Translations under genes and position numbers: made by a program | The notes under the pieces: generated by a model | Databases searched by the model: none | Told to the model about the DNA's origin: nothing | What the model saw: the letters and a program-made list of their open reading frames with translations, nothing else | Origin: an uncultured Gammaproteobacteria bacterium | Lineage (GTDB): Bacteria > Patescibacteriota > Patescibacteriia > UBA11705 > JABHMO01 | DNA length: 64,000 nucleotides | Assembly (NCBI GenBank): GCA_964486065.1 | Contig: CAZAKN010000001.1 | Span: 16,657-80,656 of the forward strand | Direction of reading: 5' to 3' | Shown here: one piece after another, positions 1 through 64,000 of the stretch | Layout: every line of letters starts with the position of its first letter | Numbering within the stretch: position 1 is the stretch's first letter

Positions 1-990
1 GAATTACGCTTGGGAAATGTTTTATTCGGAGTACTGGGATGTTTGTTGCCGGTCGCGATCTTACTTTATTTCAATGATTTAACCTATGGTAAATATTTCA
101 CTTTGGGTTATTTGGATAATAAAGCCGGCAATGTTTTGGACGGTTTGCCGACCGAATTTGAAACTTCGGGTAATCCGGTTTGGTTATATCTAAAATTGAT
201 TTTCGCGCCGTTCGGATTACATCTCAAGGCTATTTTAAAAACGGTTTACTATTACGGGGTGGAAATGTTTTATCCGTATTTCATTTTGGCTATGGCGGGT
301 TTTGTCGTTTGGTTGTTGGATTATCGTCGCGGTAAAACCAATCAGGCGCAAAAATATTTCACGGTTTTCGCTTTGGTTATGTTTGTTTGGACCATGATGT
401 ATTATGGCAGTTGGGTTTTGTCGGATAAGTTGGTATTAAAAAACAATACCATAGGCAGTTCTTATACCAGATATTTTTTGCCAATGTATATAATGTTTTT
501 ACCGTATATCGCGTATTTGTTGAAAAAGCTCCGCAGTTTGCCTGTCAATAAAAATTATATTGTGGCCTTTGTTCTGCTAATTGTAATCGGTTTAACCGGG
601 TTTTCCTTTTATACGGTTTTTTACACGGAAGGTGATGGTTTATTGGCGCAAAACAATGTTTTAAATCAATATTATGAACAACGAGCTATCGTATTTGGTA
701 TGACCGAGGATAACGCTTTGATCGTTAATAATCGCGCGGATAAAATTTTTTGGCCGAGACGCAGTGTGATGATGTTTAATTTGGATTATTCAATTTTCCC
801 GACGCTCGCGCAAGCTCCGGATGATTTACCGATTTATTATTACAGTTTGATGCCTGATAAAGATATTGACTATATAAATGAAAAAAAGATAAATGAGTTA
901 AACTTGCGTATTGAAAATCCGCGTCAAGTTGACGAACAATTCAGATTGTTTGAAATAAATAAAATATATGAAGAAAAAAATCTTGATTAA
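1..990 (+). CDS. polytopic membrane protein, 5'-partial; reading frame enters from upstream of the window
   Basis: The ORF is open from nt 1 (ELRLGNV...). It shows multiple hydrophobic helices and sits at the head of a glycosyltransferase cluster. No specific family was recognised. Confidence 0.5.
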   Translation, partial: ELRLGNVLFGVLGCLLPVAILLYFNDLTYGKYFTLGYLDNKAGNVLDGLPTEFETSGNPVWLYLKLIFAPFGLHLKAILKTVYYYGVEMFYPYFILAMAGFVVWLLDYRRGKTNQAQKYFTVFALVMFVWTMMYYGSWVLSDKLVLKNNTIGSSYTRYFLPMYIMFLPYIAYLLKKLRSLPVNKNYIVAFVLLIVIGLTGFSFYTVFYTEGDGLLAQNNVLNQYYEQRAIVFGMTEDNALIVNNRADKIFWPRRSVMMFNLDYSIFPTLAQAPDDLPIYYYSLMPDKDIDYINEKKINELNLRIENPRQVDEQFRLFEINKIYEEKNLD

Positions 991-2389
991 ATGGGGGATT
1001 GGAATTATTTTGGTCGCGATATTTTGTTTGCCGATCATTTATGGTGGTTATAAATATTTCAGTTTGGACGGGTACGAATATCATGTGTATGATTTTGATA
1101 ATCGGACGGCGTTTGTTTCGCGACTTTTTCCGACCAATCGTTTGGGCGAGATTGCTGAATCAAGCGGTGAACATTATCAAGAAATAACAGTTGATCCAGT
1201 TTATTTTAGGGTAAAAATGCCGGTCAGTTATGAAACCGCGGATATTACTTTGAAATTTCATCCGGGGGAGTTGAGTATTATTGATGTGGGAGTGGCCAAA
1301 GATCCTGAAGCCAAGGGTGTGGCTCTGTATCCGATTTACAATAAATTGATTTCGGAAATGATCAATGATCCGGAATGGGCGTATTTAATTGAAGACGATA
1401 ATATCCTGTTGCAAAGAGGACGCTTGGATTATGATGATATTCAAGATTTTAATAACAGCCCTTCATCACCGGACAGAACTGCTCTGTTGAACTATGAGAT
1501 TAAAAAGTACTATCAGATACCGGGTTATAAAAGACAATATGATAAAAAACAATATCAGACCGTTTTGCGCGGTAAGCATACGATTCTGGCTTACGCGGGT
1601 ATAATGGAAAATCTGTATTTTAATTTCCGAATTGACGATTTTCATCCGCAAGACAAGATTGAAGTTCGTGATTTCGCGGGTGACTTGGTTTATGAAGAAT
1701 ATATCGCGAATAATGACGGTGAAGTCAGCGTGCAAAATATGATGCCCGGTTACTATCATGTCTTTTTAAACTTTGACGATGATACTTTAATCAAACAAAT
1801 CAATACCACCAATCATAAATGGGTTTTTGATCGGGAAATCCGCTTGGCGGAAACGCAAATGGAGGAACCGAAAATTTTTTCTCGCGCCAATCGGTTGTAT
1901 TTTCAAGCATTGGACGAAGGAGGAGTGCAAATGATTGAAATCAATGCTGATGAGCTTAACATTGAAGCACGCAATAAACAATATATTTACGACGCGGACA
2001 GATTTGAAGATTTATCCGTGGCATTGCGATCCGGCGGTTTGATAATCAACTCCACGGGATTGATAGCGCTGGACGAAGAATCATATTTTAATCCCAAGTA
2101 TCGCAATTTGCGAGCATTTAAAGATTATCAAGCAATTGATGTTGATTATGTTTTGGCGAATTATCGCGAACCATACCAAACCGCCGATGGTTGGTTGGAA
2201 AAGAAAGTCAGAATTGATTTGGCCGGAGCGTATTATGATGAAGATAATAAAGTTAAATTCGTAATTTCCGCTCCCGATTCAACGACAGCGGAAGATAAAC
2301 TCAAGGTTTCTCGTATAGAAGTGGAATTGCATCGTCAGCCGGTAACCTTGTCCGATTTGTGGCGCAAGCTCAAGGAGCGTATCAAATAA
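968..2389 (+). CDS. hypothetical protein with N-terminal TM anchor and a large extracytoplasmic domain
   Basis: 473-aa ORF with one N-terminal hydrophobic helix (IGIILVAIFCLPIIYGG). It overlaps the upstream gene by 23 nt, which suggests an operon. No motif was recognised. Confidence 0.45.
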   Translation: MKKKILIKWGIGIILVAIFCLPIIYGGYKYFSLDGYEYHVYDFDNRTAFVSRLFPTNRLGEIAESSGEHYQEITVDPVYFRVKMPVSYETADITLKFHPGELSIIDVGVAKDPEAKGVALYPIYNKLISEMINDPEWAYLIEDDNILLQRGRLDYDDIQDFNNSPSSPDRTALLNYEIKKYYQIPGYKRQYDKKQYQTVLRGKHTILAYAGIMENLYFNFRIDDFHPQDKIEVRDFAGDLVYEEYIANNDGEVSVQNMMPGYYHVFLNFDDDTLIKQINTTNHKWVFDREIRLAETQMEEPKIFSRANRLYFQALDEGGVQMIEINADELNIEARNKQYIYDADRFEDLSVALRSGGLIINSTGLIALDEESYFNPKYRNLRAFKDYQAIDVDYVLANYREPYQTADGWLEKKVRIDLAGAYYDEDNKVKFVISAPDSTTAEDKLKVSRIEVELHRQPVTLSDLWRKLKERIK

Positions 2390-2467
2390 CAAGGAAAGTA
2401 AGATTGAAAAATTTAAACTTAATACCAAATAATTTAAATTATCATATCCAATATTCAATTTAAACTT

Positions 2468-2656
2468 ATGAAAAAACACTTAATAACATTTTTGTATGAA
2501 TTATTCGCCGTGTCTTTTGTTTTTTTCTTTATTTATTTGGCAATAGATTTGGCTTTTCCGGGATTGCTTTCTGATTTGTTTAATCTTTTCATGGTGCCGG
2601 TTGTAAGCGTGATCAGTTTGATCGGATACTTTGCTTTGAAAGCGAGACAAACTTGA
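2468..2656 (+). CDS. small two-helix membrane protein
   Basis: 62-aa ORF with two hydrophobic segments, located in an intergenic slot of the glycan cluster. Confidence 0.3.
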   Translation: MKKHLITFLYELFAVSFVFFFIYLAIDLAFPGLLSDLFNLFMVPVVSVISLIGYFALKARQT

Positions 2657-2701
2657 TAAATGGAATTACAATTAATAATTAAATAATAATAAAAAACAAA
2701 T

Positions 2702-3706
2702 ATGCCAAACAGAAAAAACTATGTTGTGTTGGGTGGTGCCGGTTTTCTCGGTTCCAATTTGTGTGAAAGATTGATTCGCGATTATAATGTCGTGTGTATT
2801 GATGATTTCACCACCAGTAGTGAGAAAAACATCAATCATTTACTTAAGCTACCGAATTTTGAATTGATAAAACATAATATCAATGAGCCGATAGACTTGG
2901 AACAGATCAATGAACTCGGTCAATTTCAAATTCCGGTTTTCGGAATAGAAGGAGTTTTTAATTTGGCGATTCCTTCGTCGGTTAAAAATTTTGATAAACT
3001 AACCGAGCATATAATAAAAACCAACACTTTAGGCTTGATAAACGGGCTGGAATTGGCGACCAAGTACAAAGCCAAATTCATGCATTTTTCTTCATCCGTG
3101 ATTTACGGCGATGTGCCGAAGGATGAATTTATCAAAGAGGATTATCGCGGTTTGTCCGACCATTTAAACGAAACCGCTTGTTATGACGAAGGTAAAAGAT
3201 ACGCAGAAACAATTGTGGAGAGTTATCGTAAATTTAAAAATTTGGACACGAAGATTGTCAGGATTTTCCGAAGCTACGGACCGCGCATGCTTTTGGACGA
3301 TGGTCAGATGATTCCGGATTTTATTTTGGCTACTTTGGAAAACAAGGATTTGGTGATTTACGGTGATGAAACTTTCACCACTTCGCTATGTTATGTTTCC
3401 GATATCGTGGAAGGTTGCATCAAGGTAATGAATTCTCCGCTCAGTGATCCTGTGAATATAGGTAGTACTAATGTTTACCGAATTTCCGATGTGGCCGCCA
3501 AAATTATAGAATTGGTCGGCTCGGATTCCAAAATTGTTTACGAAAAACCGAAACAATTCATGCGTCAATTGGCTTTGCCGGATATTACCAAAATTAAGGA
3601 AGAAATCGGTTGGTTTCCGATCGTTACATTGGAAGATGGAATCCGCAAAACCGTTGATTTTACCAGAGCACATAAGGATTTATTAACTTTCAGCGCAGAT
3701 ATTTGA
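2702..3706 (+). CDS. NAD-dependent sugar-nucleotide epimerase/dehydratase (UDP-glucuronate decarboxylase / dTDP-glucose dehydratase-like SDR)
   Basis: N-terminal Rossmann motif VVLGGAGFLGSNL. The catalytic YxxxK context is present (YDEGKRYAE). Length of 334 aa is typical of extended SDR sugar epimerases. Confidence 0.8.
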   Translation: MPNRKNYVVLGGAGFLGSNLCERLIRDYNVVCIDDFTTSSEKNINHLLKLPNFELIKHNINEPIDLEQINELGQFQIPVFGIEGVFNLAIPSSVKNFDKLTEHIIKTNTLGLINGLELATKYKAKFMHFSSSVIYGDVPKDEFIKEDYRGLSDHLNETACYDEGKRYAETIVESYRKFKNLDTKIVRIFRSYGPRMLLDDGQMIPDFILATLENKDLVIYGDETFTTSLCYVSDIVEGCIKVMNSPLSDPVNIGSTNVYRISDVAAKIIELVGSDSKIVYEKPKQFMRQLALPDITKIKEEIGWFPIVTLEDGIRKTVDFTRAHKDLLTFSADI

Positions 3707-3707
3707 T

Positions 3708-4370
3708 ATGAATTTTTGCTTGGTCATCCCGGCCTATAATGAAGAACAAAGATTGAAAACGGTTTTACAAAAATTGGCGGATTTGAATTTGTCTGTAGTA
3801 GTGGTGGATGACGGTTCAAGTGATAATACTTACCAAATGGCCGCGGCTTGGCCGGTGAATTTATTGAGACATCATACTAATCGCGGTCAGGGAGCGGCTT
3901 TACGCACGGGGACGGAATTCGCTTTTCAGGAAGGCTATGAAGCGGTGGTTCATTTTGACGCTGATGGTCAACATCGGCCGGAAGACGCTTTGCGTTTGAT
4001 TGAAGTTTTAAGCCAAGGACACGACGCGGTTATCGGTTCACGCTTTATGGGAATTGAATCGGCCATGCCGGCTAAAAAGAAAATTATTTATTTTTTCGCC
4101 AAAATTTTTTCTCGTCATCTATTGAAATTAAATTTTACTGATCCGCAGAACGGCTTGCGCGCCATAAATTTACGAGCGTGGGATAAATTGAATTGGCGCA
4201 AAGATAATTTTGAACATTGCAGTGAAATCTTGTCTTTGATTATTAAGCATGATTTAAAGTATCAGGAAGTGCCGATTAAAATAGAATATTCTGAAGATAA
4301 TCAGAGTAAAAATACTCGTCCCGGAGTCAGCATGGCTTGGAAATTATTATTAAGTCGCATGTTTGATTGA
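3708..4370 (+). CDS. family 2 glycosyltransferase (dolichyl/polyprenyl-phosphate sugar transferase-like)
   Basis: LVIPAYNEE...VVVVDDGSSDNT and a DxD-like DADGQH are GT2 signatures. The start is immediately after the upstream stop. Confidence 0.8.
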   Translation: MNFCLVIPAYNEEQRLKTVLQKLADLNLSVVVVDDGSSDNTYQMAAAWPVNLLRHHTNRGQGAALRTGTEFAFQEGYEAVVHFDADGQHRPEDALRLIEVLSQGHDAVIGSRFMGIESAMPAKKKIIYFFAKIFSRHLLKLNFTDPQNGLRAINLRAWDKLNWRKDNFEHCSEILSLIIKHDLKYQEVPIKIEYSEDNQSKNTRPGVSMAWKLLLSRMFD

Positions 4371-4728
4371 TATGTCAATATTCCAAATAATAGTTTTAAT
4401 TTTAATGGCCGGAGCGATTTATAAAGCGGCTAAAAGATTGAGTAAAAGAGAAATCTCTGTTTGGCTTTTTTTGCTCTGGCTGGGAGTCTGGTCCGTCGCC
4501 GCGGTAGTTGTTATTTTTCCCGAGCTTTTGAGTTGGGTCGCCTTTAAACTTGGAGTCGGTAGGGGAGTGGATTTGGTTCTGTATTTATCTTTGTTTATTA
4601 TTGTTTACACTTTATTCAAAATGAATATCAGGTTGGGAAAAATTGAAAAAGACATAACTCGCGTTGTTAGTCGTCACGCCATTGAAAACGCGCGTCAGAC
4701 TGATGAAGTGATGAAAAAGGAGTCTTAG
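4363..4728 (+). CDS. DUF2304-family small membrane protein (GT2-associated)
   Basis: 121 aa with three hydrophobic helices. It overlaps the GT2 stop by 8 nt, the classic GT2-DUF2304 pairing. Confidence 0.55.
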   Translation: MIDMSIFQIIVLILMAGAIYKAAKRLSKREISVWLFLLWLGVWSVAAVVVIFPELLSWVAFKLGVGRGVDLVLYLSLFIIVYTLFKMNIRLGKIEKDITRVVSRHAIENARQTDEVMKKES

Positions 4729-4731
4729 TTT

Positions 4732-5802
4732 ATGAAAAAAGCCGGAGTGATTTTGGTTAATTATAAAGATTATGCGAAAAGATTTTTAACGGAGTGCCGA
4801 GATTCTTTGCGAGCGCAAAAATTGAATAGCGTGGAAATGCGCGTGATTATAGTGAATAACGCGGCCACTCCCGAAACCGCTAATTATTTACAAACCGAAT
4901 TTCCCGAAGCCGTGATCATTTCGCGCTCTGACGGAAATTACGCCGCCGCCAATAACGCGGGGATCACCAAAGCCGTGGAATTGGATTGTGACTATTTTGT
5001 TATCGCCAATATGGATACGCGTTTTGATGAGAACTGGCTGAGTAACTTAGTGAAAGTCGCGGATTCGGATGACAAAATCGGTATTGTTCAATCAAAAATA
5101 TATTTATATCCGAAAAATGATGTTGAGTGGAAATGCCCGAAAATCAATTCATTGGGAAATTTGTTTCATTATTTGGGATTTGGTTTTACTCAAGGTTATA
5201 ATGAAATTGATTTCTCGGAGCTAAATGCGCGTGAGATTGAAGGCTATGCCAGTGGATGTTCTTTACTGATGAAAAAAAGCGTTTGGCAAAAAATCGGTGA
5301 TTACAACGAAGAGTTTTATATGTATCATGATGATTTGGAACTTGGTTGGCGAGCGAAGTTGGCCGGTTATAAAATATATCTGGCGCCAGATTCGGTGGTT
5401 TATCATAAATATGAGTTTCAGCGCAGTGCGCGCATGATTTATTTTCAAGAGAGAAATCGTCATTTGTCAATATTTACATTTTATCGTATCCCGACTATAC
5501 TTTTAATAATGCCCATGCTCTTGATTCTACAAGTTGCCATGATGATTTATGCCATTCTGGGCGGTTGGATTACGAAGAAGTTGAAAGCGGATTTATACTT
5601 TTTAAAACCCGGTTCTTGGCGAAAAATATGGAAATTCAGAAAGCAAGTAAAAAAAATCCGCGTATTATCGGACAGGGAAACGGTTGAAAACTTTCAAGGA
5701 AAAGTTCTATTTCAAGAAATCAATAATCCGGTTTTGGAAAAAATCGGTAATCCGTTGATGGAACTGTATTGGAAAATAGTAAAAAAAATAATTTTTTGGT
5801 AA
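4732..5802 (+). CDS. family 2 glycosyltransferase with C-terminal membrane helices
   Basis: VILVNYKD...VIIVNNAATPE together with DxD (YHDDLELGW), followed by C-terminal TM segments. Confidence 0.75.
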   Translation: MKKAGVILVNYKDYAKRFLTECRDSLRAQKLNSVEMRVIIVNNAATPETANYLQTEFPEAVIISRSDGNYAAANNAGITKAVELDCDYFVIANMDTRFDENWLSNLVKVADSDDKIGIVQSKIYLYPKNDVEWKCPKINSLGNLFHYLGFGFTQGYNEIDFSELNAREIEGYASGCSLLMKKSVWQKIGDYNEEFYMYHDDLELGWRAKLAGYKIYLAPDSVVYHKYEFQRSARMIYFQERNRHLSIFTFYRIPTILLIMPMLLILQVAMMIYAILGGWITKKLKADLYFLKPGSWRKIWKFRKQVKKIRVLSDRETVENFQGKVLFQEINNPVLEKIGNPLMELYWKIVKKIIFW

Positions 5803-5808
5803 AGCCGT

Positions 5809-6354
5809 ATGTATAAAAAGTTGATTTGGGTTTTCGTGTTCGTGGTTTTGGCCACGGTCGCTTTGTATTTTCGCGTGGTTTATCCCGATTCGCAACATCA
5901 ATTGGAAGCGGCTTTCCGCCCGGTTAAAGCCATTCCCGTAGAAAATTATTATAAAATTCAGGAAAACAATTGCGGTTTATGGTATGACTCTTACAATGAT
6001 GATTTTGTAAAATCCGGCAAAGAAAATGAAAATGTCATGGCTTGCTTTCGTCGCGCTTTGCGCACCTGTCAACCATACAGTATTTTAATCATAAAAGATA
6101 AAACGCAAAGTGAAGAAAAGAAAATAGTGTATTCGTTAATCAGGGTTTTGCAAGAAAACCATTTGGGAGAATGTTTGATTCAGAATTATTACGAAGAACA
6201 TCAAGTGGGAATGTTGAGCGGTGAAGATGGTGATGTTTCTTATGTCAACACCTGTAAAGAATTGGACGATATGCCCGAACAAAGTTGCCGACCTTCATAT
6301 TTAAAAGAAAAAACTGGATATTACATTAAAAGTCAAAAACAAGATGGAGAATAA
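5809..6354 (+). CDS. Cys-rich membrane-anchored hypothetical protein
   Basis: N-terminal TM helix, then an extracytoplasmic domain with six cysteines. No known motif. Confidence 0.4.
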   Translation: MYKKLIWVFVFVVLATVALYFRVVYPDSQHQLEAAFRPVKAIPVENYYKIQENNCGLWYDSYNDDFVKSGKENENVMACFRRALRTCQPYSILIIKDKTQSEEKKIVYSLIRVLQENHLGECLIQNYYEEHQVGMLSGEDGDVSYVNTCKELDDMPEQSCRPSYLKEKTGYYIKSQKQDGE

Positions 6355-7519
6355 TCAACAAAAAAAATTAAAAATAGCGCAAGTTGTTTGCACGGTTCCG
6401 CCATATGGCGGAGGTATCGGCATGGTGGCGCATTCTTACGCAGATCAGATGGCGGAGAGGGGACATGAAGTAACTTTGTTTACCGGCGCCAAAAAGACAG
6501 CCAAAATGGATTATAAATATTCTTACGAGGTCAAGCATTTGTGGACGCTTTTTCGCGTGGGACACGCCGCGGTTTTACCACAGCTAGTTTGGAGATTGCG
6601 TAAATATGATATTGTCCATTTGCATTATCCTTATTTCGGTGCGGGAATTTGGACAGCTTTAGCGAAAATCTTTTACAGTAGAAAACAACGCTTGGTGGTC
6701 AGCTATCACATGGATATTGTCGCCGGCGGTTTATTGGGAATAATCAATGGTTTTTATAAAAATTTCGTGGCCGGATTTGTTTTGAAAAAAGCTGATCAGG
6801 TTATCGGAGCTTCGGAAAGTTATTTGGAAAATTCCGATATTCAGCAATATTATTTGCAAAATTCTCACAAATTCAGTATTCTGCCTTTCGGTGTGCCGAA
6901 AAAATTCTTTCCGTCATTCAAAGATGAAAAATTAATGGAAAAATACGGAATTAAAAAAGAAGACAAAGTGGTGCTTTTCGTGGGAGGATTGGATTCGGCT
7001 CATTATTTTAAAGGCGTACATTTTTTAATCAAAGCTGTTTCCATGTTGAAGGATGATAATGTTAAGTTACTTATCGTGGGACAAGGAAATTTAAAACCGC
7101 AATACGAAAAACAAGCGGAAAATTTAAATATTCGTGATAAAGTTATTTTTACGGATTACATTGAAACTAAAGATTTGCCCGCGCATTACAATTTGGCTGA
7201 TGTTTTCGTTTTGCCTTCAATCAATAAATCCGAAGCTTTCGGCATTGTTTTATTGGAAGCCATGGCTTGTGGCAAAACGATCGTGGCTTCAAATTTAAAT
7301 GGCGTGAAGTCGGTGGTCAGTAGAGGAACCAATGGATTGTTGATTGAACCGAAAAACAGTTTTGATATTTCTCAAAAAATTAAATGTTTGTTTGATGATG
7401 ATGAAATGCGCGAAAGATATAGTCGCAACGCTGTTAAAACCGTGGAAGAAAAGTATCGTTGGTCGGTGATTTGCGATAAATTGGAAAAAATATATTTTAA
7501 ATTGGTGACGAAAAAATGA
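6344..7519 (+). CDS. family 4 (GT-B) glycosyltransferase
   Basis: N-terminal GT4 signature (KIAQVVCTVPPYGGGIGMVAHSYA) and a C-terminal EAFGIVLLEAMACGKTIVAS retaining-GT motif (E-x7-E). Confidence 0.8.
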   Translation: MENNQQKKLKIAQVVCTVPPYGGGIGMVAHSYADQMAERGHEVTLFTGAKKTAKMDYKYSYEVKHLWTLFRVGHAAVLPQLVWRLRKYDIVHLHYPYFGAGIWTALAKIFYSRKQRLVVSYHMDIVAGGLLGIINGFYKNFVAGFVLKKADQVIGASESYLENSDIQQYYLQNSHKFSILPFGVPKKFFPSFKDEKLMEKYGIKKEDKVVLFVGGLDSAHYFKGVHFLIKAVSMLKDDNVKLLIVGQGNLKPQYEKQAENLNIRDKVIFTDYIETKDLPAHYNLADVFVLPSINKSEAFGIVLLEAMACGKTIVASNLNGVKSVVSRGTNGLLIEPKNSFDISQKIKCLFDDDEMRERYSRNAVKTVEEKYRWSVICDKLEKIYFKLVTKK

Positions 7520-8685
7520 AAATTTGCATAATTAGTAATCTTTATCCGCCACATGATCGCGGTGGAGCGGAATTGATCGTCGCTTGGACGGCGGAAAAGC
7601 TTTTCGCTTTGGGACATGAAGTTTCGGTGATTTACACCAAGCCCTCGGGAGGATTGGAACAAGACGAATATAATCATGTTAAAACATACAGATTCAAGCC
7701 ATTGAATTTTTTTTATTATACGAATTTGGCCAAACATTCCGCTCCGTACAGAATATTGTGGCATGTGGCGGATATGTTCAATTTGCATTCGGCGATAAAA
7801 GTCCGCCAAGTTTTAAAGCAAGAAAAACCCGACTTGGTTATCACTCACAATTTGAAAGGATTGGGTTTTATTATCCCGATGATTATTCGCGGTTTGAAAA
7901 TAAAACATTATCATGTTTTGCATGATGTTCAGCTGGCGGTTCCGTCCGGATTGATTATTAAAGGCAAAGAAAAAAGCTTTATGACCGTCGGCGCGCCGAT
8001 CAAGCTATATGCCACATTAAGTAAATTATTGTTCGGCTCACCGGAAAAAATTATTTCTCCGTCCCGATGGCTTTTGGATTATTACGCGAAGAAAAGATTT
8101 TTTCCGCGCTCTGAAAAAACGGTTTTGCGTAATCCTTTGAAAAACTTGAAATTAAAAGTTGAGCGCAAAACCAAAAAGCAAAATCATTATTTATTTGTCG
8201 GACAAATTGAAAAACACAAAGGCGTGGAATGGTTGATTGACTGGTGGCGCAAAAACGAGATTAAAGATGAACTCTTGATCGTGGGACGGGGGAGTGAACA
8301 GTTACGTCTCCAAAGCAAAGCCGCCGGCACGGCCATTAAATTCCTTGGGGTAAAATTCGGTCGGCAAATCGGTGAAGTGTTCGCGAGGGTTGATTTTTTG
8401 ATTATGCCGTCGCTTTGTTATGAAAATTCACCGACGGTAATCCCTCTGGCAATGCAACACGGAGTGCCGGTGCTGAGCGCGAAAATCGGAGGTGCCGGAG
8501 AAAGTGTGGCGGTCGGGAAAACAGGCTATTTGTTTGAAGCAGGTGATTATGTGAGTTTTGGAAAGGCGTTTTCAGCCTCAAAATCGCTTTCTGACGAGAA
8601 CTTTGCGGTAATGGGCGATAATTGCCTTAAACAAGCTGAAAATTACCAAATTGAGCCATATTTGCGCGAATTGTTGAGTTCTTGA
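7516..8685 (+). CDS. family 4 (GT-B) glycosyltransferase
   Basis: KICIISNLYPPHDRGGAE N-terminus and a C-terminal nucleotide-sugar binding region (YENSPTVIPLAMQHGVPVL). Shares a 4-nt overlap with the upstream GT4. Confidence 0.75.
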   Translation: MKICIISNLYPPHDRGGAELIVAWTAEKLFALGHEVSVIYTKPSGGLEQDEYNHVKTYRFKPLNFFYYTNLAKHSAPYRILWHVADMFNLHSAIKVRQVLKQEKPDLVITHNLKGLGFIIPMIIRGLKIKHYHVLHDVQLAVPSGLIIKGKEKSFMTVGAPIKLYATLSKLLFGSPEKIISPSRWLLDYYAKKRFFPRSEKTVLRNPLKNLKLKVERKTKKQNHYLFVGQIEKHKGVEWLIDWWRKNEIKDELLIVGRGSEQLRLQSKAAGTAIKFLGVKFGRQIGEVFARVDFLIMPSLCYENSPTVIPLAMQHGVPVLSAKIGGAGESVAVGKTGYLFEAGDYVSFGKAFSASKSLSDENFAVMGDNCLKQAENYQIEPYLRELLSS

Positions 8686-8710
8686 TGGTCACGCTTTTCC
8701 ATGCTATAAT
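8682..8710 (+). promoter_or_regulatory. sigma70-type promoter for tRNA-Trp (TTGATG - 17 bp - TATAAT)
   Basis: The -35 TTGATG at 8682-8687 is separated by exactly 17 bp from a perfect -10 TATAAT at 8705-8710. The tRNA begins about 25 nt downstream. Confidence 0.5.
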
Positions 8711-8734
8711 GGTCGGGAATTTACAAATTATCTT

Positions 8735-8808
8735 GGGAGCTTAGTTAAGTGGTATAACATCGGTCTCCAAAACCGAGGTCGGGGGTTCGATTCCCTCAGC
8801 TCCTGCCA
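8735..8808 (+). tRNA. trnW: tRNA-Trp (anticodon CCA)
   Basis: Cloverleaf by eye: acceptor GGGAGCT/AGCTCCT (one G-U pair), D-arm GTTA..TAAC, anticodon stem TCGGT/ACCGA with loop CTCCAAA (anticodon CCA), T-arm GGGGG-TTCGATT-CCCTC, discriminator G and encoded CCA. Confidence 0.9.
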
Positions 8809-8834
8809 GTAACAATTGAATTTGAATATAGAAT

Positions 8835-8861
8835 CGGGGCGCGTGGCTCCGGTTTTGTTTT
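8835..8861 (+). terminator. weak hairpin plus T-tract after tRNA-Trp
   Basis: CGGGG-cgcgtgg-CTCCG followed by GTTTTGTTTT. The stem is only 5 bp with one G-U pair. Confidence 0.3.
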
Positions 8862-9028
8862 AAAAAAAATATGTTTTTTCCAAATTTAAATGATTGTTTT
8901 TTGCGCGAAAATCGTGTAAAATAAATTTAATGCGGAACATGAATAGAGACATTAATTTCGGATATTAAAATTCAATCAGGAACAATAAGCATGGTGCTAT
9001 TCACGCTTCGCAATTAACGATTTACAAT

Positions 9029-9793
9029 ATGCTGACTTTACTTTCATGGAATGTCAACGGTCTTCGCGCCGTTCATAAAAAAGGCTTTCAAGCTTTTGTA
9101 AAAAAATACAAACCGGATATTTTATGTTTGCAGGAAACCAAAGCTCATTTGGAGCAATTACCCGAGGAGTTGGTCAAGATTGACGCCTATCATTCATTTT
9201 TTTCCGAAGCCGAAAAAAAAGGTTACAGTGGGACGGCTCTTTATTCGCGCCTTCAACCGCGAAGCGTGGATTACGGTATCGGCAAGAAAAAATTTGATTC
9301 CGAAGGCCGATATTTAATCGCGGAATATGATGATTTTTTACTTTTTAATATTTATTTTCCGAACGGCAAGATGCCTGGCCGACTTGAATACAAAATGGAT
9401 TTTTATAATCAATTTTTAAAATATATAAAAAAACCGCTGGCGCGGGGCAGAAAAATTATCGTTTGCGGAGATGTGAATACCGCTCACCGAGAAATTGACT
9501 TGGCTCGCCCCAAAGCTAATCAAGATATTTCCGGATTTTTGCCACAAGAAAGAAAATGGATTGATAAATTTATTGAAGCCGGTTTTATTGACACCTTCCG
9601 TGAATTTAATGATAAACCGGAAAACTACACTTGGTGGGATTATAAAAGCCGGGCTCGCGAACGCAATGTGGGTTGGCGCATTGATTATTTTTTTGTCAGT
9701 AAAAACATGAAAGAAGATTTGCGTGACGCGTTTATTTTGCCTGAAGTGCAAGGATCCGACCATTGCCCGGTTGGGATTAAAATAAAACTTTAA
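9029..9793 (+). CDS. xth: exodeoxyribonuclease III (AP endonuclease, ExoIII/APE1 family)
   Basis: LLSWNVNGLRA...DILCLQETK N-terminus and the C-terminal GSDHCPV motif are diagnostic of the EEP-family ExoIII. Confidence 0.9.
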   Translation: MLTLLSWNVNGLRAVHKKGFQAFVKKYKPDILCLQETKAHLEQLPEELVKIDAYHSFFSEAEKKGYSGTALYSRLQPRSVDYGIGKKKFDSEGRYLIAEYDDFLLFNIYFPNGKMPGRLEYKMDFYNQFLKYIKKPLARGRKIIVCGDVNTAHREIDLARPKANQDISGFLPQERKWIDKFIEAGFIDTFREFNDKPENYTWWDYKSRARERNVGWRIDYFFVSKNMKEDLRDAFILPEVQGSDHCPVGIKIKL

Positions 9794-9808
9794 AATAAAA
9801 AATCATCT

Positions 9809-10036
9809 ATGCGTAAGAAAAACGCCAAACATGAATTTCATGCTCGCAGTTGGGTCAAGGCCATAACATTCAGAACTTTGGCTTCTTTGACCACTTGGGC
9901 TTTGGCTTATTGGTTTACCGGCAATATGACCGTGGCCGTGGCGATCGGAGGATATGATATTGCCATAAAAATTCTTTTGTATTATTTTCATGAAAGAGCG
10001 TGGCATTTGATAGATTGGGGCAAAATAAAAAGTTAA
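9809..10036 (+). CDS. DUF2061-family small membrane protein
   Basis: 75 aa with a W-rich TM core and C-terminal YYFHERAWH, which matches the DUF2061 hallmark (YY.HER.W). Confidence 0.55.
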   Translation: MRKKNAKHEFHARSWVKAITFRTLASLTTWALAYWFTGNMTVAVAIGGYDIAIKILLYYFHERAWHLIDWGKIKS

Positions 10037-10047
10037 TTCAATTTATA

Positions 10048-10203
10048 TGAAAACTTGCATTTTTTGCGGTAAAAAAATTGAAGACGAATCACAGATCATC
10101 AATGAGTATGATGTTTGTTTTTGTTCCAAGCGTTGTTTGGAAAGATATCAGGATAAATTGAATGAATTAAAAGAAGTGGTGGATTTGGATGACTGTTGTT
10201 AAT
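10048..10203 (+). CDS. small zinc-ribbon (TRASH/YHS-like, C-x2-C ... C-F-C-S-x2-C) protein, 51 aa; absent from the supplied ORF track
   Basis: ATG at 10048 translates to MKTCIFCGKKIEDESQIINEYDVCFCSKRCLERYQDKLNELKEVVDLDDCC with a TAA stop at 10201-10203. It has six Cys in a metal-binding spacing, fills the gap between two genes exactly, and the next gene's ATG follows immediately. Confidence 0.5.
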
Positions 10204-10644
10204 ATGGAAAATATTGTTTTGCAAAACAATGATGATTCGCGATTTGATTTGTTTAAATATCAAGACAAGAATAATTTGCTCTTGATTTTTTTTCGTGGCG
10301 CTTGGTGCGGGCATTGTAAAAAACAGTTGTCCGGTTTGCAAAAACGCTTGTCCGAACTGGAAAAAATGAATTACAAAGTGGTGGCGATTTCCGGTGATTC
10401 CAAATTAAAATCAAGTTTGCTGAAAATTTTTTTAAAATTGGATTTTCCGGTTTTGGCGGATGAAAATTTTTCAGTTATTGATAAATATAATTTGAAAACA
10501 GAATATAAAAATAAACCCGTATCCAAACCAGCAGTTTTTCTTTACAATTCGGAACATCAAGAAGTATATTCGTATATTGGTGAGGATTATAATGATCGCC
10601 TCGGCGCGGACACGCTTATTGAAAAGATCGCAGAATACCGCTAA
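10204..10644 (+). CDS. thioredoxin-fold redoxin (TlpA/peroxiredoxin-like, WCGHC active site)
   Basis: FFRGAWCGHCKKQL carries a CxxC in a thioredoxin-fold context. The start was placed at the ATG directly after the upstream stop (the ORF-track start 10189 is 5 codons earlier). Confidence 0.7.
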   Translation: MENIVLQNNDDSRFDLFKYQDKNNLLLIFFRGAWCGHCKKQLSGLQKRLSELEKMNYKVVAISGDSKLKSSLLKIFLKLDFPVLADENFSVIDKYNLKTEYKNKPVSKPAVFLYNSEHQEVYSYIGEDYNDRLGADTLIEKIAEYR

Positions 10645-10752
10645 TAATTACCGTGGACACCGACAAGAATCGGTACTATCTTTGTCCGCATTGGAAATAC
10701 AATATGGAAAAGAAAATATATAATAATACAAACGAAATTATTCACCCTAATT

Positions 10753-11364
10753 ATGGCTCCATCATTTCACAGTAAACGATTAAACAACAAAATAAAATCA
10801 ACTGATAATTTATATGTTTTTATAGATTCTTCAAATCTATGGGCTGCACAAAAATCTAAAGGTAAATTATTTGATTATCAAAAATTAATAAAATATATAT
10901 AAATAAAATTCAATCCTAAAAAAATAGAAATATTCTATTACACAGCTTATCCAGCTGATGGGACAAGAGATTACAGTTTAGATAAAAGACATAAGTTTTT
11001 CACATTCCTCAAAAAAGGTTTGGGATTCATTGTAAGGAAAAAACCATTAAAACGAATTAAGATAACTGATGATGAATTAGGCGAAGGAATAAAAGAAAAA
11101 GGAGATATGGATGTTGAAATAACAGTTGATGCAATGCATCATAAAGATAAATATGATACTGTAATTTTCTTTTCTGGTGACTCAGATTTTCTTGCATTGG
11201 TAAGTTATCTAAAAAATCTGGATAAAAAAGTATATATTTTCTCATCAAAAAATAATATTTCAGAAGAATTGCGTACTAGCGCAGATGGATATTGTGATGT
11301 ATTAACAATTAATGAAAATACAGATAACATCTGGGGCAGAGAATTAAAAAGAAGACTAAAATAA
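10753..11364 (+). pseudogene. NYN-domain (LabA/DUF88-like) ribonuclease gene interrupted by one in-frame TAA at 10900-10902
   Basis: The single frame 10753-10899 translates to ...VFIDSSNLWAAQKSKGKLFDYQKLIKYI. After the TAA the same frame continues with IKFNPKKIEIFYYTAYPADG...DVEITVDAMHH...FFSGDSDFLALVSYL. These are the three conserved acidic NYN motifs in order, on both sides of one stop codon. The locus is visibly more AT-rich than its neighbours. Confidence 0.6.
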
Positions 11365-11615
11365 AAACAACCCTCCGCAAGGAAGGTTGCCCTAAGATGT
11401 AACACCCTAACAGTTCTATGGCTAGAACTGTAAGACATTATCAATAGAACATCCCCATTATAATTATCAATAGAATAAATAAAATTTTTTACTAAATTTA
11501 GAATAATAATTATCCACAATAACTAAGCACAGCGCGGGAGAGTCACTAAGAACGATCAAAATACACATCGTTCTTAAATAATCATTTAACTTCATGATTC
11601 AAGAACTGAAATATT

Positions 11616-12650
11616 ATGCTAACTTCATCCTTTGATTATAATCTGCCGTCCGATTTAATCGCTCGGCAACCGGCCAAACCGAGAGACCACTCTCGGCTCA
11701 TGATTTATGATCGGAAAAGTAAAAAAATAAATCATGAAAAATTTTTGAATTTGGATAAATATCTGAACTCCAATGATGTTTTGGTTTTCAATGATTCAAA
11801 AGTTTTTCCGGCTCGGCTAATCGGGAAAAAACAAAGTGGTGGCCGAGCTGAGGTTTTATTGCTTAAAAAAATAAATAATCATGAATGGGAAGCCATGCTC
11901 GGCATGAGCAATCCTCGTCCGGGAGTGAAAGTGATTTTTAAGAAAAATTTTCACGCGGATATTATTGATCAAAAGGAAGGTAAAACATGGCGCGTGAAAT
12001 TCAATTTATGCGGCAACTCTTTCTGGCGTGAAGTCAATCGCTTGGGAAAAGTGCCTTTGCCTCCATATATTCAAAGTCAAGAAAAACAAAGTCGCTTGAA
12101 AAAACAATATCAAACCGTTTATTCCAAACAAATAGGCTCCGCGGCCGCACCCACGGCCGGCTTGCATTTTACACCACGATTGCTTCGCAAATTACGCGCC
12201 AAAGGAGTGAAATTTGAATTTGTTACCTTGCATGTCGGGCTGGGAACTTTCGCACCGCTTGATACTCGTCGCGTTGAGGATTACCGGATCCATGAAGAAT
12301 GGGTGAGTGTGCCGAAAAAAACATTGAACAATTTGTCGCTACACAAAGAAAAAGGTCGTCGTATTATTGCGGTTGGCACTACTTCCACGCGGACATTGGA
12401 AGCGATTTTCCGCGAATCCGCGCGTGAGTTTAAACAGGATTACAATGATTTTGTGAACATATATATTTATCCGCCATACAAATTCAGATTTGTGGACGCT
12501 TTGATTACCAATTTCCATTTACCTAAATCCAGTTTGTTGGTTTTGGTTTCCGCTTTCGCGGGGAAAAACAAGATTAAGAAATTGTATGATTTGGCGGTTA
12601 AGCTGAAATATCGTTTTTACAGTTTCGGTGATTCCATGTTCATTCGCTGA
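11616..12650 (+). CDS. queA: S-adenosylmethionine:tRNA ribosyltransferase-isomerase
   Basis: MLTSSFDYNLPSDLIARQPAKPRDHSRLMIY N-terminus and a GTTSTRTLE motif. 344 aa. Confidence 0.9.
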   Translation: MLTSSFDYNLPSDLIARQPAKPRDHSRLMIYDRKSKKINHEKFLNLDKYLNSNDVLVFNDSKVFPARLIGKKQSGGRAEVLLLKKINNHEWEAMLGMSNPRPGVKVIFKKNFHADIIDQKEGKTWRVKFNLCGNSFWREVNRLGKVPLPPYIQSQEKQSRLKKQYQTVYSKQIGSAAAPTAGLHFTPRLLRKLRAKGVKFEFVTLHVGLGTFAPLDTRRVEDYRIHEEWVSVPKKTLNNLSLHKEKGRRIIAVGTTSTRTLEAIFRESAREFKQDYNDFVNIYIYPPYKFRFVDALITNFHLPKSSLLVLVSAFAGKNKIKKLYDLAVKLKYRFYSFGDSMFIR

Positions 12651-12748
12651 CATTTGACCGTTGACTAAAATGAGATTTTACTGTATTCTTGCGGTAGGGC
12701 CAAACGGATAGGGAAGAAGATTAACATTTCTCTACAGTCGGAGGAACA

Positions 12749-13117
12749 ATGCAAACGCAAATTCCTGACCCACCGATCTGTTTGGTTTTGGAGGATGATC
12801 CCGGGATTCTGAAGGTCCTCGGGAGCTTCTTGAAAGCGAAAAGCCAAAACAGATTTCAAGTGGAAACCACGAACTCGGTCGCGGACGCCGTTAAATTGAT
12901 CGCCAAAGGGGTAGTCAAACTGGTGATCTATGATCAAACTTTGGTCAAGATGAATGGCGAAGAACTGGTTTCCGAAGCCAAGAACAAGCAAACCTTAACA
13001 ATCATGATTTCCGGATTCCAATCGGGAAAAGGTAAGTATGATGATTTCATCCCAAAACCTTTTCACAAGGAACAGCTGGAAAAACTCAGCCGACTTTTAA
13101 AAAAAATATTCGGCTGA
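12749..13117 (+). CDS. standalone response-regulator receiver (CheY-like) domain protein
   Basis: LVLEDDPGI acidic pair, a central VIYDQTL (phospho-acceptor Asp position) and a downstream IMISGF. There is no output domain. The gene and its leader look more GC-rich than the flanks. Confidence 0.6.
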   Translation: MQTQIPDPPICLVLEDDPGILKVLGSFLKAKSQNRFQVETTNSVADAVKLIAKGVVKLVIYDQTLVKMNGEELVSEAKNKQTLTIMISGFQSGKGKYDDFIPKPFHKEQLEKLSRLLKKIFG

Positions 13118-13211
13118 ACATCGTAACGGGCGGAGCCACTCATGGTGACGCCTGTTTTATTTTTGCGATATTTTTGCTACAATTACCATAATAATAATTT
13201 AAAAATGTATT

Positions 13212-14150
13212 ATGAAACAAAAATTTATTGTGGATTTTCAACTTAATGATAAATTGCAAAATGAAGAATTCGCAATCAAACAATTCAAATTCGGCAAAAC
13301 TCATGACGGGCGAGATTATGTTGATGTGTTGCTCAGTGATAAAACCGGAGAAATACAAGGTAAAATTTGGCAGGATGAAATCGCTTCATGCGAAACCGTC
13401 AAGCCTGGGGATATTGTGCGTTTGTCCGGGCATGTCGGAGAGTTTAAAGATAAACAACAGTTGAAAATATCTTTTTTACAAAAAATTGAAGATTTCAATT
13501 TACCTGACTTTTTGCCCACCACGGAAAAAGATCCTGAAGAAATGTGGACCCGCGTTAAAGCATACATGGATAAAATTGAAGATGCAGATATCGCCAAATT
13601 GATAAACAATATTTTTTCCGATGATTTTATCAATGATTACAAAAAAGCACCGGCCGCGGAAAAAATTCATCACGCGTATTTGGGGGGGCTTATGGAGCAT
13701 ACTTTGGAAATGTTGGATTTGTCCGCCGTTATATGTGAACACTATCAAGATTTGGATAAATCATTGCTTATCGGAGGAATTATTTTGCATGATATCGGCA
13801 AATTGCAAGAACTGCACGTGGATCATACGATTTATCGTACCACGGCGGGGAGTTTGGCCGGACATATTTCGCTGGGTGCCATGATGGTGGATAAGGAAAT
13901 ACAAAAAATTAAAAATTTTCCGAAAGAAAAAAAAGTAAAACTTTTAAATATTGTACTGAGCCATCATGAAAAATTGGAATTCGGCAGTCCTGTTAAACCC
14001 ATGACCGCCGAGGCTTTCGCCGTGGCGTATATTGATAATTTGTCAGCCAAGGTCAATACCGCCGATCAGGTGGTAAAAAACTACTCTAGTGGCGATCATG
14101 AATATAGTGACAGGATTTTCGCTTTGGATACCAAGCTTTATTTAAATTAA
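13212..14150 (+). CDS. yhaM: OB-fold plus HD-domain 3'-5' exoribonuclease (YhaM-like)
   Basis: N-terminal OB-fold region (DYVDVLLSDKTGEIQGKIW) and an HD motif (HHAYLGGLMEHTLEM...ILHDIGK). Confidence 0.7.
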   Translation: MKQKFIVDFQLNDKLQNEEFAIKQFKFGKTHDGRDYVDVLLSDKTGEIQGKIWQDEIASCETVKPGDIVRLSGHVGEFKDKQQLKISFLQKIEDFNLPDFLPTTEKDPEEMWTRVKAYMDKIEDADIAKLINNIFSDDFINDYKKAPAAEKIHHAYLGGLMEHTLEMLDLSAVICEHYQDLDKSLLIGGIILHDIGKLQELHVDHTIYRTTAGSLAGHISLGAMMVDKEIQKIKNFPKEKKVKLLNIVLSHHEKLEFGSPVKPMTAEAFAVAYIDNLSAKVNTADQVVKNYSSGDHEYSDRIFALDTKLYLN

Positions 14151-14151
14151 T

Positions 14152-15354
14152 ATGAATAATAAGCTACTAACAAACAAGGTGGATATCATCATGTTGAATA
14201 TGTCCGCTTACGCGGATTGGCAAAGTGGCGTGGTCAACCGAAATTTTCATGTGCTGCAAAATCTAGTCAAACAACCGGAAGTGAACAAGGTGGTGGCGGT
14301 TGATTTTTTACCATTGAAATTAAAATCCGCGTTAAAAACTTATTGGCGGGGAGTGGTGAGAGGTCCGCGTTCCGCGGAAACCGTTTACGGAGATTTAACC
14401 ACCGCGTGTTATCGGGAAAACGCCAAATTATATATATATTCAAGCGTTGATTCTTTGTTTTCCAAGCAAACCGTGGTCAAAGAATTGCGAAAAATCATCA
14501 ATAAATTAAAATTGAACAAGCCGATATTTTGGTCATTCAATCCCTTGTTTGTGGAACATGTTTTGTCGTTCAATCATAATCTTCAAGTATTTGATGCGGT
14601 GGATAATTGGGCCGAACATAGCCAATATTTAAAAATCATGAAGCAGGATAAAATATTGGCCAATTACCGACATCTGGCGGAAGCATCCGACGAAATATTC
14701 ACTGTATCCGAATCCATGGTGGAACAATTCAGAAAATTCGGGCGTAAAAATAATTTGCGACGCGTTGCCAATGGCGTGGATTGCAAACATTTCAATGATC
14801 CCGTAAAAAGAGAGCGTCAAACGGAATTGGATAAGATTACCAGGCCGGTCATCGGTTATTTGGGAACCGTTCAAGACCGATTGGATTTTGAACTGATCGC
14901 AAAATTGGCTGAAGCCAATCAAGATAAAACTATTGCTTTGTGCGGTCCGATTTGGCCGAATGTGCGAAACGCGGTGCAACAAATCCTCGGCCGACATGAA
15001 AACATTTTGTTTACCGGTCGCGTTCCGTATAACGAAAGTCCGGCATATTTGCGTCGCTTTGATGTAGCGATAATTCCGCATTTGGTAAATAAATTCACCA
15101 AATCAATGGATCCCATGAAGCTTTATGAATATTTGGTAGCCGGCAAACCAGTGGTGGCTTCGCTCGGTGGAGGCATAGAAGATTATAAAGATTATATTTA
15201 TCCGGCGAAAGATCACGCGGAATTCATTTCGCAAATTGAAAAAGCTTTTTCCGCCGATAACGAACAATTGGCCGAAGCCGCGCGTCAAGCGGTCAAACAT
15301 AATTCTTGGGAAAACATTGTTCGTAAAATGTTGGAAACCGTTTTAAAAGCTTAA
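14152..15354 (+). CDS. GT-B fold glycosyltransferase (GT4-like)
   Basis: 400 aa. The C-terminal half carries a nucleotide-sugar binding pattern (GRVPYNESPAYLRRFDVAIIPH...KLYEYLVAGKPVVAS) with an E-x7-E-like motif. Confidence 0.65.
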   Translation: MNNKLLTNKVDIIMLNMSAYADWQSGVVNRNFHVLQNLVKQPEVNKVVAVDFLPLKLKSALKTYWRGVVRGPRSAETVYGDLTTACYRENAKLYIYSSVDSLFSKQTVVKELRKIINKLKLNKPIFWSFNPLFVEHVLSFNHNLQVFDAVDNWAEHSQYLKIMKQDKILANYRHLAEASDEIFTVSESMVEQFRKFGRKNNLRRVANGVDCKHFNDPVKRERQTELDKITRPVIGYLGTVQDRLDFELIAKLAEANQDKTIALCGPIWPNVRNAVQQILGRHENILFTGRVPYNESPAYLRRFDVAIIPHLVNKFTKSMDPMKLYEYLVAGKPVVASLGGGIEDYKDYIYPAKDHAEFISQIEKAFSADNEQLAEAARQAVKHNSWENIVRKMLETVLKA

Positions 15355-15355
15355 T

Positions 15356-16249
15356 ATGAAATTATCAATTATAATTGTCAGCTGGAATGTTAAAGATTTA
15401 CTTTATAAATTATTGGAATCAATTTTTTATTACACTCGCGACCTTGAATTTGAAGTGATAGTGGTGGACAATAACTCTTCGGACGGAACTGTGGGGATGA
15501 TTAAAAGACAAAACGGAGAAGCGATCAAAACGGGTCAATTGCGAATTATCGCTAACAAAGAAAACGCCGGATTTGCCAAAGCCAATAATCAAGGAATGGA
15601 AATAGCCAAAGGAGATTATATTATTTTCATGAATCCCGATATGGAATTGGTGGAAAACAGTTTCGGAAAAATAATCAATTATTTTTCCGCCAATCCGCGA
15701 GTAGATATTTGCGCGGTAAAACTTTTGTATCCTGACTTGACAGTTCAACCCAATGTAAAAAAAGATCCTGATTGGCGCAGTCAAGCCATGATTCTTTTGA
15801 AAATGCATCACCTAACGCAAAGCAAATCTGTCAAAGAATATTTGCGCAAAGATTTTAATTACGATCAGGAATCGGAGGTTGAACAAGTAATGGGAGCTTT
15901 CTTGGCGATGCCCCGCGCAGCGGCACTCAAACTTAATGGTTGGAATGAAGATTTTTGGTTGTGGTGGGAAGATGTGGATCTGTGTCGCAGAGCTCGCGAA
16001 ACGGGGATGACGATCAAATATTGGCCGGGGACCAAAATTATTCATCATGAAGGCAAGAGTTTTCAGCAAAAAAAATCTTTGGTCAAACAACGCCGTTTCA
16101 ATAAAGGAATGCTATTGTATTTTGCTCAACATGGTGGTCGGGGAGAGTATGCTTTGTTGAAATCCTTGCAACCGATCAGCTTGGCTTTGGCGCTTATGGC
16201 GCAATTGGCTGATGTTAAACCGAAAACGCAATCTAAAATTTCCCAATAA
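15356..16249 (+). CDS. family 2 glycosyltransferase
   Basis: LSIIIVSWNVKDLL...VIVVDNNSSDGT and a DxD-type motif (WWEDVDLC). Confidence 0.8.
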   Translation: MKLSIIIVSWNVKDLLYKLLESIFYYTRDLEFEVIVVDNNSSDGTVGMIKRQNGEAIKTGQLRIIANKENAGFAKANNQGMEIAKGDYIIFMNPDMELVENSFGKIINYFSANPRVDICAVKLLYPDLTVQPNVKKDPDWRSQAMILLKMHHLTQSKSVKEYLRKDFNYDQESEVEQVMGAFLAMPRAAALKLNGWNEDFWLWWEDVDLCRRARETGMTIKYWPGTKIIHHEGKSFQQKKSLVKQRRFNKGMLLYFAQHGGRGEYALLKSLQPISLALALMAQLADVKPKTQSKISQ

Positions 16250-16251
16250 AT

Positions 16252-17790
16252 ATGGAATCATTATTCGCCAGATTTAAGCAAATCAAATTTTTCGGTGGCA
16301 ACTTTCGCTTATATTTATTACTATTTATTTTCGTGGAATTGTTGTCTTTCACCGTGCATTGGCTATCCATCGCCGTGGACATAAGCTTTTTTGTTTATGT
16401 GGCTTTGATGTTGTTCACCTTGTTGCTCACGCTGAAAAATTTGCGTTACGGCTTTTATGTCGCGCTCGGTGAATTATTTATCGGTTCGCAAGGCCATTTA
16501 TTTGACTTGCGGATCAATGATTTTACGATTTCCATCCGCATGGGAATTTTCGCGATTGTTATGTCCGCTTGTTTTTTTCATTTGTTGAAATCGGAGCAGC
16601 GCGCCAAAATCTTTAATTTTTTTCGTGAATTCAAAAGTTTGTTGATTTTCGCCGGGTTTGTTGCTTTGGGTTTGGTTCTGGCTTTTGTTTACGACAACTC
16701 GCCGGCAATGATTTACGCGGATTTTAACGCGTGGCTGTATTTCGCGTATTTTATTCCCGCTGTTTTGGTTTTGGCGGAAATAAAATATTTTAATCGCGTT
16801 TTACAAATTTTTACCGCCTCCATTACCGCGATTGCTTTAAAAACTCTAATATTTGTCTATGTTTTTTCGCATCAAATGCCACTCATGCGCGATCTTTATG
16901 ATTGGGGACGCGACACGCGTTGGGGAGAATTTACGCAGATGGACGGCGGATTTTTCCGGATATTTTCACAAGCGCAAATTTTCGCTTTGTTAGGTTTTCT
17001 CTTAATCTTCTGTTATTTGGCGCTGAAAGGTTTGCGCAATTATCGCACCTCTCAAAATAAATCGCTTAATTTAATCATGATTATACTTTTGGCGATAATT
17101 ATCGTCAGTTTGTCGCGGAGTTTTTGGGTTGCCCTGGCGGGCGGCTTTTTGCTGATTTTGCCGGCCATGATTTTTATTTACAAATTCAATTTTTCCAAAC
17201 TTTTAATTTTATTCGGTCGGTTAATGTTTTTGACTTTGTCCGCGTATTTGCTCATTATTTTGATTATCAATATTCCCTTACTGAATTACAGTGGAGAATT
17301 GCGTGGTGGCACGGATATTTCCAAGCGGATAAACATTGACGGCGTTGCGGTTTCCAGTCGTTGGAGCCAGCTACCCGAATTGTGGCCCGCGATCAATAAT
17401 CATTTATTGTTCGGCTCCGGCTGGGGTAGAACCATAACTTATCAAAGTCAAGATCCGCGGATTCTGAACGAATATAATCCGGAAGGTTATTACACCACTT
17501 ACGCATTTGAATGGGGTTATTTGGATTTAATTTTAAAAATCGGTCTATTCGGCATGGCGTCATATTTGATTTTCTTGTTTTCTTTATTTTATCGTTTGAT
17601 GAATTTATGGAAAAAAAATAAAGACCACTATTTTCGTGCTCTTTGTTTCGGCTTGTTTATCGCTTTGGCCTCTTTGTTACTAACTCACGGTTTCAGCCCA
17701 TATTTGAACCATCCGTTGGGTATCGGTTTTGTGATTATCGTCGCGGTTTTCGTCTTTCGATTTAAACAAGAAAACTTATTTCAGAACTGA
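16252..17790 (+). CDS. O-antigen ligase / Wzy-type polymerase-like polytopic membrane protein
   Basis: About 12 predicted TM helices with a large loop containing a Wzy_C-like segment (SRSFWVALAGGFLLIL). It follows the GT4 and GT2 genes in the same orientation. Confidence 0.6.
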   Translation: MESLFARFKQIKFFGGNFRLYLLLFIFVELLSFTVHWLSIAVDISFFVYVALMLFTLLLTLKNLRYGFYVALGELFIGSQGHLFDLRINDFTISIRMGIFAIVMSACFFHLLKSEQRAKIFNFFREFKSLLIFAGFVALGLVLAFVYDNSPAMIYADFNAWLYFAYFIPAVLVLAEIKYFNRVLQIFTASITAIALKTLIFVYVFSHQMPLMRDLYDWGRDTRWGEFTQMDGGFFRIFSQAQIFALLGFLLIFCYLALKGLRNYRTSQNKSLNLIMIILLAIIIVSLSRSFWVALAGGFLLILPAMIFIYKFNFSKLLILFGRLMFLTLSAYLLIILIINIPLLNYSGELRGGTDISKRINIDGVAVSSRWSQLPELWPAINNHLLFGSGWGRTITYQSQDPRILNEYNPEGYYTTYAFEWGYLDLILKIGLFGMASYLIFLFSLFYRLMNLWKKNKDHYFRALCFGLFIALASLLLTHGFSPYLNHPLGIGFVIIVAVFVFRFKQENLFQN

Positions 17791-18747
17791 GCCGATGAAA
17801 TCTTGATGTCCATTGATGAAATCCTTGATCGGGATTTCTTTTTTTCCCGCCAATTTTATTTGCTGAAGACTCAATGCGTCACGCCCGCAAGAAACAAGAA
17901 TTTGATCGTCCGAGCGATAAACCGTTCCGGGGGATTCGTCTTTGCAATCTTCCACCGGCTTGGCTTTGACGATATCAAGCTTTTCATTGTTCCAGAAAGT
18001 ATAAGTTCCTGGCCATGAAGCGTAAGCTCTCATTTGATTGTAGATATCGTCCGCGCTTTTGCGCCAATCAATTCTGCCGTCTTCCTTTGTTAATTTATAA
18101 CAATATGAAGCGTTATCATCATTTTGCGTGATAAGATTCGGTTTTGATTTGATTAAAACTTTGATCGCTTTATTTAGAATTCTGATTGATTCCAGCGCCA
18201 GCTTTTTGCTTAATTTTAAATAGTTGTCCTCATTTTCAATCGGTATGGTTGATTGCGCGACAATATCACCACTGTCCAATTTGGTATCCAGCAAAATTAT
18301 GGAAACTCCGGTTTCATTGTCACCGTTCAGAAGAGCGGATTCAATCGGCGTGGCGCCACGATATTTCGGCAAAAGCGATGGATGAATATTCACGCATCCG
18401 TTGGGCGTTAAATTGATCATGGCTTCAGGCAATATTTTTCCATAGGCGGTCAGTACCATGATATCGGCCTCCAACTTGCCCAGCTCATCATAAAGTTTGG
18501 GATTTTTTTTCAATTCCAGAGGTTGCCAGTATGGAATATTTTGCTTCAAGGCCAATTGCTTGATCAGAGGGGCGGTGATGGTCTTATTGCGTCCCGCCGG
18601 TTTATCTATTTCCGTAACCACGCCGACTACATGAAAGTTTTTAATTAAATCAAGCAAAATCGGAACACCGAATTCATCGGTGCCCACGAAAATTATTTTA
18701 ATGTCTTTTTGGTCAGACATGGTATGTGTTTTACTTCTTATCAACAA
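17776..18747 (-). CDS. fmt: methionyl-tRNA formyltransferase
   Basis: IIFVGTDEFGVPIL N-terminus, HPSLLPKYRGATPI formyltransferase motif, and a C-terminal Fmt domain. Confidence 0.9.
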   Translation of the reverse strand: MLIRSKTHTMSDQKDIKIIFVGTDEFGVPILLDLIKNFHVVGVVTEIDKPAGRNKTITAPLIKQLALKQNIPYWQPLELKKNPKLYDELGKLEADIMVLTAYGKILPEAMINLTPNGCVNIHPSLLPKYRGATPIESALLNGDNETGVSIILLDTKLDSGDIVAQSTIPIENEDNYLKLSKKLALESIRILNKAIKVLIKSKPNLITQNDDNASYCYKLTKEDGRIDWRKSADDIYNQMRAYASWPGTYTFWNNEKLDIVKAKPVEDCKDESPGTVYRSDDQILVSCGRDALSLQQIKLAGKKEIPIKDFINGHQDFIGSVLK

Positions 18748-19174
18748 TCAAAATACCATCCAAATGATCAAGTTCATGTTGGATAACTCTGGCAAACATG
18801 CCATTGGCTTTAAATTCGGTTTCCTTGCCTTGTTTATCCAAGGCTTTGACTTTGATTGAATTATGTCTTTTTACATTAACGAAAGTTTCAGGTACGCTCA
18901 AGCACCCTTCTTCTTGAACGCTTTGGCGCCAGGATTTGGAGATTATTTTCGGATTGATCAAAGTCAACGGACCGTCTTTGGTTGCCACGATGACTACGCG
19001 AATATTGCGTCCGATTTGCGGGGCGGCCAAACCGATACCGTCTTTTTTGTACATGGTTTCCGCCATGTCTTCCAGTAATGTTTGGAATTCCGAATCTTTA
19101 ATTTGTTCAGCCGGAACCGATTTTGACTTTTCATGTAAACTCGGTTCGGGCAAAGTTACTATGTTTAATATCAT
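18731..19174 (-). CDS. def: peptide deformylase
   Basis: All three PDF motifs are present: GIGLAAPQIG, EGCLSVPE and HELDHLDG. It overlaps fmt, the classic def-fmt operon. Confidence 0.9.
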   Translation of the reverse strand: MILNIVTLPEPSLHEKSKSVPAEQIKDSEFQTLLEDMAETMYKKDGIGLAAPQIGRNIRVVIVATKDGPLTLINPKIISKSWRQSVQEEGCLSVPETFVNVKRHNSIKVKALDKQGKETEFKANGMFARVIQHELDHLDGILIVDKK

Positions 19175-19198
19175 ATTTTTTACCTTAATTTAAATAAA

Positions 19199-21043
19199 TT
19201 ATAACACATTAACCGGATTTATGTCAATCTTAAATTCAGCCGGTAAACCACGCAAATATTGACGCAATTTATTCTCTGTTTCATGTTTGCAAAAAATCAG
19301 AACATTGTAACGGAAGCGACCGCGCACCATTTTTTTATAATAGGCGTAAGCCGGAGAAATCTTGCATTCCGGGAAATTATTTTTTAATTTTAAACCAAGA
19401 CTTTTGGCTGATGAAAAAGCTTTTTGCTCATCTTCAAAGTCAACCATTATCTTCAGCGCCTGCGTGAACGGGGGATAATTAAAACGACGACGATCAGCCA
19501 ATTCTTTTTTATAAAAATGGTTATAATCTTTGTTTAATGAGCTGAACAAATGATTGTCGGCAAATGATGTTTGGATGATGAATTTCACTGCCGGATTATT
19601 TACGGTTAAACAATTGATCAATTCGCGGAAGTAAGTGTACAGTTTATGGTTGGCGTTATAGTCACTCAAGTATAATAAACCATCCGCGTAAATCACGGCC
19701 GTGAAATCAATCTCTCGTGAATCCTCATCACGCAAATTTTGGCCGGTGGAAAATAACAAATTTTTTTTCTTACCGAATTTTTTTTCAAACAATTCCTTTA
19801 TCCCGCCCAAACCGATGCCGACTTTTTTCAAATTCACACCGCGACAAAGCGGACACTCGGCCGGCGAATCTTGCGAAGTTTTACAATTGGCGCAAAGCAA
19901 TCGGTTCTCTTCGTCCACCGCGAAAGGGATATTACATTTTTCACATTTGAAAACATGTCCGCAATCAGCGCAAAGCATCATTCCATAAGCGTTTTTTTTA
20001 TTGACGATGATCAAGACTTTTCGTTTATTCGCCAAGACTGTTTGCGTATGATCAAAAATTTCTTGGGCAATCGGACTTTTTTCGTTTTTTAAAACTTGAT
20101 CAAGTTTTAGGATTTTTAATTCGGGTTTAATGGCTTCTCCCCATGATGTCAGTTTGTAATTATTCCGTTGCGCGCGATGGACTTGTTCCACCGGTGGACA
20201 GGTGGAGCAAAGCAATAATTTCGCTTTATGAAGTTCCGCCAATTTTTCGGCGCAATCAACAGCCGAATAAACCGGCGTTTGATCACGATTTTTGTGATCT
20301 TCATCTTGGCTTTGATCAATTACAATATAATCTAAATCATTAAACGGCGCGAAGACAACACTACGCGTGCCGATCACCACGCGAATTTCATTGTTTTGAA
20401 TTTTCTTTTGTAAATAATGGTTTAAATTTTTTTTCTTTTTTATATCGCCGGTTAACACAGCGGTTTGTTGAAAAATTTCCGGTTTCAGAGTGAAATGAAA
20501 CTTTCGCACGACCTCTTTGTTCGGGAAAATCAAGCAAACGGTTTGCTTGGTTTTTATCGCTTGTTCGCACAATGCCGAGTAAATTTGAAATTTTAAAACA
20601 TGATTTATCGTATTGATTAAAAATCCTTTGGCATCATTATTCATGATTTCAATTGCTTTTTCCTTGGATTCAGGGGAAACCGCTAAATCATGTGAAGATG
20701 GTTTTTGCTTGGGAATATCATGATGTTTTTCCGGTGCGGGTTGCCAGAGTAAGCGCCAAGTTTTAGCCGGAGAATACAGGTAATAATCGGAAAACCATTT
20801 TAAAAAATTAAATTGATCATTGGATAATTCACTTGATACTTTATCAATTGTTTTCAACTTTCCAAATTCACTTTGTCGCGTCAACTCGTAAACCAGACCG
20901 AAAATTTTTTTATTTTTAAAAGGCACTTCCACGATGTCACCAACTTTGATCTTACCGACTAAATTATCACCGACTCGGTAATCAAAAAAATTTTGCCCGC
21001 GAGGCAATTTTAAATAAGGAATAATTTTGGCGTATCGCAACAT
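19199..21043 (-). CDS. priA: primosomal protein N' (PriA) homolog with degenerate ATPase motifs
   Basis: PriA N-terminal 3'-binding domain, motif II context VVIGTRSVVFAPFNDLDYIVIDQSQDE and the PriA Cys-rich zinc region (CADCGHVFKCEKC...CANCKTS...CPLCRG). No G-x4-GKT Walker A was found, and DEEH is replaced by DQSQ. Confidence 0.8.
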   Translation of the reverse strand: MLRYAKIIPYLKLPRGQNFFDYRVGDNLVGKIKVGDIVEVPFKNKKIFGLVYELTRQSEFGKLKTIDKVSSELSNDQFNFLKWFSDYYLYSPAKTWRLLWQPAPEKHHDIPKQKPSSHDLAVSPESKEKAIEIMNNDAKGFLINTINHVLKFQIYSALCEQAIKTKQTVCLIFPNKEVVRKFHFTLKPEIFQQTAVLTGDIKKKKNLNHYLQKKIQNNEIRVVIGTRSVVFAPFNDLDYIVIDQSQDEDHKNRDQTPVYSAVDCAEKLAELHKAKLLLCSTCPPVEQVHRAQRNNYKLTSWGEAIKPELKILKLDQVLKNEKSPIAQEIFDHTQTVLANKRKVLIIVNKKNAYGMMLCADCGHVFKCEKCNIPFAVDEENRLLCANCKTSQDSPAECPLCRGVNLKKVGIGLGGIKELFEKKFGKKKNLLFSTGQNLRDEDSREIDFTAVIYADGLLYLSDYNANHKLYTYFRELINCLTVNNPAVKFIIQTSFADNHLFSSLNKDYNHFYKKELADRRRFNYPPFTQALKIMVDFEDEQKAFSSAKSLGLKLKNNFPECKISPAYAYYKKMVRGRFRYNVLIFCKHETENKLRQYLRGLPAEFKIDINPVNVL

Positions 21044-21045
21044 AA

Positions 21046-21861
21046 TCAGCCGAAAATAATTTGTGCGGTCAAATAACCGACACCGAATGGTGATTCATAA
21101 CTTAAAACTTCAATTTCATAATTCATGTCTTTGATCACGCCCAGAAGTATTAAAATTGAACGCCAGCCACATTGTCCGGCTTCTTGCAAAAATGTGGGAT
21201 CCATATCAACCATTGAATCCACTTTTTTGTTTTTTAAAAACTGAATGATTTTTTTATCAAATTCTCGGCCTTTCGGAGAAAAGCCGGCGGGGGATTGGGA
21301 AGTCAGCTTATGAGACAAATCACCGGAAGCGATTATGGCGTATTTTTTATCTTGATTTAAAACGATTTCTTTGATCATTTCACCGAAACGCAAATGTTTT
21401 TCCGGACTTAAAAAACTGTGCTTAATTGGCACGATCCGACGTTTAGTGTTGTAGCCGAGCAGTTTAAAAAGTGGCACCGCGCTACCATGATCCAATTTCG
21501 GCTCGGAAATCAATTGCAAAGGTAGCTCGGTTTCAAACTTTCCTTTTAAAGAATTGATAAAACCAAGATCGCCTTTGTATTCAAACTTAGTTTCAAAATC
21601 GCCGAAATCTTCAAAATTCACTTTGTAATACTCGTTTGTATTGATGGTGAAAGCATCCACATTGAGTTCGCCGTGCGGAGAAATGATAATCAAAGTTTCC
21701 GGTTCCGCTTTGACCAATTCATCTTTAAGCAAACGATAAGCTTCCTCGGTTTTTTTCAATTTTTCAAGATTGTCTTTGCCCACATTCGGGATAAGAATCG
21801 GCGGGTGGGGGACAATGGCGCTGAAAACTAACATATTAATTTGTTTTAAACTCAAGATCAA
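21046..21861 (-). CDS. class III extradiol dioxygenase subunit B-like (DODA/LigB/AmmeMemo-type) protein
   Basis: AIVPHPPILIP, ISPHGE, LDHGSAVPL and ASGDLSH match the catalytic/structural motifs of the LigB/DODA fold. Confidence 0.6.
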   Translation of the reverse strand: MILSLKQINMLVFSAIVPHPPILIPNVGKDNLEKLKKTEEAYRLLKDELVKAEPETLIIISPHGELNVDAFTINTNEYYKVNFEDFGDFETKFEYKGDLGFINSLKGKFETELPLQLISEPKLDHGSAVPLFKLLGYNTKRRIVPIKHSFLSPEKHLRFGEMIKEIVLNQDKKYAIIASGDLSHKLTSQSPAGFSPKGREFDKKIIQFLKNKKVDSMVDMDPTFLQEAGQCGWRSILILLGVIKDMNYEIEVLSYESPFGVGYLTAQIIFG

Positions 21862-23209
21862 GATAACTTCCGGTCGGGATTAAAGCCAAAGATTTTTCAT
21901 CAACCGTGCGAATGTTTGCCCATTTGTAGCCCAATTCTTCAAACACGCGTCCTGAAATAATTGGCCTTTTTTTACCATTGGAAATAACGAAAACCGCAGG
22001 TGCCCCGGTGGCCATTACCAATTCACCGTCACGCAATTTAACCGGTTCATCTGTTTGAAATTTATCCAATTCTTCCGGCGATACCGCGGTAATATTATGA
22101 TGCGGATAATTGATATCCATAATGGCGCGAGAAACAATCGGGCGCTTGATTCCGTCTTGCACGAAATATACTCCGCCGGTTTGATTATTTTGCAACAAGG
22201 CTCCCGCCGGATAAGCGCTTTCCATGGTTATCGGCGGACCGATTTTATAATACTTCATGTCTTCCACCGCCAACTGTTCAAACTCTTCGGGATTATAACC
22301 GATGGTGCGGACAACTTCGGAATTGGCAAATTTGCGCAAAGTATCATCAACCAGTAAATAAGTGTTGCCGAAAGGTGTGGTTAAAATAGAGTAATTGGCG
22401 TATTTGATCGGCGCACCGATTTCATATTTTTGCAATTCGTTGGCTCCGACTTCAATAACATTATTTAAATTATAACGGGAAATCAAAGCGCTTTTGCTGT
22501 GAAATGGTCGTCTTTTACCATGTTCAATTAACCAAACTCCGTTTTCATTTTCCGCGCGAAGCAATGAGCCATCAGGATAAGATTGCGAGAACCATTTGTT
22601 CCAAATCAACCAGAAATTATAATTTCCGCTTATATGTGGCGTAAAATTGTAAAGGTTGGCGGTGGCTTGGTTTTCAATGTAAACCTTTTCACCGTCAATA
22701 TTGTAAGTTTGATATACGGTTTTCAGCCAACCGTTATTGGTATTATCAATATACCATCTTTGAGCGGCGGCCGCTTCATCCACTTGCTTGCCAAAACCTT
22801 TAAATTTTTGAATTCGCGGATCATTCATGGAACAACTGTCGCAAACTCCATAGCCCATAGCCCAATCCAATTGCTTTTGAGTGGGAAAAGGATCTTCCAA
22901 AAGGCTTTGTTCTTTTTGTAACATTACCAATAAAAATTTCGGACTGACGCGATATTCTTGCGCCGCGGACCAGATAATTTCCGCCGCAGTTTGCATCTTG
23001 CCGTCCGCGGCTTCGGTTTTCAAGCGCTTCAGAGCTCCGTTTTTTTTATCAAGAAATTCTTGAACTTCCGCCAAGGTCATGGAATTGTGTCCGGTTAAAT
23101 CGGAATCCGAAATAATGTTACCGGGATTGAATTCCGCGCCACGCGCGATATTAAAATAACTAAAAGTCAAAAACATGCTTAAAAATAAAATAATGATTTT
23201 TTTATTCAT
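21836..23209 (-). CDS. secreted protein with three internal G-x-x-RP-type repeats
   Basis: Signal peptide MNKKIIILFLSMFLTFSYFNIARGA. Three copies of a ~60-aa motif follow (NGVWLIEHGKRRPF / GGVYFVQDGIKRPI / AVFVISNGKKRPI). No known family was recognised. Confidence 0.45.
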   Translation of the reverse strand: MNKKIIILFLSMFLTFSYFNIARGAEFNPGNIISDSDLTGHNSMTLAEVQEFLDKKNGALKRLKTEAADGKMQTAAEIIWSAAQEYRVSPKFLLVMLQKEQSLLEDPFPTQKQLDWAMGYGVCDSCSMNDPRIQKFKGFGKQVDEAAAAQRWYIDNTNNGWLKTVYQTYNIDGEKVYIENQATANLYNFTPHISGNYNFWLIWNKWFSQSYPDGSLLRAENENGVWLIEHGKRRPFHSKSALISRYNLNNVIEVGANELQKYEIGAPIKYANYSILTTPFGNTYLLVDDTLRKFANSEVVRTIGYNPEEFEQLAVEDMKYYKIGPPITMESAYPAGALLQNNQTGGVYFVQDGIKRPIVSRAIMDINYPHHNITAVSPEELDKFQTDEPVKLRDGELVMATGAPAVFVISNGKKRPIISGRVFEELGYKWANIRTVDEKSLALIPTGSYLDLEFKTN

Positions 23210-23303
23210 AAAAATTGTTATTTATTACTTGTAAAGTATAGCAGAAGCCAATGTTTTTTCCAAATATAAAATCAAGCCTGCCAAGACTTGATTTTATGGA
23301 TAT

Positions 23304-25928
23304 TTAAGAGAAGACCACTTGATTATTTTTGTAATCAATCATTACTTTTTTCTTGATTTTATTTTCAATTATTTTCAAAGCCAGTTCGTCCAAAATCATG
23401 TTTTGAATCAATCGTTTCAACGGTCGCGCGCCGAATTGCGGATCATAACCTTGTTTGGCTAAGGCTTTTTTCAGAGCGGGGGAGAAATCTATTTCAATTT
23501 CCTTGTTTTTTGCCACGCGATCAGCCACGCGCGCCAATTGCAATTCCACGATTTCGCCGATTTCTTTTTGGTTCAAAGCGTCAAAAATTATGATTTCATC
23601 AATTCTGTTTAAAAATTCCGGTCGAAAATGCTCTTTCAACATGGTCATAATTTTGGAATCCGTGTTTTCTTTAACTGCCTCCACGGAGTCATCACCAAAC
23701 CCCAATTCGCCTTTGGTCATAGCTTGCAAAATTACATCCGAACCCATATTGGAAGTCATAATGATAATCGTATTTTTAAAATTAACCACGCGCCCTTTTG
23801 AATCGGTCAGACGACCATCATCCAGCAATTGCAAAAGTACATTGAAAACTTCGGGATGAGCTTTTTCTATTTCATCAAACAAAATCACGGAATATGGTTT
23901 GCGTCTGACTTGTTCGGTCAATTGTCCGCCTTCCTCATGTCCCACATAACCGGGAGGGGAGCCGAGCAGACGGGAAACATTATGTTTCTCCATATATTCA
24001 CTCATGTCCACGCGAATAACCGAATCTTCATTATTAAACATAAATTCCGCCAAAGCTTTGGCCAATTCGGTTTTTCCCACACCTGTGGGACCGAGAAACA
24101 TGAAAGACCCGATCGGACGATTTTCCTCCGCCAAACCCGCGCGTGAACGACGCAAGGCATTGGCCACCGCGTGGATGGATTTTTCTTGTCCGACCACTCT
24201 CCGACTTAAGACTTTTTCGGCTTCCGCCAATTTTTCAATTTCACTTTGCATCATTTTCGCCACCGGGATTCCCGTCCATTTGGAAATTACGGTAGCAATA
24301 TCTTCTTCTATGACTTCTTCTTTTAAAATTTGTCTTCCACCCGGTCCACTTTGCAATTGGCGCAATCTGGTTTGCAACTTTTTAATCATGTTTTCCAGTT
24401 TCGGAATTTCACCGTAGCGGATTTCCGCGACGCGATCATATTCGGCTTTTCTTTCCAAAATGTCCGCTTCTTGACGCAATTTATCAATTTGTTTTTTGGA
24501 ATCCTGAATTTCCGAGATTAACTCTTTTTCTTTTTGCCAATGCAATTCCAATTGATGCGATTTTTCTTTGATTTCCGCCAGTTCTTTTTCAATGATTCTT
24601 AATTTATCCTTTGAAGTGTCGGTTTTTTCACGCGAAAGCGCTTGTTTTTCAATTTCAAGTTTCATGATTTTTCTTTTCATCTGATCCAATTCGGTCGGCA
24701 TACTGTTTAATTCAATGCGTAAAGCACTAGTCGCTTCATCAATCAAGTCAATGGCTTTATCCGGTAAAAAACGATCGGAGATATAGCGTTGCGAAAGTTT
24801 CGCCGCCGCGACAATCGCGTCATCCGTTATGCGAACACCATGATGAACTTCATATTTTTCTTTAATCCCGCGCAAAATAGCGATGGTATCATCAAGATCC
24901 GGTTCATCAATCATCACAGGCTGGAAACGCCTCTCTAGGGCGGCGTCTTTTTCAATATACTTCTGATATTCCTTCAAGGTCGTGGCGCCGATACAGCGCA
25001 ATTCTCCGCGCGCCAGCGCGGGCTTCAACATATTGGAAGCATCAAGTGAGCCTTCAATGGAGCCGGCTCCGACGATGGTATGCAATTCATCAATAAAAAT
25101 AATGTATTTGTCGCCGGCTTTTTTTATTTCGGAAATAACCGCTTTTAATCTTTCTTCAAATTCACCGCGAAATTTGGAACCGGCCAGCATGGCGCCCAAA
25201 TCCAAACTCAGAACTTCTTTATTTTTTAAATTTTCCGGCACATCTCCGGATACGATTCTTTGCGCCAAACCTTCGGCAATAGCGGTTTTCCCCACGCCGG
25301 GTTCACCGATTACGACCGGATTGTTTTTCGTGCGACGAGATAAAACTTGTAAAACGCGACGGATTTCTTCCTCGCGTCCGATAACCGGATCAATTTTTTC
25401 CTGACGTGCCAATTCGGTTAGGTTGATAGTGTATTTTTCCAATGATTTAAATTTGTTTTCCGGATTTTGAGAATCAATTTTATTATTACCGCGCACATCG
25501 GCCAAAATCTTTAAAACCGAATCATAATCAATTCGGAAATATTCCAAAATCTGTTTGGATAGGGAATCAACTTTCAACATCGCTAAAAACAAATGTTCGG
25601 TGCTGATAAATTCATCTCCCATTTCTTTAGCCAATTTTTCCGAAGTAACCATGACGAAATTCATGGGCGCCGTAACCAAAACTTGACCGTCATTGCGAGT
25701 GGCCGAACCTTTCGGCATTTTGGCGAAATTTTTTTCTATCTCCGCGATCACTTCGGGAATATTGACTTCCAATTTTTTCAAAATCGTAAGCACGATGCTT
25801 TCTTCCTGCTGGAGCAGAGTATAGAATAAATGCAAAGTATCCAATTGCGCGTGTTTATATTCAAAAATTAAAGCCTGCGCTTCTTGTAAAGCTTGTTGTG
25901 AGTTGGTGGTAAATTTGTTTATATCCAT
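23304..25928 (-). CDS. clpB: ATP-dependent chaperone/disaggregase ClpB
   Basis: 874 aa. N-domain, two AAA+ modules ([15 protein letters not shown] and [15 protein letters not shown]) and a long coiled-coil middle domain between them, which distinguishes ClpB from ClpA/C. Confidence 0.95.
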
Positions 25929-25948
25929 TTTTTTACGATTATTTATAT

Positions 25949-25975
25949 TTAGCAGTCTATGTGTTAGAGTGCTAA
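25949..25975 (-). promoter_or_regulatory. CIRCE-like inverted repeat (HrcA operator) in the clpB leader
   Basis: TTAGCAGTC-N9-GAGTGCTAA versus the CIRCE consensus TTAGCACTC-N9-GAGTGCTAA: one mismatch in the left arm, a perfect right arm and exact 9-nt spacing. It lies 21 bp upstream of the clpB ATG. On the minus strand a TTGACA-17-ATAATT promoter sits just upstream (about 25982-26010). Confidence 0.6.
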
Positions 25976-26045
25976 TTTAATTATATAACATCCCAAAACC
26001 TTGTCAACTGTCAAAAAACTTTAATTTTGCTATAATATTGTCAAT

Positions 26046-27242
26046 ATGGAAAAAAATAAAAGACCGAGAGAATTTTGGCATAAAGCGATTATCCTCGGCA
26101 CACAAATTGATGACCGTCCCATGGATTGGGTTTTACGAAAAACCGAAACATTTTTGCAATCCGCAAAATCGCATAAAATTTTTACGCCCAATCCGGAGAT
26201 TTGCTTAAAAGCGGAAAAAGATGAAAATTATCGGCACATTTTAAATCAAGCCGACATTAATATTCCCGATGGTTTCGGATTACAATTCGGCGCGAAAATT
26301 TTGGGAGAAAAATTAAAAAACAGGGTAACCGGCGCGGATCTGACGGCCGAGCTTTTAAAAAAATATAAAAACAGAAAATTTTTCGTTGTTTTACGCGAAG
26401 ACTCTTTGACCAAGCCGGCTGAATTGAAGACCATGTTTAAAACCAAATTTCCCAAAGTGAACTTTGAATTTGCTTTGCTTGATCATAAAAAATATCGTCA
26501 AGATACGATCGTTTTGAATAAAATAAATAAATTCAAACCTGATATATTATTCGTTTGTCTGGGTGCGCCGGCACAAGAAATATGGATTCATGAAAATTTA
26601 CCGGCTTTGCCGGATGTAGGAATCGCCTTGGGCGTGGGAGGAAGTTTTGATTTTTTAAGCGGGAAAATGTCTCGCGCTCCGAAAGTCCTGTGTGATCTTG
26701 GTTTGGAATGGTCATATCGTTTGATACAGGAACCAAAACGCTTGGCCAGAATAAAAAACGCGGTAGCTGATTTCCTGCTCAAATGTCATGAATGGAAAAA
26801 ACGCATGAGCAAGGATATGCGTCCGAATGTTCTCGGTATAATTGTTAACAGCGGGGGAGAAGTGCTTTTGCAGAAAAATGCTCGCTTGACTGAACATTGG
26901 CAATTCCCACAAGGCGGTATTGAACTGAATGAAAAACCGGAACAAGCAGTAATCCGCGAATGCGCCGAGGAATTGGGCGTTCCCGAAAGAACTTTGAAAG
27001 TGATGAAAAAACTTCCTTTGGTAAATAAATATGAATGGCCACCATACGCCAAACTTTTAAAAGGTTATAAAGGACAAGAACAACAAATTTTTGTTTTAAA
27101 ATTCACCGGCAATGATAAAGACTTTCATATAAAAAACAGTATTGAAGTGGATGATGTCAAATGGGTTGATAAAAAAAATGTGCCGGAGATTATTCATCCG
27201 GTGCGAAAATACTTCGCGACCAAGGCCATGAAATACCTTTAA
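26046..27242 (+). CDS. fusion protein: WecB/TagA/CpsF-family (GT26) glycosyltransferase + C-terminal NUDIX hydrolase
   Basis: The N-terminal ~250 aa carry GT26 hallmarks (PDGFGLQFGAKILG...VCLGAPAQEIW...GVGGSFDFLSG). The C-terminal part carries a perfect Nudix box G-x5-E-x7-REUxEExGU (GGIELNEKPEQAVIRECAEELGV). Confidence 0.8.
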   Translation: MEKNKRPREFWHKAIILGTQIDDRPMDWVLRKTETFLQSAKSHKIFTPNPEICLKAEKDENYRHILNQADINIPDGFGLQFGAKILGEKLKNRVTGADLTAELLKKYKNRKFFVVLREDSLTKPAELKTMFKTKFPKVNFEFALLDHKKYRQDTIVLNKINKFKPDILFVCLGAPAQEIWIHENLPALPDVGIALGVGGSFDFLSGKMSRAPKVLCDLGLEWSYRLIQEPKRLARIKNAVADFLLKCHEWKKRMSKDMRPNVLGIIVNSGGEVLLQKNARLTEHWQFPQGGIELNEKPEQAVIRECAEELGVPERTLKVMKKLPLVNKYEWPPYAKLLKGYKGQEQQIFVLKFTGNDKDFHIKNSIEVDDVKWVDKKNVPEIIHPVRKYFATKAMKYL

Positions 27243-27320
27243 AATGAAAATGGAATAGCTGATTTAATCTTCCAATCAATAATTTAAAAAACGACCGCTG
27301 ATGGTCGTTTTTCATTTTGA

Positions 27321-27977
27321 TTAATATGGTTCTGATTCACCGAGAACTTCCACGCGGATTTTGCCGATTTTATCGGTTAAACATTTGATGTGGATGATCC
27401 CGGGTATTATTTGCGAGAGCGTGTCATTTTTTAAAAGACAAATTAGATCCATGGGATTGTCAGTGAACGGTTCGCTTTCGCGAATGAACATTAATGTTTG
27501 ATGATTTTCACTATGGCGATGCATGCGTTGCAGAGTTTTAACATCAATATTATGATGGCGACTTAAATGCAAGGTGAAAGGCGCCAAAGTATGCGCGTAT
27601 TCGGGAACGGGAAACGGAAATAAAATGTGTTCCCTGAAAACACCGCGTTGCATACTGTCCAAATCTTCAATGGTGCATAGTAGTCCGCGAGTATAGTATT
27701 GCCAATCTTCATAATTTTCAAGCATCAATCCGCCATTTTCTTTTGTGGCGAAAAGTTCCGCTCTTACTTTGTGAAGATGGCTTTCATTCAGAAGATCAAT
27801 CTCATTAAAGCCCAAGCTGACTGCGAAACTGATTTTCGCTTTGGGAACAATCAGTGAAAAACCTTTCAGTTTACTATTTTGCTCGTGTTTTTCCGGGAAA
27901 AGGTTAAAAAATGATTCCCAAAAACAATCATCAATATTGACTTTACGATAAAGCATCCGTAAATATCTGCCGTCCAT
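27321..27977 (-). CDS. hypothetical protein (no recognisable domain)
   Basis: The start was placed at the internal Met (MDGRYLRM...) preceded by GGAGG; the ORF-track start is 28007. It lies downstream of an intrinsic terminator and so is a separate transcription unit from its upstream neighbour. Confidence 0.45.
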   Translation of the reverse strand: MDGRYLRMLYRKVNIDDCFWESFFNLFPEKHEQNSKLKGFSLIVPKAKISFAVSLGFNEIDLLNESHLHKVRAELFATKENGGLMLENYEDWQYYTRGLLCTIEDLDSMQRGVFREHILFPFPVPEYAHTLAPFTLHLSRHHNIDVKTLQRMHRHSENHQTLMFIRESEPFTDNPMDLICLLKNDTLSQIIPGIIHIKCLTDKIGKIRVEVLGESEPY

Positions 27978-28043
27978 CGTCAACCTCCATGTTTGTAAAT
28001 GTTCCAATTAATAATATATGTTTTTACTCGGTTTTTGTCAATT

Positions 28044-28073
28044 AAAAAGTCCCCTTCGCGAGGCGAAGGGGAC
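28044..28073 (-). terminator. rho-independent terminator (11-bp perfect GC-rich stem, GAG loop, T5 on the minus strand)
   Basis: Plus strand reads AAAAA-GTCCCCTTCGC-GAG-GCGAAGGGGAC, directly after the stop of the minus-strand gene 28080-28940. Confidence 0.75.
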
Positions 28074-28079
28074 TGCTGA

Positions 28080-28940
28080 TCACTTCTTGTTGCCGAGACC
28101 GAAGGCGGCCTCAAGACCCTGACGGATCTTGTCGTGCTTCAATGCACTTTTGGAGACCGGCTTTTGTTCAGCCAGTTTCCACTGCAGGAACATCATGTAT
28201 CCCGCGATTTGATGAATCCGGAACTTCCTTCCCGAATTCATTTTGTTGAAATGATGCACATACTGCACATCGGAATTCAACACCAAGGCGACCTCCTGAT
28301 CGCCATGCCGGTAGCGACTGACCGCTACGGCCGGGAGACGCGGAATTTCCTTTTTCCGCCCCTTTTTTACGAATTCCTTGATCAGGAATTCGTGAAAAGT
28401 CTCGCCAAACACCTTGGCGGTGGGAATTTCCACTTCCAAAGTGTACTTTTCCCATTCTTCCTGAAACTTTTTGGCGTTTCGCTGAAACGCCTTCAAGGCT
28501 TTTGGCGAAAGCTCGCCAACCAACGCTTGAATCTCCTCATGAAGATTCTCCAAGAACTCCACCGGCTTCATCTTGCCGATGGGCGCTTCCAGTGCCGCCT
28601 GGACTTGTTTGTAACGTTCGTGCTGGTAATCCAGCACATCGCCCAGGCGTCGAGCTTCGTGGTTGCTGAACTTGATCTGGGGATCTTCGTTCAGCTTGAC
28701 CAGCAGGGCCCGAACATTGTCGTTCCTGACCAGGATTCCGACCGTCTTGATCATGCCGTCTTTGGTGAATCCATCATGGACATACACCACCGAGGCATCC
28801 TTCACCGAGTCAATCTTTTCCCCGGTGATTTTGTCGGCCAGGAAATCATCCCGGCCCATCAGATCGGTCAGAGCTTTCCCTTCCGGGTAGCCCCAGTTAT
28901 TGTGGATCTGGTCCACAAATTCAATTCTTTTTCCGGCCAT
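28080..28940 (-). CDS. hypothetical protein in a GC-rich insertion (no recognisable domain)
   Basis: The start was placed at the internal Met (MAGKRIEFVDQ...) with a strong AAGGAGG 7 nt upstream; the ORF-track start is 29015. Codon usage and GC are visibly higher than in neighbouring genes. The 280-aa antisense ORF 28134-28976 is a typical GC-rich shadow. Confidence 0.5.
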   Translation of the reverse strand: MAGKRIEFVDQIHNNWGYPEGKALTDLMGRDDFLADKITGEKIDSVKDASVVYVHDGFTKDGMIKTVGILVRNDNVRALLVKLNEDPQIKFSNHEARRLGDVLDYQHERYKQVQAALEAPIGKMKPVEFLENLHEEIQALVGELSPKALKAFQRNAKKFQEEWEKYTLEVEIPTAKVFGETFHEFLIKEFVKKGRKKEIPRLPAVAVSRYRHGDQEVALVLNSDVQYVHHFNKMNSGRKFRIHQIAGYMMFLQWKLAEQKPVSKSALKHDKIRQGLEAAFGLGNKK

Positions 28941-29072
28941 GATGGCCTCCTTTCTTTCTTTTGGTTTGTGGGTTGAAAAAAAACAATGATTAATGGATAA
29001 TATCATATTTTTCAAAATAAGTCAAATGTAAAATACGATATTTTCCTAAATTTAGATAAATAATACCTTTAA

Positions 29073-29101
29073 TTGTCTTAATTTAGAGGATTAGGTATAA
29101 T
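29073..29101 (+). promoter_or_regulatory. sigma70-type promoter for gltX (TTGTCT - 17 bp - TATAAT)
   Basis: -35 at 29073-29078 and a perfect -10 at 29096-29101, about 30 nt upstream of the gltX ATG. Confidence 0.4.
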
Positions 29102-29129
29102 GTATATTACTTAAAACTAAATTTTTTTT

Positions 29130-30671
29130 ATGGATAATTTAAATTTTGCCAATATCCGCGTGCGTATCGCGCCAAGTCCCACGGGTTTCGTGCATATCGG
29201 TAATTTAAGAACAATTTTGTATAATTATTTATTTACCAAAAGATATGACGGTAAATTTATCGTCAGAATAGAGGATACCGATCAATCCAGAAAAGTTGAC
29301 GGAGCCATGGAAGATCTTTTGCAAACGATCGCTTGGGCGGGCATTGAGACTGATGAAGGACCGTTTATCAAGGCAAAAGGAAAAATTGAGCAAAAAGGAG
29401 GAAACGGACCGTATATTCAATCAGAGAGATTGGATATTTATAAAAATCAAATTCAGGATTTATTGGACAAAAATAAAGCATATTATTGTTTTTGCGATAA
29501 AGAAAGGTTGCAAGCCCTGCGCGAGCAACAAAAAGAACAAAAACAACCCCCAAAATACGATAATTTTTGTCGTGACTTGAATCGTGAAGAAGTGGAATCC
29601 ATGCTTAAATCCGGCGCGCCGTATGTGATTCGTTTTAAAATGCCGGAAAACAAAGAAATTGTTTTTCAAGATGAAGTCTGGGGAACCGTAAAAATGAATA
29701 CCGCGGATATGGATGATTTTGTTTTAATGAAATCAGATGGTTTTCCGACATATCATTTCGCCAGCGTGGTGGATGATCATTTCATGAAAATAACTCATGT
29801 CATGCGAGGCGAAGAATGGATACCCAGCACGCCGAAACATTTTTTGCTTTACGAAGCATTCGGCTGGCAACCGCCTAAATTCGCACATTTACCTGCGCTT
29901 TTAAACAAACAAAAAAAGAAGCTGAGCAAACGAGATGGCGAAACTTCGGTTAAAGATTTCGTGGAAAGCGGATACTTGAAAGACGCTTTGTTGAATTTTA
30001 TCGCTCTACTTGGCTGGAACGCGGGGACAGATCAAGAAATCTATACTTTAAATGAGCTGACCAAGCAATTCAGTTTGGATAATGTTCACAAATCCGGAGC
30101 GGTTTTTGATATGGATAAATTGGATTGGATCAATGGCGTATATTTACGCAAACTTTCTGCGGACGAATTTTATGAAAAATGTTTACCATTTTTAATCAAC
30201 GCGGATCTGATAAGCGAAAACGAAAGCAAATTGATTATCAAGGACACCGGACAAGAAATCAAACAAAAAAACTTGAAAAATATTTTAAAACTAGAGCAAG
30301 AAAGAGTTAAAAAATTAGGAGAAATAAGTGAAGCGGTGGAGTATTTTTTCAAAAAACGAGTGGAACTTGAAGCTGAGAAAATCGTTTGGAAAAAATCCAA
30401 TAGGGAAGATACATTGGATCATTTAAAAAAACTGGAAGCGTTACTGAATGAAATTAATGAAGATGATTTCAAAGAAAAGATTTTAGAACAAAAAATTACC
30501 GAACTTATGGAGAAAAATAATATCGGCACGGGCGACATGCTTTGGCCGATGCGATACGCTTTGACCGGAAGAGATAAGTCGCCCGGACCGTTTGAAGTTG
30601 CCACGGCCATGGGCAAGGATTTGGCTTTATTGAGAATCAATTCAGCCATCGCGGAACTGCTCAGCAAATAA
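29130..30671 (+). CDS. gltX: glutamyl-tRNA synthetase
   Basis: HIGN class-I motif (RIAPSPTGFVHIGNLRT), KMSKS-equivalent KLSKRDG, and a C-terminal anticodon-binding domain. Confidence 0.95.
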   Translation: MDNLNFANIRVRIAPSPTGFVHIGNLRTILYNYLFTKRYDGKFIVRIEDTDQSRKVDGAMEDLLQTIAWAGIETDEGPFIKAKGKIEQKGGNGPYIQSERLDIYKNQIQDLLDKNKAYYCFCDKERLQALREQQKEQKQPPKYDNFCRDLNREEVESMLKSGAPYVIRFKMPENKEIVFQDEVWGTVKMNTADMDDFVLMKSDGFPTYHFASVVDDHFMKITHVMRGEEWIPSTPKHFLLYEAFGWQPPKFAHLPALLNKQKKKLSKRDGETSVKDFVESGYLKDALLNFIALLGWNAGTDQEIYTLNELTKQFSLDNVHKSGAVFDMDKLDWINGVYLRKLSADEFYEKCLPFLINADLISENESKLIIKDTGQEIKQKNLKNILKLEQERVKKLGEISEAVEYFFKKRVELEAEKIVWKKSNREDTLDHLKKLEALLNEINEDDFKEKILEQKITELMEKNNIGTGDMLWPMRYALTGRDKSPGPFEVATAMGKDLALLRINSAIAELLSK

Positions 30672-30683
30672 AATCAAGCTACT

Positions 30684-30712
30684 AAAAAAGAGTTCACGGA
30701 CTCTTTTTTGTT
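30684..30712 (+). terminator. rho-independent terminator after gltX
   Basis: AAAAAAGAGT-TCACGG-ACTCTTTTTT: a 10-bp stem flanked by an A-tract and a T-tract, 13 nt past the stop. Confidence 0.7.
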
Positions 30713-30763
30713 TGCTTTTAAATATGTTATAATACTCTTGTAAATCAGCTAATTTGTAATTTT

Positions 30764-31966
30764 ATGAAACATTTCAAATATATTTGTTTTTTAATGATTT
30801 TCAGCTTGACGCTGGGTATTGCTCCGAATTTCGGCTTGGCGGATGAAATTGATGAAATAAATGAAGATATTGCCGCCAAAAAACAAGAATTGCAACAAAT
30901 TCAAGATCGTATCGCGGAATATCAAGTGGCCATTGACTCCAAAAGGAATGAAGTGGCCAGCTTGCAAAAAGATTTGGATATTTTAGAAAATGAAATAGCC
31001 AAGGCCGAATTGGCGATCAAAGCCACCAAAGTGGAAATTACGGAAAACCAATTGGAAACCAGGAATTTAGAAATCGCCATCTTGCATCGCGAGGATGAAA
31101 TTGAAAAGCAAAAAGGCAATATGAAAGATTTGATTTTGGAAATGTATAAAAAAGATTCAGCCAATGAATTGCAGATTTTATTGATGAACGATAGTATTTC
31201 CGAATATTTCAATGAACTTGAATACACCAAGAAATTAGAAAATAGCGTATTTAATACTTTAAAAAACATTCAAGACAAAAAAAACGAGCTGGAAGAATCA
31301 AAAAGTGAACTGGAAGATAAAAGAGACCAATTACTGGCTTTGCAAAAGGATTTGGAAATCAAGGAACAAGAATTAAAAGGTGAAGTTGATTATAAAAATA
31401 TTTTGATTACCGAAACACAAAATTCCGAAGCAAAATACACGGAATTATATTGGAAAGCGCAACAAGAACAACAATCGGCCAATAATGAAATCATCGCTTT
31501 GGAAAGAGAAGCACGACGCCGATTGGAACAAGCCAAAGGAGATCGGCCCGAATTAACCGATGCCGCGCTCAGTTGGCCGGTACCGAAAAATACCATCACC
31601 GCGACCTTTCACGATCCCACATATCCGTTCCGGCATTTGTTTGAACATCCCGGCATTGATGTCCGAGCGGGGCAGGGGACACAGATCAAAGCTCCGGCTG
31701 ATGGCTATATTATAAAAGCGAAAAACAATGGCATGGGTTACAGTTATTTATCCATTCTGCACGCCAACGGAATTTCCACGGTTTACGGTCATGTCAGCAA
31801 ATTCTATGTTAGTAATGATGAATATGTAAAAAGGGGAGAAGTGGTGGCTTTGACCGGCGGTATGCCGGGAACACCGGGAGCGGGTAACCTTTCCACCGGA
31901 CCGCATTTGCATTTTGAAGTTCGCTTGAACGGTATTCCGGTTAATCCTTTGGATTATTTACCCTAA
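30764..31966 (+). CDS. M23-family metallopeptidase with N-terminal signal and long coiled-coil (EnvC/NlpD-like murein hydrolase or activator)
   Basis: Signal peptide, about 250 aa of heptad-rich coiled coil, then an M23 LytM domain (HPGIDVRAG...GPHLHFEV). Confidence 0.85.
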   Translation: MKHFKYICFLMIFSLTLGIAPNFGLADEIDEINEDIAAKKQELQQIQDRIAEYQVAIDSKRNEVASLQKDLDILENEIAKAELAIKATKVEITENQLETRNLEIAILHREDEIEKQKGNMKDLILEMYKKDSANELQILLMNDSISEYFNELEYTKKLENSVFNTLKNIQDKKNELEESKSELEDKRDQLLALQKDLEIKEQELKGEVDYKNILITETQNSEAKYTELYWKAQQEQQSANNEIIALEREARRRLEQAKGDRPELTDAALSWPVPKNTITATFHDPTYPFRHLFEHPGIDVRAGQGTQIKAPADGYIIKAKNNGMGYSYLSILHANGISTVYGHVSKFYVSNDEYVKRGEVVALTGGMPGTPGAGNLSTGPHLHFEVRLNGIPVNPLDYLP

Positions 31967-31987
31967 TTATTTTACATTCAATATTTC

Positions 31988-32020
31988 AACGACCATACTT
32001 GAAAGTATGGTCGTTTATTT
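31988..32020 (+). terminator. rho-independent terminator after the M23 peptidase gene
   Basis: 12-bp perfect stem AACGACCATACT-TGAA-AGTATGGTCGTT followed by TATTTC. Confidence 0.65.
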
Positions 32021-32026
32021 CAAAAT

Positions 32027-32422
32027 ATGAATCAAGAAGAGTTAAACAGACACGCTCAACTGGTGGAACTGATGTTCTTCAGAGTTCTTGAAATTTTAAA
32101 AATCAAAAATGTTCACTTACGCATTATGCGAAGACAGGGGAGTAAAAGCAATGAGAATTATACGCTAGGTTACATTGATTTACGAAAAAGAATTATTTGT
32201 TTGGATATTATTACGCCGAAAACTTTAAAACCGAAAAGTCTGAACGGATTGATCCGGACTTTGGCTCACGAAATAGCGCATTTACAAAAACCACCTTATC
32301 GGGAAAGATATAAAAGACGCTGGATCACCAGACAGCATTATCCGGAATTTTACAAACAAGTGGAGAAAAATATTACTAAAATAAAAAAAGACCCGATACT
32401 TGGGTTACATTTCAGGAATTGA
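32027..32422 (+). CDS. small HExxH zinc-metallopeptidase-like protein (SprT/YgjP-like)
   Basis: LAHEIAHL zincin motif in a 131-aa basic protein. The family assignment is tentative. Confidence 0.45.
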   Translation: MNQEELNRHAQLVELMFFRVLEILKIKNVHLRIMRRQGSKSNENYTLGYIDLRKRIICLDIITPKTLKPKSLNGLIRTLAHEIAHLQKPPYRERYKRRWITRQHYPEFYKQVEKNITKIKKDPILGLHFRN

Positions 32423-32481
32423 CAAGTTTATTATAATGTTTTAATATCAGAAATCGTTTCGTTCATTCCCAAGGAGTCATC

Positions 32482-32964
32482 ATGCTAATCAAAATCATTC
32501 CTTTATGTCTCGGTATCGGACTGGGATTGCTTATCTTTCATTTGCTGAAAATCACCTTTATTGAATCATATGTTTGGAAAGCACGCAGAGAGTTGAAAAA
32601 ACTCCGCGAACAAAAGCCTCAGACTTTGGAAGACATTGAGAACTTTTTTCAAGATATAAAGATACGCATGAGTAGTCATTTTCGCAAATTCGCCATTACG
32701 ATATTATTACTGATGACGGTGACCGCGATTATATTCAAAATCATCGGCATCAGCCCTGAAAATCATCCTGAAATGATTGACTCTTTCTTTTTCTCGCTGT
32801 GTTTGCTCACGAGCGTAGAAATTATTTTCAGCGTCATCAATCATTTAATCGTGGAAAAGTGGCGAGAAGTATTGGCTAAAAAACAATCAACCAATGTTGA
32901 TTACATGATCCTTATGTTGCAATATTCATTGCCACACAAAAGGAAAAAACAAACGGACGCTTAA
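32482..32964 (+). CDS. hypothetical membrane protein
   Basis: 160 aa with three hydrophobic helices and no motif. Confidence 0.4.
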   Translation: MLIKIIPLCLGIGLGLLIFHLLKITFIESYVWKARRELKKLREQKPQTLEDIENFFQDIKIRMSSHFRKFAITILLLMTVTAIIFKIIGISPENHPEMIDSFFFSLCLLTSVEIIFSVINHLIVEKWREVLAKKQSTNVDYMILMLQYSLPHKRKKQTDA

Positions 32965-32979
32965 GCGTCCGTTTTTCAA
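32951..32979. terminator. bidirectional intrinsic terminator shared by convergent genes (stop codon TAA sits in the loop)
   Basis: AAACGGACGC-TTAA-GCGTCCGTTT, with an A-tract upstream and a T-tract downstream. It serves the + gene ending at 32964 and the - strand xerC/D gene ending at 32976. Confidence 0.7.
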
Positions 32980-33944
32980 TCTTTAATATTCTTGCCACCA
33001 TGATATTTCAAATATGTATCTCGCAAATCTTTATTTGTAACATGAGTATATATTTGAGTAGTGATAATATTTCGGTGTCCGAGAAATTCTTGAATCATTC
33101 TTAAATCAACTCCTTGACTAAGCAAATCCGTGGCATATGAATGTCGCAAAGTGTGAGGAGATGTGGCAATATCCAAACCGGCTATTTTGACATATTTTTT
33201 TACAATATTTTCAATGGATCTTGTGGTTAAACGACGAGTTGGCTTTTTTTCAGCGCCTTTAATGAAATTTACGAATAATGCTTTATCCATAATATGCCTG
33301 CGTGATTGTATATATTTGTTTATCCAAAATAAACATCTTTCGGAAAAAAATATGACTCGCGGTTTATTACCTTTGCCTTTAATGGTCAATTCCAAATATT
33401 TTTGATTGTCTTTAAGTGGAAATTGTTCAAGATTCAGTTGCACCAGTTCTGAAACCCTAAGACCGGTTGAAAAAAGTGTTTCCAAAATGGCGCGATCACG
33501 CAAACCGCCTTGCTCTTTAACATTTGGCGCCAAAATTAATTTTTCAATTTGTTCAAGTTTTAAAAAATGAACGGTTTTTTCTTTTGATTGTTTGGCCAAT
33601 TTGATTTTTTCACTCGGTAGGGAAGTTATATCCTTATCCGCGAAATAATTGAGCAAAGCTCGTAAAGCGATCAAATAATAGTTTTGCGTGCTTTTTTTCA
33701 ATGGTTGGTTGGATTTTTCAGAAGTCGTATTCCGAGATAAAAAAACTCTGTATTTCCAGATATGATCCGCGGTCAATTCATGGGGGAGAAGATTTCGCAA
33801 ATTTTGGTTTTTTAACCATTCGGCAAAACGATTTAAAAATCTGGAATAATTTTCTTGGGTTTTATTTGATAAACCTTTTTCAATTTCCAAATAATCAAGA
33901 AAATTCGGAATGTGTTTAATTATCGGCAGGGTAGAGTTTTGCAT
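32976..33944 (-). CDS. xerC: tyrosine site-specific recombinase XerC/XerD family
   Basis: N-terminal SAM-like core-binding domain and a C-terminal catalytic domain with R...HTLRHSYAT...LGHRNIITTQIYTHV. The R-H-R-Y tetrad context is conserved. Confidence 0.85.
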   Translation of the reverse strand: MQNSTLPIIKHIPNFLDYLEIEKGLSNKTQENYSRFLNRFAEWLKNQNLRNLLPHELTADHIWKYRVFLSRNTTSEKSNQPLKKSTQNYYLIALRALLNYFADKDITSLPSEKIKLAKQSKEKTVHFLKLEQIEKLILAPNVKEQGGLRDRAILETLFSTGLRVSELVQLNLEQFPLKDNQKYLELTIKGKGNKPRVIFFSERCLFWINKYIQSRRHIMDKALFVNFIKGAEKKPTRRLTTRSIENIVKKYVKIAGLDIATSPHTLRHSYATDLLSQGVDLRMIQEFLGHRNIITTQIYTHVTNKDLRDTYLKYHGGKNIKD

Positions 33945-34469
33945 ATTTATTCGGTTAATATCTAACTTCGCATAATATTGATTAAGAGAAGTAATCTATA
34001 CTTATTATAACCATTAAAACATATATATCAACCCATATATCCACAAATTGTCTGTTCAACTGTCAATCTCCCTTCAAACATACCGCTTATTACACATGTT
34101 TCATGAAAAGTTTTTGTTTTTTGAGTGTTATACCATTCGGCTAAAAAACCCTCGCTTACAACGCAATTTTGAGCCTCATTTTTTAGCTAAATTTGAAGTA
34201 ATATTGCACCCAGTTCAAACACATTGAAATATACATATTACATGATCTTTAACAGCTGAATTTCGGATTATTTTGAATGATAATATATGTGAAATATAAT
34301 TAATTTTCATATAGATATATACAAAAGATAAATATATTGGAAAAACGAAATTTATGAATAAATGCAAAATATATAATAAATAGTCATTTATATAACACGA
34401 AATATTGCCGCACTACTCCGACAAGCAAAAAACAACACATTGTGTCGTAAAATATCAAAAGAGGATAAT

Positions 34470-34491
34470 TGTGGATAATAAGTTATCCACA
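34470..34491. promoter_or_regulatory. inverted pair of perfect DnaA-box 9-mers (TGTGGATAA-taag-TTATCCACA) inside a ~650 bp AT-rich non-coding region
   Basis: Both arms match the DnaA-box consensus TTATCCACA exactly. A third near-box ATATCCACA lies at 34037-34045, and a further perfect box lies at 11510-11518. Confidence 0.4.
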
Positions 34492-34589
34492 GCTATTAAA
34501 GCAATTTCAAAACTACGAATTCATTTCATTACAAACATTTAATTTCATGGTAATGTTTATCAACCTTTTTCGCCTCCCCCACTCCAATT

Positions 34590-34614
34590 AAAAAAGGTGC
34601 CGTTATTACGACAC
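34590..34614 (-). terminator. intrinsic terminator ending the ftsQ-linked operon
   Basis: Minus strand reads GGTGTCG-TAATAAC-GGCACC followed by TTTTTT, 12 nt after the stop of 34626-35009. Confidence 0.5.
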
Positions 34615-34625
34615 CCTGTTTGAAA

Positions 34626-35009
34626 TTAGTTTTCGGGAAAATGCTTTCTGATTTCCCGTTCATTTTTTTCCGCCAGAGTTTCTTCCCGTTGTTCTGAAGC
34701 AACATTCTCGGAGCTTGAAGTTTGCTCCCCTGCTTCGCGAGCCTTTTTTCTCTCATCGGATCTTTCTTTCACCTTATCCGCTTGCTTGATTTTTTCCATT
34801 TTGGCCGCGTCTTGTTCTTCTCTGTCCTTGGTGGCTTTTTTTTGTACCTCCTCTTTAGCCGCGTCCAGCATCTCACCCAAATAAACGAAAAGTTCATGGG
34901 CAAAATATAGACCGATGAAGACCAGTGCCCAAGCAAAAAGAAAGGACACGACATTATCCAACGGTGAAGACAAGGCATTGCCCAGTGCGATGAACCAGTT
35001 CATTATCAA
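34626..35009 (-). CDS. membrane protein with two TM helices and a Lys/Glu-rich low-complexity tail
   Basis: The N-terminal 60 aa are hydrophobic, followed by a KE-rich charged tail. A 4-nt ATGA overlap with the upstream gene suggests translational coupling. Confidence 0.45.
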   Translation of the reverse strand: MIMNWFIALGNALSSPLDNVVSFLFAWALVFIGLYFAHELFVYLGEMLDAAKEEVQKKATKDREEQDAAKMEKIKQADKVKERSDERKKAREAGEQTSSSENVASEQREETLAEKNEREIRKHFPEN

Positions 35010-35536
35010 ACCTCCTTATGGGTTTTTGAGAAAGAATCCGATAATTCTTTCAGTCGTTGTTCCACTTCCCTGATCTCACGATTCAGATTGGCTGATTGTA
35101 TTTCCAACTTTCGCAAAGCGGATTGGCTCTCGGTATTGATGGAGGCAATCTTGGCTTTGGCGGTCAATTCAATTTTGAGCTTTTCAATAGCCAACTCTTG
35201 TCGCTTAACCGACAGTTCATTCAAGGATCCCATCAATCTACCGACTTTATCCTCACTTGTTTGGAAAAATCTGCCCCGAAAGGATTTGTTCTCCGGTTCT
35301 TTTTGCGCTGTATAAACATTTTGAGCGACCGTGCGGATTTCATCCCCAGCTTTGGTCAATGTTTTTTTCAGCTTATTACTTCCGTGCTTGAAGCTTGTTT
35401 CAAGACCGGAAATAAAACTCGCCAGCGCGGCCATCAATAAAACCATGATCAACACAAGACCGATTATTATCGGCCATTTTTCTTGTTGCGGAGAATTTAG
35501 GATTTCCCCCACGGTTTGCAAAATGTTTTCAAGCAT
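35006..35536 (-). CDS. bitopic coiled-coil protein (short cytoplasmic N-terminus, one TM helix, ~130-aa extracytoplasmic coiled coil); FtsL/FtsB/DivIC-like topology
   Basis: TM segment WPIIIGLVLIMVLLMAALASFISGL, followed by a continuous heptad-like stretch (LKIELTAKAKIASINTESQSALRKLEIQSANLNREIREVEQRLKEL). Confidence 0.5.
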   Translation of the reverse strand: MLENILQTVGEILNSPQQEKWPIIIGLVLIMVLLMAALASFISGLETSFKHGSNKLKKTLTKAGDEIRTVAQNVYTAQKEPENKSFRGRFFQTSEDKVGRLMGSLNELSVKRQELAIEKLKIELTAKAKIASINTESQSALRKLEIQSANLNREIREVEQRLKELSDSFSKTHKEV

Positions 35537-35654
35537 TATATTACCTCGCTTGTTGCGGATTTTTTAAATGTACGATAGTTAAATTTAGCACAATTCCCCA
35601 CTTTTAGTCAATATTAAAACCGCCCCGGCATGAGCTGGGACGGTTTGCTTCAAT

Positions 35655-35714
35655 TTAAGCGACAAAACCGTAAAATATTACGATTAAGCCTACGACAATC
35701 AAGGTTTCAGCCAT
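35655..35714 (-). CDS. 19-aa hydrophobic micropeptide with strong SD (MAETLIVVGLIVIFYGFVA); absent from the supplied ORF track
   Basis: AGGAGG lies 5 nt upstream of the ATG. It is the first ORF after a consensus promoter, a single-helix peptide, and is followed by a hairpin. Confidence 0.4.
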   Translation of the reverse strand: MAETLIVVGLIVIFYGFVA

Positions 35715-35750
35715 GACTACCTCCTTTCTGTTTTCTGTAAAAACTAAAAA

Positions 35751-35797
35751 ATGTGCAATTAACTGCACATATTAACACAAAATAAATATTTTGTCAA
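35751..35797 (-). promoter_or_regulatory. consensus sigma70 promoter (TTGACA-17-TAATAT) overlapping a 20-bp near-perfect palindrome ATGTGCAaTTAACTGCACAT (putative operator)
   Basis: On the minus strand TTGACA (35792-35797) is separated by 17 bp from TAATAT (35769-35774). The palindrome at 35751-35770 spans the predicted transcription start, about 40 nt upstream of the micropeptide ATG. Confidence 0.5.
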
Positions 35798-35800
35798 TCC

Positions 35801-36625
35801 CTACTTGTAATTCACTTTTTCACCGAATCTCAAATCTATATATTTCAAGAAGGCTAAATTTTCTTGAATATCCGGTTGACGGGTCAAAATCATCAATCTG
35901 GCCATCTGCGCTTCTATTGAATCCGTTAAATCAAATCTGAGTTCAGGACCGGTCGCAACAAAAACCGTTATTGAAGGCTGCAAAAGTTCATATTGCAAAA
36001 TGTCTCCGAATTGCTCGGAGCCGGACAAAAATTCATGAAGAGTAAAAATTTTTCTCAAATCTTGTTTGTTGATCGCTGTTTTACCGAGCGCCAATTGCTT
36101 ATTTTTCAAATCCTTTATTTGAATATCTTTACCACTGTCGGGCTGACAATACTCCACGGCTAACCCCGTGGGATCAAGCGAAAAACAAATATTATTGGTC
36201 AACCAATTTAAACTAGAAGGTTTTTCTCTCAAACTAATTATCACTTCATTACGAAACTTTTTTTCCACTCGCAAATCATCCAACCAATATTCATTCAAAA
36301 TTCTATCTCTAACTTCTCCACTATCAAAATTCCAATAATTATTTTTGGAGAAAATAAGCCACTTGTTTTTATAACGATAATTATCAACGATTTGCATAAT
36401 ACTGTCGCGACTGATTCTTTCCAATCCGTTTACTTGAATGTTTTTAATTTTAAAAAACGGTGAAAAATACAAAACATACCCCAGCAATATCAATAAAACC
36501 AAAGACGCAATGAGCAAATACTTTTGTTTCACTTTGTATTTTCTCTTTTTATCCTTGGCTTTGATGGGATTGGAATAATCGTTTACCGCAAAATCTTTTT
36601 TGTATTTAACGCTGATTTGCGCCAT
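35801..36625 (-). CDS. ftsQ: cell division protein FtsQ/DivIB (single TM + POTRA domain)
   Basis: Basic N-terminus, one TM helix (LLIASLVLLILLGYVLYF), then a POTRA-like segment (IKNIQVNGLERISRDSIMQIV). The alr-ftsQ arrangement fits a cell-wall/division locus. Confidence 0.7.
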   Translation of the reverse strand: MAQISVKYKKDFAVNDYSNPIKAKDKKRKYKVKQKYLLIASLVLLILLGYVLYFSPFFKIKNIQVNGLERISRDSIMQIVDNYRYKNKWLIFSKNNYWNFDSGEVRDRILNEYWLDDLRVEKKFRNEVIISLREKPSSLNWLTNNICFSLDPTGLAVEYCQPDSGKDIQIKDLKNKQLALGKTAINKQDLRKIFTLHEFLSGSEQFGDILQYELLQPSITVFVATGPELRFDLTDSIEAQMARLMILTRQPDIQENLAFLKYIDLRFGEKVNYK

Positions 36626-36627
36626 AG

Positions 36628-37773
36628 TTATACGATAAATCTTGGAATTTGAGGATTGATTCTGGTGGTCACTTCGTAATTGATGGTATTGATTTTCTTA
36701 GCCACTTCTTCCGTGGAAATAAATTCATTTTCTTGTTGCCCGATAATAACCACTTCATCTTCCAATTCAACATTAGGTAAATGTTCCACATCAATAACCG
36801 TCATATTCATGCAAACTCTGCCGAGAACTTTACACCTTTTGCCATGAACTAAAACATTGCCCACGCTGGATAAACCCCGATCAAATCCATCATAATAACC
36901 GATCGGCAAAATCGCCGTTTTGGTGTCTTTGTTTATAACTTCTGTGCAACCGTAACTTATCGCCGTTCCGGCCGGCAGTTTTTTTATATGAGCAATTTTG
37001 GTTTTCCAGGTTAAAGCCGGTTTTAAATTCAATTTAACATTTTTTTGTTTGGCGCTGACTTGCGTCTCGCCGGAACTCCACATGCCGTATAAACTGATGC
37101 CCAATCTAACCATGTCCAAATGCGTTTCCGGATATGCCACGATGGCCGCGCTACAAGCCGTATGTTTAACAAAGGAAGAAAAACCGGATTCATTCGCGTA
37201 TTTCACCGCTTGATTGTAAATCGCGAACTGACCATCAGCATAAGTCCGATCCGTGGTATCTTCAATATTGGCGAAATGAGTACTCACTCCGGCCAAGATC
37301 AAATGGTTGTTATTTTTTATTAGTTCAAAAAACTTCGGTAATTTATGCAACAAAATTCCTTGACGAGATGTTCCGGTTTCAACTTTTAAATGAACTTTAA
37401 CGGGACGATCAAATTTACGGGTCAGTTCATCAAGTTTCATCAAAGTACGATAATTCGCCACCACTTGGTTTAAATCAAATTTCAAAAGTTCCGGCAATCT
37501 TGACTCCAAAGTATAGCCTAAAACCAAAATCGGTTTATTGACGCCGGATTTGCGAAGTTCCAAAGCTTCATCAATCGCGTCCACGCCGATCCAATCAACC
37601 TGCGATTCAATAATTTCCGCCATTTCCGGCAATCCATGTCCGTAAGCATTGGATTTAATCACCCCCATCAATTTAACTTTCGGACCGATGTGCTGGTGAA
37701 ATTCCAGAATATTATGCAGAATATTCTGCCGACTTATCTCTACCCATGTTTTATAATCACCGGGATTTTTCAT
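36628..37773 (-). CDS. alr: alanine racemase
   Basis: PLP-lysine motif VIKSNAYGHG, TIM-barrel N-domain and C-terminal beta domain. 381 aa. Confidence 0.9.
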   Translation of the reverse strand: MKNPGDYKTWVEISRQNILHNILEFHQHIGPKVKLMGVIKSNAYGHGLPEMAEIIESQVDWIGVDAIDEALELRKSGVNKPILVLGYTLESRLPELLKFDLNQVVANYRTLMKLDELTRKFDRPVKVHLKVETGTSRQGILLHKLPKFFELIKNNNHLILAGVSTHFANIEDTTDRTYADGQFAIYNQAVKYANESGFSSFVKHTACSAAIVAYPETHLDMVRLGISLYGMWSSGETQVSAKQKNVKLNLKPALTWKTKIAHIKKLPAGTAISYGCTEVINKDTKTAILPIGYYDGFDRGLSSVGNVLVHGKRCKVLGRVCMNMTVIDVEHLPNVELEDEVVIIGQQENEFISTEEVAKKINTINYEVTTRINPQIPRFIV

Positions 37774-37775
37774 AA

Positions 37776-39047
37776 TTATTTATTTTCAATTATGTTTTGA
37801 TTGTCCATGTATGGACGCAAAACCATCGGAATTTCAATTTTTCCATGCTTAGTTTGATTGATTTCCAATATCGGGATTAGTAATCTTGGACCGGCCGCCA
37901 CGGTATTGTTCAAAGTATGACAAAAATGTGTTTGACCTTCTTTATCCTTGTAACGCAAATTCAATCTACGCGCTTGAAAATCAAGCAAAGTTGAACAAGA
38001 GTGTGTTTCTCCATAATTATCGCGACTTGGCATCCAAGTTTCAATATCATTCATGTAATGTTTCCCTTGCCCCATATCACCGGTGCAAATATTCAAAACG
38101 CGATAAGGCAAATTTAAACTTTGTAAAAACTCTTCGGAATTGCCAAGCATTTCTTCGTGGAATTGACGACTGACTTCTTTATCATTGCGACAGATCACGA
38201 ATTGTTCCACTTTTACGAATTGATGCACGCGATAAAGACCATGAGTATCTTTGCCGTAACTGCCCGATTCCCTGCGAAAACAAAGTGATAAGGACGCGTA
38301 ACGAATCGGCAAATCTTCTTCTCGCAAAATTTCATTTCTATGCATGGACGCGATGGCGACCTCCGATGTGCCGACCAAATATTTATCATCTTTTTCCAAA
38401 TAATACACATCATCGCTTTCCGCGGGAAGATGCCCCGTCCCCCACAAAGCGTCTTCATCCACCATAACCGGCAAAGACAATAATTTGTAACCTTTGCGAG
38501 CGATGAAATCCTGAGCATATTTCATAAGCGCGCTTTCCAAGCGAGCACCATCACCTTTCAAAGCATAAGATCTGGTCCCTGCAATTTTCACGGCTCTGGG
38601 AATATCAATAATATCCAAAGCTTCTCCCAATTCTTCGTGTGATTTGAATTGAAAATCAAATTTCGGTTTTTCGCCCCATGCTTTAATTTCCACATTATCA
38701 TTATCATCCTTCCCCACCGGAGTTCGTTCATCCACCGGCATGGGAACTTGGAACATTAGCTTTTTGAATTCTTTATCCAAAGGAATTAATTTTTTTTCCA
38801 GCTTTTTCTCTTGTTCTCCCACTTGTTTCATTTCCGCAAATGCTTCCTTTTTTGACTCTTCATCCATTTGTGGAATTTTTTTGGATACCGCGTTCTTTTC
38901 CGCTTTTAATTCTTCCACTTGTTTACGCAATTCTTTGCGGTCTTCCTCCAGTTTTAAAAGCCGATCAAAATTCAAATCAATGTTTTTTTGTTCAGCCGTA
39001 TTTTTGAATAATTCTAAATTTTCACGAATAAATTTAATATCCTGCAT
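37776..39047 (-). CDS. serS: seryl-tRNA synthetase
   Basis: N-terminal long coiled-coil tRNA-binding arm and class-II motifs 2 and 3 in the C-terminal catalytic domain. Confidence 0.95.
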   Translation of the reverse strand: MQDIKFIRENLELFKNTAEQKNIDLNFDRLLKLEEDRKELRKQVEELKAEKNAVSKKIPQMDEESKKEAFAEMKQVGEQEKKLEKKLIPLDKEFKKLMFQVPMPVDERTPVGKDDNDNVEIKAWGEKPKFDFQFKSHEELGEALDIIDIPRAVKIAGTRSYALKGDGARLESALMKYAQDFIARKGYKLLSLPVMVDEDALWGTGHLPAESDDVYYLEKDDKYLVGTSEVAIASMHRNEILREEDLPIRYASLSLCFRRESGSYGKDTHGLYRVHQFVKVEQFVICRNDKEVSRQFHEEMLGNSEEFLQSLNLPYRVLNICTGDMGQGKHYMNDIETWMPSRDNYGETHSCSTLLDFQARRLNLRYKDKEGQTHFCHTLNNTVAAGPRLLIPILEINQTKHGKIEIPMVLRPYMDNQNIIENK

Positions 39048-39135
39048 ATTTTTTAAATATGAATAAATCTTTTAACATTATACAAAATTTAGCCAAATTT
39101 TACAAAATCACAATCAACAATCGTTCACACAATCA

Positions 39136-39160
39136 AAAAACGGGATCTTGCCCCGTTTTT
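39136..39160 (-). terminator. intrinsic terminator after greA
   Basis: AAAAACGGG-atcttgc-CCCGTTTTT: a 9-bp stem with symmetric A/T tracts, 14 nt downstream of the greA stop. Confidence 0.6.
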
Positions 39161-39173
39161 GATGTCATTTAGG

Positions 39174-39635
39174 CTATTTGATTTCAATGATTTTATATTC
39201 CAGCAAACCGATCGGCGCTTCCACTTGAACAATATTACCTGGTTTTTTTCCGATAAAAGCTTGTCCCATAGGAGAATCATTGGAAATTTTCCCGTTGACC
39301 GGATCGGCTTCGTTAAATCCCACAATCGTTAATTCTTTTTGCACGCCGTTTTTTTCCACCACAAAATTTGAGCCGATTTGAATACTTTCTTTATCAGTGG
39401 CGTTTTCCTGCATTATGGCTTTTTTCAAAATTGTCTCAATTTCCACCACTCTGGCCGCGTACATGCCTTGTTGATCCTTAGCATCGTGATATTCCGCGTT
39501 TTCCGACAAATCCCCCATTTCCTTGGCTTCTTCAATTTTTTTGATGATGTCCGGAATTTTAACTTGCTTCAACTCTTGCAACTCTTGCTCCAATTTAGTT
39601 TTTCCTTCCGGCGTTAATATAATTTCTTCATTCAT
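39174..39635 (-). CDS. greA: transcription elongation factor GreA
   Basis: N-terminal coiled-coil with the acidic tip (GDLSENAEY), then a C-terminal FKBP-like domain. Confidence 0.9.
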   Translation of the reverse strand: MNEEIILTPEGKTKLEQELQELKQVKIPDIIKKIEEAKEMGDLSENAEYHDAKDQQGMYAARVVEIETILKKAIMQENATDKESIQIGSNFVVEKNGVQKELTIVGFNEADPVNGKISNDSPMGQAFIGKKPGNIVQVEAPIGLLEYKIIEIK

Positions 39636-39714
39636 ATTTTACGAGTCAATTAAATTCAGGCCCGATCGGACCTGATTGTAAATATATTGTAAACATAATA
39701 AAAAGTGCTGTCAA

Positions 39715-41730
39715 CTAATTATAAACAGTGAAATACCAACTTAGAAATTGATGCGCTATGCGCGCGGCAATACCACTTCCTTCTACTCCTTCTTCCACCA
39801 AAATTACCATGGCCAATTCGGGATTATCATAGGGAGCGAACGCGATCATCCAAGCGTGCGGATCACTATCGGTTTTCCATTGTGCTGTTCCGGTTTTGGC
39901 GGCCGCTCTGACAGGTAACGAACTTAAGATACGGGCACTACCCGATTGTGCGGCTCTAAGCATTCCCGATCTGACGATTTCAATGTTTTCCGCTGAAGCT
40001 ATCCGCGGATTCACGACTTCCGGTTTAACGAAAATATTTTTCTCTCGGTCCTGATCATAATATCTGTCCAAGAGTTGCGGTTTGTATAAAGTGCCACCAT
40101 TGGCAAAAGCCGCGGTATAGGACAAAACTTGAATCGGCGTAACCAAAATATCTCCCTGTCCGATCGCCAAGTGATAAGTATCACCAATGTACCAAGGCTC
40201 ATTTTTAACTTCGCTTTTCCAGTTTGGATCGGGCAAAAATCCATTTCTTTCACCGGGCAAATCTATACCGGTTAATTTATTCAAACCGAATAATTCCGCG
40301 TAATACTTTATTTTATTTACTCCCAAACCGACAAAATCATTATGACCACCACCGATTATGTAGAAAAAAGTGTTTACTGATTCAGCCAAAGCCTTGGTCA
40401 CATCCGTAACTCCGTGCCCGCCGGTTTTCCAGTCCGGGAAAAACCATTCCGATATTCGCAAACCTCCGACACTGACAAAAGAAGTTGTTGCGTCAATAAT
40501 ATTTTCTTCCAATGCCGCTAACGCTACAATCGGTTTGAAGATTGAACCTGAAGGATATTCACCGTTTACCGCGCGATTAAACAAAGGTTTATCTTCATCT
40601 TCAATCAATTTTTGATAATCAGCGGAGGTAATTCCTCGGGTGAATAAATTATTATCATAAGCGGGTAAGCTGACAAAACCAAGTATTTTACCTGTTTGAG
40701 TTTGCATTATCAATCCCACGGCACGATGTTTTTCTTCCTTTTGTAAATGTTCGGTCATGATTTGTTCCAACTTGGCTTGGATGTGAAAATCCAAAGCCAA
40801 ATACAAATTATCTCCTTTGCGCACCGGTTCCTTGGCCAATATTTTTACGATATTACCCGAAGCGTCAATTTCCACTTTTTCAACACCGTAGCGACCTCTC
40901 AATTGCTTTTCATAAGTCGCCTCAATCCCCGTCTTGCCGATAAGATCGTTAAACAAATAACCATGACTACGCAATTCCGCGTATTCATCGGCGTTAATTT
41001 TTCCTTCATATCCGATTACATGCGACAAAGCCAAACTCCTTTCATCCATTTCGCCGAAAATATATTGTCTTCGCGGAGTTACCTCCACGCTCAAGCCCGG
41101 CACGGTCGCGCTCTCAACTCGCATTTTTAACGCGATTTCAGTCGGAATATCACTTAAAACTTCCATCGGTTCAAAATATTCCTTACGCGAAGGCGTTATT
41201 TCCTTGATATTGTTGACACGCACTTTATCTTTTTCGTCCAAGAATATATATTCGTTTAACCATTCTTCCAATCCGGTAATACTCATTTCTGAGTTTTTAA
41301 ATTCTTTCGGCACGATAAAAACTGAAAATGCCGGCACATTGGCCACCAAAGGGACACCGCGACGATCATAAATAATACCGCGCGGGGCTGGTTCAAAAAA
41401 AACGCGAATATGATTATCTTCGGCCAAGACAGCGTAATGCTCACCTTGCCAAACTTGTAAATATGCCGCTCGCGTAAACAAAATAAAAACTCCCAAGAAA
41501 ACCACTATTCCGAAAATCAACAAGGTTTTTGAGGAAACTCCCAAACCCAAAAAATTTTTATTGCCCGCGGATAATTCCTCATTGGAATAATTAAAATACA
41601 CTTCTTCCGCCCAAACTTTGTTATTTCTCGCAGCCAAGCTGGAATCCGTCAAACCTTCAATGTCGGTTAAAAAAATTGACTCATGCTCCTGAGATTTTGA
41701 TTGAAACAATTTTTTTAAAAAATCAAACAT
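39715..41730 (-). CDS. mrdA: penicillin-binding protein 2 (class B transpeptidase) of the rod system
   Basis: N-terminal TM, PBP dimerisation domain, and transpeptidase motifs SGSIFKP (SxxK), SxN and KTG(T) (AAKTGTAQ). Located directly downstream of mreBCD. Confidence 0.85.
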   Translation of the reverse strand: MFDFLKKLFQSKSQEHESIFLTDIEGLTDSSLAARNNKVWAEEVYFNYSNEELSAGNKNFLGLGVSSKTLLIFGIVVFLGVFILFTRAAYLQVWQGEHYAVLAEDNHIRVFFEPAPRGIIYDRRGVPLVANVPAFSVFIVPKEFKNSEMSITGLEEWLNEYIFLDEKDKVRVNNIKEITPSRKEYFEPMEVLSDIPTEIALKMRVESATVPGLSVEVTPRRQYIFGEMDERSLALSHVIGYEGKINADEYAELRSHGYLFNDLIGKTGIEATYEKQLRGRYGVEKVEIDASGNIVKILAKEPVRKGDNLYLALDFHIQAKLEQIMTEHLQKEEKHRAVGLIMQTQTGKILGFVSLPAYDNNLFTRGITSADYQKLIEDEDKPLFNRAVNGEYPSGSIFKPIVALAALEENIIDATTSFVSVGGLRISEWFFPDWKTGGHGVTDVTKALAESVNTFFYIIGGGHNDFVGLGVNKIKYYAELFGLNKLTGIDLPGERNGFLPDPNWKSEVKNEPWYIGDTYHLAIGQGDILVTPIQVLSYTAAFANGGTLYKPQLLDRYYDQDREKNIFVKPEVVNPRIASAENIEIVRSGMLRAAQSGSARILSSLPVRAAAKTGTAQWKTDSDPHAWMIAFAPYDNPELAMVILVEEGVEGSGIAARIAHQFLSWYFTVYN

Positions 41731-41736
41731 ATCAAA

Positions 41737-42276
41737 TTAATGTTTCACCGTATCAATAAAGCCGGCTTGAAAGCGTCTGACAAACAATCCGGACAAAATA
41801 TAGACAAGCAAAATGAAAATCGTATTGATTAGAAGCGACCAAAGGAAGATTTCCGCGTACATGGAAGCATAAGCGAAGCCTTGAAAATTATCCGCTGAAA
41901 AATACCAAACATAAGCGCCAGCACAAAGGGAAATAATCAAGTGATAACAAAAAGTTCCAGCCGCAGTCAAAACGATCAATGAATAAATTGATTTATTGGT
42001 AAACAATACCTGAAACAGATAATAACACAAAAGCAAAGTCGTCAACAAAGCCAACATCACCACGCCGTAACCAAAGCCGGAAAATATTTCCAAAATCACC
42101 GCAAAACCCAAACCGTAAATTAAGGCTTTGTTAAAACCGTAAACCATAAGCAAATAAATCATTAACACCAAGCAAAGATCAAGCTGAGCCGCCCGCCAGG
42201 GCAAATTACCAACCAAGCCGATTTGCAAAGACGCGAATAAAAGAATGCCAAAACTATTTTTGATCGCTGTTTTCAT
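41737..42276 (-). CDS. mreD: rod shape-determining protein MreD
   Basis: 179-aa polytopic membrane protein in the canonical position after mreC. Assigned by synteny and topology. Confidence 0.6.
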   Translation of the reverse strand: MKTAIKNSFGILLFASLQIGLVGNLPWRAAQLDLCLVLMIYLLMVYGFNKALIYGLGFAVILEIFSGFGYGVVMLALLTTLLLCYYLFQVLFTNKSIYSLIVLTAAGTFCYHLIISLCAGAYVWYFSADNFQGFAYASMYAEIFLWSLLINTIFILLVYILSGLFVRRFQAGFIDTVKH

Positions 42277-43078
42277 TTTGACCGATTATAACGCTGATTA
42301 AATCTATTTTATTAAAATCCAGAGGCGAAACCACGGTCACTTCTTGAAACAAGGCTTCCGGCTCTTTTTCAATCGCGCTGACGCGACCGATCAAAATCCC
42401 CGGCGGGACCATATCCTCCAAGCCTGAAGTTACCGACAAATCCCCCACTCTCAATTCATCTTGTTGAGAAATAAATCTCATTTTCATGCCCAATCCGAAC
42501 GCGCCTTCCACCAAACCGATAATTTTTTCATCACTCAAAATTTTCGCGCCGACTTTTGAAAGATCGCTATTCAGAAGCAAAACTTGAGAAGTATAAAGAT
42601 TTGTTTCCGAGATTTTGCCGATAAGCACACCATCACCAGCCAGCACCGGAGCACCCGCCTTCACACCATGTTGCGATCCCAGTCCGATGATAATGGTATT
42701 GAATAATTTATCGGTTCCGCGTCCGATTACCCGTCCGCTGATATATTGATAATTTTTTTCTTCAAAAAAATTCATTTGACCGCGCAAAAAATTATTTTCA
42801 TCACGCAATTCCATAAACTCGGCTTTTTGCAATTGCAATTCAAGATTTTCTTGTCGTAATCGTTCATTAACGGAAGATAATTTTTCACGACTTTGCCAAT
42901 TGTCAAAAATTGAAGCGATTCCAGCACTCAATCGCCCAGTCGAAGACACAATCGGCCTAACCACGACCGATAACGCGCTTTCCAGCGGTTTTAATACACC
43001 GATAAAGTGTAAAAAAAACACAAAGGTGATAATGATCACCCCCGCGATAATGGTTCTTGTTGAATTATCTTTAATCAT
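42254..43078 (-). CDS. mreC: rod shape-determining protein MreC
   Basis: N-terminal TM, coiled-coil region and a C-terminal beta domain with G-rich motifs (GLVEGAFGLGMKMRF). Follows mreB. Confidence 0.8.
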   Translation of the reverse strand: MIKDNSTRTIIAGVIIITFVFFLHFIGVLKPLESALSVVVRPIVSSTGRLSAGIASIFDNWQSREKLSSVNERLRQENLELQLQKAEFMELRDENNFLRGQMNFFEEKNYQYISGRVIGRGTDKLFNTIIIGLGSQHGVKAGAPVLAGDGVLIGKISETNLYTSQVLLLNSDLSKVGAKILSDEKIIGLVEGAFGLGMKMRFISQQDELRVGDLSVTSGLEDMVPPGILIGRVSAIEKEPEALFQEVTVVSPLDFNKIDLISVIIGQNENSDQK

Positions 43079-43092
43079 AAATAATACATAAA

Positions 43093-44148
43093 TCAGTGAA
43101 CCATTTTCTCATCATTAGCGCTCGGCAAGGCCACTTCTTTCAATAAAACTTCATCTTCAATCAAATGATTCAAACCACGCACCGTGCAAGTCATGGGATC
43201 ATCCGCCACGCGGACGGGGATTTCAGTTTCACGCGCCAAAGTTTTATCCAAACCCTTCAAGAGCGCGCCTCCTCCGCAAAGCACGATTCCTTTTTCATAA
43301 ATATCCGCCACCAACTCCGGCGGAGTTATTTCCAAAACACTTTTCACCGAATCAATGATTTTACGAACCGATGAAGCCAAGGCTTCCCTGACTTGATAAT
43401 CCGTTACGGTTAATTCTTTCGGCAAACCGGAAATCAAATCACGACCGCGCATCTCCACGGACATGGCTTGGCCGGCTTCTTCGGTTGAACCGATACTTTT
43501 TTTTATTTCGGAAGCGATAATTTCACCGATTAAAATATTGAAATTGTCTCTGGCGTAATTGATAATATTTTTATTCAAATCTTCACCCGCCAAATCCAAG
43601 CTTTTCCAAATTACCGATCCGTTCAAAGAGATAACCGAAATTTCCGTTTTTCCTCCACCCAAATTGATAATCATACTACCGCTGGCACTCTGGATATTTA
43701 ATCTCGCGCCGATGGCCGCGGCAATTATTTCTTCCACCAAATAAACCTTCCCCGCTCCCGCTCCCAAAGCGGCATCCTCCACCGCTTTCTTTTCCACTTC
43801 AGTAACATCCAGCGGAATGGCGATAATCACGGTCGGACGAGCGGTAAAATTGAAATTCTCATTGAAAATTTTATCAAAAAAATATTTGAGCATTTTTTCC
43901 GTAACTTCAAAATCAGAAATTATCCCCTTTTCCAGCGGATTTGTCAGAGTAATATAACCGGGATTTTTACCAATCATTTTTTTGGCGTCAGAACCCACGG
44001 CGATAATTTGATCCAAACGATTATTGACAGCCACCACGGTAGGTTCACGAATCACAATCCCCTTGTCTTGCAAGCAAATCGTGGTATAAGTGGTGCCCAA
44101 ATCAATACCGATTTTTTGGGAAAATTTACTGAAAAATTTCCTAAACAT
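43093..44148 (-). CDS. mreB: rod shape-determining actin homolog MreB
   Basis: IGIDLGTTYTTI phosphate-1 motif and full actin/Hsp70 fold signatures. Confidence 0.95.
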   Translation of the reverse strand: MFRKFFSKFSQKIGIDLGTTYTTICLQDKGIVIREPTVVAVNNRLDQIIAVGSDAKKMIGKNPGYITLTNPLEKGIISDFEVTEKMLKYFFDKIFNENFNFTARPTVIIAIPLDVTEVEKKAVEDAALGAGAGKVYLVEEIIAAAIGARLNIQSASGSMIINLGGGKTEISVISLNGSVIWKSLDLAGEDLNKNIINYARDNFNILIGEIIASEIKKSIGSTEEAGQAMSVEMRGRDLISGLPKELTVTDYQVREALASSVRKIIDSVKSVLEITPPELVADIYEKGIVLCGGGALLKGLDKTLARETEIPVRVADDPMTCTVRGLNHLIEDEVLLKEVALPSANDEKMVH

Positions 44149-44169
44149 AAAAGCAAATTTCCCCTCCTA

Positions 44170-45414
44170 TTATAAATTTTGAGAAAAATATTTAAATAAT
44201 TCCTTGTTTTTGACCTTGATTTCCTGCGCTTGATCGCGCCATTTTATCGCTATTTCCGAATTTTTCTGATTTTTATCACTGATAACCGCACGCAATGGCA
44301 ACCCGATCAAGTCGGAGTCTTTGAACTTAACACCGGCACTTTCTTCTCTATCATCAAACAAAACCTCATACCCTTCGGAAATAAGTTTATCGTAAATATC
44401 AAAAGCTTGTTTTCTGACTTTTTCATCCTTGCTCAGTAAAATTAAATGAATTTGATAAGGCGCCACTTGTTTCGGCCAAATTATTCCATTGTCATCATGA
44501 TAAACTTCCACGATTGAACCGACCATTCTGGATGGACCGATCCCATAGCAACCCATTAAAACATCTTGTTTTTCACCTTTTTCATCAATGTATTTAAAGT
44601 CAAACGGCGCTGAGTATTTGGTGTTCAATTTGAAAATATTACCCACTTCAATAGCATTGCTTTCTTGAATTTTAGCGCCACATTCAGGACAAGAATCACC
44701 GGCTTTCAATTTACAAATTTCTTCATTTTGAGCCCAATCACAAGCCGGACAATACTTAACCAAGTCCTCCCCCTGCGGAGCAAAGACTTGATACTCATGA
44801 GATAGTTTGGAAAAAGTTCCACCCGATGCTTCCACCACCTTCGCGTCAAGCCCGACTCTTTGATAAATATTTTTATATGCCACCATGGCTTTTTCGTAAT
44901 ATTCATTCAAACTTTTTTCATCCGCGTGAAAACTGTATAAATCTTTCATATTGAACTCGCGTCCGCGTAAAATCCCCGACTTGGCTCTAGGTTCATCGCG
45001 AAATTTATCTTGAATTTGAAAAACCGTAACCGGCAAATCTTTGTAAGACTCAACGAATTTTTGGACCAGCGGAGTAACCACTTCTTCATGCGTGGCTCCG
45101 AGAGCGTATTCCTTCCCACTTATAGATTGCAATTTAAATAAAACATCAAAATCTTCCCAACGACCGGTTTTTTGCCAATTTTCTTTTGGTGATAAGGCCG
45201 GCATTAAAATTTCTTGCGCGCCAATATTGGACATCTCCTCCCTGATCACGCTTTGTACTTTTTGCAAAACTTTTAAGCCCAAGGGTAAATATGTATAAAC
45301 TCCGGCCATTAATTTATCAATATAACCGCCGCGAATCAAATATTGAGCATTGACACTCACTTCTTCCTTACCTATCTGTTTTCTGGTTTTTCCAAACAAT
45401 TGTGATTGAAGCAT
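44170..45414 (-). CDS. proS: prolyl-tRNA synthetase (short form without the INS editing domain, with a zinc-binding C-x2-C...C-x2-C insertion)
   Basis: Class-II motifs and a ProRS-type catalytic core (FRDEPRAKSGILRGREF). The C-terminal anticodon-binding domain is present; CPACDW...CPECG are the cysteine ligands. Confidence 0.9.
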   Translation of the reverse strand: MLQSQLFGKTRKQIGKEEVSVNAQYLIRGGYIDKLMAGVYTYLPLGLKVLQKVQSVIREEMSNIGAQEILMPALSPKENWQKTGRWEDFDVLFKLQSISGKEYALGATHEEVVTPLVQKFVESYKDLPVTVFQIQDKFRDEPRAKSGILRGREFNMKDLYSFHADEKSLNEYYEKAMVAYKNIYQRVGLDAKVVEASGGTFSKLSHEYQVFAPQGEDLVKYCPACDWAQNEEICKLKAGDSCPECGAKIQESNAIEVGNIFKLNTKYSAPFDFKYIDEKGEKQDVLMGCYGIGPSRMVGSIVEVYHDDNGIIWPKQVAPYQIHLILLSKDEKVRKQAFDIYDKLISEGYEVLFDDREESAGVKFKDSDLIGLPLRAVISDKNQKNSEIAIKWRDQAQEIKVKNKELFKYFSQNL

Positions 45415-45426
45415 ATTATTTGCGTT

Positions 45427-45810
45427 TTATTGTTTATTGAATTTTTTATAAGATATAAAGAATAATTCCACCAGTAAAAACAAAACCACCAAAAGTAACA
45501 AATTCCACCAAGCCAAATATCGGAAACTTTGTAAAACCAAAGTAGCCAAAAATAGCAAAGTGAATAAAATTGATTGGCGTGAAGCAATCTTCACATGTTT
45601 ATTGGCCACGGTATCTCGCGACCATAAATAACGAAACAACACGCCTCCCAAATGGAAAGTACTCATAAAGGCCAAAGCTAAAGTAATATAAAATAAAAGC
45701 TTCGACATGATTCCGCCGGACGGATTCATGAAAACAAGTACACAAACCCAAGCCGACCAAGACGCGACCGTAACAAAACTTAATATAATTAAATATCTGA
45801 ATAAACTCAT
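45427..45810 (-). CDS. hypothetical polytopic membrane protein
   Basis: 127 aa with four hydrophobic helices. Confidence 0.4.
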   Translation of the reverse strand: MSLFRYLIILSFVTVASWSAWVCVLVFMNPSGGIMSKLLFYITLALAFMSTFHLGGVLFRYLWSRDTVANKHVKIASRQSILFTLLFLATLVLQSFRYLAWWNLLLLVVLFLLVELFFISYKKFNKQ

Positions 45811-45834
45811 TTTTTCATCTGAATTTTACCATGA

Positions 45835-46140
45835 TTAGCCCATGAATTCAACTTGTTTTTGCACAATTTTTAGCTTAATTACCGTATTTTCTCCAAATTT
45901 ATTATTTATTTGTTCCAGCAACTCCGTTTCGCAAAATTTAACCTCTTGAGCCAAAACCGAACTCTCAACATAAATCATCAAAACTTTGTTTTTTATGGAT
46001 TGCGTTTTAATCCGACCGGCGTTATCGGCTCCAAGTTCACTAAGCAAAATCCGATCAGCGAAATCCACGACCACGGCGGCGGCCACGCTTTTCATCATAC
46101 CACCACTTTTAGTTTCCAGAATTTTTTTTAAATTTTGCAT
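45835..46140 (-). CDS. DUF721 (DciA-like) protein
   Basis: KVLMIYVESSVLAQEVKFCETELLEQINNKFG matches the DUF721 core (Lvv.v.ssawaqeL.f....il..ln). It is transcriptionally coupled to the upstream helicase-nuclease gene. Confidence 0.55.
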   Translation of the reverse strand: MQNLKKILETKSGGMMKSVAAAVVVDFADRILLSELGADNAGRIKTQSIKNKVLMIYVESSVLAQEVKFCETELLEQINNKFGENTVIKLKIVQKQVEFMG

Positions 46141-46142
46141 AA

Positions 46143-49127
46143 TTACAATTCGCGATGTTCGCAGATATTTTTATAGTCACAATATTTACACTTATTTTTA
46201 TTCGGTTTCGGAGTGAAATCATTGCGAGTAATAGCGTCAATATTTTCCAAAAATCTTTGCTTCAATGCATCTTTATCTTTCTCTTCGGCGAAAAATTCAC
46301 GATATGGATTATTATCATCTTCCAGAAAATAATATTGTAAGCCCGCCACTCGTAACCCGAGGCAATCTTCAGCCGCAATTTGGTAGAAACTCAATTGTCG
46401 TTTATCTTCGGCATTTAATTTTTCAGGTTTGGGTTTACCTGTTTTGTAATCAATAATCAACGCTTTTCCGTCCGGCAAACTATCAACGCGATCAATGCGA
46501 CCGACAAAAATATTGGAACCGATTTTTAATTTAAAACTTTGCTCCAAATATTTGACTTGCGGTTTTTCACGCGTGAAACGAGCATGAAAATTTTTCAAAA
46601 GCTTTTTGCCTTTTTCAAAGTATTGTTTTTTACTTTCTTTATTATCATACCAATCATCAATCCAATTTTCCTCATAAAGTTCAAGCAATCTCTTGAAGCC
46701 GGGCTTGGCTTTGGGGTCGGAATCCCCGAATAAACCGGCTTGCGCGCTCAACCCGCTTCCATAGTACTCTTCCAAAAATTTTTGCAAAGTATTATGCATG
46801 CTACTACCAAAGCTCAAACTGGCACTACCGAATTTTGGAACTTTTAAAATATTGGCGAATTTATATTGCAAAGGACATTTTTCGTATGTTTGCATTTGTG
46901 AAAAACTGAAATATTTGGGTGGCGCTATGAGTGTCACTTTGTTTTTTTCGCTTGAAGCCACCGAGTCGGCGATCTTCTCGGAAAAATCTTTACTTTTACA
47001 TTCTTGTATTTGAGTGGCCGATAAATTCAATTCATTTAAAAATCTGGATGGTTTCTTTTTCCGTGATCCGCCGTAATCTTCCGCCGTAGTAAAATACAAG
47101 CCTTTTTTGGCTCTGGTCATTCCCACATAAAACAGTCTTCTTTCTTCTTCCAAGTGTGCGATTTTTTCGTCACTTACCTTTTCCGACAACGCCGAAGGAA
47201 TATTTATATCTCCTCCCCTTTTATCAGTGGGAAATTGACGATCCACCAATTTGGGAATAAAAACATAATCAAATTCCAACCCCTTGGAATTGTGAACCGT
47301 CATAATTTTAACCATATCCGGCCCTACTTCCGGATCAAAAGCCAGATTGCCACTGTCACCGGCCTGCATTTCCAGTTCAATCAATTCAGTGAAATCTTTT
47401 ACCGTAACATTTTCCGTCGCGTTCTCAAATTTTTTCATTTTATTGAAAAATTGATTCAAATAATTGTGATTCAGTCTGAGTTCGGCTTCCGGCAAAGTTT
47501 CCATTTGTTTCAAGTATCCCGATTCATACAAAAATTTCAATACAATTTCAGATGGATTTTTATCTTTGACTGTGACGGTCTGTTTTTCAACCATACCTTG
47601 AAAATCTCGCAATTTTTTTTCCACGGTTTTATCCAATCCGGGCACGACGGCGGATTGCTTCACTGCTTCGTAAAGGGAAATACTTTTTCTTTTGGCGAAA
47701 TGAAGCAATTTGATCACTTGTTCCGGTGGCAAATCCAAATAATCATAATTCAAAGCTCGGAAAACAGCTGATGATTCATGATAATCATCCAACAATTTTA
47801 AATAATTAACTATATCAATAATTACAGGCTTATCGTAAAGTCCTTTCATGGCTAAAAATTGATACGGTATCCCCGCTTCGTAAAGATAATTGGTGAAATA
47901 TTCAGCCGCGGAATTGTTTCTGGCCAAAATGGCGAAATCCAACCAATCGCAATCGGTTCGCTTTTTTATTGCCAATATTTTATCAATAATTGCTACGGCT
48001 TCATCTTCCGCGGTTTGACTTCGCAAATGCAGGATCTCTCCTTTATCTTCAATATTGGCTCGCAACTTTTTATTAATCTTCAATTTTTCCTCCAAGCGAT
48101 TTGGATTATTCAATCGGATAAAAGCATAAGCCGTATCCAAAATACTTTGCGCGGAACGATAATTTTCTGCTAAAACTATTTCCGTGGCTTCAGGATAATC
48201 ATTTTTAAAATTCATAATGTTCGCTATTGAAGCGCCACGAAAAGCGTAAATCGCTTGATCATCATCCCCTACCACGGTCAGATTGTTTTTCGGCGCTGAC
48301 AATAATTTAATCAATTCATATTGAACGGTATTGGTATCCTGAAATTCATCAACCAAAATATATTTGAATTGCTTTTGATATTTCTTAAGTATTGCCGGCC
48401 GCAGGCCAAAAAGTTTCACGGTATAATTCAACAAATCGCCGAAATCCAAAGCTTCATTTTCCAGAAGCAAATTTTGATAAACATGATAAGCGTTGGCCAG
48501 CTCTTCCACTCGCATGATTTCGGTTTTAAAATGATCCTTTTTCTCGGATTTACTCATGCTTGACCAATCAAGATCCAGATCGATTTTTTTAACGAAATCA
48601 TTGGAATCCAAATTCAACCTCAGATCTTCGGCATAACTCAAATAATCTTCGGGATAAATCCCTTCGTCTTTACAACGAGAAAAATGTTTAAGCAAAGCAT
48701 GAATAAATTTATTTGGATTACCGAGTGGTTTATAATAATCCAGATTAAATTTATCCAAATTTCTTTTCATTAAAAGCCAAGCTTCTGTTTCATTGATTAA
48801 TTTATAATCATTGGATAAACCGATATCCAGAGCGTGTTGTTTTAAAATTTTATCGCAAAAAGAGTGAAATGTGGAAATCCACAAATCAACATAACCATAA
48901 GGCAACATAAGATCAACTCGCTCTTCCATTTCTCCGGCGGCTTTGTCCGAAAAGGTCAACGCCAAAACTTCATCAATATTAATATTCTTTTCGGTAATCA
49001 GCCAAGCGATTCGAGCGGTGATAACACGAGTTTTGCCGGTTCCTGCTCCAGCTACGATAAGCAAAGGCCCCTCACCGTGCGTAATGGCTTTTTTCTGTGC
49101 TTTATTTGATTCGGAAATAAGACTCAT
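46143..49127 (-). CDS. UvrD/PcrA-family superfamily-1 helicase fused to a C-terminal PD-(D/E)xK (Cas4/AddB-like) nuclease with a 4-Cys cluster
   Basis: Walker A AGAGTGKTRVITARI, UvrD motifs through the helicase core, then a C-terminal nuclease with RIDRVD...DYKTGK and CKYCDYKNIC. Confidence 0.85.
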   Translation of the reverse strand: MSLISESNKAQKKAITHGEGPLLIVAGAGTGKTRVITARIAWLITEKNINIDEVLALTFSDKAAGEMEERVDLMLPYGYVDLWISTFHSFCDKILKQHALDIGLSNDYKLINETEAWLLMKRNLDKFNLDYYKPLGNPNKFIHALLKHFSRCKDEGIYPEDYLSYAEDLRLNLDSNDFVKKIDLDLDWSSMSKSEKKDHFKTEIMRVEELANAYHVYQNLLLENEALDFGDLLNYTVKLFGLRPAILKKYQKQFKYILVDEFQDTNTVQYELIKLLSAPKNNLTVVGDDDQAIYAFRGASIANIMNFKNDYPEATEIVLAENYRSAQSILDTAYAFIRLNNPNRLEEKLKINKKLRANIEDKGEILHLRSQTAEDEAVAIIDKILAIKKRTDCDWLDFAILARNNSAAEYFTNYLYEAGIPYQFLAMKGLYDKPVIIDIVNYLKLLDDYHESSAVFRALNYDYLDLPPEQVIKLLHFAKRKSISLYEAVKQSAVVPGLDKTVEKKLRDFQGMVEKQTVTVKDKNPSEIVLKFLYESGYLKQMETLPEAELRLNHNYLNQFFNKMKKFENATENVTVKDFTELIELEMQAGDSGNLAFDPEVGPDMVKIMTVHNSKGLEFDYVFIPKLVDRQFPTDKRGGDINIPSALSEKVSDEKIAHLEEERRLFYVGMTRAKKGLYFTTAEDYGGSRKKKPSRFLNELNLSATQIQECKSKDFSEKIADSVASSEKNKVTLIAPPKYFSFSQMQTYEKCPLQYKFANILKVPKFGSASLSFGSSMHNTLQKFLEEYYGSGLSAQAGLFGDSDPKAKPGFKRLLELYEENWIDDWYDNKESKKQYFEKGKKLLKNFHARFTREKPQVKYLEQSFKLKIGSNIFVGRIDRVDSLPDGKALIIDYKTGKPKPEKLNAEDKRQLSFYQIAAEDCLGLRVAGLQYYFLEDDNNPYREFFAEEKDKDALKQRFLENIDAITRNDFTPKPNKNKCKYCDYKNICEHREL

Positions 49128-49164
49128 ATGCTCTATTTTAGCATTAAATCACGGTTTCGCAAAA

Positions 49165-49189
49165 TATAAAAAACAGCGTTTCCGCTGTT
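49165..49189 (-). terminator. intrinsic terminator after the cvpA-like gene
   Basis: Minus strand reads AACAGCG-GAAA-CGCTGTT followed by TTTTTTATATTTT. Confidence 0.65.
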
Positions 49190-49212
49190 TATTCTGATCC
49201 ATTTTTATTAAG

Positions 49213-49710
49213 TTAAGCCTCAATTTTAATTTTTTTAACCGCTTCCGGGAAAAACGGGATAAAAATTGAGCCGATTTTCAAAAGTACGGACGCGGTTACC
49301 GATTGAGCAACTTGCTCCACAAGCCATGGATGGATGGGATATTTACCTACAAAATATAGTAAAATAGCGGACACGAAAATACCTTCAACTATACCGAGGA
49401 TCAAGCCAAGCAAGCTGTCAAAAGTGGATAAAAATGGAATAATCATGATAATTTGAAAAATTTTACCGAACAGCCAAAAGACGATTCCGGTCAACTTCAC
49501 GCTAACTCCGAAAATAATAATAAAGGAAATAATATTGGCAAAATTTCCCCCTCCGAAAAAATCAGCCAACCAAGGGAAAAAGCGTCCCGCCAATAAAGTG
49601 GCTATAAATAATCCGACTAAAGATCCCAAAGATTCCAAAAATCCCTTCTTATAACCGAAAAAAGCAAAAATCAAAATTAAAGCGAATAATAAATAATCCA
49701 AAGTGATCAT
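49213..49710 (-). CDS. cvpA: CvpA-family (colicin V production) membrane protein
   Basis: Four TM helices and the DYLLFALILIFAFFGYKKGF N-terminus typical of CvpA. The start was moved to the ATG preceded by a TATAAT-like box; the ORF-track TTG start is 49746. Confidence 0.55.
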   Translation of the reverse strand: MITLDYLLFALILIFAFFGYKKGFLESLGSLVGLFIATLLAGRFFPWLADFFGGGNFANIISFIIIFGVSVKLTGIVFWLFGKIFQIIMIIPFLSTFDSLLGLILGIVEGIFVSAILLYFVGKYPIHPWLVEQVAQSVTASVLLKIGSIFIPFFPEAVKKIKIEA

Positions 49711-49828
49711 ATGCTGAATTATACCCGTTTTACCCGCAATTCGCAATTTATTTAATCAACAGTAATTTTTTATTAAAATTTCATCATGCTTATTTATACT
49801 GTAATCAGATCTTTACAAAGGAGATAAC

Positions 49829-50314
49829 ATGATCCAGAAACTGCAACCCGTTAATCTCCCCATCAAAATATTGCATAGAATCAACACCATTGGGAACATT
49901 TTGAAAGCAAAAGCAATGAACAAAAGAACTTATCGTGGTTTGAAAATTGAAATATCCAAGTTGGAAGTAAAGTTTCCCGAACACAATTTATTACAAGAAA
50001 TCCGCGCATCGTGGCTTTTATTGGGAATTGAAAACTTTCATTTAAGATTCTCTTTACCCGTTAATAATGGTGAAATACGCCTTGAAAAAAATTATCCCGG
50101 ATTTCCGCCATGGTTACTTCTAAACGAAGAAATAATTTTGAGAAATTTCAATCACAAAAAATTGGGATCTCATTATCATAATCTTTACAATAAGTTATAT
50201 TTCTTGCTTTATGTGATAAAAGATCAAGCGACCGAACACGCCGGCCGAGAAACCCTGCATTATTTATATTGGCATAAATTGGTGGAGAAACTGGAAAAAA
50301 ATAAAACCCGTTAA
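49829..50314 (+). CDS. hypothetical protein
   Basis: 161 aa, no motif recognised. It has its own terminator. Confidence 0.4.
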   Translation: MIQKLQPVNLPIKILHRINTIGNILKAKAMNKRTYRGLKIEISKLEVKFPEHNLLQEIRASWLLLGIENFHLRFSLPVNNGEIRLEKNYPGFPPWLLLNEEIILRNFNHKKLGSHYHNLYNKLYFLLYVIKDQATEHAGRETLHYLYWHKLVEKLEKNKTR

Positions 50315-50328
50315 AAACGGGTTTTTTT
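50303..50328. terminator. bidirectional intrinsic terminator (stop codon in the loop) between convergent genes
   Basis: AAAACCCG-TTAAAAA-CGGGTTTT with flanking A and T tracts. Confidence 0.75.
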
Positions 50329-50405
50329 ATTTTTATATTTATGATTTAAAATAATCGCTGAACGGATCATGAGTCGTGTTCCGTGTTCCAAGCCATTTTC
50401 TTATT

Positions 50406-50858
50406 TTAATTATACTTTTTTACTCCCACGCCGCGTTGTTCAACTCTTCGCTGTTTCTTGCGTCCGACTCTTAATCTGACCAATTCTTTTTCTATCTTGG
50501 TGCTGATCATGGCAAACTCGCGAGAATCAACACTTCTTTGATGTTTTAATTCTTCAGCTTTTTTAATAGCCACTTCAGCTCTTTCCAAGTCAATTTCTTC
50601 GGATCTTTCCGCCGTATCAGCCAGAACCACCACTTTTTCTGAAAGCACTTCAATAAAACCTCCGGAAACAGCCAAAGAAAAAGTTTCATCCCCCTTGGTT
50701 ATTTTAATTTCACCGGATACCAAAACCGCGATTAAGGGAACATGATTTACTAAAACCGTTATTTCTCCACGCAAAGTCGGCAAAGTTATACTGTCAACTT
50801 CATCCTTGAAAACCACTCTTTCCGGTGTGGCTATTTTAAAATTTATTTTATTTGACAT
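50406..50858 (-). CDS. atpC: F1Fo ATP synthase epsilon subunit
   Basis: N-terminal beta sandwich (ATPERVVF...VTLPT..GEITVL) and a C-terminal helical hairpin. Confidence 0.9.
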   Translation of the reverse strand: MSNKINFKIATPERVVFKDEVDSITLPTLRGEITVLVNHVPLIAVLVSGEIKITKGDETFSLAVSGGFIEVLSEKVVVLADTAERSEEIDLERAEVAIKKAEELKHQRSVDSREFAMISTKIEKELVRLRVGRKKQRRVEQRGVGVKKYN

Positions 50859-50954
50859 ATTTGCAAATTAAAATTGGATATTGGTAATTGGTATTTTGCG
50901 ATCTAAACATTTGAAATTTGGAAATTAAGGCTTTTAATCTTAAATCATTTATTT

Positions 50955-51791
50955 TCAGAGTTCCGGATCTACAATTCCTTCCTCCAGGGAATTATCCTCG
51001 GTGTCTATATCTTCTTTTTCAGTGTTTTCTTCATCAAGATCATCTTCATTTTCAGGTTCCGGTTCTGCTTCTTGCGGACGCAACTCTTCCCATTCCCCCT
51101 CTGTCAGCTTTACCAATTCAACACTTTGGATTACCACATCATTCAACGGATGATTATCAGCGTTCACTTCCACTTTTTCAATTTTTTCAACTATATTAAA
51201 ACCTTCTATCACATGACCGAAATTCGTGTGTTTTCCATCCAACCACGGAGTCGCTTCCTTGGTTACGATGAAAAATTGCGAACCATTAGTATTGGCTCCG
51301 CTATTGGCCATGGCCATTGAACCTCGGACCAATTTTATATCATTGATTTCATCGGGAAATTTATAACCCGGACCACCGCGTCCATCATCCGACCAATCAT
51401 CATCTTTACTGTTCGGATCACCGCCTTGAATCATGAAATCATTCATTACTCGGTGAAATTTTATGCCATCGTAAAAACCGAGTTTTGCCAAATTCATAAA
51501 ATTATTAACCGTATTCGGAGCTTCGGGGATAAAAAAAGCAACTTTGAAATTTCCGTAATTGGTATTTATCCAAGCGCCGTCATATTCATTGATCAAGGCT
51601 TCAAACTTACTATTATCAATTGCCTGCGGTTTGGTCGCTTGCTTTTCTTGTTTTATTTTTTCCAATTCGGGTTTGGCACTTTTATCCAAATCAACTTGTT
51701 CGTAACTTTCAATTTTATCTCCGGTGCAACCGGTCAAAAAGAAAACGCATAAAAACAATGTTGAGAGCAATTTTATTCGCATAGACTTCAA
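50955..51791 (-). CDS. ppiB: cyclophilin-type peptidyl-prolyl isomerase, lipoprotein, with acidic C-terminal tail
   Basis: Lipobox LTGC, a cyclophilin core (HRVMNDFMIQGGDP...GSQFFI...LDGKHTNFGHV), and a C-terminal D/E-rich low-complexity region. Confidence 0.85.
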   Translation of the reverse strand: MKSMRIKLLSTLFLCVFFLTGCTGDKIESYEQVDLDKSAKPELEKIKQEKQATKPQAIDNSKFEALINEYDGAWINTNYGNFKVAFFIPEAPNTVNNFMNLAKLGFYDGIKFHRVMNDFMIQGGDPNSKDDDWSDDGRGGPGYKFPDEINDIKLVRGSMAMANSGANTNGSQFFIVTKEATPWLDGKHTNFGHVIEGFNIVEKIEKVEVNADNHPLNDVVIQSVELVKLTEGEWEELRPQEAEPEPENEDDLDEENTEKEDIDTEDNSLEEGIVDPEL

Positions 51792-51820
51792 ATTATTTTT
51801 TAGAAGCTATTTATATTATA

Positions 51821-54173
<2,353 letters not shown>

Positions 54174-54176
54174 AAA

Positions 54177-55706
54177 TTATTTTTCCTCATTTTTAATAAT
54201 GAATTCCGGAACCGTTGACTTATAATCTTCAATAACTTTTTTCAATTCCGTTTCAATCTCTTCAGTCAACTGTTTTTCTTCAGCGATTTTATTTAATATA
54301 TCTTTAGCCGAAGAATTTAAATATTTATGAAAACCTTCTTCAAATTCGGCTATCTTCTTTTCATCAACATTATCCAGCAAGCCGTTAATGGCCGAGTAAA
54401 TAATCGCCACCTGATTTTCAACTTCAAAAGGCATGTATTGTCCTTGTTTCAAAATTTCCACTAATCTTTTTCCGCGTTCAATTTGCTTTTTGGTGGCTTC
54501 ATCCAAGTCCGAACCGAATTGCGCAAACGCCGCCAATTCACGATATTGCGCCACTTCCAAACGCATTTTTCCGGCTACTTTTTTCATAGCCTTAATCTGA
54601 GCACTGGAACCCACGCGAGAAACCGATAAACCTACATTGATCGCCGGCCTGACACCTTGATAAAACAAATCACTTTCCAAAAATATTTGTCCGTCGGTAA
54701 TGGAAATAACATTGGTTGGAATGTAGGCGGAAATATCTCCGGCTTGAGTTTCAATCACGGGCAAAGCGGTCAATGATCCACCTCCCATCTTATCACTTAA
54801 TTTCGCGGCTCTTTCCAAAAGCCTTGAATGCAAATAAAAGACATCACCGGGATATGCTTCTCTGCCGGGCGGTCTTTTCAAAAGCAATGAAATTTCACGA
54901 TAAGCCACCGCATGTTTACTCAAATCATCGTAAACAATCAAAGCGTCTTTACCTTTATCCATGAAATATTCTCCCATAGCGCAACCGGCGAAAGGAGCCA
55001 AGTAATTCAAGGAAGCCGAATCCGATGCTCCAGCCAAAACCACAATAGTATGATCCATGGCGCCGGTTTCTTCAAGTTTAGCCACGATCTTGGCAATCTT
55101 TGATTCTTTCTGACCGATGGCCACATAGATACAAATCAGATCTTTCCCTTTTTGGTTGATAATCGTATCAATGGCAATGGCGGTTTTCCCCGTTTGTCTG
55201 TCGCCGATAATCAATTCTCTCTGACCGCGTCCGATAGGAATCATCGCGTCAACGGCTTTAATTCCCGTTTGAACGGGTTCGTTTACGCTTTTTCTGGCTA
55301 GAACTCCATGAGCGATTTTCTCCACCGGATAATTGACCTTACTTTTAATCGGTCCTTTTCCGTCAATCGGTTGACCTAATGGATCAACTACGCGACCGAC
55401 CAATTCATCACCCACCGGCACTTCCAAAATTCTGCCCGTGGTTTTCACAGAATCTCCTTCTTTTATTTTGGTGCAATCACCCATAACAATGGCCCCGATC
55501 ATGTCTTCTTCCAGGTTCAAAGCCACGCCCATTTCCCCACCGCTAAACTCAAGCATTTCCGAACTCATGCAATCAGACAATCCCGCGATTTTGGCGATAC
55601 CATCACCCACTTCCACTACTTGTCCGACTTTTTCTTGAACCACTTTTTCTTCAAAATTATCAATTCTGTCTTTGATTGCGCTGATAATAAAATCTTTTTC
55701 CGGCAT
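54177..55706 (-). CDS. atpA: F1Fo ATP synthase alpha subunit
   Basis: Walker A GDRQTGKT and the alpha-subunit N-terminal beta barrel. Confidence 0.95.
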
Positions 55707-55718
55707 ATTTTTTTATGA

Positions 55719-56249
55719 TTATTTGTATAAATTATTTTTTAATCTTTGTATTCTACCGCTAACAGTTAAATCCAAAACTGTATCTCCCATTCTGATTTTT
55801 AATCCTCCGCCGATTTCTTCATCTAAAACATTTTCAATCACTACTTGTTTTTTCAATTTATTGTTTAAAACTTCGGTCAATTCTTTAAGTTGTTTTTTAT
55901 TCAATTCCAAAACTGAAATCACTTCCACTTTTTCCACTTTGTCACGGAACATAAGTTCATTTTCCGCGCAATCCACCAGTTTTGGTAGATCGTTCAATAA
56001 ATTATCGTCCACCAAAAGCAAAAGCAGATTCAAAGAATTTTTGTTTAATTTTTTACCGAAAACTTTTTTCAATACTTCTTTTTTGTCAAAAACATCAATA
56101 TTTCTATTTTGCAAAAAATTCTTCATTTCTCTAACTTCCGCGATATATCTGATCGCTTCGCGCAAACCGGAAATTTCCTTTTGCCAATCGCTCGTTACGA
56201 TCGCTTCAATATAAGCTTTGGCGTAATGTTTATAATTGGCGCTCGGCAT
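55719..56249 (-). CDS. atpH: F1Fo ATP synthase delta (OSCP) subunit
   Basis: Assigned by position between atpF and atpA, by length, and by the C-terminal LDxxIGGGLxIRxGDxVxDxSVxxRL motif (EIGGGLKIRMGDTVLDLTVSGRIQRL). Confidence 0.8.
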   Translation of the reverse strand: MPSANYKHYAKAYIEAIVTSDWQKEISGLREAIRYIAEVREMKNFLQNRNIDVFDKKEVLKKVFGKKLNKNSLNLLLLLVDDNLLNDLPKLVDCAENELMFRDKVEKVEVISVLELNKKQLKELTEVLNNKLKKQVVIENVLDEEIGGGLKIRMGDTVLDLTVSGRIQRLKNNLYK

Positions 56250-56250
56250 A

Positions 56251-56763
56251 CTATTTGATATTCATTTTTTTAACTTCCAGAATGGCTTCTTCAATCAATT
56301 TCGTGTGCGCCTTTTGATCAATCGCCTTACCTGCGACCTTATCCAATGCGGCAATCACCATTTCTCCCAATTCCATCTTCGCATCTTTTACCATTTCCTT
56401 TTTTTCCGAGGCGATTTTTTCCTTGGCACTTTCCACCACTTTTTGTGCTTCATTTTGAACTTTGGTCAATTTTTCTTGTCTAACGGCTTCAGCGTTTTTT
56501 TCGGCGGCCTCTACTATTTTGGCGGCCTCCACTCTTCCTTGTCTTTCTTTTTCCTTTTTCAATTCCTCGGATTTTTCCAGGTTTTTTTCCGCATCTTCCG
56601 CATCGGCGATTCCTTTTTCAATTTTTTCTCCGCGTTCAGTCATAAGTTTGATCAACGGTTTAACCGCGAAAATTCCCAATACAATAACAATAATCGCAAA
56701 ATTTATCATTTGCGCGATAAGCAACTTCCAATCAATGTGAAAAGTATTTATTAGTTCATCCAT
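56251..56763 (-). CDS. atpF: F1Fo ATP synthase b subunit
   Basis: Single N-terminal TM followed by a long charged helix. Assigned by position. Confidence 0.8.
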   Translation of the reverse strand: MDELINTFHIDWKLLIAQMINFAIIVIVLGIFAVKPLIKLMTERGEKIEKGIADAEDAEKNLEKSEELKKEKERQGRVEAAKIVEAAEKNAEAVRQEKLTKVQNEAQKVVESAKEKIASEKKEMVKDAKMELGEMVIAALDKVAGKAIDQKAHTKLIEEAILEVKKMNIK

Positions 56764-56794
56764 ATTTTTTTGTAAATAATAATAAACTTTAGCT

Positions 56795-56816
56795 CGCGCC
56801 GATGATCATCGGCGCG
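56795..56816 (-). promoter_or_regulatory. 22-nt perfect GC-rich palindrome in the atpE-atpF intercistronic mRNA (CGCGCCGATGATCATCGGCGCG)
   Basis: Perfect self-complementary 22-mer (9-bp GC-rich stem, GATC loop). It lacks a 3' U-tract on the transcribed strand, so it is not a terminator. Location is consistent with an mRNA-stability or processing element. Confidence 0.5.
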
Positions 56817-56827
56817 AAAAAAATTCA

Positions 56828-57070
<243 letters not shown>

Positions 57071-57131
57071 TTATTATTATTGTTTAAGGTCCGTGTACTT
57101 CTTATTAATTATTTATTATTGATATTTTAAA

Positions 57132-58073
57132 TTAATGATCTTCCGACATGGCGATTGAAAAATATACCGTGGTCAACATGGCAAAAATCAAAGCTTGTAT
57201 AACTCCCACAATTAGTTCCAAAAACATAAACGGTATGGGCAACCCAACCGCCAAAATGGCCGCCATGGAAGCCAACAAAACCTCGCCGGCGAAAACATTT
57301 CCGAACAAACGAAATGACAATGATGCCACCTTAGCCACTTCTCCCACTATTTCAATGATACCCACGAAAAACTTAATGGGATTAACGATAACCACGGTCG
57401 GATCTTTAAAAATATTGGCCGGAACCGCCATTAAGGCTTTTATATTAACGAATTTATTAATATATTTCCAGGTACCCACCGCGAAAATTCCAAATAAATT
57501 GGACGCTACCACGGAAATCAAAGCCAAAGCCAAAGTGGTGTTCATGTCCGCGGTTCCTCCTCGGAAAAACGGGATAAACACACTATGCCCGTGAGCTTGT
57601 TCAATATAGCCAATAGAGCCGATTCCAGGCAATAGCCCCATCCAATTATTAACTAAAACAAAGACGAAAATGGAAAACACAATCGGAAACATCTTCATGG
57701 TCTTCTTCCTTGCACCGGTAACCGAATCCGCCAAATTCAGCGCCCCTTCAACTATAATCTCCACCATATTTTGCAAACCCTTGGGAATTAATTTCAGCTT
57801 GCCTCGCAAAATCACGGAAAAAACGACCAAAATAAAAACAACCAACCAAGTATTGACCAAGGAGTTGGTTATATTAAATCCATTATAATTTATCAATGGC
57901 TCGGCAGCCAAAGATATTTCATGCTCCACATGCTCTTCGGTCGCGTGTGTTTCATGATTATCCGAAGTCAAACCTTGGTCGGATACATGTCCCGCTGATT
58001 GTTCAGCATAATTCAAATCCGCTTCTTCAGGTGAAGCTGACGGGTGGTATTCTTCGGCAATATGTTGAGACAT
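57132..58073 (-). CDS. atpB: F1Fo ATP synthase a subunit with ~60-aa His/acidic N-terminal extension
   Basis: Conserved essential arginine region (LSFRLFGNVFAGEVLL) in the penultimate helix. The N-terminal 60 aa are hydrophilic and rich in His/Glu/Asp. Confidence 0.85.
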   Translation of the reverse strand: MSQHIAEEYHPSASPEEADLNYAEQSAGHVSDQGLTSDNHETHATEEHVEHEISLAAEPLINYNGFNITNSLVNTWLVVFILVVFSVILRGKLKLIPKGLQNMVEIIVEGALNLADSVTGARKKTMKMFPIVFSIFVFVLVNNWMGLLPGIGSIGYIEQAHGHSVFIPFFRGGTADMNTTLALALISVVASNLFGIFAVGTWKYINKFVNIKALMAVPANIFKDPTVVIVNPIKFFVGIIEIVGEVAKVASLSFRLFGNVFAGEVLLASMAAILAVGLPIPFMFLELIVGVIQALIFAMLTTVYFSIAMSEDH

Positions 58074-58075
58074 AA

Positions 58076-58348
58076 TTATTTACTTTGCTCTTGATTTTTC
58101 TTGTCCTCCTTTTCCATGGTTTTGGCGGCTTTAATTACATTGATAACCAAACCGATATTGGTAATCAGGAAAGCAACGGCAATACAAATATAAAAATAAA
58201 AGCTTTGTCCATCATTGTATTTGTCATCCAGCCATGCGCCGAGAAACAAAGCCACAACGATTGGACCCACGATCCAAGCGCTGATCTGCGCGAATAGATG
58301 CATGGCCGGTCTCCACCAAGCATTGTTATTTTCAGGTTGCTTATCCAT
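58076..58348 (-). CDS. atpZ: AtpZ/AtpI-like small membrane protein heading the atp operon
   Basis: 90 aa with two TM helices (WIVGPIVVALFLGAWLD...) directly upstream of atpB. Assigned by position and topology. Confidence 0.5.
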   Translation of the reverse strand: MDKQPENNNAWWRPAMHLFAQISAWIVGPIVVALFLGAWLDDKYNDGQSFYFYICIAVAFLITNIGLVINVIKAAKTMEKEDKKNQEQSK

Positions 58349-58441
58349 AAATTATTCCAATGTCCAAAATACGGTAAAACCACTAACATTCTACTCTTAA
58401 TCAAGTAAAAAATCAAGGTTAAGTGTTGATAAAACAAATAT

Positions 58442-59272
58442 TCACAAATTAAACAATTTTTTAGCGTTATTGTCAGTAATTCGCATCATATCTTCGTAGG
58501 AAGAACCGCGCAATTCAGCGATTTTACGAATCACATATTCCACGAAAACCGGTTCATTTCTTTTGCCACGATGCGGTTCCGGAGTTAAATATGGACAATC
58601 GGTTTCCGCCAAAATTCTATCTTCCGGCATGGACTTGATAATTTCATGTAATTCCTTCGTGGCATTTTTAAAAGTTATCACTCCGGTAAATCCCAAGTAA
58701 TACCCCATGCCCAATAATTTTTCAGCTTGCTCCCGATTACCGGCGAAACAATGCACGGTGGCGGATTTATCCAATGGATTATCTCTCAAAATTTCAATCA
58801 AATCATCATACGCTTCCCGACAATGAATAATCATGGGCAACCCCAATTCATTGGCCAGATCAATATGCTTTTTAAAAACCTCTTGTTGCAAATCTTTTTG
58901 TTCTTTCAAATCTTCATCCGCTAAATGATAATAATCCAAACCATTCTCCCCGATCGCCACCACCTTGTCCGAAAATTGAGCCAAATTTTTATATTTTTCA
59001 TAATCAAAACTTTCCGCGCGACTGATAATCTCCACGGTTTCTTTCGCATCAACTTTTTCCACTATTTTTCTTTGATTTAAATGAATCGGATGCAAAGCCA
59101 CGGACGCGTAAACATTTTCATATTCATCCGCCGTTTTAACCGCTCGCTCACTCGTGCTGAACTGCGAACCGACATTGATAAATGAACAATCTTTTTCCAT
59201 GCATCTTTTAATCACATCTTCATAATCATTTTTAAAAGGAAAAAAATTAACATGGGCGTGAGAATCAATCAT
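58442..59272 (-). CDS. tatD: TatD-family metal-dependent DNase/hydrolase
   Basis: MIDSHAHVNF N-terminal HxH motif and TIM-barrel metal ligands (IIHCREA, ETDCPYL). Confidence 0.9.
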   Translation of the reverse strand: MIDSHAHVNFFPFKNDYEDVIKRCMEKDCSFINVGSQFSTSERAVKTADEYENVYASVALHPIHLNQRKIVEKVDAKETVEIISRAESFDYEKYKNLAQFSDKVVAIGENGLDYYHLADEDLKEQKDLQQEVFKKHIDLANELGLPMIIHCREAYDDLIEILRDNPLDKSATVHCFAGNREQAEKLLGMGYYLGFTGVITFKNATKELHEIIKSMPEDRILAETDCPYLTPEPHRGKRNEPVFVEYVIRKIAELRGSSYEDMMRITDNNAKKLFNL

Positions 59273-59439
59273 ATTTTAAAATTATTTTTAAAACATTTAA
59301 CACTATACAATTTTTTGCACAAGTTATCAACAAAAAATTATTGTCTGTATTTTTCAATATGATATTATGAAACTGCGATTAGCGCATAAACGAACATTGT
59401 TAAACCAATTTCATTAATATACCAACGGGGAGGTATCCA

Positions 59440-60156
59440 ATGAATCACAGTTCGGAGATTATCAAGATTCCTGCAGAAGAAGTGGCGGAAATAGTCGGTG
59501 GCAAGCAAATGCTTGAAAAGCAAATGCGTCGCGCCGGCGTAATCCGTGGCTACGACTTCAATCCAACAGGTACGCCTTACGACGGCGAAGCCAGATTGGT
59601 CGCCAGATTCATTAATGGAGCCTGCCTTTTTTATTTTCGCAAGGAGGGTGAAACATACTTCTACACCACGCAAGAAGACTTGGAAAAATATGTTGACATT
59701 TCTTTGTCCAACTCGGCAAATCCGAAACAGAGTTTTCTTGATAGAACATGGCCGGCAACTCCCAAGGCTCCTTTTTCCAGTCGTTACGACCGAGAGCTTA
59801 TGATTTTGCGCCAACATCGCAAAGAAGGCACCATCTACAAACCGGATCGTAAACAGACAATTCTCAATTCCGCTGAAGCGGCTGAATTATTCGGTGGCAA
59901 AGACAAACTGGAAGAACATTTAGTCAGCTTGGGACTGAAACGAGGCTCAGCCTCCGTTTACCCCATGCTCATCGGCGCTTTCTGCGAAGGCAGTGCGTTT
60001 ATCAGCTACAAACGCTCGCCCAGCGGAGGAACATTCCAGTTCTTCGGTGGCAAAAAGATTTGGCAAAATCTGCTGGCTACCATCTATTCGGCAAACTGCC
60101 GTCCCGAACGTTTCAAGCCGGTTCGTCCAATTTCCGCCAGAGTGTCTCGTGGCTGA
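59440..60156 (+). CDS. GC-rich hypothetical protein built from two copies of an unrecognised ~60-aa domain (paralog 1)
   Basis: Internal repeats AEEVAEIVGGKQMLEKQMRRAGVIRGYDFNPTG...ARFINGACLFYFRKEGETYFY and AEAAELFGGKDKLEEHLVSLGLKRGSASVYPMLIGAFCEGSAFISYKRSPSGGTFQFF. RBS GGGGAGG. The antisense ORF 59365-59817 is a GC shadow. Confidence 0.55.
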   Translation: MNHSSEIIKIPAEEVAEIVGGKQMLEKQMRRAGVIRGYDFNPTGTPYDGEARLVARFINGACLFYFRKEGETYFYTTQEDLEKYVDISLSNSANPKQSFLDRTWPATPKAPFSSRYDRELMILRQHRKEGTIYKPDRKQTILNSAEAAELFGGKDKLEEHLVSLGLKRGSASVYPMLIGAFCEGSAFISYKRSPSGGTFQFFGGKKIWQNLLATIYSANCRPERFKPVRPISARVSRG

Positions 60157-60169
60157 CCCTAATTATCAT

Positions 60170-60203
60170 GGGAGATTTCACCTCGTGAAATCTCCTTATT
60201 CTT
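60170..60203 (+). terminator. hairpin (11-bp perfect stem) plus T-rich tail between the two paralogs
   Basis: GGAGATTTCAC-CTC-GTGAAATCTCC followed by TTATTCTT. Confidence 0.5.
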
Positions 60204-60252
60204 AAAACAATTTTTCAAATATCTTTTGTTCTTTTTATCTTCGGAGGTCGTA

Positions 60253-60930
60253 ATGCTGAGAACCAACACCATGGCTTTGCCAAAGGATTACTTGAAAACA
60301 ATTTTTCCCGGCAAAAATCAATTAACCGAACACATGACCGACGCGGGAGTCAAGCGAGGACAGGATTTTCGCGGACCAATAGCCAAACTGAAGGGCGAAA
60401 TCATGTTGTATTTCGTCCGTGATCAAGCAAAAAACAAATCCCGCTTCTACGCAAAAGGAAGGGATAAATCCTTGCTGTATCTTTTCCATAACTTGGAAAA
60501 AGAAGTGGGCATGGTTTACTTGGACGAATCATGGATTCCGGACAAGAAAAGAGCTTCTTCCGTGCCACAAATTCCTTTGAATCACGGTATCAGGCATTTT
60601 GATTGTCAACAAAAGGAAATCATTCTCAAAGGGGGCGAGGTGATTCCATTGTTTAAGAAGCATGAGAGATTGACCAGGCAAATGGAAAAAGTCGGTGTCA
60701 AACGCGGTCAAAATTTCAACGGCTTGGTGGCGATCTTCAATTTCGGTGCTCACTTGCATTATTACCGTGATGAAGAAAGAAACAACACTTACTTTGTCAT
60801 CAAAATCAAGGAAAAAAGCGCATTTGACAAACTGAAGGATCTGCTTTCAAACTTGATGCAGGGTATTACTCCGCAAGAAGATCTTTTCAATTCATGGCCG
60901 GCCAACACCCAGACGGCTTTGGCCTGCTAA
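60253..60930 (+). CDS. GC-rich hypothetical protein built from two copies of the same ~60-aa domain (paralog 2)
   Basis: Repeats KTIFPGKNQLTEHMTDAGVKRGQDFRGPIAKLKGEIMLYFVRDQAKNKSRFYA and EIILKGGEVIPLFKKHERLTRQMEKVGVKRGQNFNGLVAIFNFGAHLHYYRDEERNNTYFVI. The start was set at the ATG after GGAGG; the ORF-track start is 60226. Confidence 0.55.
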   Translation: MLRTNTMALPKDYLKTIFPGKNQLTEHMTDAGVKRGQDFRGPIAKLKGEIMLYFVRDQAKNKSRFYAKGRDKSLLYLFHNLEKEVGMVYLDESWIPDKKRASSVPQIPLNHGIRHFDCQQKEIILKGGEVIPLFKKHERLTRQMEKVGVKRGQNFNGLVAIFNFGAHLHYYRDEERNNTYFVIKIKEKSAFDKLKDLLSNLMQGITPQEDLFNSWPANTQTALAC

Positions 60931-60957
60931 AAAGGCGTCCACATGGACGCCTTTTTT
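60931..60957. terminator. bidirectional intrinsic terminator between the paralog cassette and convergent metG
   Basis: AAAGGCGTCC-ACAT-GGACGCCTTT followed by TTTAAT, with an A-tract upstream that serves the minus-strand metG. Confidence 0.8.
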
Positions 60958-60983
60958 AATTCTACAAAATTTTAAAACTATTA

Positions 60984-62489
60984 TTACGATTCCGCTTCTT
61001 CAATTCTTACAAACAAAGGCTCGCCTTTTCGTAATTTTTGACCGGGAGGCAATACTCGCGTCACGCTTCGCAAATCGCTTTCCTCAAATCCCAATCTGAG
61101 CAAAATATCTTCCGCCGTTTGCGGTAAAAACGGTTTCAGCATTTGAGCGATTATTTTCAGACCTTGCAAACAACCGTAAATTACGGTTTCAACCTCTTGC
61201 TGTTTTTCTTCTTTGGCCAATCGCCAAGGCTCTTTTCCCGCGATGTAAGAATCTATCTCCGCGACCATATTCATTATTAAATCCATATTCATATCCAAAC
61301 GCGCTATGGCAAAATTTTCATGATATTCTTCAATCAAATTTTCAAAATTAATGTTTATGTCAGAATCAGCTCGTGGCACTTCTCCATTGGTATATTTTTC
61401 CGCCATGCTTAAAATCCGACTGGTCAAATTACCTATTCCGTTGGCTAGGTCGGCATTATATTTCAACCGCATTTTCTCCTCGGTATAATCCCCGTCTTCA
61501 AATGTTTTAATCTCCGCCAATAGATAATACCTGGTAGCATCGGTTCCATATTTTTCAACCACATCATAAGGATTTATCACATTACCGAGAGATTTACTCA
61601 TCTTTTTCCCACCGGAATTGATGAATCCGAAAATCAAAACTTGTTCCGCGTTAGGCAATCCTGCGCTCATCAACATGGCTTGCCACATAGCACTTTGTTG
61701 CCGAAGATTATCTTTGCCCGCCACTTGCATTCCCGGCCAAAATTTTTCAAATTGTTCCATATTATCCGGCCAACCCAAACATGAAATATAGTTCACCAAT
61801 GCGTCAAACCAAACATACATAACATGATTTTCATCTCCGGGAACCGGCACACCCCAAGGCATTTTTTCTTTCAAACGAGAAATGGAAAAATCTTGCAAAC
61901 CGTTAGCCACGAAATTCCTGATTTCTTTCAAACGATAATCGGGTAAAACAATATCCTTATTTTTATCATACAATTCCAGCAAAGCGTCTTGATACTTGGA
62001 CCAGCGGAAAAAATAATTTTCCTCATCAATCTCTTCCAAAGGCTGACCGGGATGGTGCGGACATTCTCCATTAACCAATTCGGACTCGGTTTTTTCAAGC
62101 TCACATCCCACGCAATATTTCACCTGATAATTTTTTTTGTAAATATCGCCATTGGCTTCACAAAGACGCCAAAATTCTTGCGCCGCTTTAACATGATTTT
62201 CATCAGTAGTGCGGATAAAACTGTTATAACTAAGATTTAAAGATTGTTTCAGCTGATCAAATTTAGTCGCGTATTCATCAACATAAGCTTGTGGTTCAAT
62301 CCCCCGTTCCAGCGCTTTGCGATAAATCTTCAAGCCGTGTTCATCGGTTCCGGTATTGAAAAAAACTTCTTCGCCCATCAAACGATGATAACGAGCTATC
62401 ACATCAGCCTTGATAATCTCTGTCGCAAAACCGATATGCGGTTCCGCGTTCACATAAGGCAAGGTGGTGGTTATGTAAAAGTTCTTCAT
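60984..62489 (-). CDS. metG: methionyl-tRNA synthetase (short form)
   Basis: HIGH-type motif (PYVNAEPHIGFAT), KMSKS, and a Zn knuckle CVGCELE...CPHHPG. The start was set at MKNFYITTT; the ORF-track start is 62549. Confidence 0.9.
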   Translation of the reverse strand: MKNFYITTTLPYVNAEPHIGFATEIIKADVIARYHRLMGEEVFFNTGTDEHGLKIYRKALERGIEPQAYVDEYATKFDQLKQSLNLSYNSFIRTTDENHVKAAQEFWRLCEANGDIYKKNYQVKYCVGCELEKTESELVNGECPHHPGQPLEEIDEENYFFRWSKYQDALLELYDKNKDIVLPDYRLKEIRNFVANGLQDFSISRLKEKMPWGVPVPGDENHVMYVWFDALVNYISCLGWPDNMEQFEKFWPGMQVAGKDNLRQQSAMWQAMLMSAGLPNAEQVLIFGFINSGGKKMSKSLGNVINPYDVVEKYGTDATRYYLLAEIKTFEDGDYTEEKMRLKYNADLANGIGNLTSRILSMAEKYTNGEVPRADSDININFENLIEEYHENFAIARLDMNMDLIMNMVAEIDSYIAGKEPWRLAKEEKQQEVETVIYGCLQGLKIIAQMLKPFLPQTAEDILLRLGFEESDLRSVTRVLPPGQKLRKGEPLFVRIEEAES

Positions 62490-62541
62490 AAAATATGTTA
62501 CATTATTTTTCTTAATTGTTTTTTTATCAATCCTAACAAGC

Positions 62542-63198
62542 TTAAACAATCACAACAAACTCGCCTTTAGCTTTCTGCTCAACCTCTCGCAAAACCTCCT
62601 TGGCCGTGCCTCTGTATATTGTTTCAAATTTTTTGGTTAATTCACGGCAAACCACTATTTCTTTTCGCGAATCAAGAATTTCAACCAGTTCAGTAAGGGT
62701 TCTGACAATGCGATGGCAAGACTCATAAAAACAAACCGTACAATTGGCTTCCGTGATTTGTTTAAAAACTTTTCCTTTACCCTTTTTCGGCATAAATCCG
62801 AGAAATATGAATTTATCCGTAGGTTTGCCTGAAACACTAAGCGCGGTCGTAACGGCACAAGGTCCGGGAATCGGTGAAACCGTGAAATTCATTTCCGTAG
62901 CGAATTGCACCAATATATTACCGGGATCGGAGATCCCCGGTGTTCCCGCGTCAGTCACATAGGCTAAATTATTATATTTATGCAAAAGTGAGCTGATTTT
63001 CTCAGCTGAAGTATGTTGATGCAAACTGATGGTTTTCGCTGAAATATTCAATTTTTTTAGTAAATTTCCGGTTACTCTGGTGTCTTCACATAACACCACC
63101 TCCGCTTCACTTAAAATTCGCTCCGCGCGAGCGGAAATATCTTCCAAGTTCCCGATCGGAGTTGCCACGATATATAATTGTTTGATTTCCTGTTCCAT
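62542..63198 (-). CDS. rsmI: 16S rRNA (cytidine1402-2'-O)-methyltransferase RsmI
   Basis: LYIVATPIGNLEDIS...VLCEDTR tetrapyrrole-methylase-like fold typical of RsmI. The start was set at MEQEIKQ; the ORF-track extension to 63300 runs through a GC-rich structured region and is unlikely to be coding. Confidence 0.85.
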   Translation of the reverse strand: MEQEIKQLYIVATPIGNLEDISARAERILSEAEVVLCEDTRVTGNLLKKLNISAKTISLHQHTSAEKISSLLHKYNNLAYVTDAGTPGISDPGNILVQFATEMNFTVSPIPGPCAVTTALSVSGKPTDKFIFLGFMPKKGKGKVFKQITEANCTVCFYESCHRIVRTLTELVEILDSRKEIVVCRELTKKFETIYRGTAKEVLREVEQKAKGEFVVIV

Positions 63199-63199
63199 A

Positions 63200-63351
63200 T
63201 TGACAAATTTTTCAATTTTGCTATGATTTGTGCAGGTTCTTTTGGGGAGCGCTGGCCCATCCTCCCCGACTCTACCTCCTTCTTTCTCCTCTGGGGGCAT
63301 GAACGCCCCCGCTAAAATCTCACGCTTCGCCTTCTTCGGTGAAGCGTTTTT
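63200..63351 (+). ncRNA. candidate small RNA: consensus promoter (TTGACA-16-TATGAT) to intrinsic terminator, ~115 nt, GC-rich, with a CCUCCUUCUUUCUCCUC anti-SD-like tract
   Basis: -35 at 63200-63205 and -10 at 63222-63227. The predicted transcript (from about 63234) folds into GGGGAG...CTCCCC and GGGGGC-atgaac-GCCCCC hairpins, then the terminator CGCTTCGCC-ttcttc-GGTGAAGCG plus TTTTTATTT (63323-63351). No ORF is present, and it lies on the strand opposite to both flanking genes. Confidence 0.45.
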
Positions 63352-63369
63352 ATTTATAAAAAATTATGT

Positions 63370-63452
63370 TATAATTCAATCGCAAGTGTTCACTTGGAGC
63401 AGGACGCTCCACCTTTCAAATCAACGGCTCTCCACGCAGAGCTGTTTTTTAT
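63370..63452 (+). ncRNA. second candidate small RNA unit (TATAAT -10, short hairpin, terminator ACGGCTCT-ccacgc-AGAGCTGT followed by a T6 tract)
   Basis: -10 at 63370-63375, hairpin GGAGC-aggac-GCTCC, and a terminator with a T6 run at 63445-63450. The -35 is weak, and the 3' end overlaps the last codons of the minus-strand gene 63449-63724. Confidence 0.3.
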
Positions 63453-63724
63453 TTGGGACTTTCTGACTGCTCCGCAGAGTTATTATTAGGATTCCTTTCA
63501 CTTAAAGTTTGTTCCACCGCCGACACGAAATAATAAATCAAACTTAAAGCCGCCAACACCAGAATAAAAACCAACAAACAACAATTAAAGCGACTTTTAA
63601 AACTTTTTTTCTCCGAATCATTATTTTCCGGCTGAAAATCGGGGCGACGCGACGCTAAAAATTTTTTATTGACTTCAGCGTATTCTTTTTCTCTTTCCAA
63701 TTGTTCAAAATTGGAATGCTTCAT
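63449..63724 (-). CDS. hypothetical membrane-anchored protein
   Basis: 91 aa with a central TM helix (CCLLVFILVLAALSLIYYFVSAV). Confidence 0.4.
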   Translation of the reverse strand: MKHSNFEQLEREKEYAEVNKKFLASRRPDFQPENNDSEKKSFKSRFNCCLLVFILVLAALSLIYYFVSAVEQTLSERNPNNNSAEQSESPK

Positions 63725-63725
63725 A

Positions 63726-63995
63726 TTATTTTTTATTGTTTTTCAAACTTAAATCATACATTATGCTTTCACTTTTCTGCCAATTCTTTTTCGCTTGATC
63801 AAATTTGGTACGCAGATAACTGACCAAATCCAATTCAATTAACTCGCTGATCACTTCGGCAATGGCTTCTTGACCATTTTTCACTTTTTTCATATCTCCT
63901 TCCGTAGCCCACACGACCATTTTGCGCAAAACTTCTCCGGTGAAATCGCTCAACCCTCCGATATATTCATCAGCCTCAATTTTCACGCCATTCAA
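63726..63995 (-). CDS. hypothetical protein (start close to the window edge)
   Basis: 89-aa ORF. The Met at 63995 is 5 nt from the window end, so the N-terminus is uncertain. Confidence 0.35.
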   Translation of the reverse strand: MNGVKIEADEYIGGLSDFTGEVLRKMVVWATEGDMKKVKNGQEAIAEVISELIELDLVSYLRTKFDQAKKNWQKSESIMYDLSLKNNKK

Positions 63996-64000
63996 TTGTT

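Follow-up and report, generated by a model that had tools for sequence, protein, structure and literature searches.

The 681-bp spacer upstream of the recombinase gene xer combines inverted DnaA boxes with AT-rich DNA, and this combination raises the question of what kind of region it is. The earlier note on this DNA considered an oriC-like or DnaA-regulated region, the binding site of a dimeric regulator, and a junction left by a XerC-associated mobile element. We analyzed the spacer in the context of the whole 64-kb stretch, here called the window, and of related loci from other genomes. The features identified are listed in Table 1.

RESULTS

The spacer upstream of xer is unusually long, AT-rich, and noncoding

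The earlier description of an unusually long AT-rich gap of ~650 bp proved accurate: with 681 bp the spacer is the longest of the 61 intergenic gaps of the window (median, 24 bp), and its GC content is only 28.3% compared to 38.8% for the window. A credible open reading frame was likewise absent, as claimed, and hidden small ORFs could be rejected because tblastx similarity to the spacers of relatives was equal in all six frames. An Rfam search of the spacer at a permissive threshold gave no match, and tRNA-Trp at 8.7 kb was the only match in tRNA/tmRNA scans of the window. A multi-copy or MITE-like element was also rejected, as the spacer is single-copy within the window. The small minus-strand gene bordering the spacer probably starts with the ATG at 35003, which is preceded by GGAGG. 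The scanned window ORFs of at least 100 aa (Pfam, NCBIfam) represent housekeeping genes of a divergent low-GC bacterium, among them gltX, an M23 peptidase gene, an FtsQ-like gene, alr, serS, greA, and genes for PBP2, MreBC, DciA, a UvrD/PD-(D/E)XK helicase-nuclease, the ATP synthase operon, PriA, ClpB, and many glycosyltransferases.

Table 1. Features of the spacer and the adjoining xer gene (positions in the window)
Feature	Position	Strand	Description
xer	32976-33944	-	XerD/XerC-like tyrosine recombinase, 322 aa, unclassified
Spacer	33945-34625		Between xer (32976-33944, -) and small gene (34626-35003, -)
dif-like Xer recombination site	33965-33992	-	11-6-11, ACTTCTCTTAA-TCAATA-TTATGCGAAGT on xer strand
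Predicted xer promoter P2	34004-34031	-	-35 TTGATA (34031-34026), 16-nt spacer, -10 TATAAT (34009-34004)
Promoter-proximal DnaA-like box	34037-34045	+	ATATCCACA; 5 bp upstream of -35; most widely conserved box
Block D	34096-34194		Conserved noncoding; 75% identity over 99 bp with L034
AT-rich core	34200-34420		23% GC; weakly conserved, length variable; missing in relatives with ~230-bp spacers
Block B, invariant core	34442-34452	-	TTTTACGACAC on xer strand; Xer-arm form, preceded by -10-like hexamer
Distal DnaA-box cluster	34460-34491		AGAGGATAA (34460-34468, 2 mismatches), TGTGGATAA (34470-34478), TTATCCACA (34483-34491)
Block A	34571-34585	-	G-run GGAGTGGGGGAGGCG on xer strand
Intrinsic terminator of upstream small-protein operon	34594-34617	-	10-bp stem, then T-run

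The locus has the polarity of a replication terminus

The genes of the window are located on the plus strand up to 17.8 kb, on both strands up to 33 kb, and on the minus strand from 33 kb on, and the GC skew changes across the window from between +0.1 and +0.2 to between -0.15 and -0.25. As gene strand confounds GC skew, we used the skew at third codon positions (GC3 skew). In the mixed zone the coding-strand GC3 skew was +0.05 for plus-strand genes and -0.02 for minus-strand genes, and to the right of 33 kb it was +0.145 for the minus-strand genes and -0.05 for the two plus-strand genes. This change indicates that the leading strand switches at ~33 kb. The hexamer GGGGGA showed the same behavior: all copies (21:0) were present on the strand directed at the xer-dif locus, including five copies within minus-strand genes at 17.9 to 23.5 kb, and the strand flip is located between positions 33782 and 34575.

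When 21 species-level relatives were oriented on xer, the gene was nearly always located where gene strand and skew switch from plus to minus, despite differing flanking genes. In the complete relative CP179889.1, xer is located at ~431 kb of 647.5 kb. In 35 non-redundant relatives, three G-rich words pointed toward dif on both sides of the site, namely AGGGGA (107:5 upstream, 83:5 downstream), GGGGGA (43:2 and 35:3), and GGGGAG (64:8 and 52:6), and these were retained as polar words. TGGGAG was polar in the window, yet it was distributed 16:16 upstream of dif in the relatives and was dropped.

The genes dnaA and dnaN were not found among the scanned window ORFs of at least 100 aa (Pfam). In a tblastn search of 828 kb of window and related loci, a DnaA query gave no hit, which is a weak test. 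Genes and G-rich polar words converge on the locus, which is the opposite of the pattern at an origin. On the basis of the 64-kb window and flanks of ±6 kb in the relatives, we therefore assign the locus to the terminus region of a chromosome of the Parcubacteria type (Patescibacteria). The skew inflection of an oriC-like region is indeed present, but genes, GC and GC3 skew, and polar oligomers have the sign of a terminus, with the skew running from plus to minus across converging genes instead of from minus to plus across diverging ones. The same polarity was found at xer in more than 20 relatives.

A dif site unique in the window is located between xer and its predicted promoter

The earlier note reported that no convincing dif-like 28-mer was present. 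This statement was wrong, as a 28-bp site composed of two inverted 11-bp arms and a 6-bp center is located directly upstream of xer. A matrix built from the sites of 35 relatives, with the window left out, assigned 29.9 bits to this site and 9.0 bits to the next best 28-mer in the 64 kb, showing that dif is single-copy in the window, and the full-site matrix detected neither a second dif nor a pseudo-dif there. The site agrees with the arm consensus of the clade at 20 of 22 positions, compared to 13 of 22 for the next best site in 13 kb. In 35 non-redundant relatives from the Parcubacteria, the same 11-6-11 site precedes xer by 5 to 181 bp. The consensus calculated without the window is ACTTCGCATAA-TATACC-TTAAGCGAAGT, and the Parcubacteria dif can be given approximately as ACTTCGCATAA-N6-TTAAGCGAAGT. 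Converging polar words surround the site both in the window and in the 35 relatives, and between the window and its 98% variant L111 not a single difference was found over 33954-33993. The two arms are palindromic at 9 of 11 positions in the window (clade mean, 7.6 of 11), and their similarity suggests that a single recombinase might bind both.

The protein encoded by the adjoining xer gene contains the Pfam domain Phage_integrase and a SAM-like N-terminal domain. The full set of catalytic residues (R, K, H-x-x-R, H, and Y) aligns with that of E. coli XerD, which is also the closest solved structure (1a0p, E = 6e-40). In NCBIfam the protein reached 232.8 bits for XerD (cut-off, 329.6), 221.7 bits for XerC, and 195.8 bits for XerA (cut-off, 220), in all three cases below the equivalog cut-off. 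With 121 bits compared to a cut-off of 267, it falls outside the XerS family as well. Relatives with 57 to 71% identity all originate from Patescibacteria/Parcubacteria bins, which carry labels such as Falkowbacteria, Nealsonbacteria, and Wildermuthbacteria.

The predicted promoter P2 matches the promoter consensus at 11 of 12 positions. The dif site begins ~5 nt past the transcription start predicted for xer and 20 bp upstream of the xer ATG, and it thus corresponds roughly to positions +5 to +32 of the predicted transcript. When at least 9 of 12 consensus positions were required, a near-consensus promoter ending 5 to 13 nt before dif was found in 23 of 36 lineages, compared to 3.7% at random positions. 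In the relatives these promoters often have a perfect TTGACA. The window thus shows the order promoter, dif, and xer ORF that is typical of the XerS/difSL type.

Perfect DnaA boxes are enriched upstream of xer

The inverted pair of perfect boxes described earlier was confirmed: TGTGGATAA-taag-TTATCCACA at 34470-34491 contains two perfect DnaA boxes in inverted orientation separated by 4 bp. The further box AGAGGATAA, with two mismatches, is located 1 bp from TGTGGATAA and has the same direction as this neighbor. The near-perfect box at 34037-34045 and the perfect box at 11510-11518, the only other perfect one in the window, are also present as claimed. The reported excess over chance held for stringent matches. 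In Markov simulations of the spacer, 0.013 perfect boxes were expected, compared to the two observed, and none of 5,000 simulations reached two. With up to one mismatch, three boxes were found compared to 0.32 expected (P = 0.003), and for the whole window the corresponding numbers were 31 and 17.5 ± 4.3. Boxes with up to two mismatches were not enriched in the spacer (6 found, 3.7 expected).

Over 49 non-redundant loci, 12 perfect boxes were present in 34.5 kb upstream of xer, compared to 4 in 295.5 kb elsewhere, which corresponds to a ~26-fold enrichment. The frequency elsewhere is close to the chance prediction calculated arithmetically from the base composition of the window. Four of the 12 boxes upstream of xer come from outside the close clade. 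Boxes with up to one mismatch within 110 bp of dif were found in 5 of 36 lineages, representing about three independent events. By a rough calculation, chance would account for about 2 of 36, and the number alone is not significant.

Conservation of the spacer in relatives

The Logan contigs L001 and L002 belong to the same strain as the window (98% identity to the spacer over a 178-bp overlap and 100% across the spacer, respectively) and are uninformative for conservation. The metagenomes ERR4921265 and SRR7048223 also contain this strain, and assembly GCA_964434655.1 represents the 98% variant. The alignment with syntenic relatives proposed in the earlier note gave a divided picture, as several blocks of the spacer are conserved and the AT-rich core is variable or absent. 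The gene-free stretch upstream of xer comprises 612 to 907 bp in the closest lineages, which are L034 (71% Xer identity to the window) and L003/L086, L035, and L036/L037 (65%). It comprises ~530 bp in L112 (70%) and only ~230 bp in L113 to L115 (68%), which share the serS-alr-ftsQ-xer synteny. As spacer lengths vary between 230 and 907 bp, the AT-rich core is an expandable filler.

With respect to the DnaA boxes, the 8-mer TATCCACA (nTATCCACA) of the promoter-proximal box precedes dif by 44 to 52 bp in the window, L111, L034, L112, L113, and L115, its orientation being flipped in the last three. Similar boxes adjoin the -35 element in L023, L078, and L084. The distal box at 34483-34491, which reads CTGTGGATAAC on the xer strand, has been kept in L003/L086, L035, L036/L037, and L111 and is absent from L034, L112, L113, and L115. 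The partner arm that completes the palindrome occurs only in the window and L111, and a second perfect box with opposite orientation is located ~265 bp away in L003, L035, and L036. Most of the 36 lineages contain no DnaA box at all. The spacer of L111 shows 75 differences in 706 columns, none of them across 34457-34493. At the observed rate, such a difference-free run over 35 bp has a P value of ~0.02, which provides modest support for conservation of the palindrome. The position, number, and orientation of the boxes vary among the lineages, which speaks against reading them as DnaA operators.

Apart from the boxes, block D is recognizable in L112 and partly in L003, L035, and L036. The palindrome CTAAATTTAG, which block D has in common with the spacer at 11.5 kb, was found 5 times compared to 4.4 expected and was discarded as a chance similarity. 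The core of block B is represented by the regular expression TT[TG]T[AG]CGAC[AG]C, which matched 12 times in 574 kb. Eleven of these matches occupy the block B position ahead of xer in lineages of the synteny clade, and the twelfth is a genuine dif arm in L082. In 9 of 9 lineages of the synteny clade, the core lies upstream of dif and on the same strand. Its arm-matrix score of 5.9 to 10.2 bits is not significant on its own, as 25 arms with at least 10 bits occur in the window by chance. In the window, L003, and L036, the second position of the -10-like hexamer of block B, which is critical, is occupied by G, and a distal promoter is therefore doubtful. Block A contains, on its arm, the first GGGGGA word pointing toward dif. 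In many relatives a GGGGAG(T) motif is located ahead of the -35 element of the xer/dif promoter, and several hundred base pairs separate GGGGAG from dif in the close clade.

DISCUSSION

A probable control region of xer and dif at the terminus

The window contains a unique dif site that is conserved in relatives, a promoter-dif-xer order, and DnaA boxes that are both conserved and enriched upstream of xer. We consider it rather probable that the locus is a terminus xer-dif module and that the spacer is its control or leader region with DnaA operator sites, so that DnaA would control xer. On the xer strand, such a region would begin with the terminator of the upstream operon, the G-run, the distal DnaA-box cluster, and the block with the Xer-arm-like core, continue with the expandable AT-rich filler, block D, and the promoter-proximal DnaA-like box, and end with the near-consensus promoter, the 28-bp dif, and xer itself (coordinates in Table 1).

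In this arrangement, Xer bound at dif would cover ~30 nt at the beginning of the xer transcript, and Xer is probably autoregulated via dif, by analogy with xerS-difSL. Le Bourgeois et al. (2007, PMC1914069) proposed autoregulation and protection against insertions at dif for that system, in which dif likewise separates the gene from its promoter. The DnaA boxes would serve as putative operators at which DnaA modulates xer expression in the role of a transcription factor. We favor this role of DnaA because the boxes adjoin promoter-like elements of xer. Such control would link the resolution of dimers with the replication cycle, and the palindrome of the window may represent a duplicated and strengthened form of an ancestral single box. 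The earlier suggestion of a DnaA-regulated region is plausible, and we prefer it as an explanation of the boxes because single boxes are conserved and enriched upstream of xer. DnaA is known to act as a transcription factor at promoter-proximal boxes, as described for DnaA-binding regions of B. subtilis (PMC4447404) and for gidAB-parAB of P. aeruginosa (PMC13438810). As in DnaA-regulated promoters, the consensus 9-mers at xer directly precede the -35 element or overlap it, and unlike the known targets, xer/dif was not reported as a DnaA target in the literature searched.

A more far-reaching proposal, which we put forward only tentatively, is that the DnaA boxes are conserved parts of the terminus xer-dif module in this Parcubacteria clade and that DnaA binds near dif and the Xer-arm-like half-site. 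It might then couple the initiation status to dimer resolution via xer transcription, via dif activity, or via a DARS/datA-like terminus element that senses the completion of replication.

Comparison with other Xer systems

Linked xer-dif modules and dif sites at the terminus are already well known. The closest parallel in layout is XerS/difSL of streptococci and lactococci, in which the recombinase gene is also linked to dif at the terminus and dif is also located between gene and promoter. The two modules differ in the recombinase, which is XerD/XerC-like in the window, and in the site, which is a classical 11-6-11 28-mer here; difSL is a longer, atypical site. The module of the window also includes DnaA boxes, and none are described for difSL.

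With XerCD/dif of E. coli and B. subtilis, the window shares the 28-bp 11-6-11 site with inner ...ATAA and TTAT... arms, its location at a skew switch with converging polar G-rich words, and a recombinase whose closest relative is E. coli XerD. The dif arms of E. coli and B. subtilis are palindromic at 6 of 11 positions, so that those of the window and its clade are much more alike. In E. coli, neither xerC nor xerD is known to be adjacent to dif. A near-palindromic dif is also found in XerH/difH of Campylobacterota and XerA/dif of archaea, both of which use one recombinase, and XerA is the third-best structural relative of the window Xer by sequence. XerH is only distantly related to the window protein (E = 5e-15), the XerA score lies below the NCBIfam cut-off, and the host is a bacterial CPR lineage, unlike the hosts of XerH and XerA.

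Alternative explanations

Among the alternatives, a DARS/datA-like element of the DnaA cycle retains the most weight, and we regard it as unlikely. According to this explanation, the inverted pair together with the third box would bind DnaA head-to-head and change its nucleotide state or titrate it at the terminus, and the copy number of the element would report the completion of replication. In the cores of E. coli DARS1 and DARS2, boxes I and II have opposite orientations with a 5-bp gap, and box III has the same direction as box II (PMC6868365). The distal cluster of the window resembles these cores, with adjacent opposite boxes at a similar gap (4 bp) and a third, two-mismatch box that follows its neighbor in direction at a distance of 1 bp, the agreement being one in the count and spacing of the boxes. 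The arrangement is unchanged in L111. Beyond this 98% variant, however, the three-box geometry is not conserved in the relatives, which keep either one box at the distal position (L003, L035, and L036) or none (L034, L112, L113, and L115), and the location at the terminus also distinguishes it from DARS1 and DARS2.

The remaining rivals are weaker. The spacer could be the relic of a dif-integrated mobile element, either an IMEX or a small plasmid, with a DnaA-dependent origin, and block B would then be a degenerate second attachment site. We attach little probability to this idea. The core of block B does have the form of a Xer arm, the same expression matches the true dif arm in L082, and the block precedes dif in direct orientation at a distance of 174 to 545 bp, the DNA in between being variable and AT-rich. 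The distance of several hundred base pairs between the GGGGAG motif and dif in the close clade would also fit. Against this stand the lack of a second dif in the full-site matrix search (next best, 9.0 bits), arm scores at background level, the single-copy nature of the spacer in the window, and the absence of element genes. Moreover, the order of the blocks is conserved across lineages with 65 to 71% Xer identity, even where the spacer has 230 bp, as would be expected of a chromosomal feature that is maintained. The XerC-associated mobile-element junction suggested in the earlier note therefore received no positive support.

An accessory architecture for Xer is, in our view, quite improbable. 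Here the half-site, with or without DnaA, would assemble or restrict the dif synapse in the manner of cer/psi, or would unload SMC. An invariant arm-like motif on the dif strand in all nine lineages of the synteny clade is what this explanation predicts, and a precedent is found at the B. subtilis terminus, where SMC is unloaded by way of XerD-binding sites; XerD-dependent unloading there is given as established in PMC12322038, where Karaboja et al. (2021) are cited for it. The score of the half-site, however, is not above background, and its distance from dif varies 3-fold.

Even less likely is that the palindrome only resembles DnaA boxes and is instead the operator of a dimeric regulator unrelated to DnaA or part of an RNA element (hairpin, terminator, or small RNA). 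The perfect 9+4+9 palindrome can fold as a 9-bp hairpin on both strands, and a terminator-like hairpin follows at 34448-34432. Folding was, however, no better than that of shuffled sequences (z scores of -1.6 and -1.8, not significant), the hairpin at 34448-34432 is broken by three substitutions in L111, and an Rfam match is absent; a structured RNA or terminator at the palindrome was rejected on these grounds. The dimeric regulator is weakened because conservation beyond the 98% variant extends to just one of the two arms. As the conserved unit in the relatives is a single 9-mer or 8-mer and not the palindrome, DnaA-like recognition is the better explanation compared to a dimeric palindrome binder.

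An oriC or oriC-like origin, at which DnaA bound to the boxes would unwind the neighboring AT-rich DNA and start chromosome replication, is very improbable and largely refuted. Two perfect boxes and one or two imperfect ones do adjoin 220 bp of DNA with 23% GC, within the longest noncoding gap of the window, and inverted perfect boxes flank an AT-rich stretch in L003, L035, and L036. However, every polarity signal in the window and the relatives has the terminus sign, the unique conserved dif is 480 bp away, dnaA and dnaN were not found among the scanned ORFs of at least 100 aa in the 64 kb, the weak DnaA tblastn search was empty, boxes with up to two mismatches are not enriched, DnaA-trio-like repeats were not seen by eye beside the boxes, and neither the AT-rich core nor the distal box is present in relatives whose spacer has 230 bp.

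Implications

A palindrome of DnaA boxes in a long AT-rich spacer is thus insufficient to call an origin, and an origin finder keyed to such boxes would misplace oriC here by half a chromosome. If the boxes truly bind DnaA, they would constitute a new regulatory link between replication initiation and dimer resolution at the end of the cycle in organisms with minimal regulatory repertoires. The literature searched contained nothing on links between DnaA and xer/dif or on dif/Xer in CPR bacteria. Judged by that literature, the dif site, the promoter-dif-xer module, and the candidate FtsK-orienting polar word (AGGGGA/GGGGGA) are apparently defined here for the first time for Parcubacteria, and all three offer a means of checking and orienting the many CPR genome bins that are fragmented.

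Polarity of the dif site and of short words around it

We compared the dif site of the window (33965-33992) with those of 26 relatives that have gltX in the locus. The two arms of dif are consistently unlike each other (...CGCATAA versus ...TTAAG...), and the CGCATAA arm invariably lies toward the chromosome arm bearing gltX, both where gltX is located upstream (18/18) and where it is located downstream (4/4). The xer gene was found on either side of dif across the relatives, always reading away from it. The constant orientation of the CGCATAA arm relative to gltX, together with the variable position of xer, shows that the polarity of dif relative to the replichores is fixed and that xer has switched sides.

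Polarity was also evident in short words, scored as copies on the strand pointing at dif versus copies on the opposite strand. Within the window (1-64000) and the loci L003-L090 of relatives around dif, the words AGGGGA, GGGGGA, and GGGGAG show a strong clade-wide polarity toward dif. In the relatives, the ratio for AGGGGA was 107:5 upstream of dif and 83:5 downstream. In many lineages a GGGGAG(T) motif immediately precedes the -35 element of the predicted xer/dif promoter. AGGGGA, GGGGGA, and GGGGAG are named here as a candidate FtsK-orienting (KOPS-like) word of Parcubacteria.

The 8-mer AGTGGTGG occurs 13 times in the window, dispersed as listed in the table, with a polarity toward dif of 13:0 and an abundance estimated from base composition at ~27-fold over expectation. 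As AGTGGTGG is neither frequent nor polar in the relatives, it may be either a KOPS-like word restricted to this lineage or a coding motif that recurs.

Positions of features in the window
Feature	Position	Strand	Remarks
AGTGGTGG copies	3800, 10175, 10377, 11835, 15150, 15460, 31840	+	word positions
AGTGGTGG copies	37458, 39443, 46100, 50627, 52789, 56433	-	word positions
Two small genes (125 and 176 aa)	34626-35536	-	between FtsQ-like gene and xer spacer
Third perfect DnaA box	11510-11518		within spacer 11365-11615, ~100 bp upstream of queA (start 11616)
ORF	11020-11364		NYN domain match, profile positions 59-143 of 145

Promoter, spacer, and neighboring genes of xer

The xer/dif promoters of relatives often contain a short inverted repeat within the 17- to 18-nt spacer between -35 and -10, e.g., in the xer loci L051, L047, L040, L017, L082, and L023. 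Its sequence varies by lineage (e.g., aggctcttcaaagagcct, gccctattttagggt, ggtcccagaggacc, and ccgtgttttggcacgg), so that palindromy is conserved and sequence is not. The corresponding spacer of the window promoter has no inverted repeat.

The same strain was also assembled independently from short reads, and the resulting Logan contig L001 (ERR4921265) ends inside the xer spacer at about window position 34122, 178 bp upstream of xer. Contig L002, from a different sample, spans the spacer and is identical to the window. The AT-rich core of the spacer may be hard to assemble.

The two small genes next to the xer spacer encode proteins rich in lysine and glutamate; both proteins have a hydrophobic stretch at the N terminus, and neither matches Pfam or NCBIfam. 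The pair, inserted where the FtsQ-like gene would otherwise adjoin the xer spacer, is absent between the ftsQ-like gene and xer in the relatives' loci L003 and L113-L115.

The region upstream of queA

One palindrome arm of the xer spacer and the third perfect DnaA box have the 12-mer ATTATCCACAAT in common; apart from ATTATCCACAAT, the spacer containing the third box showed no relation to the xer spacer. Positions 10645-11364 form a low-GC stretch (~32%). The ORF at its end matches the NYN domain in the C-terminal part only, so the gene has probably been truncated or has decayed.

Follow-up and report, generated by a model that had tools for sequence, protein, structure and literature searches.

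Two plus-strand genes between tatD and metG in the window, the 64-kb stretch of DNA that we analyzed, are best explained as a horizontally acquired accessory cassette: two old paralogs encoding proteins that are built from a new domain and are under selection. Taken as a whole, this explanation is probable. The gene products are soluble, basic, cytoplasmic proteins with two domain copies each, and the surroundings comprise the ATP synthase operon, tatD, metG, rsmI and other genes. The two open reading frames had been reported in an earlier note made from the sequence alone, and both are present. We start gene 2 at the ATG behind GGAGG; the open reading frame list also has an in-frame TTG upstream, at 60226. 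The features of the locus are as follows.

58442-59272, minus strand: tatD (PF01026, E 7e-77)
59302..59330, minus strand: promoter-like site TTGATA-17-TATAGT (10/12) facing tatD, a consensus match only
59341..59368, plus strand: promoter-like site TTGTCT-16-TATTAT with TG upstream, ~70 nt 5' of gene 1, a consensus match only
59428..59434, plus strand: Shine-Dalgarno site GGGGAGG of gene 1, read from the sequence
59440-60156, plus strand: gene 1, 238 aa, two modules, pI 9.5, no TM segment
59452..59781, plus strand: module 1A (aa 5-114), from module alignments, shuffle z 6.9-16
59848..60153, plus strand: module 1B (aa 137-238), the most diverged copy, with a basic C-terminal tail, from module alignments
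60171..60195, plus strand: intergenic hairpin (TATTCTTAAAA) with a loop of 3 and a weak T tract, dG -16.5 kcal/mol, z -5.6
60204..60216, plus strand: 13-mer AAAACAATTTTTC, copy 1 of an exact repeat, 37 nt 5' of the gene 2 ATG
60243..60247, plus strand: Shine-Dalgarno site GGAGG of gene 2, read from the sequence
60253-60930, plus strand: gene 2, 225 aa, two modules, pI 9.6, no TM segment
60262..60564, plus strand: module 2A (aa 4-104), from module alignments and shuffles
60295..60307, plus strand: 13-mer AAAACAATTTTTC, copy 2 of the exact repeat, within codons 15-19 of gene 2
60607..60927, plus strand: module 2B (aa 119-225), the copy modeled by structure prediction
60929..60956, both strands: bidirectional intrinsic terminator (AAAAAGGCGTCCA / TGGACGCCTTTTT) common to gene 2 (plus) and metG (minus), from folding
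60984-62489/62549, minus strand: metG (tRNA-synt_1g)

Each gene had been described as holding two copies of a module of ~60 aa, four copies in total. The paralogy and the copy number hold: BLASTP aligns the two products both collinearly (E 6e-9) and in a domain-shifted register (4e-8), and all pairs of the four modules outscore 500 shuffles (z 6.9-14.9; about 5-16 over all module pairs compared). The length does not, as the repeat unit is ~100 aa and also takes in a third helix and a D-x-S/T-W-P motif. At 23% identity the two products are old paralogs. When the modules are compared with those of P0003, the sole homolog outside the locus, the A modules are nearer P0003-A and the B modules nearer P0003-B, in 4/4 cases. 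The two-domain layout is therefore older than the gene duplication, and the alignments indicate that gene 1 and gene 2 share a two-domain ancestor. The family signature consists of two tandem ~100-aa modules with L-x7-G-[VL]-x-R-G and a Y/F-x-R strand end; most modules carry D-x-[ST]-W-[PIV] after helix 3, and the HMM detects two domains in each of the three family proteins.

This family is a rare orphan of three clusters (P0001/P0005, P0002 and P0003) in 1.84 billion representatives. A search of 5.8 billion clusters returned self matches only, and an exhaustive HMM search of the representatives added one member, P0003 (E 4e-20), which has two modules and is 24-28% identical to the cassette proteins. 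With both proteins and six single modules as queries, hmmscan found no Pfam-A family at E<=10; the Bro-N, KilA-N, AntA, WGR and KTSC models, already judged unsuitable in the earlier note, are present in Pfam and did not match at this threshold. NCBIfam and PDB sequences likewise held no match to the cassette proteins, and profile searches gave no housekeeping-domain match; none of the libraries recognizes the repeat. Nothing was found by a search of genome contigs with gene 1 or by a search of metagenome contigs with P0003, and the 64-kb window holds no further module homologs. The degenerate motif L-x3-M-x3-G-V-x-R-G-x-[DN]-F-x-G had 10 metagenome matches, all by chance (<=10 bits), and 0 viral ones. 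Two apparent leads were rejected. P0004 (1324 aa, E 1.9e-4) looked like a six-copy relative, but its twelve repeats score <=4.5 bits each and it is lost with the six-module profile. Sequence matches of profile A1 to Cas6 and LolA (E 0.5-0.95) are noise, because they vanish with profile A2.

The foreign composition claimed for the cassette is borne out by an analysis of GC, codon usage and dinucleotides, in which its statistics differ from those of the flanking genes. GC3 is 0.51 in gene 1 and 0.52 in gene 2, against 0.406 (sd 0.064); synonymous codon usage, conditioned on amino-acid sequence, deviates with z 4.4 in gene 1 and 3.4 in gene 2, which places them second and third among 55 genes; and the dinucleotide delta*, 0.124, exceeds that of every other 1.5-kb window (250 in all). 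GC-richness itself is clear for gene 1 (0.487 against an open reading frame mean of 0.392, sd 0.036, or +2.6 sd), whereas in gene 2 (0.428) the excess lies mainly at GC3. Part of the excess in gene 1 comes from codon position 2 (GC 0.444), which mirrors amino-acid composition.

The metG-tatD junction is conserved across the phylum, with the two genes being same-strand neighbors in 48/80 related loci, often with cvpA alone between them. The cassette runs opposite to both genes, and hmmsearch --max found no module homologs in the 48 loci. We infer horizontal transfer only from composition and this patchy distribution. The cassette would have entered a Patescibacteria chromosome (ABY1-like, in the neighborhood of Falkowbacteria, Magasanikbacteria and Uhrbacteria), probably from a higher-GC donor, and would sit in reverse orientation within an otherwise conserved metG-(cvpA)-tatD junction as its own transcription unit. 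Neither a mobility gene nor a clear target-site duplication was found at its borders; the TTTTAAAAC copies at 59286 and 60970 were rejected as such a duplication, since this word is frequent in AT-rich spacers (7 times on the plus strand, its palindromic core 38 times).

Could the genes instead be native and fast-evolving, specific to this lineage, with a composition set by amino-acid content and expression level and with relatives that lost them or diverged beyond recognition? The genome has no close sampled relative, as its best full-length MetG match to a sampled genome is just 61-62% identical (71% over a partial match), and the metG-tatD spacer varies from 6 bp to 4 kb in the phylum. The codon position 2 contribution in gene 1 also fits a native origin. 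Against it, GC3, conditioned codon usage and dinucleotide signature all deviate, and the only other family member lies on a contig of 55-60% GC in a different gene context. A homolog in a high-GC organism and another context implies either transfer or an implausibly ancient origin with near-universal loss. We consider native origin unlikely and retain acquisition by transfer.

The earlier note had proposed a defense, immunity-array or phage-regulator role and asked whether the pair travels together. In the defense version of this idea, the paralogs would form an immunity or inhibitor array, a toxin-antitoxin module or a two-component defense system within a mobile accessory unit. Divergent tandem paralog arrays are typical of orphan immunity genes, and the cassette resembles such arrays and other small accessory islets in its compactness, tandem divergent paralogs, foreign composition, own signals and patchy distribution. 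It differs from them in having no cognate toxin, known immunity family or defense-island neighbors, and its proteins are two-domain and basic. Neither protein matched a PADLOC-DB 2.0 family at E<=10 or a toxin family in Pfam, NCBIfam or PADLOC, and neither the cassette nor the DNA beside it encodes a toxin, a nuclease, an ATPase or any other effector. The two products are paralogs of one two-domain architecture, not a toxin and antidote of different folds. P0003, moreover, is single: it adjoins a type II/IV secretion ATPase (T2SSE), with neither a neighboring paralog nor a toxin. The family (3 clusters in 1.84 billion representatives) is too rare for a defense-island association to be demonstrable. 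Overall, the searches leave the proposed roles unsupported, and a defense function for this pair is quite unlikely.

The structural model of copy 2B was built on an alignment of 6 rows, of which the cassette locus itself supplies 4. The model (pLDDT 83.3, pTM 0.75) runs b1 a1 a2 b2 b3 b4 a3 b5; a single-sequence AlphaFold prediction of full-length gene 2 (pLDDT 38) is usable for secondary structure only. A fold search of the 2B model against the PDB and viral predictions (BFVD) found no significant structural neighbor. This ~100-aa alpha/beta domain, b-a-a-b-b-b-a-b, thus has no detectable relative in sequence libraries, the PDB or viral predictions. Weak Foldseek matches to FlaI and the EpsE N-domain (probability 0.23-0.41) recall the T2SSE gene beside P0003, but the scores are non-significant and no such gene lies near the cassette, so we treat the link as coincidence.

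The module might nevertheless be a very diverged version of a known alpha+beta binding fold, namely type I KH, the GcvT/YgfZ/MnmE-N folate-binding subdomain or PAS, which would make these ordinary RNA- or small-ligand-binding proteins. Type I KH domains (KH_1, PF00013) often occur in tandem in RNA- and ssDNA-binding proteins, and their b-a-a-b-b-a order may resemble the b-a-a-b-b-b-a-b of the module, in topology only. At the position of the KH GXXG turn, between helix 1 and helix 2, the six modules read GGKQ, GGKD, PGKN, KKHE, GSKE and DDKT, which departs from GXXG. Membership was rejected: hhalign of A2 against a KH_1 alignment confirmed by Pfam gave a probability of 1.7%, and Pfam had no match at E<=10. 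The likeness to the tetrahydrofolate-binding fold of GcvT/YgfZ/MnmE-N is a subdomain match below significance with no sequence signal, and neither a profile match to that family (PF01571) nor a significant superposition was obtained; those proteins are three-domain enzymes or GTPase modules, whereas the cassette proteins are tandem 100-aa repeats. PAS domains begin with two strands and have a five-stranded sheet, a different order of strands and helices, and no significant structural score or Pfam PAS match was found for the module. Descent from one of these folds is improbable.

In another reading, the pair is what remains of a phage or some other mobile element, such as regulators or morons that outlasted a decayed prophage. 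Foreign composition, reverse orientation inside a conserved gene pair and the short TTTTAAAAC repeats at the borders would fit. The phage searches do not: tblastn against 50,697 phage records (INPHARED) and 72,556 plasmids (PLSDB) returned nothing at E<=1, scans of IMG/VR contigs, also by motif pattern, found no relatives, and PHROGs v4 gave only isolated noise at E~0.1, different for each module, while BFVD offered no structural match. No integrase or phage gene was found near the cassette, and the single tRNA of the window is at 8735. Purifying selection on both genes further points to current use rather than decay, and we regard a remnant as very improbable.

That selection is seen in a comparison with strain L085, which is 99.63% identical over 13.66 kb. 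Gene 1 has 2 synonymous changes, no replacements and a stop codon altered from TGA to TGC (TGA->TGC); gene 2 has 3 synonymous changes and likewise no replacements. Together, 5 synonymous to 0 replacement has P about 4.5e-4 given 21% synonymous sites. In the housekeeping genes on either side, 15 changes are synonymous and 8 are replacements, and an unconstrained open reading frame at 49829-50314 has 8 replacements and a nonsense change. This substitution pattern indicates that gene 1 and gene 2 are translated and kept by purifying selection. The proteins have no database annotation or name, yet the idea that they are spurious open reading frames in a non-coding region or RNA element is effectively refuted by this pattern, by the four-fold repeat that persists at the protein level while the DNA has diverged, by a homolog in another organism at 24-28% identity, by correctly spaced Shine-Dalgarno sites, by a confident fold prediction, and by the lack of any Rfam family match.

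Orphan genes are very common in Patescibacteria (CPR) genomes, and lineage-specific ORFans account for much of the CPR gene content. Like these, the cassette encodes unnamed hypothetical proteins of no family amid the housekeeping genes of a small genome; what sets it apart from most is purifying selection, a four-fold repeat, a confident structure prediction and a homolog in another lineage. Provided that the predicted fold and the orphan status stand up, it represents a new protein domain family demonstrably under selection. It would also be a concrete, datable case in which a reduced Patescibacteria genome gained genes. The family is tiny, and the cassette is a reasonable follow-up candidate for a specialist rather than a surprise; with four diverged copies at one locus and two elsewhere, it lends itself to structure determination and binding screens.

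As to function, we propose, with low confidence, that both proteins are binding proteins and not enzymes, with two equivalent sites each. Each site would combine two invariant elements, a G-[VL]-x-R-G loop that follows helix 2 and an Arg that follows strand 3. A phosphate-bearing molecule such as RNA or DNA would be the most probable ligand, and the hairpin at 60171..60195 would set the dose of gene 2 below that of gene 1. The support cited for binding is the invariant columns among the six modules (L22, G30, R33, G34 and R54 in alignment A2), the pI values of 9.5 and 9.6, and the lack of any conserved catalytic-type His/Asp/Cys/Ser across the six-module alignment; a pI of at least 9.5 is shared by 17% of the proteins in the window, which weakens it as a sign of binding. 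A bolder and unlikely extension is that the pair and P0003 represent a new alpha/beta fold sampled here for the first time, a tandem (pseudo-dimeric) nucleic-acid- or nucleotide-binding module that moves horizontally between unrelated uncultured bacteria and serves an episymbiotic lifestyle, for example in transcript regulation or protection, in autoregulation via AAAACAATTTTTC, or in an undescribed conflict or defense role.

The transcription and translation signals agree with the description of the cassette as a self-contained unit, with a promoter-like site, two Shine-Dalgarno sites, an internal hairpin and a bidirectional terminator. Each gene has its own Shine-Dalgarno site, as had been noted. 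The hairpin that separates the genes, rightly described as 11 bp and perfect, has arms at 60171-60181 and 60185-60195 (12 pairs counting a flanking G-U) and may be a partial terminator or an RNA stabilizer. The strong terminator at the end of the cassette was also correctly identified: its arms, 60929-60941 and 60944-60956, are perfect over 13 nt, preceded by an A-run and followed by a T-run, and it folds on the two strands with -18.6 and -19.1 kcal/mol. On the tatD side, the minus-strand promoter-like site would make tatD transcription independent of metG. The 13-mer AAAACAATTTTTC has two exact copies in the whole 64 kb, both at the start of gene 2, a placement that is only suggestive of a binding role.

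The cassette consists of two plus-strand genes lying between tatD and metG, with the following features:

58442-59272, minus strand: tatD (PF01026, E 7e-77)
59330-59302, minus strand: divergent promoter-like site directed toward tatD
59341-59368, plus strand: promoter-like site ahead of gene 1 (TTGTCT-16-TATTAT with TG)
59440-60156, plus strand: gene 1, 238 aa, with GGGGAGG ahead
60171-60195, between genes 1 and 2: perfect 11-bp hairpin
ATG at 60253, plus strand: gene 2, 225 aa, with GGAGG five bases before the ATG
60929-60956, 3' of gene 2: perfect 13-nt inverted repeat with an A-run before and a T-run after
60984-62489, minus strand: metG, flanking the cassette and convergent with gene 2

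Sequence reading and folding show that the anatomy described in the earlier note (two genes, their SDs, an 11-bp hairpin and a bidirectional terminator) was correct throughout. A mechanical ORF list gives TTG at 60226 as an alternative start for gene 2, and the ATG at 60253 is most likely the true one. The intergenic hairpin is stable (dG −16.5 kcal/mol, z −5.6 against shuffles) with a weak T tract after the stem. Such a hairpin would act as a partial terminator or a stabilizer, leaving more gene 1 product than gene 2 product. Both strands of the inverted repeat fold equally well (−18.6 and −19.1 kcal/mol), and it can terminate gene 2 and the convergent metG alike. Two exact copies of the 13-mer AAAACAATTTTTC, and no more, lie in the 64 kb (60204-60216 and 60295-60307), 37 nt ahead of the gene 2 start codon and 43 nt past it. 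The 9-nt core of this 13-mer, ACAATTTTT, is found seven times in the window, three of them within the 1.7-kb cassette region; the third of these lies at 59307-59315, in the gene 1/tatD promoter region. These copies may represent operators, or else remnants of the duplication.

Each protein contains two copies of one module (1A and 1B, 2A and 2B). The two proteins match by BLASTP both collinearly (E 6e-9, 23% identity) and with a one-domain shift (E 4e-8), and every pair of the four cut modules scores far over 500 shuffles (z 6.9-14.9). The two modules of P0003, the single family member found outside the locus, also exceed shuffles, giving an overall z range of 5.1-16. At the DNA level, a trace of the repeat persists within gene 1 (73% over 44 nt, spacing 396 nt). 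BLASTP and the shuffles thus uphold the proposed four domain copies, two per protein, but the size of ~60 aa was an underestimate. The real unit is about 100 residues long: the aromatic strands give way to a helix of 15 residues, followed in most copies by a D-x-S/T-W-P/I/V motif. Invariant in all six modules are a helix 2 Leu, the G-x-x-R-G that follows this helix and the Arg ending strand 3. With P0003 as the outgroup, A modules are nearer its A module and B modules nearer its B module in four of four comparisons. From this grouping it follows that the two-domain layout is ancestral and that whole-gene duplication gave rise to genes 1 and 2.

Neither the whole proteins nor single modules had a meaningful match in Pfam-A, NCBIfam, PHROGs or PADLOC, and the six-module profile matched no PDB sequence, in keeping with the claim that the domain was an unrecognized one. 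Matches to Cas6 and LolA with a four-module profile (E~0.5-1) vanish with the six-module profile. A word-indexed search of 5.8 billion clusters returned self matches only, and HMMER, run exhaustively with the profile over 1.84 billion representatives, recovered both proteins and one more two-module protein, P0003 (E 4e-20). We rejected a repeat protein, P0004, as spurious; its score is the sum of twelve fragments of 0-4.5 bits. No further members emerged from phage and plasmid records (tblastn), from IMG/VR and JGI metagenome contigs (peptide patterns) or from a degenerate motif scan. P0003 is followed on its contig (L003, 140-2621) by a 115-aa ORF and a 383-aa T2SSE ATPase (E 9e-54; type II/IV secretion), which are separated by an assembly gap and probably form one PilB/GspE-like gene. 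Given this neighbor, the family has no conserved neighborhood. Weak Foldseek matches to FlaI/EpsE N-domains (probability 0.23-0.41), a further potential link to T2SSE, were taken as coincidence.

With the six modules as the input alignment, AlphaFold modeled module 2B confidently (pLDDT 83.3, pTM 0.75; all five models 77-83), with the predicted order b1(3-7) a1(9-16) a2(19-28) b2(37-44) b3(49-55) b4(60-67) a3(70-84) b5(94-96). A single-sequence prediction for the whole protein scored poorly (pLDDT 38), though its two halves showed the same order of elements. Foldseek found nothing at E≤1e-3 for the module model in the PDB or viral predicted structures. Apart from one additional strand, the predicted order is that of a type I KH domain. 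Moreover, the turn between helices 1 and 2 has Gly and Lys, and PCBP KH domains superpose on the module over 55-64 residues at 2.5-2.8 Å. However, the defining GXXG loop is missing from all six modules, and hhalign of the module alignment against an alignment of six KH domains (all verified as PF00013) gave a probability of 1.7%, albeit in the expected register. KH membership is therefore unsupported, leaving a loose topological likeness. The family and fold are new, with no detectable relative in the sequence and structure libraries searched. The family is tiny, and orphan genes are commonplace in Patescibacteria.

The cassette also differs from its surroundings in composition. GC is 48.7% in gene 1 and 42.8% in gene 2, compared to 38.8% for the window and an ORF mean of 39.2% (sd 3.6), and GC3 is 51-52% in both genes versus 40.6% (sd 6.4). 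When conditioned on the amino-acid sequence of each gene, synonymous codon usage deviates with z of 4.4 (gene 1) and 3.4 (gene 2), ranks 2 and 3 of 55, against 0.76 for the median gene. The dinucleotide signature is the most deviant among 250 windows of 1.5 kb. The GC and codon check proposed in the earlier note therefore agrees with its description of a compositionally foreign unit. Elsewhere, two adjacent ORFs beside gltX (27321-29015, minus strand) may be a second foreign islet:

28080-29015, minus strand: ORF of 311 aa, the window's strongest codon-usage outlier (z 12.6; GC 0.497; GC3 0.638), without a Pfam match
27321-28007, minus strand: ORF of 228 aa, codon usage also deviant (z 2.7)

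A MetG scan of one genome per species yielded 80 Patescibacteria loci, the best with 61-62% MetG identity over the full length (71% in a partial match). In 48 of the 80, metG is followed by a same-strand tatD, with a gap of <300 bp in 17 of these, and in many other same-strand loci (L016, L026 and others) a lone cvpA lies between them. Module look-alikes were found neither in the 80 loci nor elsewhere in the window (hmmsearch, all filters off). A conserved gene pair is therefore broken up by the cassette, which runs the other way and fills the junction where many relatives have cvpA. Here, a cvpA-like gene (Colicin V production, PF02674) lies beyond the ATP synthase operon (49213-49746, minus strand).

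We infer horizontal transfer of the cassette, probably from a donor of higher GC, with less amelioration in gene 1 than in gene 2; the GC of P0003's contig, 55-60%, fits such a source. At the borders there is neither a mobility gene nor a convincing target duplication. The 9-mer TTTTAAAAC, which has seven plus-strand copies in the window, sits just outside both ends (59286-59294 and 60970-60978) and may be a target-site/att relic or chance in AT-rich spacer. The alternative, native genes that evolved fast with no transfer, seems less likely. Its weak points are the deviant synonymous codons and dinucleotides and the homolog in a high-GC organism, though the lack of close relatives makes it harder to dismiss.

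Both proteins lack a hydrophobic segment and have pI values of 9.5 and 9.6. What is conserved in the modules is Gly, Arg and Leu, located in a loop and where a strand ends, not catalytic-type residues, and all three known proteins have the tandem domain duplication; together, these features would tentatively favor binding over catalysis. The likeliest partner would then be a ligand that carries phosphate, for instance RNA or DNA, a prediction we make with low confidence. The charge argument for binding is weak because 17% of the window's proteins have a pI of at least 9.5. A role in defence, immunity or TA systems is improbable, as no search, PADLOC included, gave positive evidence. Phage origin seems about equally remote, with nothing in its favor from PHROGs, viral predicted structures, phage and plasmid records or IMG/VR. 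The earlier picture of a self-contained foreign unit made of an unrecognized repeated domain is supported; its functional guesses find no support in PADLOC, PHROGs or the phage and plasmid searches.

Spurious ORFs are excluded. The locus is present in three read sets, two identical to the window and a third, strain L085, 99.63% identical over 13.66 kb. All five within-codon substitutions in genes 1 and 2 are synonymous, which has P ~4.5e-4 under neutrality with 21% synonymous sites; in addition, the gene 1 stop is changed from TGA to TGC in L085, adding two residues. Neighboring housekeeping genes have 15 synonymous changes and 8 replacements, and both cassette genes are therefore at least as constrained as their neighbors. 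In contrast, a 161-aa orphan ORF without a Pfam family (49829-50314, plus strand) carries 13 of the 43 substitutions between the window and L085, with eight amino-acid changes and a nonsense codon (E57*) in L085, and is unconstrained or decaying. No RNA family was found at the cassette (Rfam). Genes 1 and 2 encode two soluble proteins of two equivalent domains each, in a private expression unit maintained by selection.

Two other observations come from these sequences. In the spacer separating genes 50406-50858 and 50955-51791, L085 lacks 8 bp that are present in the window, GAAATTTG at 50913-50920. Amid the housekeeping genes is a member of the Translin family (PF01997), which is uncommon in bacteria. 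It occupies 63726-63995 (minus strand) and runs past the window end; in locus L001, it spans 4601-5182 (193 aa).

Follow-up and report, generated by a model that had tools for sequence, protein, structure and literature searches.

The spacer described here lies in a 64-kb window (the whole stretch of DNA that was analysed; mean GC content 38.8%, SD 7.9%) within a run of minus-strand genes ordered NTP-transferase, mltG (YceG), translin-family gene, 91-aa ORF, spacer, rsmI and metG. No Shine–Dalgarno sequence was found by sequence inspection upstream of the rsmI start codon. The 91-aa ORF served as the synteny anchor beyond the spacer; its N-terminus is similar to that of the 155-aa ORF in the same position at locus L001, the sole relative whose sequence was read there, and other relatives have a called gene of 125–156 aa at this position. 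In a protein search, the closest RsmI relatives are annotated as Parcubacteria group, Falkowbacteria, Kuenenbacteria, Magasanikbacteria and Patescibacteria, with the nearest non-identical RsmI sharing only 64% identity. The locus itself is present in identical form in two Logan assemblies (L003 and L004), and the assemblies with this sequence are SRR7048223 and SRR7048224.

On the plus strand, the 250-base spacer upstream of rsmI reads, in order, promoter P1, an RNA of ~120 nt, terminator T1, promoter P2, an RNA of ~72 nt and terminator T2 (Table 1). Motif and terminator scans thus agree with the initial annotation, which had described two free-standing plus-strand units, each running from promoter to terminator and opposite to both flanking genes. 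The spacer had also been called far more GC-rich than its surroundings. This is true of positions 63231-63340, at 59–62% GC, whereas positions 63350-63380 are AT-rich; the whole spacer has 46% GC compared with 26–37% in the other ORF-free spacers of the window. The island at 63231-63340 is the GC-richest non-coding stretch of the window, the tRNA-containing spacer peaking at 53%. Because of this GC island, RNase P, SRP, 6S RNA and tmRNA were considered, and these were rejected together with tRNAs and with riboswitches or leaders, as the spacer has no Rfam or ARAGORN match to any of them; the only tRNA that ARAGORN found in the window is tRNA-Trp at 8735. Nothing scored above threshold in Rfam, either at the gathering score (whole window and 13 related loci) or at E-value thresholds (the spacer and the spacers of relatives).

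Table 1. Features of the rsmI spacer and its flanking genes, in order of position within the window
Feature	Position	Strand	Description	Basis
rsmI	62542-63198	-	16S rRNA C1402 2′-O-methyltransferase; 218 aa, ATG at 63198	PF00590, 3.3e-31
Promoter P1	63200-63227	+	Sigma-70 type, TTGACA, 16 nt, TGcTATGAT (extended -10); TTGACA 63200-63205, TG 63219-63220, TATGAT 63222-63227; predicted transcription start near A63234	11/12
Candidate sRNA 1	63234-63356	+	~120 nt; hairpin 1, CU-rich linker, hairpin 2, T1	Fold, promoter/terminator anatomy
Hairpin 1	63242-63269	+	Core GGGGAG/CUCCCC (63244-63249 / 63262-63267)	Fold
CU-rich tract	63270-63291	+	CUCUACCUCCUUCUUUCUCCUC	Sequence and pairing probabilities
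Hairpin 2	63292-63311	+	UGGGGGC, loop AUGAAC, GCCCCCG (GGGGGC/GCCCCC 63293-63298 / 63305-63310)	Fold
Intrinsic terminator T1	63322-63357	+	10-bp stem (63322-63347) with one G·U pair, loop UUCUUC (6 nt), tail TTTTTATTTA / UUUUUAUUUA	
Weak candidate rsmI promoter	63363-63392	-	TGAACA, 18 nt, CATAAT; leader ~157 nt	9/12
Promoter P2	63367-63375	+	Extended -10 box TGTTATAAT, without good -35; TATAAT 63370-63375; predicted start near 63382	Box search, both strands
Candidate sRNA 2	63382-63456	+	~72 nt; hairpin UGGAGC/GCUCCA (63395-63411), unpaired CCUUUCAAAUCAA, T2	Fold, z -2.24
Intrinsic terminator T2	63423-63456	+	9-bp stem (63423-63446) with one G·U pair, T6 (U6) tail	
91-aa ORF	63449-63724	-	Small predicted membrane protein, far side of spacer	Synteny anchor

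The initial annotation had given P1 as TTGACA-16-TATGAT; these boxes are present as described, with the extended -10 in addition. Promoter matches of at least 11/12 number six in the window, both strands included, and the five other than P1 immediately precede def-fmt and four further genes. Likewise, there are five TGNTATAAT boxes in 128 kb (both strands), and the four besides that of P2 precede tRNA-Trp and three protein genes. For both promoter classes combined, 9/9 other sites in the window are the 5′ ends of genes or of a tRNA. The second unit had been read as TATAAT, hairpin and T6, and as the weaker of the two. All three elements are there, and P2 is not weak, since its TATAAT is part of the extended -10 box.

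T1 had been described as a clean intrinsic terminator with a 9-bp stem; the terminator is present, and its stem has ten pairs, one of them G·U, rather than nine. Terminators with a stem of at least 8 bp occur 18 times in 128 kb (both strands), and comparison with the ORF coordinates places most of them at the end of a gene or close to it. With only 18 such terminators, the chance of meeting one in the 150 nt that follow any given site is ~0.02, so two tandem promoter–terminator pairs on one strand within 250 nt, at ~0.02 each given the promoter, are far beyond chance. T-runs follow the terminator hairpins on the plus strand only, and the internal G·U pair of each terminator stem becomes a C·A mismatch on the minus strand. 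The tail of T2 and the stop codon of the 91-aa ORF, which is convergent with it, overlap, and T2 may thus be a bidirectional terminator; the region was also scored as a weak minus-strand terminator (63442-63427).

Folding of the first unit, proposed in the initial annotation, gave three hairpins for the 123-nt sRNA 1, with a minimum free energy of -47.2 kcal/mol (z = -5.07); none of 200 shuffled sequences was as stable, and the minus strand of the same region reached z = -3.11. The hairpins GGGGAG/CTCCCC and GGGGGC/GCCCCC are found where they had been placed. sRNA 1 is CU-rich within one hairpin arm, within the linker separating hairpins 1 and 2, and within the loop of the terminator. Hairpin 1 bears UCCUCCCC in its 3′ arm, where most of it is predicted to be paired. 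The pyrimidine tract ACCTCCTTCTTTCTCCTC, another element of the initial annotation, is present at 63274-63291, and one of its 15-mers has a single occurrence in the window, where 0.06 would be expected. Its part CCUUCUUUCUCCUC (63278-63291) is predicted to be single-stranded, with an unpaired probability of at least 0.9. At 63274-63281 the tract reads ACCUCCUU, which matches the generic anti-Shine–Dalgarno core of 16S rRNA.

The plus strand of the spacer contains no ORF with a ribosome-binding site. A 78-aa plus-strand ORF and a 49-aa minus-strand ORF were rejected as genes, as they lack a properly spaced ribosome-binding site and cross the terminators. The N-terminal extension of rsmI in the ORF track, which runs to 63300, was also rejected, being neither conserved nor called: gene calling on the identical copy gives 218 aa, and 27 aligned RsmI sequences start at the LYIVATPIGN block. 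Thus, the 5′ extension is not coding, as the initial annotation had held. The generic attributes of a free-standing sRNA gene, namely its own promoter, its own intrinsic terminator, an intergenic location and the lack of an ORF with a ribosome-binding site, are found in the spacer, which very probably contains two independent plus-strand non-coding RNA genes, of ~120 and ~72 nt.

Approximately 100 loci around rsmI homologues were collected (2 in reference genomes, 80 in metagenomes and 20 in assemblies). blastn and nhmmer searches of the spacer against 87 loci matched only the identical contigs L003 and L004. A covariance model of unit 1 (R1), run over 72 loci and the window, gave a best E-value of 0.06, with such matches lying inside genes. 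An 18-mer scan of viral contigs returned three unrelated matches only, and no homologue of either unit was found elsewhere in the window. Conservation and compensatory changes in related genomes, to which the initial annotation had pointed as a check, are therefore seen in none of the available relatives; as there is no homologue in the ~100 related loci, there is no covariation to support the hairpins. The RsmI proteins of these relatives are at most 64% identical to the one encoded here, so the absence of a homologue says little and the comparison has low power.

Most Patescibacteria have mltG or another gene immediately before rsmI, and upstream of rsmI nothing similar to the spacer is seen at more than 80 other Patescibacteria loci. 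Within the nearest clade, a TTGACA-17-TGnTAnnAT promoter opposite to rsmI lies 45–142 nt from the start codon at 10 of the 12 distinct loci. This outward promoter drives predicted GC-rich, gene-free transcripts of 0.1–1 kb that end in intrinsic terminators. These large RNAs have no Rfam match, and no homology is detectable among them except in very close pairs. For L089 and L101 (94% identity between the RsmI proteins), nucleotide identity is 67% along 700 nt of the RNA; for L001 and L097 (89% RsmI identity), a short motif is all that aligns. At L095, a locus with an RsmI 85% identical to the L007 protein, the spacer is 125 nt long and AT-rich, and the RNA is absent. Unrelated transcribed sequences in the relatives, together with nothing at L095, indicate that what the site contains can be dispensed with and is rapidly replaced. 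Judged by sequence, the predicted outward promoter is kept in position and the transcribed content is not. By the same comparison, P1 is the putative outward promoter of the relatives pushed against rsmI, 2 nt from the ATG, and the spacer in the window is the shortest among those that still have this promoter. A signature of insertion was also considered and rejected: the only direct repeat, of 19 nt and 84% identity, lies inside the flanking genes and was judged to be due to chance.

A separate observation concerns the sister lineages. In relatives with a 213-aa RsmI (L001, L097/98, L099/100, L089-91 and L101/102), the long transcripts hold one to three mini-ORFs of 10 codons each, the single one of L099 reading MCKRYPSWFT. 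The mini-ORFs have a GGAG(G)/AGGAG-type Shine–Dalgarno sequence 3–9 nt upstream and a TAG stop codon in 10/10 copies analysed, with the consensus M-x-R-R-[YF]-P-S-G-[FC]-x. Within the conserved core, entropy is 1.24 at the third codon position versus 0.81 and 0.75 at positions one and two; this concentration of variation at third positions suggests selection on the putative peptide. No mini-ORF of this type is present in the window.

The location of P1, a point absent from the initial annotation, has consequences for rsmI. As the -35 box abuts the rsmI ATG, there is no rsmI promoter within 63199-63233 and the rsmI mRNA must start further upstream; any rsmI mRNA must thus have a leader to which the whole of sRNA 1 is complementary. 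The transcript would originate either at the weak candidate promoter at 63392-63363 or by read-through from the 91-aa ORF. If both RNAs are expressed, antisense pairing and transcriptional interference with rsmI would be expected. This arrangement raises the possibility that control of rsmI in cis, through RNase III-type processing and transcriptional interference, is the main function of sRNA 1 and that its anti-Shine–Dalgarno likeness is incidental. A promoter for rsmI alone does not fit downstream of the sRNA gene, as the -35 box of P1 is 2 nt off the ATG, and both routes open to rsmI, the sole candidate promoter at 9/12 and the read-through, yield the complementary leader. Additionally, the strongest predicted duplex of the tract within the window is, trivially, with its own antisense strand, and rsmI, itself without a Shine–Dalgarno sequence, would have a leader bearing AAGGAGGU ~80 nt upstream of the start. 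However, the equivalent promoter in 10 relatives, 45–142 nt from rsmI, reads away from the gene without overlapping its leader, so the association with rsmI is positional and not antisense, and the antisense effect is ranked as secondary or incidental. Nor does sRNA 1 cover the region of the rsmI start codon, and unit 2 is left unexplained. As the main function, cis-antisense control of rsmI is thus unlikely, though it deserves to be kept in mind.

Two other explanations dispense with a plus-strand function. The spacer could be what decay has left of the larger locus (RNA or mini-ORF) of the relatives, with promoters and terminators surviving and the short transcripts doing nothing. The GC-rich transcribed sequence of the relatives, 0.8–1.5 kb at this site, does turn over fast, with presence/absence polymorphism between L007 and L095, and the spacer of the window is the shortest to have kept the promoter. 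Yet there is no residual similarity to any RNA or mini-ORF motif of a relative; decay is not expected to leave two promoters close to the consensus along with two clean terminators and three perfect GC-rich hairpins; and the sequence is identical in two independent assemblies, which makes a remnant distinctly improbable. Alternatively, the structure could belong to the minus strand, as the 5′ leader of rsmI or as terminators or insulators of the translin/91-aa-ORF operon, with the plus-strand promoters being fortuitous. The minus-strand folds are likewise stabler than shuffled sequences (z -3.1 and -2.7), T2 adjoins the stop codon of the 91-aa ORF and was scored as a weak minus-strand terminator, and a weak match to the Rfam ‘ylbH leader’ lies there. 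On that strand, however, the hairpins are followed by GAGAUUUU and CGUUGAUUUG in place of T-runs, and G·U pairs turn into C·A mismatches. The ‘ylbH leader’ is itself a mis-oriented sRNA (PMC3574147), the plus-strand promoter classes are correct at 9/9 sites elsewhere in the window, and no similar structure lies ahead of rsmI at the other Patescibacteria loci (more than 80), which usually have mltG or another gene right next to rsmI. A minus-strand origin is therefore very unlikely.

A pair of plus-strand non-coding RNAs, of which sRNA 1 acts by base pairing over Shine–Dalgarno regions and has antisense effects on rsmI, is the reading we prefer, and it is given a slightly better than even chance of being correct as a whole. 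Sequence analysis establishes the layout of promoters and terminators, the plus-strand bias of the fold, the lack of coding potential, the predicted exposure of the tract and the kept position of the outward promoter among relatives; from these we infer that the RNAs are made, that they pair with Shine–Dalgarno regions and that they affect rsmI. The exposed tract ACCUCCUUCUUUCUCCUC would pair with the purine-rich Shine–Dalgarno regions of the minority of mRNAs having them, and the resulting duplex would block 30S binding. Precedents for such masking would be RoxS/RsaE and FsrA in Firmicutes and AbcR in alpha-proteobacteria, with motifs shared by CsfG. Transcription from P1 would meet that of rsmI head-on, and antisense pairing and transcriptional interference would then be side effects or a second function.

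Shine–Dalgarno use in the window is low, at roughly one gene in six. Some 10 genes of the window have AAGGAGG-type sequences, for example those starting at 28940(-) and ~35727(-), with which the tract is predicted to pair at ~-18 kcal/mol each. Scanning the window for duplexes with the tract gave 161 sites, compared with 118–191 for shuffled tracts, and hence no enrichment; the tract is of low complexity and shows no specificity at the scale of the window. The anti-Shine–Dalgarno mechanism put forward in the initial annotation thus gained no direct support, and the pairing is a putative one.

A more far-reaching idea starts from the 5′ half of sRNA 1 (GC hairpin, 5 nt, ACCUCCUU-CUUUCU), which may mimic the 3′ terminus of 16S rRNA, i.e. 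helix 45 plus the anti-Shine–Dalgarno tail. The spacer would then be the version in this host of a clade-wide, fast-evolving and highly expressed locus, forming with the mini-ORF arrays of the sister lineages, which have strong Shine–Dalgarno sequences, a Shine–Dalgarno/anti-Shine–Dalgarno decoy system. This is a long shot and highly improbable at present; if true, such a system would adjust how ribosomes are loaded in ultra-small bacteria whose use of Shine–Dalgarno sequences is low.

Descriptions of regulatory RNAs are scarce for the Candidate Phyla Radiation (Patescibacteria), our literature search finding no paper that characterizes a base-pairing regulatory RNA there, and the locus behaves unusually in sister lineages. 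If expressed, sRNA 1 would be a bounded test case for Shine–Dalgarno-masking riboregulators in reduced, mostly Shine–Dalgarno-poor genomes, as well as a compact example of convergent sRNA and mRNA transcription at a ribosome-maturation gene.

The two best sub-threshold Rfam matches of the spacer are ar15/AbcR on the plus strand (RF02345, clan CL00108; 22.1 bits, E 0.014–0.025) and ‘ylbH leader’ on the minus strand (RF00516; 16.7 bits, E 0.18–0.32), and both miss their gathering scores, of 40 and 50, respectively. The initial annotation had allowed for a minus-strand Rfam match that would make the structure an rsmI leader. The ‘ylbH leader’ match is superficially of that kind, but the family is a reversed sRNA. 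Its alignment has an exact AGAGGAGAAA followed by GGAGG, and an A-run precedes the first hairpin, which looks like a terminator read backwards.

Like that of CsfG, the gene of sRNA 1 neighbours one for a methyltransferase. ylbH is also known as rsmD, a 16S rRNA methyltransferase gene, and the neighbour here is rsmI (PF00590 fold), so the arrangement is analogous and the gene differs; this parallel is curious and is not evidence of homology. In B. subtilis, northern blots revealed no RNA from the ylbH strand and a strong signal from the opposite strand, and the ‘ylbH leader’ family is the reverse complement of the sRNA CsfG, whose gene is divergent from ylbH and was first mistaken for its leader (PMC3574147). 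An Rfam ‘leader’ match on the strand of a gene can therefore really be an sRNA of the opposite strand, and the minus-strand match argues, weakly, for a plus-strand sRNA. CsfG, found in Bacillus and other endospore formers, resembles sRNA 1 in being hairpin-rich, ~120–140 nt long and terminated by an intrinsic terminator, and both have CU-rich stretches in loops and between helices, which are conserved in CsfG (PMC3574147). sRNA 1 matches the interhelical UUUCUCCUCU of CsfG exactly, followed by CCUCC. In contrast, hairpin 1 misfits the CsfG model, with several non-canonical pairs in the alignment, and CsfG depends on the sporulation sigma factors F and G (PMC8216469), whereas P1 has a sigma-70 consensus in a non-sporulating, Parcubacteria-type host.

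The ar15/AbcR alignment spans model positions 1–112 and matches both CU-rich motifs, hairpin 2 and the terminator. AbcR sRNAs pair with ribosome-binding regions through CUCCC-type motifs. ar15/AbcR and sRNA 1 share the same order of elements, namely a CUCCC-type hairpin 1, a single-stranded UUC(C)CCUCU linker, a short GC hairpin and a terminator; of the counterparts in sRNA 1 to the CUCCC-type motif pair, UCCUCCCC is predicted to be mostly paired and the linker CCUUCUUUCUCCUC unpaired. The alpha-proteobacteria that host ar15/AbcR are unrelated to the phylum considered here, and the likeness may be due to convergence or to low-complexity sequence. Given thresholds missed widely, unrelated phyla and the dependence of CsfG on sporulation sigma factors, neither match amounts to family membership. 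The sub-threshold similarities may reflect generic architecture plus low-complexity sequence, and both point, weakly, to a plus-strand sRNA of the C/CU-rich class.

In Bacillus, the sRNAs with C-rich regions are CsfG, RoxS and FsrA; ribosome-binding sites are the pairing partners of RoxS and FsrA, and no target is known for CsfG (PMC8216469, PMC4152353). RoxS/RsaE and FsrA gave no Rfam match to the spacer even at E-values up to 10. The functional design proposed for sRNA 1 is that of these sRNAs of the Firmicutes, with several unpaired C- or CU-rich regions directed against G-rich Shine–Dalgarno sequences; the motif is CCCC in RoxS/RsaE and FsrA and CCUCC/CUCCUC in sRNA 1.

Loci around rsmI homologues in related genomes (L-numbers) include five, L001, L097, L099, L089 and L101, in which the long GC-rich 'non-coding' transcript at the rsmI flank carries one to three copies of a 10-codon mini-ORF. 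Every copy is preceded by a GGAG(G)/AGGAG-type Shine–Dalgarno sequence and closed by TAG, and the peptides (e.g. MRRRYPSGDT, MERRFPSGFV, MCKRYPSWFT) follow the consensus M-x-R-R-[YF]-P-S-G-[FC]-x. In the conserved core, third codon positions account for most of the variation, a pattern suggestive of a translated peptide. No Rfam match was obtained for these transcripts, and no mini-ORF of this type is present in the window. Among all gene starts in the window, only about one-sixth have a recognizable Shine–Dalgarno sequence (AAGGAG or GGAGG) at the correct distance, and there is none before rsmI or metG, the gene beyond it.

Features at the rsmI flank of related loci and ORF-poor stretches of the window
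Feature	Location	Strand
Mini-ORF copies	L001 3517, 3337	(-)
Mini-ORF copies	L097 2083, 1888	(-)
Mini-ORF copy	L099 1502	(-)
Mini-ORF copies	L089 1813, 1584, 1407	(-)
Mini-ORF copies	L101 1578, 1333, 1126	(-)
GC-rich gene-free transcript	L005 800–1660	(-)
GC-rich gene-free transcript	L007 1975–2835	(-)
GC-rich gene-free transcript	L008 ~1400–2385	(-)
GC-rich gene-free transcript	L088 1449–2430	(-)
AT-rich stretch, 584 nt, 27 % GC, no ORF ≥70 aa	window 33945–34528	
AT-rich stretch, 375 nt, 27 % GC, no ORF ≥70 aa	window 10645–11019	

On its antisense strand, the conserved block that encodes ATPIGN in the 5′ coding region of rsmI gives ...(R/K)FPIGVAT... (e.g. L066 3041, L099 2544; window ~63130–63170), because CCGATCGG is a palindrome. 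Its resemblance to the mini-ORF core RFPSG is superficial and was taken to be coincidental. The public title of L001 (CAZMEQ010000014.1) is 'uncultured Gammaproteobacteria bacterium'; as gene content, synteny and the relatives of its RsmI all point to Parcubacteria/Patescibacteria, the record is probably mislabelled.

Elsewhere in the window, a promoter at 39714 (-), matching 11 of 12 consensus positions, lies 5′ of the gene starting at 39635. Between the two lies a GC hairpin (UCAGGUCCGAUCGGGCCUGA) with a U-rich tail, which makes the stretch 39656–39714 (-) a possible attenuator or leader element. Terminator-like hairpins occur near the longer (34617–34594 (-)) and the shorter (11393–11364 (-)) of the two AT-rich stretches.

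Four further relatives (L005, L007, L008 and L088) have gene-free transcripts of ~0.85–1 kb at the rsmI flank, of 52–68 % GC against 35–44 % in their genomes. Consensus promoters precede all four, and intrinsic terminators close those of L005, L007 and L088. These transcripts lack the mini-ORF motif and matched nothing in Rfam; internal 57 nt repeats are found in L008, as in L001. In L093 (733–1532 (-)), two small proteins, each with its own consensus promoter, are encoded where other relatives have GC-rich transcripts: a hydrophobic peptide of 36 aa (MSAILGLISMFFYHLGLF...) and a Cys-rich, zinc-ribbon-like protein. These promoter-led genes show the rsmI flank to be a hotspot of diverse, small, highly expressed units. 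Presence/absence polymorphism is also evident, with L095 (2376–2500) and L007 (1940–3000), whose RsmI proteins are 85 % identical, differing by ~900 nt of transcribed GC-rich sequence. The transcripts of L005, L007, L008 and L088 may represent a large RNA that has not been described before, or else a hypervariable locus.
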